A stretch of DNA of 63,267 bases, the filler included, from Olpidium bornovanus S191 (Eukaryota; Fungi; Olpidiomycota), in assembly GCA_017911155.1 (NCBI GenBank). It is 32 parts of 32 records of this genome, joined end to end, with 100 filler letters (N's around TTAATTAATTAA, not from the genome) between each part and the next. Parts side by side here need not be neighbours in the genome. Positions count along the whole stretch, not along the records: positions 30,830 to 32,151 come from JAEFCI010005971.1; positions 32,252 to 34,676 come from JAEFCI010008454.1; 30 more parts are not named here. One strand, 5' to 3'. How positions within the stretch are numbered: position 1 is the first letter of the stretch; the number at the start of each line of letters is the position of its first letter. Below are positions 1-63,267 of the stretch, in pieces. Both the position numbers and the translations under genes were made by a program. The notes below the pieces were generated by a model, which ran no database searches, was not told where the DNA came from, and saw only the letters and a program-made list of their open reading frames with translations.

Positions 1-94
1 CCCCCCCCCGGGGGGGGCCGGCGTTTTGGAGACGTTTTTTTTTTTGCCGGGGTTGTTGGGGGGGGCGTGGTTGGGGGAAAAAAAAAAAAAAAAA

Positions 95-134
<40 letters not shown>

Positions 135-228
135 AGAGGGGAAGTAAAGCTGAGTTATTTCGATTAAGACGTCGGAATTCTCTCTTTCTCAGCCCCAACC
201 TTCACACAATCCTAAAAACAGTCCCACC

Positions 229-1382
229 TCCTTCTCCGTCTTCGGCGCTGCAAGCGCTTCCGCGCCCTCGGGCGCGGACGAGGTCGGAGCGACAAACTCC
301 TTCGGCTTGGACGGCACGAACCCCTTGGCGAGGTCGATGAGCAACGGATCGGCGATCTTCCCCGTGAAGTACTCCTCCGCAGTCAACGAAGGCTTGTCTC
401 CCGGACAGTGAGGGTATATGTCTGCTTGAAACGCATCGGACTAGGCAGGATCGAACACAACGGCAAAATCCCATTGGGCGAGTCGGACTGAGTGGGCCAC
501 CCGCTTATGGACGTTTGTGACAGATCCAAATCACGTTGTGGCAAGCAAAATCTCTCCGCCCCGCGACCTGGCCGAAGGGCGTGAAAACGAGGCCGCGAAC
601 GACCGCGCAGTCGACGTAGAGCGGTATCTCGCTCACCTTCCGAGGGACGGTGAAGGAGATCGGCTCAATGTATGTGTTGGTGACCTTGTAAAGGCGCGCG
701 ACTTCACAGTCGGCCACATTGCACGCCCGCTTGGGCAGCCACCCCATCCCGCGCTGGGGTTCGGTGGATTTGTATTCCGAGAGGTAGAACAAATCGTCGT
801 TCTCGAACTCGTAATAGCGGATATTTCCATCTCTGGGAACGGTGAAAGCGCGCCTCAGCCTAAACAAGAGTTGCCGCCGCGATTTCTGCGACAAAACAAC
901 TCCCCACGGAAACGGACCCTTTTCCGGCCAGGTAGAGCATCTTGGTGTCATTGTCGAAAAACGGCATGACGACCCCAGAGGAAGTGTCGAGGTTCACAGT
1001 TTTTTTGGGCTCCGTGAGATTCGTTGTGTCCCACAAGAAAACCTGGCGGTCAGACGTCTTTGAGAAACCGGTGGTTGCGACCCGGTCGGCGTCGCCTAGC
1101 CACACGACGCGCGAGCCCTTGACGCCCTGATGGGAATTTCCTTCCTAAGATTGGGCGGTAATATAAGTGGGCAAAATGAATTGGACCGGATGCAGATCAC
1201 GCATTGGGAAACAGATTTGGCCAGGTGCGACCACGCCCGTTTCGGAGCGACTTTAGATGCAATTTAATTTTAAGATACCAAAAGCAGCACGCCGTCCCCG
1301 GTCATTTTCAACAACGGGAAACGCACCGCAACCACTTTATTGGCCCTGACGTCGAGGATACGAATTTTCTTGTCGCGGCAGG
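229..1382 (-). CDS. CRN1: Coronin (WD40 actin-binding protein), internal multi-exon fragment
   Basis: Four GT-AG exons give CRDKKIRILDVRANKVVA / EGNSHQGVKGSRVVWLGD...TTGFSKTSDRQVFLWD...SSGVVMPFFDNDTKMLYLAGKG / DGNIRYYEFENDDLFYLSEY...QRGMGWLPKR...IEPISFTVPRK / SDAFQADIYP, all coronin hallmarks. Confidence 0.96.
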
Positions 1383-1482
1383 NNNNNNNNNNNNNNNNNN
1401 NNNNNNNNNNNNNNNNNNNNNNNNNNTTAATTAATTAANNNNNNNNNNNNNNNNNNNNNNNNNNNNNNNNNNNNNNNNNNNN
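1383..1482. other. Artificial contig linker (44 N + TTAATTAATTAA + 44 N); first of 31 identical linkers, the last at 61116-61215
   Basis: The same 100-bp structure occurs at every gap, and the 12-mer gives stops in all six frames. Confidence 0.98.
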
Positions 1483-2149
1483 CAGTACCAGATTGCCTTT
1501 TGCCAAACGAACCAGGCCTTCTTGGTAATGCGTCCGCTGTTATGCCGCACGGCGCGCCGATTCTGGGACGGCCAAGGCAGTTATAGCGGCCAATCAAGGC
1601 ATGCGGGACGGTTACATTTTGTTGATCGTTCGTAGATGCGAAGAACTCTCGGTCTTCCGCTCACCAGGTACGCAGTACTCCATGACGTAAACGCTGACAT
1701 CAGGAGCGGTAACCGCCGTGCGCGCCGGTACTCTAGCAGCTGCAAAACCGTAAATTCGCGACGGTTTTTTTTTTTTTTTTTTTTTGCCGTAAAGGCGGTG
1801 TTTTTCGCAAGCTTATACAAAATCACACCCCGCTTTTTATTTTTCCTGGGAGTTGTCGCGTCGAATAAACTGGGAGTTGTCGCGTCGGCAAAAATTTGAC
1901 TCTTCAACATCCCGTACTTTGCGTTCGAGAGAGCGGTTTCTCTCCGAGGCGACCCAGACGCCAAAGCACTTCGACAGCGCGCGGAGCCGCCGGGACTCGC
2001 GGAACGCTTCCTCGAGCGCGTTCAGCCGGCGCCGTGACGTGAACAAGTGCCAGGCTGCAAAAAGAACCAAAAAAAAAAAAAAAAAAAAAAAACAAACCCC
2101 CCCCGCGGGGCGTTTCAGCGGGGCCCGGGAGGGAAAAAAAGGCCGGGGG

Positions 2150-2187
<38 letters not shown>

Positions 2188-2580
2188 GAGCCGCCCCGCG
2201 AGCGTTTACTTCGGCACCTCTCGCCGTTGAATCCTATCGCCTCGGCCACGGCAGCGTTGGTGCAAAAAAAAAAGGTGCAGCGCTGACCATGGAGATGTTT
2301 GCGCTCGAGGAAGCGAGAGTTGTCCTCTTGGACCATGCCTCCGACCAGAAGTCTTCGCCATCGCCGGAAAAATTGCCTTGAAACGCATCAAGGGGAAGAA
2401 GGGGGGGGGGGGGTTCATGTCAGGTTGCGAGAATCGGTGCCAGATTTTTCCCAGCGCGCGCGGAGCACTCGCCCGTACTTTTTGAGCGCTTCTTCGCGGC
2501 TGACCTTTGCCAACGCGGCGTCCAATTCGATCCCGCGGCGGCGGTTCCTCCATGACTCCAACGCCGAGCGGATCACAATC
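1483..2580 (-). CDS. Probable Sfi1-like centrin-binding repeat protein, fragment
   Basis: Several exons carry the periodic aliphatic-x-x-F/W-x-x-W repeat: IVIRSALESWRN, LFAAWHLFTSRRR, LSKCFGVWVAS, LMSAFTSWSTAY, ITKKAWFVWQKA. Exon boundaries are only partly resolved. Confidence 0.5.
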
Positions 2581-3798
2581 TGAGCCAACCCGGGATCAGT
2601 ACTGCNNNNNNNNNNNNNNNNNNNNNNNNNNNNNNNNNNNNNNNNNNNNTTAATTAATTAANNNNNNNNNNNNNNNNNNNNNNNNNNNNNNNNNNNNNNN
2701 NNNNNACGGACCCGCCGGACCCCCCGCCCGCGACATCAGGGGGTCCCGACCACCCCCTCTGCACCGTCACGCTACGTATAAGGGGGCGCGGTAAATGCCC
2801 TTCCTTTCCCCCCCCCCCCCCCCTCCCCCCCCCCCCGCGCGCGCGCCCCGCACCCGCCCCCGCTGCGGACCGCATCCTCCCTTTCTCTCTCTCTCTCTCT
2901 CTCTCGCTCTCGCTCTCGCTCTTGCTCTCCCTTTCGCTCTCGCTCTCCGGAGCACGAAAACACGCAAAACAAAGGGAAAAAAAAACGTTCGAGAGCCGCG
3001 GCCCGTTTTTCTTCTTCTTTGGTCTGATTTCTTCTCCTTCAGCAAGAAAGAGGCTGCTCCTCGTTGAAATGCTCTCCGGCCCGTGCTTCCGGTCCGCCGA
3101 ACCCCGCCTGGCGGCGACAGCCTGGCAGGCGGCCGGCGGCCGGCGCAAGTTCGCGACGGTGAGGAGGACAAAAAAAAGAAGGGGGGGGGGGGAAGGCAAG
3201 ATAATTGCGCCGGTGCTGTCAGCGACGCGCGCTCGTTTTCCTCCATTCCCGGGGAGACCGACGGGCGGCTCCCTTTTCCGTGTTCCTGCGGCAGAATACC
3301 CGGCCCCCGCCCCACCGGACCGGAGGCGTTATGTCAAAGCCGACTCCGCCACAATTTTGACGTTTGACTCAAAAAACCCCACGCCTTCCATTTTTCGCAG
3401 ACCGGACTCTGGTCGTCTCAGCGCCCCGGAAAGACACCCCCTTCGTCGGGCGTGGAGACGTCCTCCGCGGACCTGTCCGGCAGGCGGAGCCGTCCGGGCG
3501 AACGGAGGGACGCGCGCGAGCGGAGCGGCGAGCTCGATGCGCTGCTGGCGGAGGAAAATAAGCTCCGCGGCTGTTCCACCGAGCTGACTGGTAAACGTGC
3601 AACCCGCGCGTGCCTTTTTTTTTTTTTTTTTTTTTTTTTTCCTGTTTGCCGCGCGTCGGTTATCTCTCCCCCCCCCCCCCTTTCCCCAGTGCCGACACCG
3701 CCGCCCGCGCCACTCAAACAGAAGCAAAGCGCGCCGCTTTCCGCTGACCGTCCTGCCTGCCCGCAAATTTTCTTCCCTCGTCGGGGGGTTATCGCCTC

Positions 3799-3857
<59 letters not shown>

Positions 3858-5863
3858 ACCCACCCCCCCCCCCACCCCCCCNNNNNNNNNNNNNNNNNNN
3901 NNNNNNNNNNNNNNNNNNNNNNNNNTTAATTAATTAANNNNNNNNNNNNNNNNNNNNNNNNNNNNNNNNNNNNNNNNNNNNCATGCGAGAGGGATAACGT
4001 GAGAAGAGTGAGCGGCACTAGTACAGGCCGCCCACGCGCAAATCCAGTTGCCACTGGGAGGCGGGCGGCAGCCCTCCCGCGCTTCCCATATTCGTATCTC
4101 GCGGATGTTGCTGGCCTTCTACAGCGGCCCCAGTCCTCCCACCCTTATATATTAATTATAACACGTCACGGTTGCTCCACCACCAGCGACCGCCAGTTTG
4201 CAGCGTGCTGGCTTTGGACCCGTCCTCATAGGCGGCCTCATCATCGCTGAAAGGCAGGTTGTTGTTTGCCCACAGCCACCTCCTGTACGCTCACGGCGCA
4301 AGCTCGTGATGCCGTTCAGCAGCAAACATGTTAACGATACAGTGATTGACCCATGGTGTGGCAGCACAGTGGTGGCACCAGGTATGCCCGAGTACCTGTA
4401 CCCCATGAAAAAATACGCCGCGGCAGGACTTCGAGCCTGTCGAGCCACCCAGCTTCCAAGGCTCGTCGCTCAGCGTCCATGGATAAAGTAAGCATGATAT
4501 ACCACCGCCGTTCCAATCTCTTCAACATGTCCAATTGCTCCTGATTTCATTTAGAAAGTTCACTCCGAGAACGGGCCAGGCATGCAGTAGGACTCGTGAT
4601 CAGCGGGAAGCTGCCAAAGGCCCAACGTTCAAATTAGTAGACATCGGCCGGCCCCAGCCGTCTTCAACTTAACTGCCAGACACCCTGCTGCGCCTCCCGC
4701 GCAGTCTCGATGCGTCGGCACCGGCACCTTTTTTGATTTTTGCCGGATGTGCAGGCACATGGCTCTTTTTAGAGACGTCGTTGCCCATCCCTCGGGTGCC
4801 CCTGCTTCAGCCGCATCGAATCTGACGCTTCCTCGTCACGCGGGCTTTTGCTAGCGTCCGCCTCCTCCACATCACCCTCCGCCCAGACAGAGCCTGTATC
4901 ACTTGTCGCCCTGTCCCCTTCGTTGCTCGTCTCGTTCGCAGCAATTCGACATGAACGGGTGGCGAGCGCTGACATCTCTGATAGGGCAATTCCGCTCCCT
5001 GCGACGTGCGCCAGCTAGCCGGGCCATCTTCCGGAGCCCCCCAACGTAAATCGTGCTCGGGAGTAGTGCACTTTTTCAACCGCCGAGGTCAAAGAAAGCG
5101 AGGAAGCAGCTTCGCCGGACGCAGTTGTGGCTACCCCAAAGGCTCGAGTCCCACACGGGCGCCTCGCCTTTGGTGCAAGTTCAGCCTTCGCATACCAAAC
5201 TCTCAGGTCGCGCATAATGGCTCGGGGCCAGTCGTCACGGTGCTCCTCCCAGAAATGTGGCGCCTCTGCGGAGCAGGCCCTCCTGCCTTTCTCATCTCCC
5301 AAGTGAGGGGATGAGAATTACCTACCTTTGTGGCGTCCTGGGGCCGCAGGAGTTGCGTTGGTCCTCACGGTGCACTCTTGCGGCGCCGCACAATCTGTGT
5401 TGCGGGCTGTGCTGCGAGCGCCCACGATGCCCATAATTGTTGGACTCAGAACCTTTTGGCGATTTCGTGGTTTGGCCGAGCGTCGTGTATTTTGGAGTTG
5501 CGGCGCTCGTTACTTCCGACAAGGTGAACGTTAAAAAAAAGGCGGGAGGAACGAGAATGAGACAAGGGGTTGCCGAACAACCGAGTGGCGTCCTCTGAGG
5601 AAAAATTTTCTTTTTGGATAAACAAGCGTCTCGCGAACTAAAATAAATCACTGTGCGGCGGAGTTGGATCCCTTTTCTAATTCGCTCTCGCGAATTTCCG
5701 CTTCCTCGCCGCCGTAGATATGCTTCGCCTGCATAAACGTGAATGACGGATGATGACCATGGANNNNNNNNNNNNNNNNNNNNNNNNNNNNNNNNNNNNN
5801 NNNNNNNTTAATTAATTAANNNNNNNNNNNNNNNNNNNNNNNNNNNNNNNNNNNNNNNNNNNN

Positions 5864-7115
5864 CATGTCTTCAGATCCAGCACGTTTAATTCGTCCAAAG
5901 TCAGTGGTCCCATCGTCGTCTCGTCCTCCCCGTGCGTTCCGCCGTGGACGTAAAGCTTGTCTCCGTCCACCGTCGCGGCGTGCTTCAGCCTTGGTGTCGG
6001 TAACGGCCCGGTGACTTCTGGCCTCTCCCACGACAAGGTCTTCAAGTCGAGAACGACGATATCATTAAGGTACTGTTCCTCTTCGGTTGTCCCGCCAAAT
6101 ATTACCAGCTTGTCGTCCCAAAGAGACGCAGAGTGTGCTGTTCGTTTTGATGGTGGAACGCCCTTTGTATAGATTACGGCTGACCATTTCAGCGTGTCCA
6201 GGTCTAGTACGAAGACGTCTGGCAATGTTCCGAAGTTTAGCTATGCCGTTCTCGAAATTACCGAGTCGATGAAAGCAATAATGACTTCTGCTTTACAAAT
6301 CACTCCAACGATATGCGACTTACCGTTGTAAACTTCGTCGGAGTATCTAGCGGAAAATTGTCATTGCGCAAGAGTCGACGTATGAGCTTCTCTTCCCATA
6401 ATCTTAGTACGACGACGGCCCGCAACGTTACGCAGTCCCCCAGTCTAGTACATCTTGCAGGTAGCACTCACTGGTGAAACCCGCCGAACGCGTACACTTT
6501 TCTTCGGTCTTCAACCATGGTGACGGACGCGCTCACAAGGCACATGAGATTCTCTCCGGTCGTCTTCATTGGCGAGCAGACCATGGACCCAGGGCCAGGC
6601 CCGCCGCTGTTCGGCCCCAAGGCGCTACCTGCTTGCGGCCCCTGTGTCGCCGCCGCCAACCCTACGCCAGTGTCCGAAATCGCCGGGTACGGCAACGGCA
6701 CAGGACCGTGCACGGGGAAGCCGCCGTGCGCGGCGAGCGGTGACGGCGAAGGCATCTCCAGTTGCTGAGAAATAGGTGGCACGATATTCTGCTGCTGGTG
6801 ATGGTGCTGGTTATCCGGGTTAAAGCAGAACGCTCCGAGCGGCGGAGCGTATGGCGCCAAGGACGGCGTGGTCGAGCACGACGAACCGAAACAGATCTGT
6901 AATTCGGCCGAAGACGGACCACTGCGGCCACCGTGACGCTGCTGCTGTTGCGGCTGACAGTCGGGCGTACCGCCGTTCTCGCTGGCTGGGTCTCCAGCCG
7001 CGGCAGCGACGGTGAGCGCGGACACGGTTTGTGCAGCCGGCAGCGCCGGCCTCGCGATTGCCTTCGCGGCCGGAGCCGCGGCCGTGGCCATCCTGGGACT
7101 CCGTCCCGTGACCAC
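5864..7115 (-). CDS. Kelch-repeat (beta-propeller) protein, N-terminal part; resembles fungal kelch/BTB proteins
   Basis: Exons 7115-~6472, 6346-6324 (23-nt microexon) and 6218-5864 splice to CLVSASVTMVEDRRKVYAFGGFHQYSDEVYNDVFVLDLDTLKW...PSKRTAHSASLWDDKLVIFGG...PTPRLKHAATVDGDKLYVHGG. Confidence 0.88.
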
Positions 7116-7301
7116 CTCGACTCAGAAGCGGGTTCAGGGCGCCGGCACGCGCAGCCCCGAGAGGGAACAGATTGCTAGAGAAGGGAACGGGGAGGAGTCG
7201 CGGTGAGGAAAAGCGGTATGTTATACTCGAGGAACGAGAGATGGGTTGGGAAAGAGGGGGGGGGGGTTGGCCACGGAGGGTGAACACAGAAGAAGGGAGG
7301 A

Positions 7302-7339
<38 letters not shown>

Positions 7340-7466
7340 CTGGGCGGTGGTTGGTCTAGGTTTGTANNNNNNNNNNNNNNNNNNNNNNNNNNNNNNNNNN
7401 NNNNNNNNNNTTAATTAATTAANNNNNNNNNNNNNNNNNNNNNNNNNNNNNNNNNNNNNNNNNNNN

Positions 7467-9477
7467 CATGGTCCACACATACCCGCATCTGCGTCTAGAG
7501 ATGGAACCACCGAGGGTGAAGCGATGGGCAGAACGTCTCCGTACTGCAGTCCGAGATGCACATTGTCCACTTTGCCAGTCACCGCGACGGAGTTTGCCGC
7601 TCTCCGGGCAATGACGGCAACGCTTGGCTCAACCACGTCACCTGTAACCGCGATCGGCGGAACGTTTTCCAGCAGTTCGACCGCCGCAGGGGACAGGCGA
7701 CCAAGGAGCCCTTCAGGCGTGGAACGTTTGGTCGGAATTGCGGAAAGTCTCCTCGGCCGGCGTCGAACTGGAGGCCTTCTTGCAAGCTTGTTCCCTTGTT
7801 GCACCGAGAAAGCCCCCGAAGTCGGCCTTCTGGACCTGCGCACCAGCCTTAGACTGTGAATCGTCTCCTCGCACAGTCGGAGAATCGTGGGGATTCGCTC
7901 CAGCTCAATCCGCAAACTAGGCATCACGGCTCTCGCCGTCCCGGTGATCTGCCGTCCGCCCTCCAACTTGATCGCTACAGTCCCCATTTCAAACACCTGT
8001 GACCGCCAGCTTGATCCCACTGGCCTTCCATAGCAGTCTCCGACAACGCGGGCAACGTTCATATTAACGGTGTGGAGCGCGTAAGGAACACCTGCCATGC
8101 ACGGGTCCGCTTCCGGATCCAGAGGATTGAACCGCACGTCCAACTTGATGTCCGCCGCAGCAACTGCAGCGCTTCCGCACGTGTCGGCCCCTCCATGGCT
8201 GGTTCCAATCGCGGAGATGCAGTGCACAGTGATAGATTCCAGGTGCGCAGCTATCCGCCTTGGAAAAAATTGGCTGTCTTTGGAAAATCCCATGCCGTCC
8301 TTTGCTATGCAATTCTCCGAGGTGCTGAAATTTGAAAGAGGTCGCGAATCCTGCCAAGCCAAAGGAGAATTCATCCCCATTGATGCCGGCGCTGGGCTGG
8401 AAGCCGCTGGCGTTGCGGACTGGGGCAAACTGAACAAGACATGGAATATGTTCTGGGTGTGGACACTGATCGGGCCGACGTCCATGTTGAATGCCAAATC
8501 GTCCATTCGGCGCGTTCTGAAATCCGCGCCGCACGTTATTTCCAGTCGCAAAACGCCGGACACTTCCAACGCGGGCTCCCCGCGATTTCGAGGGTGGTCT
8601 ATACCGTCGCGCTCGCCTGCCATGCCCTGAGAAGCATCATCACCGGAGTTGCCGTCGACCTCTCTACCCAGCGCCAGCAGGCACAGCGCCTCAAGCTCCA
8701 CTTCCAACAAAAAAGGGCGCGGTCGTCGTCTGCCTGCGGCGGGCCTTGGCGATGCCTAAGTGAGAAGCTCACCCCCTTGACATTCGGAGGTGTTCAACGG
8801 TGAGTTTCTCCGCACACTCACTTTGATCGCGCGCCGGCGTCCGGAGCGTCCGGCGCAGTGGGAAGTGGCGCATACGACAGGTGAACCGAGAGGCGATCAA
8901 GTTCGAACATCGCCGAAGGGGCCAGCCGGAGTTCGAGATCCTCGAGGTTCAGGTTGACTAAGGACACGACGACGTAGACCGCGCATTCGATTAACCTGCA
9001 TATCGCTCGCCGAGCCAGCCGCCTAAACTGCAAGCTCGCCCTCGCCTTCCCCGTTGGCGACACGTCGCCCTCGCATGCGGCCGGCGAAGCGGGCTGGCGA
9101 TCCGGGTGGGCATCTCCTTCCGAGCGTTGGGCACCTTCCGACGAATGCGCCAGAGCGGTGCCCTGTCCTCTTGGTCCGCCGAGGGGAAAATCGGCCTGCA
9201 GGCCCTTCGCGTGCAAGGTGAGCCACTTGTGCTTGGACGCCGGCTGGCGGACGAACGCCGTCAGGCTATCGCACTGCACTCGGCCCAGCCGCCCAGCAGC
9301 AGATATCCCCGACAGCGACCACACGGCGCCTCCGCCCGAAAACCAGGCCGTGGACCGCACGGTCAAGCCCAGCCGTTTCGCCGCGACCTTCACCAGCGCC
9401 CGGCCGGCGCAGAGGGCCAGGTACGCGCAGCCGAAAACCAGCATCGAGACCAAGACCAAACGGACAAGGCCCTCCAT
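7467..9477 (-). CDS. Probable FMP27/Hobbit/BLTP2-like bridge-like lipid transfer protein, N-terminal fragment
   Basis: ATG at 9477 and an N-terminal TM helix, then RSTAWFS...SLSGI...RQPASKHKWLTLHAKGL and NLNLEDLELRL. A long beta-rich ORF (7467-8710) follows an intron. Assignment is by pattern only. Confidence 0.5.
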
Positions 9478-10249
9478 CTCGCTGGCTTTTGTTTTTTTAT
9501 GTTACTTGATTCCTTGGGCGAGTTGCGGGTTCCCTCGGGCTGGGCGGGAAACTTTATGATTTGGGAAAGTGAGTCCCGGGGCCAAGGCCCAGGCGCTTAC
9601 ATCCTGCCCCCTCGGGGATGCGCGGTTTGTCGTCGCGGAGAGGCAAATGGCGGCGCCCGTACTTCGAACGTCCCCTCTTCCCCACCCACCTAACCGCGCG
9701 GCCGGGGAGGAGCACCTTTTGCCTGCGTCAGCGGCGGGGNNNNNNNNNNNNNNNNNNNNNNNNNNNNNNNNNNNNNNNNNNNNTTAATTAATTAANNNNN
9801 NNNNNNNNNNNNNNNNNNNNNNNNNNNNNNNNNNNNNNNCTCCCTCGATCCAATCTTTGTCCGGCAGAGAGCAACGCGTCGTTATGGTAAAAGAAAAATG
9901 CAGGTACGTTCCCACGTCAGAATCCAAAAGAACTTGTTCTGCGCTATACTCCGTGGTTCGGGAAATAGTCCTTGGCACTCCCCTGCAACGAATGGTCAAC
10001 CAGGGGTGGCCGGCAATGGCACATTTGAACGCTTCGAGTTCTTTGTCCTTAGGCCCGACCCCATTGGTCGCTAAAGGAAGCAGTTGCCGTCATTGGAACA
10101 AGCTTACGGTACGTGACTGTATGTGACTCATTTTTTGGTTGGTTGCGCAATCGCTGCTGCCCGTACTACCCCTTGACCTTGATATCAGGGGTTGAGGGTA
10201 ATGCTGAACACCCCCTCACCCCTATGTGCGGCGGGTATCGGCTGTATCG

Positions 10250-10423
10250 GCAGTAAAGAAGCAAGCAGGAAACTTTTCTGCAAATTGCATTATGCCTTCC
10301 TTTGATTGATCTTGCCAGCAGATATCAGAAGTTGGCGACTGATCCCCATTGAACTTGACAAACCTTCGGTACTCGACAAGGGTTTTTCCGACAAGCCCCA
10401 AGGCCAGAGCCCTGTGCACCGCC
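10250..10423 (-). CDS. Hypothetical protein exon
   Basis: An AG acceptor precedes protein-like AVHRALALGLVGKTLVEYRRFVKFNGDQSPTSDICWQDQSKEGIMQFAEKFPACFF; family not recognised. Confidence 0.3.
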
Positions 10424-10984
10424 TAGACGCGGAGGTATGTTTTGTTTTTAGAGAATCCGAGGTGAGGTCATCTTCCCCCATTGAAGCCCTTCCCTCCTCA
10501 CCCTTCTCTGCCTCTGATTCTCGCTCGAAGCGCGGCGGCTTTCTGTTTGACCGTGGGCAGGCGCTTGCAGTTCTTGTCCCTCGCCAGCTCCAGGGGTCGC
10601 GAACACGGGCGGCGCGCCCTCGGGCAAGCTTAGCAGAATTACCCCGGCGGGGCAGCGTGCCGTGTGGTCCCCACGGGGTTTCAGCGTGGGCTCACCGCGC
10701 GTTCCCGACTGCGGGTGAAACTGTGAATAAGGACACATCCCGCGCGTGCTACGTCCACACGTCACTTCCTTCCCGCCTTCCTTCCTCACAACCCTGTTGG
10801 AACAAAGGGGTTCAGGATCGGTGGGGAGGAGAAGCGAGATGGAGACGGAGGGCGCGCCCGACAAGTTCGCTGATGCTGGGTGAGCCCTGTGTTTCCCCAC
10901 CGCCTGTTGGAATAAAGGGGCCAAATAAACGGGGCAAAAATAAAGTGCGGGAGGCTGAGACGCGGGTACACCGCGTGCACCAAG

Positions 10985-11033
<49 letters not shown>

Positions 11034-11564
11034 CACCCACCCCCCCCCCCCCCCCCCCCGCGGCGGGGCCGGCNNNNNNNNNNNNNNNNNNNNNNNNNNN
11101 NNNNNNNNNNNNNNNNNTTAATTAATTAANNNNNNNNNNNNNNNNNNNNNNNNNNNNNNNNNNNNNNNNNNNNCGGCAGGGAGGGCAGGGCCGGCTTTGG
11201 GCCCGCAGGGGGCTCTGGCCAATCCGGTCGACAGGCGGGCTCGGCGCGCCGCACGCGGGTTCGGCGTCGACGGCGCCGCGACGCGGCCTCGAACTCCGCA
11301 GCCGACGCTGCGCGAGAAAGGGCGGGGAAGGGAAAAGAGAGAGAGAGCAGCCGACGCCGCTCGACCCGTAGCGGCCACTGACGCCTCCGCTCGAACGGGC
11401 CCAAAGGTGAACACGACACTGGAACGAGCCCGACGGCTTTGTTTATTTCGACGACGAGCGGATCGGCGACGGGTTTTCGCGGGGAGTTTTGACAACAGGG
11501 AAGAAGAAAAGGGAAAGAAGGGGTAGCGAAACCAAAAAACTTCGAAGCAAGTGGACGGCGTCGT

Positions 11565-11650
11565 GTGAGTGCTTGTCAGTGTGAGTGCTTGTCAGTGTGA
11601 GTGCTTGTCAGTGTGAGTGCTTGTCAGTGTGAGTGCTTGTCAGTGTGAGG
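11565..11650 (+). repeat. 16-bp minisatellite (GTGAGTGCTTGTCAGT) x5 plus a partial copy
   Basis: Perfect tandem copies with no spacers. Confidence 0.97.
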
Positions 11651-11757
11651 ACGTGACCTCGATAGTCGAAAGCAAAAGGTGAGTGCAAACGAGCGAAACA
11701 ATGCAAAACCAAGGAAACGGGGTTCGAAGCTAAAGTAATCGAAGTCAGGGTCAATGC

Positions 11758-12353
11758 CCGCCGAGGCCATTTTGGGTGCCGACACCGCGCGGGAGCTTGC
11801 CTGGCTTCGACGTCTCCTGGTCTAAATACTCGGCCACACTTCCGACGTCAAACTGCCATCTTCAATCGTGTGCATCGACAAAGAAGGCGCACGGCTCCTG
11901 GCCTCCAAGATGTCGTATAACCCTCGTACCCGGCACATCGGCGTCAGGTATTATTATGTGCGCGAGCGCGTTGCGGACTGCGAGATCCACCTTGAGCGCG
12001 TATCGACCAAGCACAACACCGCCGATACCCTCACGAAAGCCTTGCCCAAGGCACGTTTCGACGAGTGCCGTCATAAACTCGGGCTCGTCGATGTCAAAGA
12101 GCATTTGGCGCATGCGGCGCTTGCCCAAGCACTCCGTAGCTCACAGTAGCCTTCATGCCTATCGTCCACACCTGCACGGTTTAACCATAACAATCCCTTT
12201 GTCATTTTGTATATCCCCTGCGGTTCGAGAGGGGGTGCCGAAGAGTCGTCCCGCCGGGAATTATATAGATCACGTGACCCATGAATAAAACACCGGGAGC
12301 GGGGCAGAAGGGGACCTCCCCGGTCCGCACTTTCCAAACAAACCTTCGAGACA
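11758..12353 (+). mobile_element. Ty1/copia 3' remnant A: RNase H pseudogene, PPT and ~118-bp 3' LTR (12236-12353)
   Basis: AEAILGADTARELAWLRRLLV*IL...CIDKEGARLLA...RTRHIGVRYYYVRERV...NTADTLTKALP. PPT GAGAGGGGG at 12227-12235. The LTR runs TGCCGAAG...CTTCGAGACA and contains TATATA and AATAAA. Confidence 0.88.
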
Positions 12354-25212: not shown

Positions 25213-27684
25213 CATGAGCTCGTCCAGCAGGTCGCGCGTGGCGTTCTCGACGAGCTTCGCCCGGTTGCTGATGGTGGCGATGACGGAGCCGCAACGCTTG
25301 TCCGTCTTTTCCAGGAAGGCCTCGACCGTCCACTGCTCGGGCTCGGACGGCAGGTCGCACAGCGCCAGCTCGGCGATCTTTTTCAGCCCGTGTTCTATTC
25401 GCCATTCGGTGATGTCCAGGACTTTGTCGATGAGCTCAGACAGCTTTCCGAGCTGCTGGTTGTTTGCGGCCAGATAGTTTTCGAGGTTCAGCGACGTCCT
25501 GGACGGGGCGTGGGAGTGGAGAACATTTTTTTGGCGGGTTAGTGGGTTTAGAAAGAAAAAAAAAAGTCGGAGATTTTCCGATTACCCCTCACCCCCCACC
25601 CCGCTTTCTTTTTCGTATTGTCTGTTACCAGGTCAACGCCGTCAGGCCCGGTGCCAGAGTCATGTCGAGCTTTTCGATGTGCGGGCCAATGGCTTTTCGC
25701 AACAGCGGCGACAGCCTCTCCACCGTGCGCTTCTTCGACTGCAGTATGTGCTGCAGGCCGATGGACAGGTTCTTGTAGTCCATCTCCTTGGCGCACACGT
25801 TCTGGATCGAGTCAGGGATGCTGAGGCCGAGGACTTGCATGCACTTCGCCTCCTTGATGAGCTGGTGGATCTGCGGGTCGAAGTTGACGTAGAAGTTGCC
25901 GTCGTTGTCTGCCACCAGCAGGGTGGCCTGCAAGCCGGACTTCTCCTGGTCGACGACGGAGTACCACGCGCGGTACCAGAGGGCTTCGAACTCGATCAGG
26001 GCGCGGGCGATCTTGTTGTAATTGCGCACGTGCCGCTTGGCCTCGGCGGTTTCCAGCACCGACGTGTCCTCGAACAGCTTCATCGGCATCTCAATGCGCC
26101 GGTAAAGCTGCCGGGCCCAGGCGATGGCCCCGGACACGGGCGGGGTGTTCCGCGGTATGGGCGGGGTCGCCTTGTGCTTCTCGTACAGCTTGCGCACCCC
26201 TTCTAAGTCCCTTCTCGTGTAGTGGACGAAGACGGTATGGTACTTGGACTCGAGGTCCAGCTGCATGCCCTGGATCTGCGAAAACTTGCCGAGGAGCGTG
26301 AGCGACTGCTCCGTGCTGGAGATGCGCTCAAACGACGAATCGATGAACTGCTGGAGGTTCGCCTCCAGGTCTTGGATCTGCTTCTTGAAAGTCAGGTAGT
26401 CTGAGTCGTATTCCTTTGGCGTAGAGAGTGAGGGGGGGGAGGGGGGGATGCGCGGGAAAAAAAAAACCAATACGAGTCAAACCCGCGGCCGCCCGCGCGT
26501 TCCCATTTCCCTTTCCCCCTCCCAATCCCATCGGGCAATTGGACACGAGGACCCCTCTCTACCCGTCCGCTTTACCCCCCCCCCCATCCCCCGCCTCCAC
26601 CGCGGCGCGGTTGTTCGTCATCCCCGGTTAATACCATTTTGCGATGGTCCAGGATGTCGTACGGCTTCCTCTGCATCTGCGTGAGGATGTTGGAAAAGCG
26701 CTTTATAATGGGATCCATGCCTTCGATCCTGAGCTCCTCCAGCATTGAAAACTTTTCGATGATGCTGAACATGTCCGTGACCTTTTGGATGCGCTTGCAG
26801 AACGCGTCGAATTTGCCGAATATGTACATCTCGGAGAAGTCGAACTGCTTCTCGTTCGGGGTCTCCTGGAGTTTGCGCTTGGTCTCGTGGAAGCACTTTT
26901 GGTACGCCTCGTCGAGGTGGACGCACTCCTCAAGCTTTTTGACGAGGACGGACCGCTCCTGCGACCAGATCTTGTCTCCGTCCTGGTGGGGGATTTGCGC
27001 GCGTCGTGCGGGATGTTAACGCGCTGTCGCACCACTGCCCCTTTCCCGCCTTCCCTCGCCGCCGGGAAGGGGGTGCGCATCGTCCCGGAAAAAAACAACA
27101 ACAAAGTAACAGAAAGGTAAAATATAATCAAAAAACAAAAAACAAAAAAAAACAAAACAAAAGGAATAAAAAAAACCAAGATTATGGGGCGCGCGATCAA
27201 CCTTGTATATGTACTCTTTGCAGCTTGTAATCATTTGGTTGGTAATCTTTACAAACAAGGAGGTCATCCTCTCCGAGGTGTTGTAGTACCGGGAAATGCT
27301 GTATATCATTTTGATGGCGTTGATGAGGCCGGGTATGGCTGGTATCATGCCCACGGGGTCAGAGCGGTACAGCGGCTCGCAGAACTTTTCCAGCGTGTAA
27401 AGGTACTTGACGTTGTCTTTGGACTCGTTGGCGGCGTCGGTGACGCGGTTGTCGAGGTCCTTCCAAACCTTGAGCAGGGTGCGCGACTTGACCGCGTTCA
27501 GGATGCCGATGACCTTCTTGCAGGTGGGCGATTTGAGCTGGTCGGTGATGCTGTTGAATTTCACCATGCGGGCCTTCCAGTGGGCGAGCTCGGCGTTTGG
27601 CCCGATGTCGTCGGCCTCCTTGCGCATCTGCTCGGACTCGGCGAGCACCTGCTCGATCTGTTTGCACCACTCTCCGACGAGCGC
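25213..27684 (-). CDS. DNAH5: Axonemal outer-arm dynein heavy chain (gamma, DNAH5/DNAH8 class), N-terminal DHC_N1 region
   Basis: [28 protein letters not shown]...[25 protein letters not shown]...[26 protein letters not shown]; [15 protein letters not shown]; [28 protein letters not shown]; [19 protein letters not shown]. Confidence 0.95.
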
Positions 27685-27784
27685 TTATAACGGGGGATGA
27701 ACAAGGGGGGGAAATGAGGGGAAAACATAGGAAAAAAGGAAACAAGCGAATAAGAAGAAAAAGTAAGAGAAATAAAAGAAGAGG

Positions 27785-27854
<70 letters not shown>

Positions 27855-30360
27855 NNNNNNNNNNNNNNNNNNNNNNNNNNNNNNNNNNNNNNNNNNNNTT
27901 AATTAATTAANNNNNNNNNNNNNNNNNNNNNNNNNNNNNNNNNNNNNNNNNNNNCATGATTCGAAAAATATAAAAGCTGTGAGGCGGCACCACGCTGCAG
28001 TAACAAGTATTTCGTTGTACGTGTGCAATTAAATTATATGCATAGTTTAATTACGTCAAATCTAGCCATTATTATATCCTCAGCTGGAAACGCCGGTCTG
28101 CCAAGGGAGAAGACGGGGCAATTGCGGATGTTTGAAGGCCGATGCAAGAGACGGCGTGCAAGCGGCCCTGGTATTACACGAAGAGCGTTGAGTTCGACTG
28201 GATAGCCATTACAAGAAAAAAAAAATGTACAGGCAATCACAGCGACGTACCATAAAACTTGCACTTTTCAAGACAGGAAATGTCAAACTTAGCCGGGCTC
28301 TGCAAGGACAGAGGCCGTTGCCCAGGAAGCGCCACGCGGAGGTGTTTGACAGGCTTCCCTTTTCTTTTTCTTCGGACAAAGAAAACTCCCACCCTTCTGG
28401 CAGAGAAAAGAAACCAACACCTTGCTCTTGACTGGTCTTGACGACGTCAGCGGCGGTTGCGACGTGTGGGCCTTTCCCGGGAAACCCGAACGCATGATGT
28501 CCATTGGACTAAAACTCAGTTTCAGGAGGAACCGCTGGGAAAGGCTGGCCTGGCACCGGTTCCACCGGGGCCGGCCACGCGCCTGGCCCCGCGCGTCCTG
28601 CAACCCAAAATTCGCCAGGAAACCATAACTCCCCGAGGAAGAGATTGCACTTTTTAGGGCGCTATTTCGCCCTGGGGTGTTATGATTTCCGGCGAATCCG
28701 GGACCCGACGGCGTCAGGATACGCGACCCTGCAGGAGCAGAGCCTCCCCCGGGATCGGTTCCTGACGGTGCCAGGCGCCTTTACGCAGGCGGCGCGGGGC
28801 GAATAAGAGACAGTGCGCACACCGGGCGGCCACACTCGCCACGCGCTCGCTGTAAAACGTCTGCGGGCGCGCGAAACAGAAACAAACGAGGAAAGAAAAA
28901 AAAACAACTAAAAAACAGAACGCATACGGACGCGTAAAAAAAAAAAAAAAAAAAAAAAAAGAGAGAGAGAGAGCCAAAGAGAGAAAGCCGGACGGGGGGG
29001 AAAAACCCCTCCCGCGCGCGTCTTTCAGCCTTCGAAGATCCCCGGGTTGCGAGTCGCGACACGTGTTTTTTTTCCGCCCTCGATGGTCGCGGTTTTCCGG
29101 GTTCGGGGAGCGGGGAGGCGGGAGAGGGGCGGCGTGCTTCTTATTCCAGCAGGGCCCGGAGAGGGCGGGGGTGGTGGACTCGGCTGATCGCGCACGCGCG
29201 AGAGTTTTCGTTGCGCACGTGACTTTCGCGTGACTTCTCCTCCCCTTCTTTCCCCCAAGCGCCATCGCACCTGCCCCGGTATTTGTCGCACCCAAGCAGA
29301 AAAAACGAAAAGCCGGTTGGCGAATCCAAGTCCAAAGACAATATCCCGTAACCAAACTCCGCAAATCCAAGGTACTACAGCGTGAGCAGCAACGAACTAA
29401 TTGGTTTACAAAGATACTACCGATGACCGAAAATAATCAACGCCCCAAGCCATGNNNNNNNNNNNNNNNNNNNNNNNNNNNNNNNNNNNNNNNNNNNNTT
29501 AATTAATTAANNNNNNNNNNNNNNNNNNNNNNNNNNNNNNNNNNNNNNNNNNNNCATGACGGAAGCCGAGGCAGAGGACCTGGATCGGCGCATCCGGGCA
29601 CGGCTCTCCGCCGAGGTGGAGGTGCTGCCGGATGTGCGGCCCTCCGCCTTCTAGACCTACCTCCCTCACGGAGCAGCGCGTCCACCAGGGCACGTTTCTG
29701 CGCTTCCTCCTGCGCCGCCTTCCTCGCCGTTTTTGACAACAGCGGCTCCGTCCCCGCCCTCTCCCGTCCCCCGGCCCGACGCTGACCCGACGACCGCCCC
29801 GTTTCCCTGGCGCGTCAGTTTGCCACGTTTTCCTGTTCTTCTGGCAAGCGTCCTCGTCTGCCCTCTCCTCCTCCTCCTCCTCTCTCCCGTGCCACTCCCA
29901 CCGCCTTCCCTTGCCTCCCGCCTTCCAACGCCACAACGACACGCACATAACACAAAAAAAATGTCCGCCACGAGAAACCAAAGTGGTTGCTGCAGGATGC
30001 CATTGCATTCTGGGCCTCCCAAACTAAGATTATACATCTTACAAGGAAAAAAGATTCATTTCGAATTTCCATTCAAACGCCGCGAAACCGCACGCAGCCG
30101 GCGCTGGCAAAATTCCGGGCACAATCCGTCGCCGCGTGCGCGACAGCGCCGGGTCGGCGCTAGATTTCCCCCTCGTAATATACTAAGCAAGGTAGTACTT
30201 GCCGGGCCAGCTGGGCCCCTCGTGTTCGAGCAAGAGCGGGGAGCTCCCGGCTGTACTTTCGCCAATTGTTATGCGCAAGCGGGCCGATTGGTGGTCAAGC
30301 TAAAAATGCCCTCGTTCACGGAATCATCGTTTCTTATCGATCCTCGCTGATCCCGAACAT

Positions 30361-30600
30361 TTACAGCTGGCTGGCCGAAAACGGCTTCTGCCGCTTCCGG
30401 TCGTTCCAGTTGAGACACCGCTCAAGGCTGCGGAACCAGTCGCGGCTTGGGTCCTCTCGGCATACCGTCGTGATTGGGTACGGCGAGAACGAGACAACAA
30501 TGGAATCACCGTAGGAGAGCTCCTGGCGGAACCGGCCGTCGAAGGACGCCCACCCGGTGGTGCGGCTGGCGCTCGGCACGCAGATTCGGAGGTTCCGTGT
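30361..30600 (-). CDS. NAD(+)/NADH kinase, C-terminal exon
   Basis: LRICVPSASRTTGWASFDGRFRQELSYGDSIVVSFSPYPITTVCREDPSRDWFRSLERCLNWNDRKRQKPF is a typical Utr1/Pos5-family C-terminus. Confidence 0.92.
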   Translation of the reverse strand, partial: TRNLRICVPSASRTTGWASFDGRFRQELSYGDSIVVSFSPYPITTVCREDPSRDWFRSLERCLNWNDRKRQKPFSASQL

Positions 30601-31033
30601 GCAGGGCTGAGCGGAGGACGCCAAGGGTTTAGCGACGCCGCCGCCCGACGCGCGGCACGGTGAATTGAAACTGTTCAAGCTGGCGAACAAAACGGGAACA
30701 GGCTCCTACCAGCTGGAATGGTCGGCATGNNNNNNNNNNNNNNNNNNNNNNNNNNNNNNNNNNNNNNNNNNNNTTAATTAATTAANNNNNNNNNNNNNNN
30801 NNNNNNNNNNNNNNNNNNNNNNNNNNNNNTAAATCAGCCTAACCCTGCGGCGCCCGGATGCACGCACAGGACCTCCTGGGCCCCCTCCGTTTTGCAACAT
30901 ATGCCGCGGCCCGCACGCCGATGCCAAAGCGGAAGGGGGGGGGGGGGCCCGCCCGGTGTTTTTTTTTTAAAAAAAAAAAAAAAAAAGGAAAAAAAAAAAA
31001 AAAAAAAAAAAAACAATCCGTTCACGTACGCAC

Positions 31034-31525
31034 CTGCTCAAGCAGCACCTGCAGCTTGAACCTGAGCAGCGTGTTCTCGTCCTGCAGGGCCCTGTTCCGC
31101 TCGATAAGGTCTGTGACCTGCTTGTTGTGCTCGGGACCGCCGCCGTTTACTGCAGAGAACGGGGGGAGATCAGGGCGCCGTCAGAGATCAGGACGCGCGC
31201 GACGGAAACGGCCCGTCTCCGTGTGACTTTTTGTTCACGTAATATCACGGCAGCCTCTGCATTCAGGGAACGGGGTGACGCCGAGTGAAAGCGAAGTGGT
31301 GCGGGGAGATTGGGAGGGGCCGGAGGGGGGAAAGTGGGGGGGGGAACAAAGGGCCCCCGGGGGGTCGGGCGACATACGGACGTGCCACTTCCCGTCCTCG
31401 AACACGGCCTGCACGTCGTCAAGTTGCAGCTGAATGGGCTGGTGGTCCTCCTCGAACCCGAACAAGCGGAAGGTCTTCGGCGAGGCGGAAAGCCTCCTCT
31501 TCACAGTCTCCCACGCCGCCGACAT
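31034..31525 (-). CDS. CBY1: Chibby-family protein (basal body/ciliogenesis); first two exons, last exon unresolved
   Basis: Exon 31525-31378 MSAAWETVKRRLSASPKTFRLFGFEEDHQPIQLQLDDVQAVFEDGKWH; exon 31149-31034 ...LIERNRALQDENTLLRFKLQVLLEQ. These match the Chibby FEDGxW and L(Q/E)EENNLLxLK motifs. Confidence 0.8.
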
Positions 31526-32052
31526 GAGACCGCCCGCTCTCTTCTCTCTCTGCCCTCCCGCGCGCCCACGCAGGCGTGTGATTATGCGCCGGCCTAGTCG
31601 GGGACGCTTTTTGCGCGGCGGGCGTTCGTCGAGGTGCTCGTCCCTCGCGGCGCAGCTCAATCGCGAAGTGCCCCGCACAAGACGGCGCTGTCCAGTGCGC
31701 GCCGGTACGAGTCCGCCGTCCGGCTGTCTTGTAAGCCTCGCGGCTGCGGACCCAAACTCTTTTAGGACAGTGAGAGGTTTTTTTTTTAAGGGTGGTTGCG
31801 ACGCAGAGGGAGCCAGCGACGCCAAACCCTCACCACCACCACCACCCCCTCCTTTACAACTGGCGGGCTTGTGGCGGGGTCGAGCATTCGTTGGAGACGC
31901 ACAAATAGCCCGTCTCCGGTGCGCTGAGAATCCTGCTGAAGCGGGTCTGCGAAGGAGCTGCCAAACCCATCGCATCCCGGACAAGCCCGGGGACCCTCTC
32001 GCATTTCTTGTTTACGTCGTTTTCCTCGGCTGATTTTCCGTGGCATTGGCTT

Positions 32053-32118
<66 letters not shown>

Positions 32119-32473
32119 TTGTTTGTTTTTTTTTTTTTTTTTTTGATCAAANNNNNNNNNNNNNNNNNNNNNNNNNNNNNNNNNNNNNNNNNNNNTTAAT
32201 TAATTAANNNNNNNNNNNNNNNNNNNNNNNNNNNNNNNNNNNNNNNNNNNNCATGAGTCCCCGGAAGAATTGAGCTCCCGTCGGGCCCAGGTGAAGTGCC
32301 TTAGACTTCAGCTGCTGCGGGGCCAGGAGCAGTGCGCCGTCACGGCAAGTCAAACCGGATCGCGCGGGAACTCGTAAGAACATTGGCCGACTTTGTGAGA
32401 GGATGGAAGAATTGAATGTGCAGTGTCAACGAAGACCCGGGCGAAGCCCGGTGAGAGTGTTGCGCATCAAAAG

Positions 32474-32546
32474 TGGGCCGACCGAGGGTCAAACTCAGGA
32501 CCTTTCCCTACCCGGAGGGATGCTCTACCCATTACGCTATCCGCCC
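32474..32546 (-). tRNA. tRNA-derived sequence inside the TRIM 3' LTR (probably not a functional tRNA; isotype unresolved)
   Basis: GGGCGGA TA GCGT AATGGGTA GAGC A TCCCT CCGGGTA GGGAA AGGTC CTGAG TTTGACC CTCGG TCGGCCC A. This 73-nt cloverleaf has 6/7 acceptor pairs and an intact T stem, but C56>T in the B box and a non-canonical anticodon loop. Confidence 0.8.
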
Positions 32547-32706
32547 TTCGCACCAGGTGTCTGGCTCGCCCGGCAAAGCCATACCAACGCCCCCACTCAA
32601 GCCAGGCACCTTAGGCACCACTTGTCAATGGGGCTCGACCACCCACCCAACCACAATCGGAGGGACCAAGTCACGATTAAACTCATAACCTGTTGCGCAT
32701 CAAAAG

Positions 32707-32778
32707 TGGGTTGACCAATGGTCAAACTCGGGACCTTCCCCTACCCAGAGGGATGCTCTACCATTGAGCTATCCGCCT
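32707..32778 (-). tRNA. tRNA-derived sequence inside the TRIM 5' LTR (probably not a functional tRNA)
   Basis: AGGCGGA TA GCTC AATGGTA GAGC A TCCCT CTGGGTA GGGGA AGGTC CCGAG TTTGACC ATTGG TCAACCC A. The A box/D arm (TAGCTCAATGGTAGAGC) is canonical; the acceptor and T stems are eroded. Confidence 0.8.
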
Positions 32779-33572
32779 TTCGCAGCAGGTGTCTGGCTCG
32801 CCCGGCAAAGCCATTCCAACAGAGAGATGCAGTGTCCCCAGAATGATTTGGGTGGAGGGTCAAACAAGCGCGTAACAAAAAGGACATCGAAGCGCGCGCA
32901 CACCATTGCGTTATGCCGAAGGTCAAAATTTTTGCGATAAAGCAAATGATTTTTTTTTCCGTCGTCCTGGACGTCTCGCTCTCGCGGCGAAACATTTCAC
33001 GGGATGAGGCTGATCTTTGGTGTCTTTGATCATCTCTGCTCGACGTTACGCGCGCAAATCGTTGAATTACAGATGACAGATCTCCGAACGCAACTGAAGG
33101 ACGTCGAGTGCAAACTGTTGGAGTCGCGTTAACAGCTGGCGGAGTCGCATTCTGAACTTGCCAAGTCCCAGTTTCAGCTCCAAAAAAACCAAAATCCAGC
33201 TTGATGAGTTGACGCTGCATCAGAACAAGGTGACGGCCGAGCTGAAGAAACAAACTCCCTGTGCCCGCGAGGAGACGTGGTGCTCCAAGGAACACCTGCG
33301 TGAGGCCGAAGAGAGATCCGGGCGATCGAACAAGCACTCAGAGAAAAGGAAATGGAAGCGCACGCGCACAAATGCGTCGTGCCTGAGGTCAGAATTTTAT
33401 TTGCGACAAAGCGGGCGTTTGTTTTTCGGCCACACCTGGACGTCTCTCTCCCGCGGCGAGGACGCCTTGCTTTCGCCGGCGAAATCCTACAATTTAACGG
33501 GATGAGGCTGATTCTTTTGGGGTGTTTGACGGTGTGCGCGCGCAGAGCATTAAATCACAGATGAAGGATCTC

Positions 33573-33690
33573 TGGTGGGGGCCGCCCCGCAAGACACCGA
33601 GTTCCCATGGCGAGCCATAGCTAGAGATAGACCAACGCCCTTACGGGCGCTCCGCCCAGGTTCCACACACCCCCTTCTTCGCCCCCAACA
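33573..33690. mobile_element. 118-bp solo-LTR-like insertion in an exon
   Basis: Termini are TGGTGGGGG...CCCCCAACA (1 mismatch), flanked by TCTC direct repeats (33569-33572, 33691-33694). Removing the insertion restores ATG AAG GAT CTC CGT GCA, which matches the paralogous exon start GAT CTC CGA ACG. Confidence 0.8.
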
Positions 33691-34814
33691 TCTCCGTGCA
33701 CGACTAAACGACACCGAAAACGAGCTGGCGGGGTCCCAATTTGAGCTGGTGCAGTGCCTGCCTCAGCTGAAAAAAAGCGAAGCCCAGCTCAATGAATTAC
33801 GGCAGCAGCTCGTCGAGAAGGAGACGCAGATTTCAGAGGCGGAGTCCCGAGCCCGCCACCGCGCACGAACAGTGCCAATCTTTTGTCGAGGACCAGCAGC
33901 GGCCGCGAGGCATGCACGAACAGTGCCGATCTCTTGCCGAGGGCCAGCAGCGGCTGCGAGACATGGTCGCCGAGCGCAACGCGCTCTTGCAGAGGGTATC
34001 CCGGCACCTGGACAAAATATTTGATTCCTCCGGCATTTTCCCGACCCGGCCGCTGCGACACTGGCCGAAAATCCGGAGTCTAAGAGCCTATTCGGCGAGA
34101 ACTTTAAAGACTTCAGCGAAAGCATGATGTCGCGGCTTGAGGGGGTTGTGTCAGCTCGAGGCAAATTTTGTGAACAGGGGGCAGGCATTGAGGAACACCT
34201 GCTTTGAGCAGCTTGAGTAGGTTAAACTGTCCGTAGTGTACCGTAGTTTGGCGCAAATTACCGCTTGTCTGAGCTTCGTCTCGAAACATCCTCAAAGATC
34301 ACCTCACCGCCAGCTTCACATCCGCGGCGAGCAGATTGAGCCGATCTTGAGGAAGGTGACAGATATCCAAGCGCGCGTCGAAAGGGTCGACCACTTAAAC
34401 AACTATGTCCAGTGCGTTTCCCTCCTAGTCGCTTTTTGATTTACTTTTGCACGTTCGGCGTACGAAAGTGGGAAGGTTTTCTGGGCGACGGCGGGTTACT
34501 ACCTGCTAACATTCGTATTGCTCTGTGCACATCGCATTGCCCAAAATCAGCTTCTTGGAGCCGCAAGTGGACAAGCGAAACAATAAAGCAGCTCGACGAC
34601 TCCATCGATGCGGGCGGCCCAGTTGCCCTGCCGCCAGAGTCCGAAATCCTGCTCCATATACACGTCTCGGAGCATGNNNNNNNNNNNNNNNNNNNNNNNN
34701 NNNNNNNNNNNNNNNNNNNNTTAATTAATTAANNNNNNNNNNNNNNNNNNNNNNNNNNNNNNNNNNNNNNNNNNNNCATGATTTAGCAGGTTTGGCAGCT
34801 GACCAAGTTTGTCT

Positions 34815-35500
34815 CCTCCCACGAGATTGAACAAAACTAACCCAGACAGCAGACATCGCAATCTCGGCACTCTTCCTGGAATCCGCAGTGATGTTCCTAA
34901 GATTGCTTACATCCTGCACGACGTCGACAATTGCTCGGAACACGTCGCCAACTGGTTTGTACACGTTTAGGGTGGTCGAAGTAACGACCTCTTTGAAGGT
35001 GTCGACTATCTCACGGATCGCCGCGTGAGCGTTGTGCACGGCCGCCTGTGGCGCATTAAAAGGAAATCAGAAAACAGAGGTCAGCGGCGAAAACCTATTA
35101 ACCGTCAAAAGCGGCGCCGTTCGGGGCGCGTTTCCCGCAAGAGACAGCAGTCGACGTCGCAGCGAACGACGGGGTCAAACGTGGGGTGGGGAGGGAGGGG
35201 TGGGGGGAGAGAGGTGGGTAACAAGGCCGAAGTGCACGGCCGCAAAGGCAACGGAACAAAACCTTACGTCACGCAGGCCACGCACGGCTTCCTTGATCGC
35301 GTCGGCGACTCTGACCGTGGTCAAGGACGGTGTCAGCGCACGCGTCAAACAGCGCGCGTTTAGCGCCTTTCGCGAAACAGCCTTCCGCGCTCCCGGGTTC
35401 GAGCGGGGAAAGGGCGGGCTGCAGGCGCGGCCCAAGGCCGGGCGCCGTCGCCGGCGGGGTCCCTTCCACCCCCCTCGCCGCGAACGCCCGCGGAGTCCCG
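34815..35500 (-). CDS. Hypothetical helical protein, two exons
   Basis: ...VADAIKEAVRGLRD (donor GTAAGG) and VHNAHAAIREIVDTFKEVVTS...VGDVFRAIVDVVQDVSNLRNITADSRKSAEIAMSAVW (donor GTTAGT); family not recognised. Confidence 0.3.
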
Positions 35501-36482
35501 ACACGCGCTTACCGCTTTTTCCCGGGCGGCCTTCCTTTTCTTTGCGCCAGCAGCTCCTTCAGCGGCCGAGCGCCGCTTCCGGCGCCGGGGGCCATACCCG
35601 CAGGTCCGCGGAGCCGACCAGCGAGAGGCCAGGCGCAAGAGGGGGACGCGTTTCGTTATTTTCTTCCTTGCGAACGGGGTAGGGCGGCGAGGGGCGGGGG
35701 TGGAGGTGGTCTGCGCGGAGCAGTAGGTAGGTGTTGCGGGGCGCGGCGGGGCGGGGGCGGAGCGAGGGCGGAGGCGGAGGCGGGGGAGGTTTATGTGAGT
35801 CTCGGGGCGGGGGAAGGGTTTTCGCCTTAGGCGGGCGGGAAAAGAGGGTGGGGCGCGGCGGGAGGGNNNNNNNNNNNNNNNNNNNNNNNNNNNNNNNNNN
35901 NNNNNNNNNNTTAATTAATTAANNNNNNNNNNNNNNNNNNNNNNNNNNNNNNNNNNNNNNNNNNNNACATGCACGAGGCGGCTTGTTAGTAAACCAAAAA
36001 AGCGGAATCACACGCCAATCCAGGATATCGCAAAGTCCTTGCCTATCGTCCATCCGGTTTGAGTCCAATGTCACGACAGCACGCACAGGACGAATCTCTG
36101 AAATTAATGATATTCAGGTGCCAGCTTAGCGGGAAGTTGAGTAGTGTACAGGGCGTGGGAACGGTTCCTGAGCAGAGCCCCGAGCCCGTTCAGGAACTGC
36201 AGGAAACCAAGTTGAACGATGTTTTTTTTGTAGGCTTGCCGATAACATAGATAGGGGGTTTCATTGACGGTTTGCGGATGTCATAGATAGTGTTTTATTT
36301 TTGACGGTTTGGCGGTGTCACATCCTTTCCAAAAGGAGCAGAGTGTCATCCAAGGCCGCCTGCTGCTCTTCGTAGGCAGCTTGCTGTTCGTCCACCGCCT
36401 GCTCTCGCGAACCCTGCTTCCGTGTTGTCAGGCGCGCGAGCGGGTGAGTTACGCCGTTTGGCAATACGTCACGAAGTCGGCG

Positions 36483-36550
36483 CAACCATTATTTACATGT
36501 ACGATATTAGGTTTTGCATTAGCAGAAGCTATTGAATTATTTGCATAATG
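36483..36550 (+). pseudogene. atp9: Nuclear mitochondrial DNA fragment (NUMT) of atp9
   Basis: An AT-rich island with mitochondrial-style codons (TTA, ATA, GGT, GCA) reads QPLFTCTILGFALAEAIELFA*M, against ATP9 QLFxYAILGFALxEAxGLFxLM. Confidence 0.8.
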
Positions 36551-37219
36551 CGCAAAGCGGGCAAAACAAGAAAAAAAAAGAAACGGGCGCTGTTTTACGC
36601 ACCTGCATCGCTTCCGGCGACGGACCCCAGGCTGCCACGCTCACCGCCGCTGGTCCGTCTTGCACGCACGGGGCGACAAGCCCTCGTAAAATGGTGTCCT
36701 GGTCCAGCAAGTCTAGCAGTTCCTCGTGCCACGCGGCTGCGGCGCCTTTTGATTTCGACTGCCCCGCAGAGGCCGCCGGGTCTGAGCCGCGCTGCTGCTT
36801 CCGGCGTCGGCGCCGCTGCTGCTGTTGTTGGCACCGCAGCTGGGCGGCGGTGGCGGCGTCCCGCGCGCTCATGGGGTGCAGTTCCAGCAGGCGCGTCGCG
36901 GCCGACGGGCGCCCCGCAACGGGAAACGCCGGGGCGCCGGCCGCGCGATGCGGCGCGGGCCCACTCTTCGCCTTCGTTGGCGCGGTTCGCCGCCCGCCGC
37001 CCCCGCCGGCGGGTTTGTGCTTCGGCATTCTTGCGGTGCGGAGCGTTGGGGCGTCGCGAAGAAACGGGCCGCCCGCCCAGCGAACCGGCGGAGGAAGACG
37101 CAACATTCTCCTGCCGCCGCCCGCAGGAACCCCCCCCCCTTCCCCCCTCCCCCCCCCTTATTGATACCTCCTTCATATCAACACCGCACGGGTCCACCTT
37201 TTGATGCAATCCATATTAA

Positions 37220-37991
37220 GGGGTGTCAAACCATTAGAGCCGTTTCTCGTATCACCTGCTTTTTGATGGCTGTATCACCTGGGATACGGTGGTGTGGGTG
37301 ATGTGGGTTATCACCTGTGTCAAACCTGAACGACAGAGCTGCTATCACCACACAATATCGCGATGGGGGACTGGGCTATCTACTGCGCTACCCCACTGGG
37401 ATACCCGATCCCCACCAGAAGAAAAAAAAAAAGAAACGTAACACCTTCGGCACCCCAGCCCCCAGGCGTCAACACAAGAAAACCAAAAAGAACACCACGA
37501 CGCAGCGATGCCATACCCTTCTCGACACAGGGTCCTCTGTAGGGAACTGGCCTTCCAGCTGGCAGAGGCAGCAGACTTCGAGGACGTGTGTTTGCTGCTG
37601 GTCATCGTCGAGGACAAAGACTGTTTTTAGCCGCGCGATGAGATGTTTTTCTTGTTTGGAACCAAGAGTGACACGCTCTGCGACCTTCTTGCTTGGGCAG
37701 AGGCCTCTCGCTATCAAGCTGTGGGTACAGCCAAAAACCCACGCGTACCTGACCATCCTTGATACGATCTCGGACGTGGACTTCCGGCAACATGTCCGCA
37801 TGAGCCGGCCATGCATCACTCGTCTCTGCAAGCTGCTTGAAACAAATGCTGTGTTCAGCACCAACAGCACCTGCAAGCAGTTTCTTATCCCGCTGCAAGT
37901 CGCTTGTACCTTGAGAGACTCAACAAATACGGGACTGGAGCCAGCGGCGGCTCCTTGAAGCGCCTCCACAGCTTGGTTACGGCACCGTGTC
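37220..37991 (+). mobile_element. PIF/Harbinger DNA transposon, left end: TIR plus truncated, degenerate transposase N-terminus
   Basis: TAA precedes TIR GGGGTGTCAAAC at 37220. DFRQHVRMSRPCITRLCKLLETNAVFSTNSTCKQFLIPLQVACTL...GTV matches the Harbinger/HARBI1 N-terminal helix-turn-helix. The sequence is cut by an LTR at 37992. Confidence 0.8.
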
Positions 37992-40210
37992 TGTGATGCG
38001 GGCGCGCCTCAGGTCCTGTCCGGGGCGCCAGGTTCACGTGACCCGGACTGAACCTCCCTGATAACCCCCCTAGCCCCCCCCCGGAACCCCGCGTGTGTGG
38101 CCTGCCCGCCAACGCACTCCGCGGCAAAACCCGCGCGGAGACAAGCGAGACGGAGGGGCCAACCGGCGACCATGGAAGGAGCCTGCGTGGGGACCCACGC
38201 GGAAGATCGTCGAGACCCGCGCGGGCACCTGCGAAGCGAAGTGAGGCGCAGCACGGCGCTTAGGGCGCGTCGTCGCGTAAATCGCGCCCCGCCGACCCCT
38301 CTCCATTGTACCTTAGACGTTTTCGGCTCGCCCGTATGCTTACGCACCCTCCTCGCTCGTGTACCCTACCTACACGTAGTCAACCCGAACTTGAATAAAA
38401 ACGCTTTCGCCCCGCGACCTCCTTCGACCAAGGACCTGGCCACGGCGCCATCAAAAAGCGCAACCTGACTGTCCACAGTACATGGTAGCAACGCCTAACT
38501 CGGATATGACCAACAACCAACGAACCCCGCCTCCCGTCGGACCAGTCCTCCAGATGGAAACAGACTACCAAGCTGCCATCCCGCAGCTCGAGGCCTGGTT
38601 GGCCGAAGCCACCGCACAGCGAGACCAGCCCCTACGCGTAACCTATGCCGCAACTGTCGCCGTAGAAAGTGCGAGCCGGCAGCCAACTGAGTCCGATCGC
38701 GCTGTCGCCAAACTTATTCACGACAAGCTGCGGCCATTCACTGGCCGGAACCACACCCAGCACAACGTACGAAACTTCCTGGTGCAGTTCAGCCTGTACA
38801 CTGACTACGCCAAGCTCGACCAGGCCGCCAAAGTGGTTGCTGTTGGCGCACTGCTCATCTTGTGGTACCAGAGCCTGGGGGGTACAACCCCCTTGCTTGT
38901 CAAATTCCGCCGGTTGTTCTTTCACCGCTGGGGCGACCCCTGCAGGAAGAGAACGCTCGCCGAAAAACGCGACACTGCAACAGACGGGCTCAGCCCGTCT
39001 CTACACAGAGGAATTTTGGAGGCTGGTCCTCCTCCTCCCAGACATCACTGAGGCCGACAAATTCTTTGCTTACATGCAAGAGTTAAATGACGGCCTCCAA
39101 CGTAACCTCTGTGTGATGCGAATGACTTCCCTGGAGGAAACCATCTCCACCGCGGAGGAATTGGACGAGATAGACGGCGTAACTGGACAAGTTACGCCAC
39201 CGACACCGGCCCGGCATAACTCGGGAGAATTGCCGCCAACCGCGGCGCCTCCAAACCCAACCGCCGTGCCGCCGACACCAGCCCGGAGCAACCAGGGGAC
39301 CACACAGCCGGCTGCGGTGGTCCCAACAACTCGAGTCCCATCGTTGACCACAGCGTGGCTGGACGCACTGCCGACCTCGGCTCGCCTGATGACCACGGAG
39401 TCTATCTTGACGGTGGCGTCTACGGCGGTCAGGGGATGGCGACGGTAGGCGATCGAGTTGACATCGATTGAGCTGCTGGCAAAGGGACTCCTCGGTAACC
39501 GCTTTGTCGAAGTCCTCATCGACAGCGGCTGCTCCGGGAACCTCATGAGCCCCCGGGTCGCTGCCAGGCTTCGGCAGGAAAACTCGCAAACTTGCCTTTA
39601 CTTCGCGGCCCGCGGCCCAGCCCGCCCCACGACCGCGGCGGTGTGGAAGAATTTCCACAACGGCAAGCGGAATGAGCGGCGTACTACGGGCAAGCGAACG
39701 ATAGGGCGTTGACGAGGAAGCGAATATGTTTGTTGAATTAATGAGGAGGCGAGGCGAAATGCTAAGGAGGGGGTCGCTGGCGGCGGCGGGGAAGTGACGT
39801 GTCGGGAGCATGGGGCAATTAAACATGTCCGGGGGATGGGGAAAACGGGTTTGGAAAACGAAGCAGACCCCGCATTCCTCCCCGTAGAGTAGACCCGTAG
39901 ACGCATCGACAACCCAACGCATACAGCAGAGCAGAACCGGCGGACCGCCCGGGGAGCTCAAGCTGAGAGAGAAAACAGAGAGAGAAAAAGAGAATGGGAG
40001 CCGCATTTGTCCCTAACGGGTCGTTTGATTTCCGCCTCGGAGAAGCCCTGGGGCTTAACGACTGACTCCGCCTTTTTGATTAAAGTACAAATCTAGTACA
40101 ACAGTGGTATCCTTCTTAGATGAGAGCGGGACGCCGTGGACCTTTGACTCGGACTTCATCGTCACCGACGAGGTCAAATATGACTTGATTCTGGGAACTC
40201 TGTAGCAGAA
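37992..40210 (+). mobile_element. Decayed Ty3/gypsy LTR retrotransposon: 5' LTR (~37992-38480), gag and split aspartic protease
   Basis: The LTR runs TGTGATG...CA with AATAAA, followed by TGGTAGCAACG (PBS-like). Gag: KLRPFTGR...VRNFLVQFSLY...WYQ...LYTEEFWRLVLLLPDITEADKFFAYMQEL. Protease: VEVLIDSGCSGNLMS (~39510-39550) and FIVTDEVKYDLILG (~40160-40200). Confidence 0.85.
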
Positions 40211-40297
40211 AGTGTGGCGGGCGTGTCTGCTCAGCAACGCCCCAATTTGCAGTCCACTCTCCGGTCAACCGGCAGAGGGGACCAGGTGGACCACCCC

Positions 40298-40420
40298 ACG
40301 TGTGCCGCCCCCCTAGAGCGCCAACCGGCCCCACGGGGGTGGGGACCCCCCCTAAACGTGTGCAGCCCCCCTAGGGCGCCAACCGGCCCCACGAGGGTGG
40401 GGACCCCCCCTCCAAACGTG
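40298..40420 (+). repeat. ~58-bp imperfect tandem repeat, about 2 copies
   Basis: ACGTGTGC...CCCCCTAG(A/G)GCGCCAACCGGCCCCACG(G/A)GGGTGGGGACCCCCC occurs twice. Confidence 0.85.
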
Positions 40421-41063
40421 GTCAGCCTCTATAGCAACAACCCCAACGTGTGCCCTCCCCCATAGCACCAAGTGTGGCACCGCACATGGGATGGGCCACA
40501 CACGGGCCAGATTATCCCCAGGGCNNNNNNNNNNNNNNNNNNNNNNNNNNNNNNNNNNNNNNNNNNNNTTAATTAATTAANNNNNNNNNNNNNNNNNNNN
40601 NNNNNNNNNNNNNNNNNNNNNNNNCATGCCTCGACACAGCCGTAGCAGCTTGCCTGACAGTGGTAAGCGCATTTACCAAGGTGCCATCCCAGGTTTCTGG
40701 TAGCGTTGGGGGTTTAAAATCCGCGAGAAAAAGCAAAGTAAGTATTTAGCAAAACTTTTTTTTATTCAAACCCCCGGCCAAGTTGCAGCGGGGTGTGATG
40801 GGTGTGGTGAATCAAGGCAAAAATCAAATTATAGGCCGTCGGCTTATTTGCTGCCCAAATAACTTCGATTGTCAGTAAGCGTCCGGCTCAACCACTTCTG
40901 AAGCCAAAAAAGCCTTCCGCATTGCGTCCCTCCCTCCACGGCTGTCGCAACTGCAATCTCGGCAAAACCTGGCGTCCACGGAAGTTCGATGGTCGACGCA
41001 GGAGCTAATCACATCTCCTGCAGCGCCCCACTGAGGAGCCTTTCTTAACTCATTGGATTATTA

Positions 41064-41896
41064 GGGGTGTCAAACCTTCGGTAGAATTCTGTAGAGATCG
41101 AAATCGGACCCCCGAGTAGACGGTAGAAATACGGTGACCTCGATTTACAGAGAGACCCCCCCCCGTAAAAACCTTGACAACCTTTCGATAACTCTCTCCC
41201 AGGGTGTCCGATTTTGCCCCAAACACCAGGTTTATGCGCTTCACGGAGGCCCGTGAACCGCATAAACAGGAGGGGAAGGAGATGTGTCTAACCATGGCGT
41301 GGCAGCCCGCCGCGACAGCCGGCCGTGACAGCCCGCCGTTGACTCGGAACGAGAAATCCCGTGACCTCAAGAACTTGACTAAAAAAAATAACGTGTATGG
41401 CGTCCAAATACTCGAGTTTAGCAGCCGAATTATCCTTTTTAATGAGACTGTGTGAGCGGTGGAAAACTTGCTATAAAGAGTCTATCTGCTCGTGAGCTGC
41501 GCGACCTGTTGCTACGCCGCACACCGCTTCTGCAGAGCTGTTTCGCTGGGACGGATACGGCATCTAGCAACAACCGCGTGTCAGGAGTGCAATCCACAGC
41601 TGCAAATTCCAGTAGGAGCAGCCCCTCACCGTACTACTGAGAGTGGGTTGGCACAGAGGGCGGAAGCGGGTTGGGGTCTCAAAGGTCGCGGGGTTGTGAG
41701 GTTGCCGGGGCCACGTGGGGGGTTGGGGTGTGTGTGATAACTCCGAGTTGTGAAGTCCGATTGGGAGAAATCGTATCAGTCACCTCTGGACAAGACCGAT
41801 ACGATTCCTCGACTTCGATAAGACTCCATGAACCGCAGTTTAATCGGATTCGAGCCGCCAAATAATTGACAAGAAAACCCAGATGTTTGACACCCC
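41064..41896. mobile_element. Non-autonomous PIF/Harbinger (Tourist-like) element, ~833 bp
   Basis: TIRs GGGGTGTCAAAC (41064) and GTTTGACACCCC (41885-41896) are flanked by TTA and CTA. The TIR is the same as at 37220. No transposase was recognised inside. Confidence 0.72.
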
Positions 41897-43213
41897 CTAT
41901 TAATCCCTTTATGCCGAAGGGAAGGCGATTGGCCATGCTGATTAAGCTATGCCACACCCGAAACGGAGACAAACGACGCAACGTCCACTTTGGAAAAATA
42001 CTAACGCCGCAAGGGAAATGCGCAACTCAGGCCCCGGGAAACGAGTAATGGTGGGGTAGAGTGCGGCCGCAAACGGCTCTGGTTCCCTATCATTCAACGC
42101 CCAAAGTATCAGACGTCGCTGAACCCGTATATATTGGCTTTTCCGGGGGCTGACACCAGGGTTCCAGTCGTCACAAACCATCCTTCCTGCCTCGTCCATG
42201 GAGGCGGGAGTTGCGCCGTTATCTCCGCCACAAGCCCAAGAGCGGTTTGGCAGCGGGCCGTCGCGGGCTCCACCTGGTCGCCCTGCTCGTGCTGGGCCTC
42301 CTGGGCGGCGCAGGTGGCGCAAAGAACGTCATCCGTGTGCTTGCCCCTGCAGCCTTGTCCCCTCGAGCGTTATGCGCACCACTACTAGCGCTGTCAGTTT
42401 GATAATTCAGCGATGGGCCACGTGCCCAGATCCCCCGCCCCGTCCCCGGGCGCGCGGAGGCAACGTTACCCGAATCCGCATTTTGAGCACCATCCTTTCG
42501 CCATTAAGCCAACACTTCACATATTCCGTGTCGCTAGCGGTCGGCCGTACAGCACATGTTATTGTGCGGGGCATTATATCTGCGGGGTCGTTGCGGGACC
42601 TCTGCGACAGCGGCATGAATTTGCCGAAACCGTCGTTGTCGTCATTTCTGCTTTCCTCCATTACGGCGCGGGAGCCTCTCAACGGTAAACAACGCGTCGG
42701 CCCGAGAGCCGGACTGGCGCGAGCGAAAGACGTTTGCGCGTGAAGCGGTTGTGGACGTCCGCTACATGGCGGGGCCCGTACTGTTTGCGCGACGCGGCGC
42801 AAAATTCGAGAAGAGCGAGGGACGATCAGTCGAGGCAAGCAGCGATATCCCAGGGAGGTTTGACAGGCGATGCGGCCTTATCTCGACCGGGCGGGGACTT
42901 TTTGAAACGTACGGGCGCCGGGGCGCCGGAGAGGAGGGGTGTGAAACCCGCGTTTTCCTATTCAATCTACTATGCGAGCCCCTCCCCGGATCGTCGCGCT
43001 GGCGAAACCCCGTTTCCGCGAGCACGACCGCTGTGCTGAGGTAGCGTTTGTAGGCCAAGGGTGGCACTCTTGCCACCGGGACGGGGGTCGAGGGTGCGAG
43101 AGAGGGGGGGGGGNNNNNNNNNNNNNNNNNNNNNNNNNNNNNNNNNNNNNNNNNNNNTTAATTAATTAANNNNNNNNNNNNNNNNNNNNNNNNNNNNNNN
43201 NNNNNNNNNNNNN

Positions 43214-43723
43214 GCAGATCGGCCTGGCCACTATCTCGTCTCAAGTGCGCGACCTTGCCTCACGCGCACGTGAGGGCAAGCTTGCGCCCCACGAATACCA
43301 GGGTGGTAGCTTTACGATCTCGAATCTCGGCATGTTCGGCGTCAACCAGTTCACGGCGATAATCAATCCTCCGCAAGCCTGCATTCTGGCGGTTGGTGCC
43401 ACGAATAAGAAGGTCTTCCCGGGTGAAACTGACGGTGCCTTCGAGACTAGGAATGTCATGAACGTCAGTCTCAGCTGCGACCACCGTGTCGTCGACGGCG
43501 CGGTCGGTGCGACCTGGCTCAAGGCGTTCAAAGGATATATGGAGCAGGTGAGTTTTTTTGTTGTCGAGTTTCGAAGTTCTTGAAAGAGGACGAACTTCAG
43601 AGTGTATTGGACGGTTAATGGCGGGAAAAAACTGACTAGTACGCTGTCCAATCGTTGTGTTTTTTTGCGTCACACGCAAAACTTTGCCGCGGCTTCCATC
43701 AGCCACTAACGATGCTCTTGTAG
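43214..43723 (+). CDS. LAT1: Pyruvate dehydrogenase E2 (dihydrolipoamide acetyltransferase), C-terminal part
   Basis: Exon 43214-43547 [40 protein letters not shown]...[13 protein letters not shown]...[25 protein letters not shown] joins exon 43703-43723 PLTMLL*. Confidence 0.96.
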
Positions 43724-44426
43724 AGAAGAAACCCAGAAAAAATAAGGCTAGACAGGCCGGTCAAACCACATAATCGCCTCCGTGATATAGATAAGAAGTA
43801 CACACGCACCTTCCCCGGTTCACTAGTGGCAAGGAGATCGCAAACGCACGTTATACGGAAGTTACGAAAAAAACTTTTGAGGGCCGGAGAGCTGGCGATT
43901 GTGTGCGGCGAAGCACGCCCAGATGGTTTCGTTTTTATTGTGCGGGGCCCTTCCCGTTGTTGATAGCGGAAAGCGTCCAGCCAGGGCCGCCATCCCTTGC
44001 CGGCTCTCCGCCATCCTTGCCGGCTCTCTCCGTGACGCCGTCGCGTGGTCACCGGTGGCGTCGAAACCCGTGGTCGTCGATGTCCTCGAGCATTCCTAAA
44101 GCGTTCGGGGTCAATGTCGACTTACGCCTTGCTATAAAACTAACGGACCGCCTGCTCGTCGACAGCCGACTGCAAGAGGCGGCCAAGGCAGTGCGCCGAG
44201 AACGGCGAGGACGATGCCACGACGTAGCCGGCGGACTGCTCCCCACGACCCCCGTGCTGAACCACGGCCTTCGAACCTCAGCGCGGAGTGGATCGTGCAA
44301 CGGTGACGCGACGCGCGAACTCCCGAACAGGCGAGCGCCAACCCCGCAGGCCTAGCCGCGTGCCCTCCTCCCACCTTCCCCCCGAACGTCGGTCGACCAA
44401 AGGAAAAACGAAAGAAGCGTCAGTAA

Positions 44427-45320
44427 ATGACGCCGAAGCGAAACCGAAGAACCGCCCACGGCAATGGGCCGGCGGCCCAGAATTCTTCGGGGTCGGCCGC
44501 CCGTCGCGACGACGACACTCGGCCCGGCCAGAACACGACGGTCGCGGCCGCCGCTGCGACTTCCCGGCCGGCGCCGGCGCCGGCAGCAACGAACCTTCTG
44601 CCGCTTCTCGCCAAGCTCGACGGAGCCGCCAGGCGCTTCGCCCGCGGACAGGGCGAATGCAGCGCGCTGGCATCTCACTGCGTCAACCTTGCCTCGCAAT
44701 GGCGGGCCTCGGCGGAGCTGTACGATCGTTCCCGGAAACTCGACGCGGCCGCCACCGACGGTTCAACGGGGCCCGACCCGCCACCGGTACGGAGTTCGGC
44801 GTCTTCGACCGTCAAATGCCTCTTGCCGGCGACTATGTCCCGGCTGGCCTTGGTGCAAGTCAGAACTGTGGAGCAGACCCTTGGGCGGCTCCGCGCGGCG
44901 CTTGACGGCGAGGTGCGTAACTCTCTAGAGGACCTCCGAAAGGCCCTGGCGGCCATCCTACGGGCGGCCGGTTGCTCCCCGGCTCAGCAACAACAGAATC
45001 GCCGGCAGCCGCCGCGGCCGGCGTCGGACCCCGCAGACCTGCTCGTGTCGGTCGGACCGGCGGGAATGCCGATCGTGAGACTCGCCGAGATCATCGAGTG
45101 GGGGGAATTCATCGTCACCGCGCGGGAGGACGACTACGCGCGGGGAGAAGGCCTCCTCATGTCTGCCGCCCGGGACCTGTACGCTCCCGACGCGGCAGCG
45201 GCGGAAGCGTGGGGAAGCGCGTGGGCGGACGCGTACGATTTTTGCCTGGAAGCGGAGGAGTCGCTCTCGGAACGACTCAAGCTCTGGAAGCTGTGGGCCG
45301 CGGCTGCAGAGGCAGGGTAG
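44427..45320 (+). CDS. Single-exon 297-aa protein, possibly C1orf109/AIRIM (CA109-like) family
   Basis: A clean ATG-to-TAG ORF. The motif order (NLASQW; LLPATMSRLALVQVRTVEQTLGRL; IIEWGEFIV...DDYARGEGLL; AWGSAW) resembles C1orf109 as I recall it. Confidence 0.45.
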   Translation: MTPKRNRRTAHGNGPAAQNSSGSAARRDDDTRPGQNTTVAAAAATSRPAPAPAATNLLPLLAKLDGAARRFARGQGECSALASHCVNLASQWRASAELYDRSRKLDAAATDGSTGPDPPPVRSSASSTVKCLLPATMSRLALVQVRTVEQTLGRLRAALDGEVRNSLEDLRKALAAILRAAGCSPAQQQQNRRQPPRPASDPADLLVSVGPAGMPIVRLAEIIEWGEFIVTAREDDYARGEGLLMSAARDLYAPDAAAAEAWGSAWADAYDFCLEAEESLSERLKLWKLWAAAAEAG

Positions 45321-45882
45321 GACCGCCTGTTCCTTCGCACCGAGCAAGCTCTCTAAGCGTTGGACCCGGCGGACAACGGAGTTTGTTGACTGCTCCGTGA
45401 CGGTGACAATCGTGCACCACGGATGGCCGCCGTTTGCGGAATTCTGAGTGTGCAAACGAGTGATGCGGTAAAATCTTGGGCTCGAACCTTCCGCCGTGAT
45501 CTCAGGTTTCCGGTACGCGTCGCTGCCCTTGCCCCATCACGTTGTACGCGGAATGTGAGCTTGTCGGCCGACGACCGGCGGGCTGGCGTCACTGCTAGTT
45601 CGTATTGTGCACTGTTTGCGGAGTGAGTCTTTGTTGCCCTAAATACGCGTGCAATGCGACGCATGTTTTGCCATCCACACGGCGACAACTCGTAAGCCGT
45701 TTGGTTGTATTTAAATAGATACATAGCCGCCAGCGGAGCCATTAGCACCTATAGGGGCGGTGGAGGGAATACGTCAGGCGGCNNNNNNNNNNNNNNNNNN
45801 NNNNNNNNNNNNNNNNNNNNNNNNNNTTAATTAATTAANNNNNNNNNNNNNNNNNNNNNNNNNNNNNNNNNNNNNNNNNNNN

Positions 45883-45978
<96 letters not shown>

Positions 45979-46011
45979 GCGATGGCGATGGCGATGGCGA
46001 TGGCGATGGCA

Positions 46012-46103
<92 letters not shown>

Positions 46104-46647
46104 AACGATGACGATGACGATGGCGATGACGATGACGATGACGATGACGATGGCGATGGCGATCACGATGACAATGAAGATGACGAGGACGAAGATGAGG
46201 ACGAGGAAGAGGACAAGGACAATGCGAGGACGATGACGAAAACAATGACAATGAAGATGACGAGGACGAGGACGATGACGAGAGCGAAGGAGAGGACAAG
46301 GACGAGGATGAGGGCAAGGAGGAGGACAAGGCCGATGACGAGGACGATGACGAAGACAATGACAAGGAGGATGACGAGGACGATGACGAAGATGACGGCC
46401 AGGACGGTGGCGAGGACGATGGCGAGGACGATGATGAGGCCGATGAAGAGGACAACGGCGATGGAGAAGACGCGGACGGGGAGAGTGACAGGGACGGTGG
46501 CAAAACTGAAGGCAAAAATGAGGATAGTAACGAGGACGATGACAAGGACGATGAAGAGGACGAGGCCGATGACAGTGGTACAACGGCGGCAACGACAAGT
46601 ACGACGGCGAGGATGAATATGAGGACGACGGTGATGACGGGAAGTAA
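45883..46647 (+). repeat. (GATGAC)n microsatellite grading into a degenerate GAN-codon, Asp/Glu-like tract
   Basis: About 280 bp of near-perfect GATGAC/GATGGC repeats, then about 480 bp reading D/E/G/N/K in a frame that shifts twice before TAA at 46645. Confidence 0.9.
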
Positions 46648-48195
46648 GGAGACAGCAAAGGCGAGAAGAAAGTCGAAGAGAGCCAGCAACGGCGACGCAG
46701 GTGGCGGTCAAACGATAGCAACGGACGCCGACAAATGAAGTGGCGACGGTGTAAGAACGAGGTGAAGGATGCTGATGACGCTGAGAAGGGGACGGGAAGC
46801 AGGACGAGGGCGCGCAAAACAACGAGGGAAAATGGAATGCGACGGCAGAATTGACGGGTTTCGGGACGATGACGACCCGAGATGGCATCACCGTAATATG
46901 GCCCGGTTATGAGTGTCGGGGATCGACGACAGAAAGGAAGAAAAGACGACGAAGCAGAACAAAACGTCACAAAGACGAACCGAAATGTCGGGCGGGTCCA
47001 ATCCGCGAGCCATTGCGCGAGCTCGCGCGATCGAGATTCATCGAGAAAATCCTCTCTGACTGCCCTCAAAAGCAGCCGACACAAAGAAGCCGTCGGAAGT
47101 GGAAGAAAAAAAACCGCGCCTGGAAGGAAAAAAAAAACTGATTGCCTGCTTGCGGCCATTGCCTCAAAGGAATATGGATCCGCTGCAGAATCCATAGGGC
47201 ACCGCTGTCGCCGCAACAGGAGCAGGCGTCGGTGTCGGAAATGCTTCTGTCCTTCCCCCCCCCTCCCCCCCCCCCACCACGCCTCTCCCAACTTTGCTGT
47301 ACCCCGCATATTAGTTCCTACACATCGGACGAAATTCAAAACAAAAAAACAAACCGTGGGCCGTCTCGAATGCGCCTCTGCGGACGCTTTGCGACAGCGG
47401 CCAACAGTTCCCTGGATTACGGGCCAGAACATGCCCCAAAACAGCGTCTGACGCCTGGCAAAAGACGTAAAGCTGCCAAAAATCGCGGCCGCCACCACGC
47501 GCAGGTGTACGTCGGGCTTCTTGCCGCCCGCGGTTCCGCGCGCTCGAGCCGGCACGTCCATGTCGATTGTAACCTTCGACGTCGGCCTCCGGGCCGCTGC
47601 CCCCAGCCGTCGTCATCCTCCTCGTTGTTTCCGCCGTCGTCCTCGTTTCTGCCGCCGTTGCCCTCTTCGCACTCTTCCCTCGCCCTCGTAGGACCCAACT
47701 CAGTCTTCCGTCCTGGGGAAGGGGGGGACCGGCGGGCGGCCGCCGCCGTCCAGGACTCGGAAGTCTGCGCCGGCTGCTCGCCGGCATCGACGTCGTGGCC
47801 GTCCTCGCGGGGGGAGGAAGGGGGGGGGCCAGCGGGCGAGACGCGCGTGGGAAGTTCCCGGGATAAAGGGGGGGGAAGGGGGGGGANNNNNNNNNNNNNN
47901 NNNNNNNNNNNNNNNNNNNNNNNNNNNNNNTTAATTAATTAANNNNNNNNNNNNNNNNNNNNNNNNNNNNNNNNNNNNNNNNNNNNCATGTAATCGTCGT
48001 TCACCAATTGCACCCTTCGTTGTTTTTTTTTTTTCAGAAAAGACCCCAAGGACAAAGAGTTCTTTTTTGAGTCAGGAAACATTCCCCCCTTTGGGACACT
48101 TCTTCGAACTTTTTTTTTTTTTTTTTTTTTTTTTTTGCTTTGATAGATTTTCGTTCGCCCTCACGTCACACGCTGCCGCGCTCGCGCGCGCGTAC

Positions 48196-48998
48196 CCGAT
48201 GGGCGGCGTATCCGTCGAATAGAGCTCTACCCGGGTGTCGGCGAGGAGGATTGCCTTCATCCCGCGAGAGCACACGGTGGCTTCGCAGGCGACGCACGTG
48301 AGCTTGCAGACAGCCTTGGAGCGGAACTGCGGGTGCATCGAGTTGCTCGAATTTCTGGCGGCCGGGGCTTGACTGTGCGCTGGTCCGGCAGCGGCGTCGG
48401 GCGTGCCGGCCTGCGCCGCGCCGTCAGGCCGCCGCATACCACCGGCGGCGGCGGCGGAGGGGGTGGGGGAAGGGGCCCCGTCGGATGTCTGGGACCCCGC
48501 CGGTTGAGTGATTGCTCTCCGCGAAGGGCCGCCCGGCGCGGACCTCGGGGAATGCAATTGCGCGGCGGGAGACACGGAGATGCCCGATGACTGCGGCGGC
48601 GCCGACACCGCAGCGGATATTAGCACGCCGGCGGCGCCGCCCGACGATGCCACGGCGGCGGCCGCGGCGGCCGACGTGCGGACGAGACCTGCGTCGTCCG
48701 ACCAAAACTGCTGCGAAGTATTGCCCGCCTGGCCGCCTTCTCGCTGCTGATGATGCTCGGCGGCGCTGCCGCGGGCGCGGAAGTTGATCGTCAGCGCCGG
48801 CGGGCTCCCTCTTCCGCCGCTCCTCCCGCCTCCGGAAGCAGTGCCACTCAGGAGCTGCCGGCCGTGGCCGGCTGATCCGGGAACTGGGCTTCCGACTGCC
48901 TGGCCCGTCATCGCCACGGCGGATGCTCGTTGTCCAGAAGGATGGTAGGAGATCAAAGCGGACCACGTGCTCCGGGTCTGAACGGTCGGAGGCAGCAT
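48196..48998 (-). CDS. FAM72-family protein, first exon with a long low-complexity N-terminal extension
   Basis: HPQFRSKAVCKLTCVACEATVCSRGMKAILLADTRVELYSTDTPP contains the FAM72 signature CxxC...RGMKAxLLAD...STDxPP; donor GTACGC at 48195. Confidence 0.9.
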
Positions 48999-50100
48999 GG
49001 TTTTCCGCGTCCGAGGAGCGATGAGGGGTTACGCTGTGGGCGTACGAAAGGCACTGCGCTGGGGCGGATTGCCTCCCCGAATTCCTCTCGTTTGCCCTGG
49101 TTTTTTCGGACTTGACTCTTCTCGACCGAATCCTCAAGAGCGGGGGAAGGGTTGATCCCCAGAATGGCGAAGACTTCAAAGCCGAAGTTTCTTTAGCGAA
49201 AATGCCGGGTCTCTCTCTGGATCTCCCGAAGTTTGTTCCGCGAAAATGCCGAGTTTCTCTCTGGATCTTCCCTTCAATTACGCCGGGGGCCAACGGCAAT
49301 TTGAATTTGGGACCGCTTCTTAAAAGCACTTCTCTGGAATCGCCGCCGGCAGGTTTCGGGAGGGCCGTTGAAAACGGGGGAGGGGAAGGCGGGGAAGGGA
49401 ATTAGCGAGGTTTTTTTCACGTCATGTCCGACGGTCTTTTTTTTTTTTTTTTTCGCTGCTCGGTCTTTTCAGAGGTATGCCACCCGAGGTACGACCCCTA
49501 ATCTGGGAACACCCGCGTGGTTGCCAACCCGTGAATTCCCGTGCAACGAAAAAAGACCTTGCCTACGTTTGTGTGAAGGGCCAGCACAGGATTATCGAGT
49601 GTACTACACTTCCTCAATGGTAAATTGCGTCCATATACTTTTTGCACTAAAAGCAAAAGTTGTACCTTCCAGAAAGCGAAACGCGGTCTACGCCTCGTCC
49701 GGGTTGAATACGGGACAATCAATCCAAACGACAGGGAGTTGCCTGCGATGGCCGTCCCGCCAATCCTTTGGGCCCAGCATACGCAGCCACCGTAATGGGG
49801 CTGGTCAATTGATGATGTGGTGTTGGGGGGGAGGGGCCATGCGGACGGCAGGATGGGAGGCAAGCTTACGACCCCCTTGCATGCGCAAAACCTGCGCTCC
49901 GGGAAGTAAACGCCCAGGACTGACGGTTGTTTTGATGCCGGCAGTGAAGCCCTGAAAAAATGAGTAGGACACGGGGAGGGGAAAGCGGGATGCAGGCCGC
50001 NNNNNNNNNNNNNNNNNNNNNNNNNNNNNNNNNNNNNNNNNNNNTTAATTAATTAANNNNNNNNNNNNNNNNNNNNNNNNNNNNNNNNNNNNNNNNNNNN

Positions 50101-51774
50101 CATGGTGTACGTCTTCCCGCTGCCCGTTTGCCCGCTGATTGAAGGAGGTGGAGCCGTAGTCAACGAATTGTAATCATTTCCGGAGGTTGACGACAGCGAA
50201 AACGGGCGGATTTGTATTGCAGCAACAAGCCACGTACTACGCAAAGCAGGTGCCCTTCCCGCCGGAAAATATGTATTCGACCAGCGGCTGCGCAGTCCGC
50301 TTGTACACCTGCAAGAACGCGTCAATTGGCGTGATCGGTCCTGGGCGATAAATGCGCTTCGATCGTTACCTCTTCGTTCGTCGCATTGGCGTCAAACACT
50401 TCGTCGAAAACGAAAGTGTGCTGCTCCACATATTTCGTCAAGTCCACTTTCGCCCTGACAGTCCGGGAAGAAATTTAGAGCTCTATACACAGAGCCGCAG
50501 CGCAGTATCCGGCTGGCGTGGCCGTGTCCCATACCGAGGGATACTTGGAGACGTACTTCGGTTCGTTGATGATCAGAGTGCGGCGTCCCTGCGCGGCCGC
50601 AATGTCGATCTCTCCCTTTTTTACCTCCTTCTTGCTCAGCGGCCGCTTGCGGACGCACACCCTAATCCTATCGTTCAGGTCACTGACGGATTTGAATCCG
50701 GCACTACCAACTAAACTTCCAGTGGATCCTTGACATGCCGGGGAGGCCGCGCGTTTTGCTACGTTCTGCGGCACCCCGTATGCGTTTAGCCCCGTCCTCT
50801 GCACGACGGGTAAAGATCCCGTGTCAAAAACAGAAACAATGAAATAGTGTCGCCCGGCCGCGCGACGCGTCGAGAGAAGAACGTTACATTGTTGGCGTCG
50901 AAACGTTTCGGAGGCGAGGCGGCTATGGGAGTTTGCGGCCGGGAAGGGGCAGATGGGTACGACGTCGCCCTCGCGACTGGTTGCGGGTTGTGTTCCGCGC
51001 GGTTGCGCCTAACCGGCCGCCCTTCCGCAACGGCCGGTGGGCCCGCCTCGGCTGCCTCAATGGCGAGGCTCGCGGCCGCAGCCTGGACCTGCGCTCTCGC
51101 CTGTCCAGCGGGAGACTCCCCGATCCCGGGGTTCTCGTTTTTGACAAGCTGTATCAGTTGGAAAAGCCTCTTTCGTTCCTCCATGGAAGTGACGCCTAGC
51201 GAGGAATATTCCTGCATCGTCAGCCTAGACCGGGCAAACGAAGTGACCAGCGGTGAGGAAAGGCCGCGCTCTTCGTGTCCGCGGCGAAGAAAACAAGGGG
51301 ACTGTGGGAGGAACGCAACTGGACGAGAGTCTCGAGCTGGGTTATCCCGCGACTTGCGAAGCTGACGGCGCGTCGATTACCGGTTGGAAAGCGGGGCGAG
51401 CCGAAGGGAAACAGGGGAAATGGCGCGCGGACCGTCGTCAGAGGGGGGCGCGTTTCAACTGTTGCCGTCCTTTAAAGGAAAACTGGGTCTTCCTTAGGCC
51501 GTGGCCGGCACCCTTGCGTGCCGAAAATGGACATTATGCATGCGATGTGTTCGTGTGTTCGTTTCAAAGCGCGCCGCCTCCTCCGGTGTCCCGGCCCTCG
51601 TTCTTTACTGCGTGCTCCCGTGTGTTCATCGCTCTCCGTTTCCCTCTCGCCTGGGACCAAGGGCCTTGGACCGGGCGTTCCGCGCTGTCTGATTCCGCGC
51701 GTAACCTCTTTATCTCACCGCGGGTAAAAGTGCTCGAGGTCCTTCCTGCGGAGGGCGTCCAAAAATTGGTTCAT
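50101..51774 (-). CDS. Kinesin-13 with an N-terminal SAM domain (KIF24-like), N-terminal part
   Basis: SAM-like MNQFLDALRRKDLEHFYP / YSSLGVTSMEERKRLFQLIQLVK. Motor: RIRVCVRKRPLSKKEVKKGEIDI...INEPK / VDLTKYVEQHTFVFDEVFD / VYKRTAQPLVEYIFSGGKGTCFA / GQTGSGKTYTM. The VDLTKY loop is diagnostic of kinesin-13. Confidence 0.93.
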
Positions 51775-52444
51775 GGCGGCGCGGGCGGTCGTGTCGACGA
51801 CGGAGGGAACGCGGGCCGGTGGGATCGGGAAGCGGCCGTTCCCCGTTTCGTCGTCGTCGTCGTCGTCGTCACGGGGAATCTTTTCACAAAGTGGGGTGCG
51901 GAGGCACGGATCACGTGACGTGGTTTTCGGTGACGCGGCCCCGAGACCCAACCTCCGCACCCCTCTACTAAGTCACTTGAAAGCTACAGTAAAAAAAAGA
52001 AAAAAAACCCCCCCCCAACCGAAATTGTCCATCAAAACGGGAACCTCTGCACATTATCGTTTACAACCGCCGATTACGTTTGGCGTTGCCCAGGGAAGCG
52101 CCTCAAGATTGCACCGAGCATCCAACCGTTTATCGTCACACGCACTCTTGCGGCCGCTCCTCTGGCGCTTCTCCTGATGATGCGGTTCAGGTTCGCCACG
52201 AGGCCGGCCAAAACCACTCATAGTAGCCAACCCACACTCCCTATCTGCCAGTCGGTGCGGGTGACATTCCGAGCCCCGACCTGATTATAAAGAGCAGTCA
52301 TAGGTGCAATATGCAAATCATTTCTCTTTTAAAAAGTCTACATGNNNNNNNNNNNNNNNNNNNNNNNNNNNNNNNNNNNNNNNNNNNNTTAATTAATTAA
52401 NNNNNNNNNNNNNNNNNNNNNNNNNNNNNNNNNNNNNNNNNNNN

Positions 52445-53203
52445 CTGCCATCAGTGCCAGGCGTTTACGTGCTCCAGGCTACGGAAGGACAGACAACAGC
52501 GTGCATTTTTTTTGTCTATGTGATGACATAATCGTTGCCGGCCGAGATCCAAAAGCTTGTCCATGAAGTCAAGGAAAAGCCAGCCGATAAATTTAAAATA
52601 ACCGACGGAAGCGACATTTTCATCCTGGGCATCAATGTCACCCATCCACGGGGATAGATCCAATCGGTATGGATCAAGCGCATTACAACAATTGGCTACT
52701 TAGAGAGTACAGAATGCTCGACGCCGGGCCCGGTGAGCACCCCCTGTAGAGAGCGATTCCCTCGAAGCATTCTCCGGCACGCGTGAGGCGGAGGCGGCAG
52801 GCGCGACTCGGTGTGCTGAGGCAATCAGATTGCTGCTATGGCTGGCTTCAATGACAAGGCGGGGCCTCGCATTTGCGGTGTCCTCCCTCGCGCGATTTTG
52901 CACTAAACCGACAGTGCGCCACTGGGCCGGGGGTGAAACGTGTTATCCGATACCTGTGAGGCCCCACCACACCGTGGGATCAGCTACACCAGCCGTGTCG
53001 GAAAAGACAGTTTTATCACATTCGCGGACTCTGACTGTGCTGTCTGTTGCGAGACTCGGGCATCGACGACAGGATTCATAGTGATGCACCACGGGGGGCC
53101 AATCTCACGTGGATCAACCCATCAAAAATGCGTCGCCACGTCGTCGTGTGAACTGAACTTGTCGCCCGGTTTCACGGCAGTGCAAGAGACGGCATGGTTG
53201 TGA
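52445..53203 (+). mobile_element. Ty1/copia reverse transcriptase-RNase H pseudogene fragment
   Basis: Frameshifted reading: FFVY(V)DDIIVAG...LLWLASMTRRGLAFAVSSLARFCTKPTVRHW...KRVIRYL*G...FADSDCA...RASTTGF...KCVATSSCE...AVQETAWL. Confidence 0.92.
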
Positions 53204-54659
53204 TCAAATCTCAAATTTTCCCTGACGCTCAGGCCCGCGTCCAAGTGCATCGCTTGGCGGGGACTAAGTCCTCCCCATTTATCACCGGAGCACCAGCTGT
53301 TTCCCCCTGGCCCGAAACGGGCTGTGTATAAAGAGCGCGGCATATGGCCCCGCACATGGAGCCCTGCAGCAAATGCCTCTTTTGACTCTGCTTCCCATCG
53401 CGCCGCGTTCTTTTCGGGTTCCACAAGTTGCGACGGGGGAAGCGTCTGCTCAGGCCGGCCAACGCTCTCCGCGAGTGCATTGCATTCACCCCCTGGTCAC
53501 GTTTTTTTTTTTTTTTTTTTTTTTCTTCTTTTGCTGCGCTGTGTGGACGGAGAACGGGGGGGGGGGGTTAACCCCGCCCGGCCTGCCCTGCAAGAGCGAG
53601 CGCACACCGCCGCGCTTCTCCGTCCGCTTCCCGCCCGCAGCTTCTCACCTCCCCCCCCCCCCCCCCCCCCCCCCTTTCCCCCCGCCCCCCCCCCAACGCT
53701 CCTCCTCCTCGCCCACCTCCTTCTCTTCCCCGGTGTCGCCCCGGCCCCGAGCCACCCAACCGGCAGGGCCGAAGGGAAAAAAAAAANNNNNNNNNNNNNN
53801 NNNNNNNNNNNNNNNNNNNNNNNNNNNNNNTTAATTAATTAANNNNNNNNNNNNNNNNNNNNNNNNNNNNNNNNNNNNNNNNNNNNCGAAGTCACCCCCG
53901 GGGCCCCCCCCCCCCCCAGCCCCCCCCGCGGGAACCCCCCCCCACCCAACCCCCCCCCCCCCGACTGCCCCCGCACCCCACCGCACGCGAGAGCTCGGAG
54001 CCCTGCGTGGTAACCGCGCGGGAAGGGACCGAACGCACCGCGTCGACAGACGCGACATCGAGGGACGGTTTTTGCCGTCGAATTGCCCTCCGCTCGACGT
54101 CGACGAGCATAAATAGCGTCCCTTCCGCTCCGTAGCTCAACTTGGACCCTACCCGATTTAACTTAACCTAGCCTTGCCCTTTCGACTGCACTTGCCAGCC
54201 CCCGTCACCTTACCTGTAGCTCCTTGCACAGACCTGACGAGGGAGAGGAATAGACGCTTAACCTTGCCGCAGTACAAAGGTTCTGTATACCGGTTGTTGG
54301 TGCCGGCGGGGTGTCCTGTTTACCGGTCGCGGCGGCAATGCCGGTGAGGGGGGTAGCGCTATTTCTAGGGGGGGCTAGCACAGCCGGCAATCGGGAACCA
54401 TCTGCGACAACACCCCGGTGGCACAGTCCGCCGCTCTGGACCACACAACAGTGGCGCGGCGGCACAGCCCGCGGCGGCCGGTGACACTACCCACACAACA
54501 GCGGCACAGTCCGTGCCAGCGGCACTGCCCGTGACAGGAACACACCTTAGTACGCCTGGGGGGGGTGTTGTGTCTGGGTGCCAACGAGATCTTGGTCTTT
54601 TGGGGGTGGTTTTTCCAGGTTTTGTGGAAATTTTGTGTTCTGGGAAGGAAGTTGCTGGG

Positions 54660-56135
54660 GGAAGATGAGCTGCTGTAGTCCGTTTTTTTTGACTTTAAAT
54701 AAATTGATTATTCAGGCCTATAATTTACTACTTAATAACCTCTGATACCTTATACATTTCACCCGGAACAGGGACTATAAAGTAAGAGAGGGACGACTGT
54801 AACACAGAACTGCACGAGGAGCCTCCGGAGCCTTCATCTTCCTCAGGTTATGAGCCCAAAGGTCACACGCAGCCCTCCAACCTCCATGGATCGTGAACAT
54901 TCCGCACTAAGACAGCCCAACGAGGGCGCTACAGCTGCCGATGCGGTTGCTCGTCACGCTACGAAATGCAGAGCGCCGTTAGTCATGAGCAGCGGCGGTG
55001 CGGAGGGCCAAGTAAGTACCACTCCGCTAACATCCCAGCTCTTTGAGGAGGCGGGCTGCCACATGCAAACCACACGCGCGAGGCCAACGGTCGCCGAAGC
55101 CGACCGTGCAGTGCTTCTGGAAGCTCGTTTGGAAGCTCTTTCGCAAGAACATGAAGAGGAAAAAAACAGAAACCTGCGCGCAGTTCGAACAACCGCGCAC
55201 GCAGTTGAATCAGCTAACCTCTCCTCTCCAGCAGTTGCTGAACAAAAAAGAAAAACAGGCTTGATGGCCAGAATGACGAAGACTGCACGAGCTCCGACGA
55301 AGAAGTAATGTCAGTCGCATCGTCATCATGTGCACGCACTAATAACGCACGTTCGCGCCCGGTAGCTCGAGAACTCCACCCGAATGCTTTCTCGCAACAG
55401 TTAGATGAGGAGACGGGCCACCACGTGACATGGCAATTATGCCAACTGCTAAGTGATATTCCCACTTACGACGGAGGCGGCAGAGCTGATATGCTTAAAG
55501 CATTTATCGAAAAATTTGATACTTATGATCGGCAGAGTCGAGGGTTCGTTTTTGATAGCATGAAACTAGACCAGGCAGTTCAAAAACTGCAAAAACATGC
55601 GCATAAGTTGTGGTTAACGCACTCTCGCAAACGCATGCCCGGCGACCACAAATGTTGGGTGACCTGGCCGCAACTACGATCCGCCTTACAAAAGCGATTT
55701 TTCCCTCCCGACTACGAACGCGAACTTGGAAGAAAACTTGCTAAGATCAGTTTATCGAAGTTCAACAGTGTTACTGCTTACATAGATGTGTTCAATACCA
55801 TTTATATGCAGCTCCCCGACGTCGAAGAGACAGACAAACAGCTCATCACGCAGTTCGTTATCGGCCTCCCGGCCTTTATGCATGAGCGTTTTGAGTACCT
55901 GCCAGGGGAACCCGAGAACATCCAGGATGCACAGAAAGCTGTGTCCCTTCTCGCTAACCATGTTACCTGGCCTAAACTAAAAAGTCAAGCGCATTACTCG
56001 GCAGTCAAGGGCGGCAACCACAACAAGAAGGACGGGAAAGGCATGTATCGCACAAAGAACGGTACGCTGATTCCATTTTCCTAAATTATCTGCCGTAACT
56101 GCAAATAGAAGGGTCATTTTGCGAATCGGTGTCGA
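54660..56135 (+). mobile_element. LTR retroelement 5' part: LTR ending at 54845 (start uncertain), half-tRNAiMet PBS and frameshifted Ty3-type gag with a CCHC knuckle
   Basis: ...CTTCCTCA is followed directly by GGTTATGAGCCC (54846-54857), with TATAAA upstream. Gag: YDGG...FIEKFDTY...KLQKHAHKLW...VTWPQLRSALQKRFFPPDYERELGRKL...SVTAYIDVFNTI; knuckle CRNCK*KGHFANRC at 56091-56132. Confidence 0.8.
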
Positions 56136-56528
56136 TAAAAGAAAAGCTGTTTATACCTGTGAGTTCCCCCTTTATTTTTATATTACCCGCCGGCAATTCC
56201 TCCCTCTATTCTATGGGTTTCTATCGCATTCTATCCTCGCTCCGGTTCCCTTTATTCCATCTAGAGGCGGCATCCTGGATCCAATCCCAGGCGCCCTGGT
56301 TGCGGTTTTGTCACGTTATAGCTTCGTTGTGTGGTGGCGCCCAGCAGCTCACACACATCCAATGTGTGGCGCCCGGCCGGCACCACACACACCGAGTTCC
56401 TTGACTGGTCGCATGAGTCGAGCCACACCACAGTGAGTGACAGTGCGTCTCCTCCGGCACATGACCCGCGGGCCCACATGGGGATTCCACACATGCGGAC
56501 GGCCATCCGCATGGGAAAGCCCACACGG

Positions 56529-56645
56529 GCGCCCGCACGAGCGCCCGCACGAGCGCCCGCACGAGCGCCCGCACGAGCGCCCGCACGAGCGCCCGCACGA
56601 GCGCCCGCACGAGCGCCCGCACGAGCGCCCGCACGAGCGCCCGCA
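56529..56645 (+). repeat. 12-bp minisatellite (GCGCCCGCACGA) x~10, running into the gap
   Basis: Perfect tandem copies. Confidence 0.97.
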
Positions 56646-58399
56646 NNNNNNNNNNNNNNNNNNNNNNNNNNNNNNNNNNNNNNNNNNNNTTAATTAATTA
56701 ANNNNNNNNNNNNNNNNNNNNNNNNNNNNNNNNNNNNNNNNNNNNCATGGTCACGCATACCACTGCTCCACACCAGCGTCCATAGCGACGTGTGACAAGC
56801 AACACAGACAGAAACAGCCTTTGACGCGTTTTCCACTGCTTTTGCTGCTGCGATTTCCGCTCACTTTTGCCGTGCCTCGCTTCTCGCTGCTTCCCACCGA
56901 ATGCGACAGGCAGCAACGCTTCCCGCATCAACCCTCACCAATATTGCGGTTTTCCCGCTTCTTCTTGCTGCCATGCAACATGCAACAACCCCACTGACAT
57001 TGTCACGCTTCCCCTATTTTTTCCACCATCGTTTTCCTGCTGCTGCTCCTGCCGCCGTGCGATGTGCAGCACAACCGGCCTTTGATGTGCTTTCCTTTAG
57101 ATTCCCCCCACCACCGCCCGCCAATCTTCCTTTTCCGAGATTACCCCTCCTGACGATCTGCATGCCGATCCTCTTGCCTCTGGCTGTCCTTGTCGCACAT
57201 ATTTCGTACATAGAACGGCGCAACGCACGCAGAACCCAAAAAGAAAGAACTGCGCCGAACCTCGCGACATGTTGTGGGCCCGCCTCCTCGGACCATCTAC
57301 GACCTACGCGCGACGGTCCTCGCGGCCCGTCCCCAGCCCTCATCCTGCCCCTCGCGCAGTCACCCTCGCCATCCTCGCGCCGTCACCTGGCGTTCGGCAC
57401 ATCACCTAGGTTTTCGAGCCATCAAATGCGATTGCGCCGTCTCAAACGCCGCCGCCGCCAGCGGCGCCGCCCTTCTACGGTTCGCGACGTCACCGAGTTC
57501 ACGTCAATACCGGGTTCGCAGGGTCGACTACGGTCTTCGCTCCGTCACGTTCGGTTCGCGCCATCACCGGCGACTCGAGTCGTAGACTTCGGACATATTC
57601 TTGCCGTCACCTACAGCCATCATCCAACCGTCACCAGCGGTCCTTGCGGCCCATCACATACGATTCGCGCCGTCAACCCTACAACAAAAGAGAAGAGAGA
57701 AATGCCGCCGTCAAACGCGGGCTCCTCGCGCATTTACGACCAGTGCCCGCCTGTGTCTTCTAACGTGATCCAGACTTCCTTAAAATTTTCTACCAATTAC
57801 ATCCGGAACTGAGGTATCACGTGACTATGCACAGTCCGGTGTCTGCGTAATCCTAGCCAAAAATCCTACTTTGCAATTAAATATTATTGAGTTGACCTGA
57901 ATAAATAATTACCATATCACGTGTACCACGTATTGACACTTACGCGGAGAGCAGGTTTGGGTTACGCGAAGAGGGGAACCTTCCTTTCTGACACCCATGC
58001 CAACCCTTGGCCAAAACCACGGAAGACCTTGCTGCTGGCATTCCAATTCTGCGTTCTGCGGTTCGCAGCAAACCGGGCGGCGAACGCCTCGTAATACAAC
58101 ACAATCGTATCGAACGTGTCCATACTGAGCTCAACTTCTGGTTGGTGTCAGCAAGTGTGCTGCATAGGCCCGCTTTACCCACGACGAGTTTGTTCTTTAA
58201 TGGCCGCTCCCTTCAAATCGCAAGTTTCTTCACCCTGCAGGTCGAGGAGTTCGTCAGAACCGAGGCGTTTTGGTGGAGGAAACTGGCTGGTAGAGGCACC
58301 CTTCAGAACCGAAACGTTTTGTGGAGGAAGCTGGCCGTGTTGGTGATCAGCTGACGGGCGCGTTATTGATCATTACAGCGAGTAACACCGGGGGAAGTG

Positions 58400-58784
58400 G
58401 GCCCGGGCTTGCCAGGTGGCTGCCTGGCATTTCTGAGCGCGCTGCACTATGGCTTCTACGCCACACTTGTCAAGAAGTGCGTGAGCGACGGGGATTCTGT
58501 GTCCCCCGCCCTGTTCTGCAGGCTTGTTGGTACCCTCAATATCATCATGCTCTGGCCGGGCTTTTTGGCCCTGAACGACGCCGGCATCAAGCCCTTCAAG
58601 ATTTCCTCGTCGGGCTAGGTATGGATGTTCATCCTCCTCAACGCGATTCTTGGCACGTTCCTGTCCGACTACGCGTGGCTCTGGAGCGTGCTGCTCACGG
58701 GCTTGTTCGTGGTCACATCGGGGATTCCGCTTACAGGGAGTTACGCCATTCCTGATCTCTGCTAAGTCGGGCGTGTTCCGCGGG
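58400..58784 (+). pseudogene. SLC35F5/THI74-like drug/metabolite transporter pseudogene fragment
   Basis: LAFLSALHYGFYATLVKK...LFCRLVGTLNIIMLWPGF...GIKPFKISSSG*VWMFILLNAILGTFLSDYAWLWSVLLT, with an in-frame TAG at 58616-58618 and substitutions at normally conserved positions. Confidence 0.75.
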
Positions 58785-58884
58785 NNNNNNNNNNNNNNNN
58801 NNNNNNNNNNNNNNNNNNNNNNNNNNNNTTAATTAATTAANNNNNNNNNNNNNNNNNNNNNNNNNNNNNNNNNNNNNNNNNNNN

Positions 58885-60179
58885 ACATGGAATAGGCGAG
58901 TAGGCTACGGCGGCCTGTCGAAAAGAAATTGAGGCGAACGTAGGATTCCCCTCTAGGCTGAGCGGAGCTTTGGTCGGAGTCGCTTTCGCGGCGGGGCACC
59001 GGCGGAGGGCAGTGACGAGCGTGTATCACCGGGTCGGACGGGTCACCGTTCACAAACTCGTGCAGACGCTCGACGCGAAAGTAAGCAGTGTCATTTCGGT
59101 TGTCTAGCCTGTGGCCGAATGCAGAGATGAAGAACGACATAATCGGCTGATATCCAAGGAGGACATCGCTGGGAGCTTGCGACTCCAAAGCGCAAAAAGG
59201 GGGAGTTAGCTTAAGACCGTCGCTGCACGGCAGCGCGTGGTATAATTATCGGAATTGGACAAACACCTTCAAAGGCAAACGTAGTCGTATATGCTCAGCC
59301 TCCCGTGCGAGCAAGCGGAACGGCACGACAACTTTGATGTACCAGTTCTCGCCGTCGATATCCTCCTCCCGCTCCAGGAACAGCCCGATGTCAAGCAGGT
59401 GCTGCTCAAATTCGGCGCGTTCCTCTAATTTCCGGTAGTCTTCCTCCGACAACGAGCTTAAGCCATCGGTGTCGTTGGTGTGCGAGCGTGTACCCACCGT
59501 GAATCTTTCTGGCGGCGCTGGGTGCTTGAAGATATAGTCGTACCGTGCTGAGCCCAGAACGAGCTTGGCGACGGCGTCGCTGTTCTCGTGGTCGGCTTTA
59601 CGCGCATAAACGAGCATAAAAAACTTAAGCATCTGGTCCTGCCGTCCAACTGTCGAAAATGCATCCGGCGCTCACTTCTCGGACATCAAACGGCGGGGTC
59701 ATGGCCGGAGGAGAGTGGGGGAGACGGGGGGGGTCCTCACCAAATAATTCCACAAGACTCAAAAGGTCTACGTCTTTGTCTTTCACAAAGTCGCACATCG
59801 CGTTGAAAAGCGCAACATCCCGCTCCCTCCATAACATGATGGTCCGCCCTTCTTGACTATTGAACTTCACGTCGGCGTAGAGCTCATCGAGAGATGACGC
59901 CGGTCGTGGCCCACGTTTCGCCCGCCACCTGCTGGTGCTCCGGCTGCGAGCGCCGTGCTGACTAATGTCGTTCACCTTGCGCGATCGGGGCGACCACGAA
60001 TGACCGCTTTCGGGTGCGTGCCTCTGTTCTGAGGGCGGCAAGAGCTGCTCGGTCGAAAACTTGTCCCCGGCGTCACGGCCGCTCTGGCGCAGCTCGCGCA
60101 ACTCCGTTTCGCGGTTCTCCGTGGAGGGGGGGCGGCGCCAAGGGCCACTCCAGCCGTCGCGCGAGTCCCGCGCAGCCAT
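58885..60179 (-). CDS. Anoctamin/TMEM16, N-terminal cytoplasmic (dimerisation) region
   Basis: ERAEFEQHLLDIGLFLEREEDIDGENWYIKVVVPFRLLAREAEHIRLRLPLK matches the anoctamin RxxFExxL...GLxLE...K...P...L...AE...PxK motif; neighbouring exons have GT-AG sites; ATG at 60179. Confidence 0.82.
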
Positions 60180-60622
60180 GGCATGCGGGTGGCGAGAGCG
60201 ACACAGGGCGGTTTCCGGAGGACAGCAGCGGCGGGCGGTTCTCAAGGCGGCCGCGCGATCTCCGCGGGCGGAGGGGCGGGCGGTGGGGAGACGGGCGGGA
60301 GGAGACGATCGGCGCGCGGGTTGGGGGAAGGCGGAGGGGGCCCCAGGCGCGTTTCCTGCCTGGGTGCGGCGCGTGCGGCACCGACACGCGGCGGCCTTGC
60401 CGAACCTCTCAATTGCCCGAAGTGGAGAGTGACAGCCGAAACGGGCCCTTGTGGGCACAACGCCCAGGAACTGGGTTGCTTTCCTCGCCCACGCACAACT
60501 GCAGATCCGCGGAACCAGCGACCGTGTGGACAAGGCGTCGAAATTGCGTCACGGCCGGCGGCCGGCGTTCCGCACACAAAAGCTTGAACGTCGTATACCG
60601 GTCTGATAATAACTCGACAGTG

Positions 60623-61080
60623 AAAAATTCGCAAATTCGCGAAATTCGAATCGGGAAATTCCCGGATTTGCGGCATCCACAGACTCGCACATAATCGGGA
60701 TTTGCAAATTTGCAAGATTTTGGGGATTGGGAGACTTGCAGATTTGCAGGATTTGCAGGATTTGCGGGATTTGCGGGATTTTCAGATTCGCATCTGCTAT
60801 TATGCTAAACTATTGGTCGTTTTCGGTCTCGACGCGGAACGGACGGAGAGGTTTTTGTTGAGATTGCTGACTTTTGGGAAACACACCAAAAAAAAAGTCA
60901 CAGAGATTTTTAAAAGATACCGGAGGAGCGAGCCGTCCTGCGCTGCCGAGGGGTTTGCCCACGATTATCTTCGCGGGGATTAAATAGATTAAGATCAGGT
61001 CTAGATCGCGATTCACGAATTCTGATTTAAAACTGGAGTGTTTGCAGGGTTCACAGGATTTGTAGGTTTACAGGATTCTT
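60623..61080. repeat. Clusters of short 8-9-bp repeats (GATTTGCAG/GATTTGCGG and inverted AAATTCGC-type)
   Basis: Visible at 60623-60790 and in degenerate form at ~61040-61080. Confidence 0.75.
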
Positions 61081-61217
61081 CAAGGAATGAGAAGCGAGAA
61101 ACGTCAGGAGTCATGNNNNNNNNNNNNNNNNNNNNNNNNNNNNNNNNNNNNNNNNNNNNTTAATTAATTAANNNNNNNNNNNNNNNNNNNNNNNNNNNNN
61201 NNNNNNNNNNNNNNNAC

Positions 61218-61334
61218 CCTTCGGCTACACATTTTCAAGTCAACGATTTGTCCACGCCGCTAGGCGTCTATCCTGCGGTGCTGCTGCGTGGCGCCGACAT
61301 CGAAAGTGTTGATTTCACATTGGAATTGCCATGA
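61218..61334 (+). CDS. Probable Gemin7 (SMN complex), C-terminal fragment
   Basis: Too short for the ORF track. PSATHFQVNDLSTPLGVYPAVLLRGADIESVDFTLELP* matches the Gemin7 pattern FxVSxLxTPxGxxxxALLRxxDI. Confidence 0.58.
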   Translation, partial: PSATHFQVNDLSTPLGVYPAVLLRGADIESVDFTLELP

Positions 61335-62200
61335 AGCTTGACGGTCACCTCCAGAAGCTTTTGAAATTGCGTCCGGTTCCCCGTCCGTGATCGGACGCAC
61401 GTCGCGGAACATCCTTGGTTATTCTTATCAATTCAGGCCGCTTTTTTGGTATTTCCTTCTTTCTTGGAAGAGGAAAGCAGGGATCACCAGGAGCTGAAGG
61501 AGCAACAGCAGAAGAGGAGGGATGGAACACAGGAACTTGCACGATTGCGGGAACTGGTGCGGAAGTGGGTTACACACGAAGCTGCACTACTGTCGGATCC
61601 CAAAGGCCTCCAGACAGTACAGGCATGTGCCATTTCTTCCTGCCAGGGGCAGACGGGGTCGACTTTCCCCTTCTGAACGCGGAAGTTTCACGCAGAAGTG
61701 CGCGCCTTTACCACTACTGGTGCCGCTTCCTGCTTGTTAGTTGCTGGAGCTTCCCCGCTCACCCGCGCCGTTTGTGTGGGACTGCGGTTTCTCGTGTGCG
61801 AGATGGGCGCCGCTTCCTGCCTTCCTTTGGGAAAGCAAGGTCTTAACGCTTCGGCAGCTCGGTGCTTTACCTGCGGCAAAACCAAAACTGTAACGAGCGT
61901 TCGCTGCCCAGGCATCGGCCGGCTCACAGCAGTGACGGCGAGCATTGCGCCGCCGGGGCCACGTCTTCTCGCCGACGTCGCGTGGCCAGATCCGCCAGGT
62001 CGACGACCGTCGCCTTCCGCTTCCTCCCCGCCCCGCCCCGCCCCGCCCCCGCGCACGCGCGCAGCAAAAACAAAAAAAAAAAGAAAAAGAAAAAAAACCC
62101 GTGCGCTCCGCCTCCCCCCGCTGCTCTTACCGCCACACATCCCCCGCACCCCGCACCCTTGCTCAGGCAAGTTCGGCTCTCGCATCTGTCCCCCGCACCC

Positions 62201-63188
62201 ATGGCGTCTGCTGTCAAACTCTCCTCGCAGCAATGCATCCAGTGGGAGGCCGAATTTGGCGCGCACAAGTGAGTGCCTCCCCCCCCGCGAGGCGCGTGTT
62301 CGCGGTTCCTCGCGTCTCCTGCCGCCTCCGCGGTTTTACGGTTCGCGCGGTAGATGCGCAGTGGCGGAGAGCATTGACGTGGGGGAGCCTCTGGCCGGTC
62401 TCGCAATTCAAACACCCGAACCCTATTTCCTTCCGCGTACAGCTACCACCCTCTTCCTGTGGTGCTTTCCCGAGGGAGCGGTGTGAACGTATGGGACCCC
62501 GAGGGCAAGAAGTACATGGACTTCCTGTCTGCCTACTCGGCGGTCAACCAGGGCCACTGCCACCCGAAGCTCGTCAAGGCCCTCTGCGACCAGGCGCAGA
62601 CGCTCACATTGAGCTCGCGGGCCTTCTACAACGACAAGTTCTGCAATTTTGCCAAGCACGTCACCCAGGTGGGCCAAATGCGCTGCGCGCGGCCGTCGGC
62701 ACTCGGGCTTGGCGCCTCCCGAGATATTGCGAGGCAGGGAAGACGGGGTTTTGCTTGTGCGGTGCGGAACGGTCTGCCGGTTTCGGACGATCCGCAGTTG
62801 ACCCCTCGAATATAAACGCGCGCGGAAACGATCAGCTCTTTGGGTTTGACATGGTCCTCCCGATGAACACGGGCGCGGAGGCCGTGGAGACGGCGATCAA
62901 GCTCGCCCGCAAGTGGGGCTACCTCGTGAAGAAGATCCCGCGCGACGAGGCTATCGTCCTATCCGTCACTGACAATTTCCACGGCCGCACCACTGCGATC
63001 ATCTCGATGTCCACCGACCCCACAGCCAGGGACGACTTCGGTCCCTTCCTGAGCAACGTTGGACCCCGCATTCCGGGAACCGACAAGCCTATCCGGTACA
63101 ACCACGCGGAAGACCTCGAGGAGGCCCTCAGAACTCACGGCAATAAAGTTGCCGCTTTCCTCGTCGAGCCCATTCAGGGAGAGGCTGG
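62201..63188 (+). CDS. CAR2: Ornithine aminotransferase, first three exons (3' end beyond the window)
   Basis: Exons 62201-62268, 62443-62668 and 62836-63188: [49 protein letters not shown]...[11 protein letters not shown]...[23 protein letters not shown]...NFHGRT...[14 protein letters not shown]. Confidence 0.98.
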
Positions 63189-63267
63189 GTGAGCACCCCG
63201 GTCGTTCTCGATCCGAGGAATTAACATTCTGGATGCGTCGACCGACGCGACTCACATTTGCGGCATG

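What the first reader, a model, noticed from the sequence alone, without database searches (positions are those of the whole stretch)
32453..32826. Intact miniature LTR retroelement (TRIM) whose LTRs each carry a tRNA-derived RNA polymerase III promoter
Seen in sequence: two ~131-bp direct repeats with TGTTG...CAACA termini, a perfect 5-bp TSD (GAGAG), a PBS directly after one LTR, a PPT directly before the other, and only 101 bp between them. Each LTR holds a 72-73-nt tRNA cloverleaf in the same orientation as the element, with an A box, a B box carrying C56>T in both copies, and CTTTT just downstream. Established: the PBS GGTTATGAG is complementary to the anticodon arm of fungal tRNAiMet, the half-tRNA priming used by Ty5 and Drosophila copia, so the helper would be a copia. 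Plant Cassandra TRIMs carry 5S rRNA in their LTRs. As I recall, tRNA-bearing TRIMs were recently named Helenus/TRIMp3, so the class may not be new, but this family and host lineage could be. Inference: this is a SINE/LTR hybrid transcribed by Pol III and mobilised in trans. It sits 7 nt into an intron (GTGAGAG|), and the divergence between its two LTRs suggests an old insertion.
Basis: partly seen in the sequence, partly recalled or inferred. Interest (0 to 1): 0.9.

Follow-up and report, generated by a model that had tools for sequence, protein, structure and literature searches.

The report
Old tRNA-bearing miniature LTR retrotransposon (Helenus)

Summary
On the minus strand, 32458-32821 is a 364-bp TRIM. 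Its two LTRs are 131 and 132 nt long and 90% identical. It has TGTTG...CAACA ends and a perfect 5-bp duplication (GAGAG). A primer-binding site (GGTTATGAG) abuts the 5' LTR, a purine tract (GAGTGGGGG) abuts the 3' LTR, and the interior is 101 nt. Each LTR holds a sense-oriented tRNA-like sequence that passes Rfam's tRNA threshold (32.3 and 31.7 bits, cut-off 29). Each has an A box, a B box with T at position 56, and TTTT two bases downstream.

This is the published architecture of fungal Helenus (TRIMp3, Kojima 2024). Fifty published internal portions contain the same GGTTATGAG, and those read begin with it. Several consensus LTRs carry the same B-box T. One rust family shares the TGTTGGAATG...CAACA ends. 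No published family shares the LTR body, so this is a new family of a known kind.

Not shown: Pol III transcription, copy number (one RNA contig hints at a second copy) and the host species. This copy is old and decayed, and probably immobile.

The parts
32453..32457 (.). Target-site duplication GAGAG, on the 3' side in element orientation
   Evidence: Read directly. Identical to 32822-32826.
32458..32589 (-). 3' LTR, 132 nt (CGTTGG...GCAACA)
   Evidence: Repeat families D1 and D2. Alignments.
32474..32546 (-). tRNA-like sequence in the 3' LTR. It is degenerate: the D stem is weakened and the anticodon loop has 6 nt.
   Evidence: Rfam RF00005, 32.3 bits against a gathering score of 29. ARAGORN calls it only at -ps80.
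32469..32472 (-). TTTT run 2 nt after the tRNA-like end. Inferred to be the Pol III terminator and the R/U5 boundary.
   Evidence: The role is an inference.
32590..32598 (-). Polypurine tract GAGTGGGGG, directly upstream of the 3' LTR
   Evidence: Published Helenus internal portions end in ...ggggg in the same way.
32590..32690 (-). Internal region, 101 nt. It contains the PBS and the PPT and is too short to encode a protein.
32679..32690 (-). Primer-binding site GGTTATGAGTTT (core GGTTATGAG at 32682-32690), directly after the 5' LTR
   Evidence: The same 9 nt occurs 50 times in the published Helenus sequence file, and every passage read shows it as the first bases of an internal portion (ggttatgagccc...). 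The paper assigns this PBS type to the tRNA-iMet anticodon loop.
32691..32821 (-). 5' LTR, 131 nt (TGTTGGAATGG...GCGCAACA)
   Evidence: Helenus-15_PHor has the same ends, tgttggaatg...caaca.
32707..32778 (-). tRNA-like sequence in the 5' LTR. It forms a cloverleaf with anticodon GGG.
   Evidence: Rfam RF00005, 31.7 bits against a gathering score of 29. ARAGORN at -ps80 calls tRNA-Pro(GGG).
32761..32771 (-). A box TAGCTCAATGG
   Evidence: The same string is present in published Helenus LTRs.
32720..32729 (-). B-box region GAGTTTGACC, with T in place of the conserved C56. The same string lies in the 3' LTR at 32487-32496.
   Evidence: gggtttga also occurs in several published Helenus consensus LTRs.
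32702..32705 (-). TTTT run 2 nt after the tRNA-like end in the 5' LTR
32822..32826 (.). Target-site duplication GAGAG, on the 5' side in element orientation

Best explanation
The stretch 32458-32821, on the minus strand, is one structurally complete but old copy of a Helenus-type TRIM. [quoted passage not shown]

Inferred life cycle:
1. Pol III starts at about tRNA position +1 in the 5' LTR.
2. It reads through the weak T4 run there, then through the PBS, the 101-nt interior and the PPT.
3. It stops at the same T4 run in the 3' LTR. This gives U3 of about 43 nt, R as the tRNA-like part plus T4, and U5 of about 11 nt.
4. A copia-superfamily element supplies reverse transcriptase and integrase in trans.
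5. Reverse transcription is primed by the anticodon-loop half of tRNA-iMet on GGTTATGAG, and integration makes a 5-bp duplication.

Shown here: the anatomy and the match to the published family architecture.
Inferred: Pol III use, the copia helper and the U3/R/U5 boundaries.

This copy is probably dead. Its LTRs have diverged by 10%. Its PBS is shortened from the usual GAGCCC to GAGTTT. The first base of the 3' LTR has mutated. It now sits antisense inside a spliced transcript of the host locus.
For: - Repeats, duplication, ends, PBS and PPT.
- tRNA model above the gathering score in both LTRs, in the same orientation as the element.
- The only T4 runs on the sense strand are the two directly after the tRNA-like parts.
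- Kojima 2024 defines Helenus as a TRIM with a tRNA-like sequence in its LTRs. For fungal families it reports 5-bp duplications, a dominant tRNA-iMet anticodon-loop PBS, copia dependence and lengths of 311-1263 bp.
- The paper's sequence file holds ggttatgag 50 times; the internal portions read begin with ggttatgagccc and end in ggggg. LTRs start tgttg. The order is tRNA-like part, T run, short tail.
- Helenus-15_PHor shares tgttggaatg...caaca.
- The gggtttga form of the B box occurs in several published consensus LTRs.
- One X1 contig joins GGGCTCATAACA to the LTR edge at 32458. That is an LTR followed by the PBS TGTTATGAGCCC, so it comes from another copy.
Against: - No transcript start, strand or Pol III evidence was obtained. 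The raw RNA runs gave 0 reads.
- C56 of the B box is T and position 52 is A, so promoter strength is uncertain. This is from general knowledge of tRNA promoters.
- A T4 run right after the tRNA-like part would end a share of Pol III transcripts before the PBS.
- Copy number is unknown. Only one indirect sign of a second copy was seen.
- No match was found in metagenome or viral contigs, or among predicted proteins.
- The tRNA-like parts show no excess folding stability.
- The 12 LTR and interior strings tried (8-14 nt) either do not occur in the published file or occur only as the shared end (tgttggaatg) or in an unrelated internal portion (gggtaggg). Direct kinship with published families is therefore unproven.
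Confidence: 0.85

Rival explanations
1. The structure is a TRIM, but the tRNA-like part is a passenger, for example a SINE or tRNA fragment once captured in the LTR. The family would then be transcribed by Pol II from U3, like ordinary TRIMs.
For: The B box departs from GGTTC at the critical C56 in both LTRs. A T4 run sits directly after the tRNA-like part and would stop Pol III early. The only RNA seen is read-through from the host gene. Kojima himself says Pol III use by Helenus is not validated.
Against: The order tRNA-like part, T run, short tail, LTR end recurs in every published LTR sequence read here, taken from different fungal genera and one lycophyte. Several multi-copy consensus LTRs carry the same T56. 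Only about 43 nt lie upstream of the tRNA-like part, which leaves little room for a Pol II promoter.
Confidence: 0.2
2. This is a one-off internal deletion of an autonomous copia element that has the same LTRs. It would not belong to a self-propagating miniature family.
For: Only one full copy could be examined. The second LTR-PBS junction seen in RNA could belong to an autonomous element.
Against: The dimensions (131 / 101 / 364 bp) match published short Helenus families such as Helenus-4_PTrit at 130 / 95 / 355 bp. The interior keeps exactly the PBS and the PPT. The duplication flanks the short form, so it integrated as a short element. Kojima argues that autonomous partners are unlikely to share Pol III-type LTRs.
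Confidence: 0.07
3. This is a local tandem duplication of a tRNA pseudogene, or two independent tRNA-SINE insertions, and not an LTR element.
For: There are two tRNA-like sequences 233 bp apart in the same orientation.
Against: The repeats end exactly at TG...CA ends. A single 5-bp duplication brackets the pair, and neither repeat has one of its own. A PBS and a PPT abut the inner repeat edges.
Confidence: 0.02

Closest known systems
Fungal Helenus families (TRIMp3) of Pucciniales, e.g. Helenus-4_PTrit, Helenus-5B_PCor, Helenus-2_PPol, Helenus-15_PHor (Kojima 2024, PMC10886601)
   Same: Both are TRIMs with a sense tRNA-like sequence in each LTR. Both have a 5-bp duplication, an interior that starts GGTTATGAG and ends in a G-rich PPT, and TGTTG... 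LTR starts. Both have a T run and a tail of about 10-15 nt after the tRNA-like part. Sizes are similar (LTR 110-130 nt, interior 91-130 nt). By eye, the string ATAGCTCAATGG(T)TAGAGCATCCC is shared with Helenus-2_PPol, and a GTTTGAC B box is shared with several families.
   Different: The LTR body and the interior share no 8-14-mer with the published file beyond the shared end and one chance 8-mer. The element is GC-rich (57.5%), whereas the rust consensus sequences read looked AT-rich by eye. The PBS is GAGTTT instead of GAGCCC. The anticodon is GGG. The host is unidentified.
Helenus of Agaricomycetes (Helenus-1_CCin, Helenus-1_AmAr) and of Selaginella
   Same: A tRNA-like sequence in the LTR, a 5-bp duplication and TGTTG ends.
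   Different: Their PBS starts TGGTAGCA or TGGTATCG, so they use a different primer site on the tRNA. [quoted passage not shown] Their LTRs are longer (209-269 nt) in the Agaricomycetes.
Cassandra (plants) and Ajax (nemerteans)
   Same: Both are TRIMs with a small-RNA-derived Pol III promoter in the LTRs. Cassandra is the one lineage with experimental support.
   Different: The promoter derives from 5S rRNA, not from a tRNA.
Ty5 (yeast) and copia (Drosophila)
   Same: Priming from the anticodon-loop half of tRNA-iMet (cited). The 5-bp duplication is from general knowledge.
   Different: Those are autonomous elements of about 5 kb, transcribed by Pol II.
tRNA-derived SINEs (SINE2)
   Same: A tRNA-derived internal promoter, small size and non-autonomy.
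   Different: SINEs are mobilised by LINEs. They have no LTRs, PBS or PPT.

Membership tests
Helenus (TRIM with tRNA-derived LTR sequence; Kojima 2024) | TRIM structure: two LTRs around a short non-coding interior | tested here: met
   LTRs of 131 and 132 nt at 90% identity, with a 101-nt interior.
Helenus (TRIM with tRNA-derived LTR sequence; Kojima 2024) | tRNA-derived sequence inside each LTR | tested here: met
   Rfam RF00005 at 32.3 and 31.7 bits against a gathering score of 29. Both hits span the full model and lie in sense orientation.
Helenus (TRIM with tRNA-derived LTR sequence; Kojima 2024) | PBS next to the 5' LTR and PPT next to the 3' LTR | tested here: met
   GGTTATGAG at 32682-32690 and GAGTGGGGG at 32590-32598. 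The same PBS start occurs 50 times in the published sequence file, at the start of the internal portions read.
Helenus (TRIM with tRNA-derived LTR sequence; Kojima 2024) | 5-bp target-site duplication (fungal and plant families) | tested here: met
   GAGAG on both sides. Table S1 lists 5 bp for all fungal families.
Helenus (TRIM with tRNA-derived LTR sequence; Kojima 2024) | Conserved box A (TRGCY...YGG) and box B (GGTTC) | tested here: inconclusive
   Box A TAGCTCAATGG is met in the 5' LTR. Box B reads AGTTT instead of GGTTC. The T56 variant gggtttga is present in several published consensus LTRs.
Helenus (TRIM with tRNA-derived LTR sequence; Kojima 2024) | Interspersed multi-copy family, with solo LTRs and copies that each have their own duplication | tested here: inconclusive
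   The host genome was not available. One RNA contig shows the LTR edge joined to a different PBS, TGTTATGAGCCC. Metagenome, viral-contig and protein searches were blank.
TRIMp3 (TRIM transcribed by Pol III) | Transcription from the internal Pol III promoter | not testable with these tools
   The raw RNA runs gave 0 reads, and contigs show neither strand nor starts. This is also unvalidated for every published Helenus family.
Functional tRNA gene | Stable cloverleaf, a standard anticodon loop and a standard isotype | tested here: not met
   ARAGORN finds nothing at default settings. Only at an 80% threshold does it call Pro(GGG), and the other copy has a 6-nt loop. Minimum-free-energy folds are not cloverleaves, with z-scores of 0.67 and -1.05.

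The most novel reading that the evidence does not exclude
The host may lie outside the lineages where Helenus has been reported (Pucciniales and three Agaricomycetes among fungi). The locus is GC-rich, unlike the rust consensus sequences read. If so, this would be a new Helenus family that still shares the integrase-recognised ends (TGTTGGAATG...CAACA) and the tRNA-iMet half-primer site with rust families. That would point either to a much older origin of the copia-Helenus partnership in fungi or to horizontal transfer of the pair.
Probability: 0.2. Interest if true: 0.5.

Novelty: new member of a known kind. Interest (0 to 1): 0.3.

Why it matters
Helenus elements inflate tRNA gene counts. 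In Puccinia triticina, 481 of the 492 predicted tRNA-Thr-AGT genes lie in Helenus copies. Recognising this pair of tRNA-like hits as LTR parts prevents false tRNA annotation. A family in a new host lineage would widen the known range of Pol III-promoter TRIMs and of anticodon-loop priming. The copy also shows a TE being taken into a host transcript, with a cryptic 80-nt intron that nearly coincides with the antisense tRNA-like part. As a single decayed copy of a class described in 2024, its wider importance is modest.

Tried and rejected
Host identification failed.
- Four exact look-ups of ORFs from this piece found no encoding contig.
- An exhaustive phmmer search with the 111-aa exon ORF gave one weak hit (E 3.5e-4) to a repetitive 1122-aa newt protein. 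I take it as coiled-coil noise.
- Pfam gave only sub-threshold coiled-coil families.
- Two protein-atlas searches gave nothing usable.
- Run and organism names were coded.

Other copies could not be found directly.
- A 76-aa translation across the LTR and interior had no protein candidates.
- Exact scans for a 25-mer from the LTR 5' part (U3) and for the LTR-end-plus-PBS pattern found nothing in metagenome contigs.
- Scans for two other LTR strings (19 and 21 nt) found nothing in viral contigs.

Expression could not be tested.
- Raw RNA runs X14, X17 and X23 gave 0 reads from about 6% of each run, which is no test.

No empty site was found.
- No paralogous empty site for the TRIM exists in the duplicated units of the host locus.

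Other points.
- The 118-bp insertion at 33573-33690 is not related to the TRIM. Its alignment scores fall within the range of shuffled sequences.
- A full-text search for GGTTATGAG found only unrelated primer sequences.
- Rejected: a functional tRNA gene, a tandem tRNA locus, and placement inside a removed intron.

Full report
OBSERVATION

The piece 32252-34676 contains two direct repeats, at 32458-32589 (132 nt) and 32691-32821 (131 nt). A global alignment gives 118 identities in 131 aligned positions, with 9 transitions, 4 transversions and one 1-nt indel. The K2P distance is 0.108. GAGAG flanks the pair on both sides, at 32453-32457 and 32822-32826.

In minus-strand orientation the right-hand repeat reads TGTTGGAATGG...GCGCAACA. 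It is followed at once by GGTTATGAGTTT (32679-32690). The left-hand repeat is preceded at once by GAGTGGGGG (32590-32598), and it now begins CGTTGG, which is one change from TGTTGG. Exactly 101 nt lie between the repeats.

tRNA-LIKE PARTS

Rfam's tRNA model matches both LTRs on the minus strand over the full model. The hits are 32474-32546 at 32.3 bits and 32707-32778 at 31.7 bits, both above the curated gathering score of 29.

These are not working tRNAs.
- ARAGORN finds nothing at default settings.
- Only at an 80% threshold does it draw a cloverleaf with anticodon GGG in the 5' LTR copy. It gives a 6-nt anticodon loop in the other copy.
- Minimum-free-energy folds are not cloverleaves and are no more stable than shuffled sequences.

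The promoter motifs are as follows.
- The A box is TAGCTCAATGG.
- The B-box region is GAGTTTGACC in both copies. T replaces the conserved C56, a TCG-to-TTG change.
- CTTTTG follows each tRNA-like end.
- These two T4 runs are the only runs of four or more T on the sense strand of the element.

After insertion the tRNA-like part changed at least as fast as the rest of the LTR: 10 of the 14 differences lie in it. This copy has therefore decayed neutrally.

WHAT IT IS

Kojima (2024, PMC10886601) defined Helenus as TRIMs with a tRNA-like sequence in their LTRs. He grouped them with Cassandra and Ajax as TRIMp3. The paper reports the following for fungal Helenus.
- They make 5-bp duplications.
- They are thought to depend on copia elements.
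- Helenus families as a whole are 311-1263 bp long.

The paper's sequence file gives a direct comparison.
- 'ggttatgag' occurs 50 times, and every passage read shows it as the first bases of an internal portion (ggttatgagccc...).
- Those internal portions end in ...ggggg.
- LTRs start tgttg.
- The tRNA-like part is followed by a T run and a short tail.

Further points of agreement:
- Helenus-15_PHor shares the ends tgttggaatg...caaca with this element.
- The T56 form of the B box (gggtttga) occurs in several published consensus LTRs, for example Helenus-2_PPol, Helenus-5_PCor, Helenus-12_PTrit and Helenus-2_PHor. It therefore does not disqualify the element.
- The dimensions here (131 / 101 / 364 bp) match the short rust families, for example Helenus-4_PTrit at 130 / 95 / 355 bp.

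On the other hand, twelve strings of 8-14 nt from the LTR body and interior were tried. Ten are absent from the published file. The other two occur once each: the shared end tgttggaatg, and gggtaggg inside an unrelated internal portion. This is therefore not one of the published families.

MECHANISM (INFERRED)

By analogy with Cassandra and with the Helenus proposal, the cycle would run as follows.
1. Pol III starts at about tRNA position +1 in the 5' LTR.
2. It reads through the weak T4 run there.
3. It ends at the T4 run in the 3' LTR. That gives a U3 of about 43 nt, an R made of the tRNA-like part plus the T run, and a U5 of about 11 nt.
4. A copia element supplies the proteins.
5. A tRNA-iMet half primes on GGTTATGAG.
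6. Integration duplicates 5 bp.

None of these steps was tested. Pol III use is unvalidated even for the published families.

OTHER COPIES

The host genome was not available to any tool. The only sign of another copy comes from run X1. One contig matches the LTR from 32458 onward but is preceded by GGGCTCATAACA. In element orientation this is an LTR end followed by TGTTATGAGCCC, a fuller tRNA-iMet-type PBS. Scans of metagenome and viral contigs and a protein search across the LTR were blank.

CONTEXT

Run X1 is RNA. One 1491-nt contig removes four GT..AG introns on the plus strand: 32920-33070, 33386-33543, 34217-34297 and 34412-34550. Depth is zero in the depth bins that lie wholly inside them (three of the four introns).

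Other X1 contigs cover 32252-32490, 32461-32705, 32676-32815 and 32786-32919 without a difference. Their depth is about 8.7, against 10.7 for the exons. The element is therefore retained, antisense, in the host transcript. A minor spliced form cannot be excluded from contigs alone.

One contig skips 32706-32785 (GT..AG). This is a cryptic intron that nearly coincides with the antisense tRNA-like part of the right LTR.

The spliced transcript has stop codons in all three frames, with or without the element. It has no Pfam domain beyond coiled-coil noise and no credible homologue among 1.84 billion representative proteins. The locus looks like a transcribed, decayed, internally duplicated coiled-coil gene.

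HOST AND AGE

The host could not be named. A fungal host is plausible on three grounds, but it is not shown.
- The PBS type and LTR ends are shared with rust Helenus.
- The introns are short (81-158 nt), and one has a CTAAC branch-site motif.
- The DNA-run contig sets are only about 50 Mb.

If the neutral rate is 1e-9 to 1e-8 per site per year (my assumption), a K2P of 0.108 puts the insertion at roughly 5-50 million years ago.

VERDICT

This is a real, well-described, structurally complete Helenus-type TRIM. It is a new family of a kind published in 2024. It is present here as one old and probably immobile copy. Interest is modest unless the host lies outside the known range.

Noticed in passing
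window 33573-33690: A second small insertion of 117-118 bp lies inside an expressed exon. It is flanked by ATCTC on both sides, at 33568-33572 and 33690-33694. The duplicated unit upstream has the uninterrupted site (...GATCTC|CGAACG..., about 33083). On the minus strand the insertion starts TGTTGG and ends CCACCA. It has no tRNA hit and no similarity to the TRIM beyond chance. It may be a solo LTR of another family.
   Followed up: partly
window 32706-32785: One RNA contig of run X1 skips exactly these 80 nt (GT..AG on the plus strand, depth 3.7 against about 12). This is a cryptic intron that nearly coincides with the antisense tRNA-like part of the right LTR. The matching site in the left LTR has no AG (gcac instead of gcag).
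   Followed up: partly
window 32252-34676: The host locus is transcribed and spliced at four confirmed GT..AG introns, yet it has stop codons in every frame. It consists of diverged tandem units of exon plus intron (about 32880-33090 against 33325-33572). It is either a transcribed pseudogene or a non-coding host gene.
   Followed up: partly
window 32966-33014 and 33435-33512: Blocks inside the two paralogous introns are 92-95% identical (repeat families D6 and D7), while an exon pair is 71% identical (D3). A weak Rfam H/ACA snoRNA hit lies at 33443-33504 on the minus strand (24.1 bits against a gathering score of 45). This is unexplained and may be chance.
   Followed up: no
window 33863-33964: Two tandem copies of a 51-bp unit, 88% identical, lie inside the large exon.
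   Followed up: no
window 32458-32821: The CpG observed/expected ratio is 0.66 in the element and 1.03 in the whole piece. Five of the nine transitions between the LTRs are at CpG sites, and the B-box change is TCG to TTG. This suggests CpG-targeted deamination of repeats in this host.
   Followed up: partly
window 32458 (loose end in run X1): A contig carries GGGCTCATAACA directly before the LTR edge. This is another element copy, and its PBS (TGTTATGAGCCC) keeps the GAGCCC that this copy has lost.
   Followed up: no
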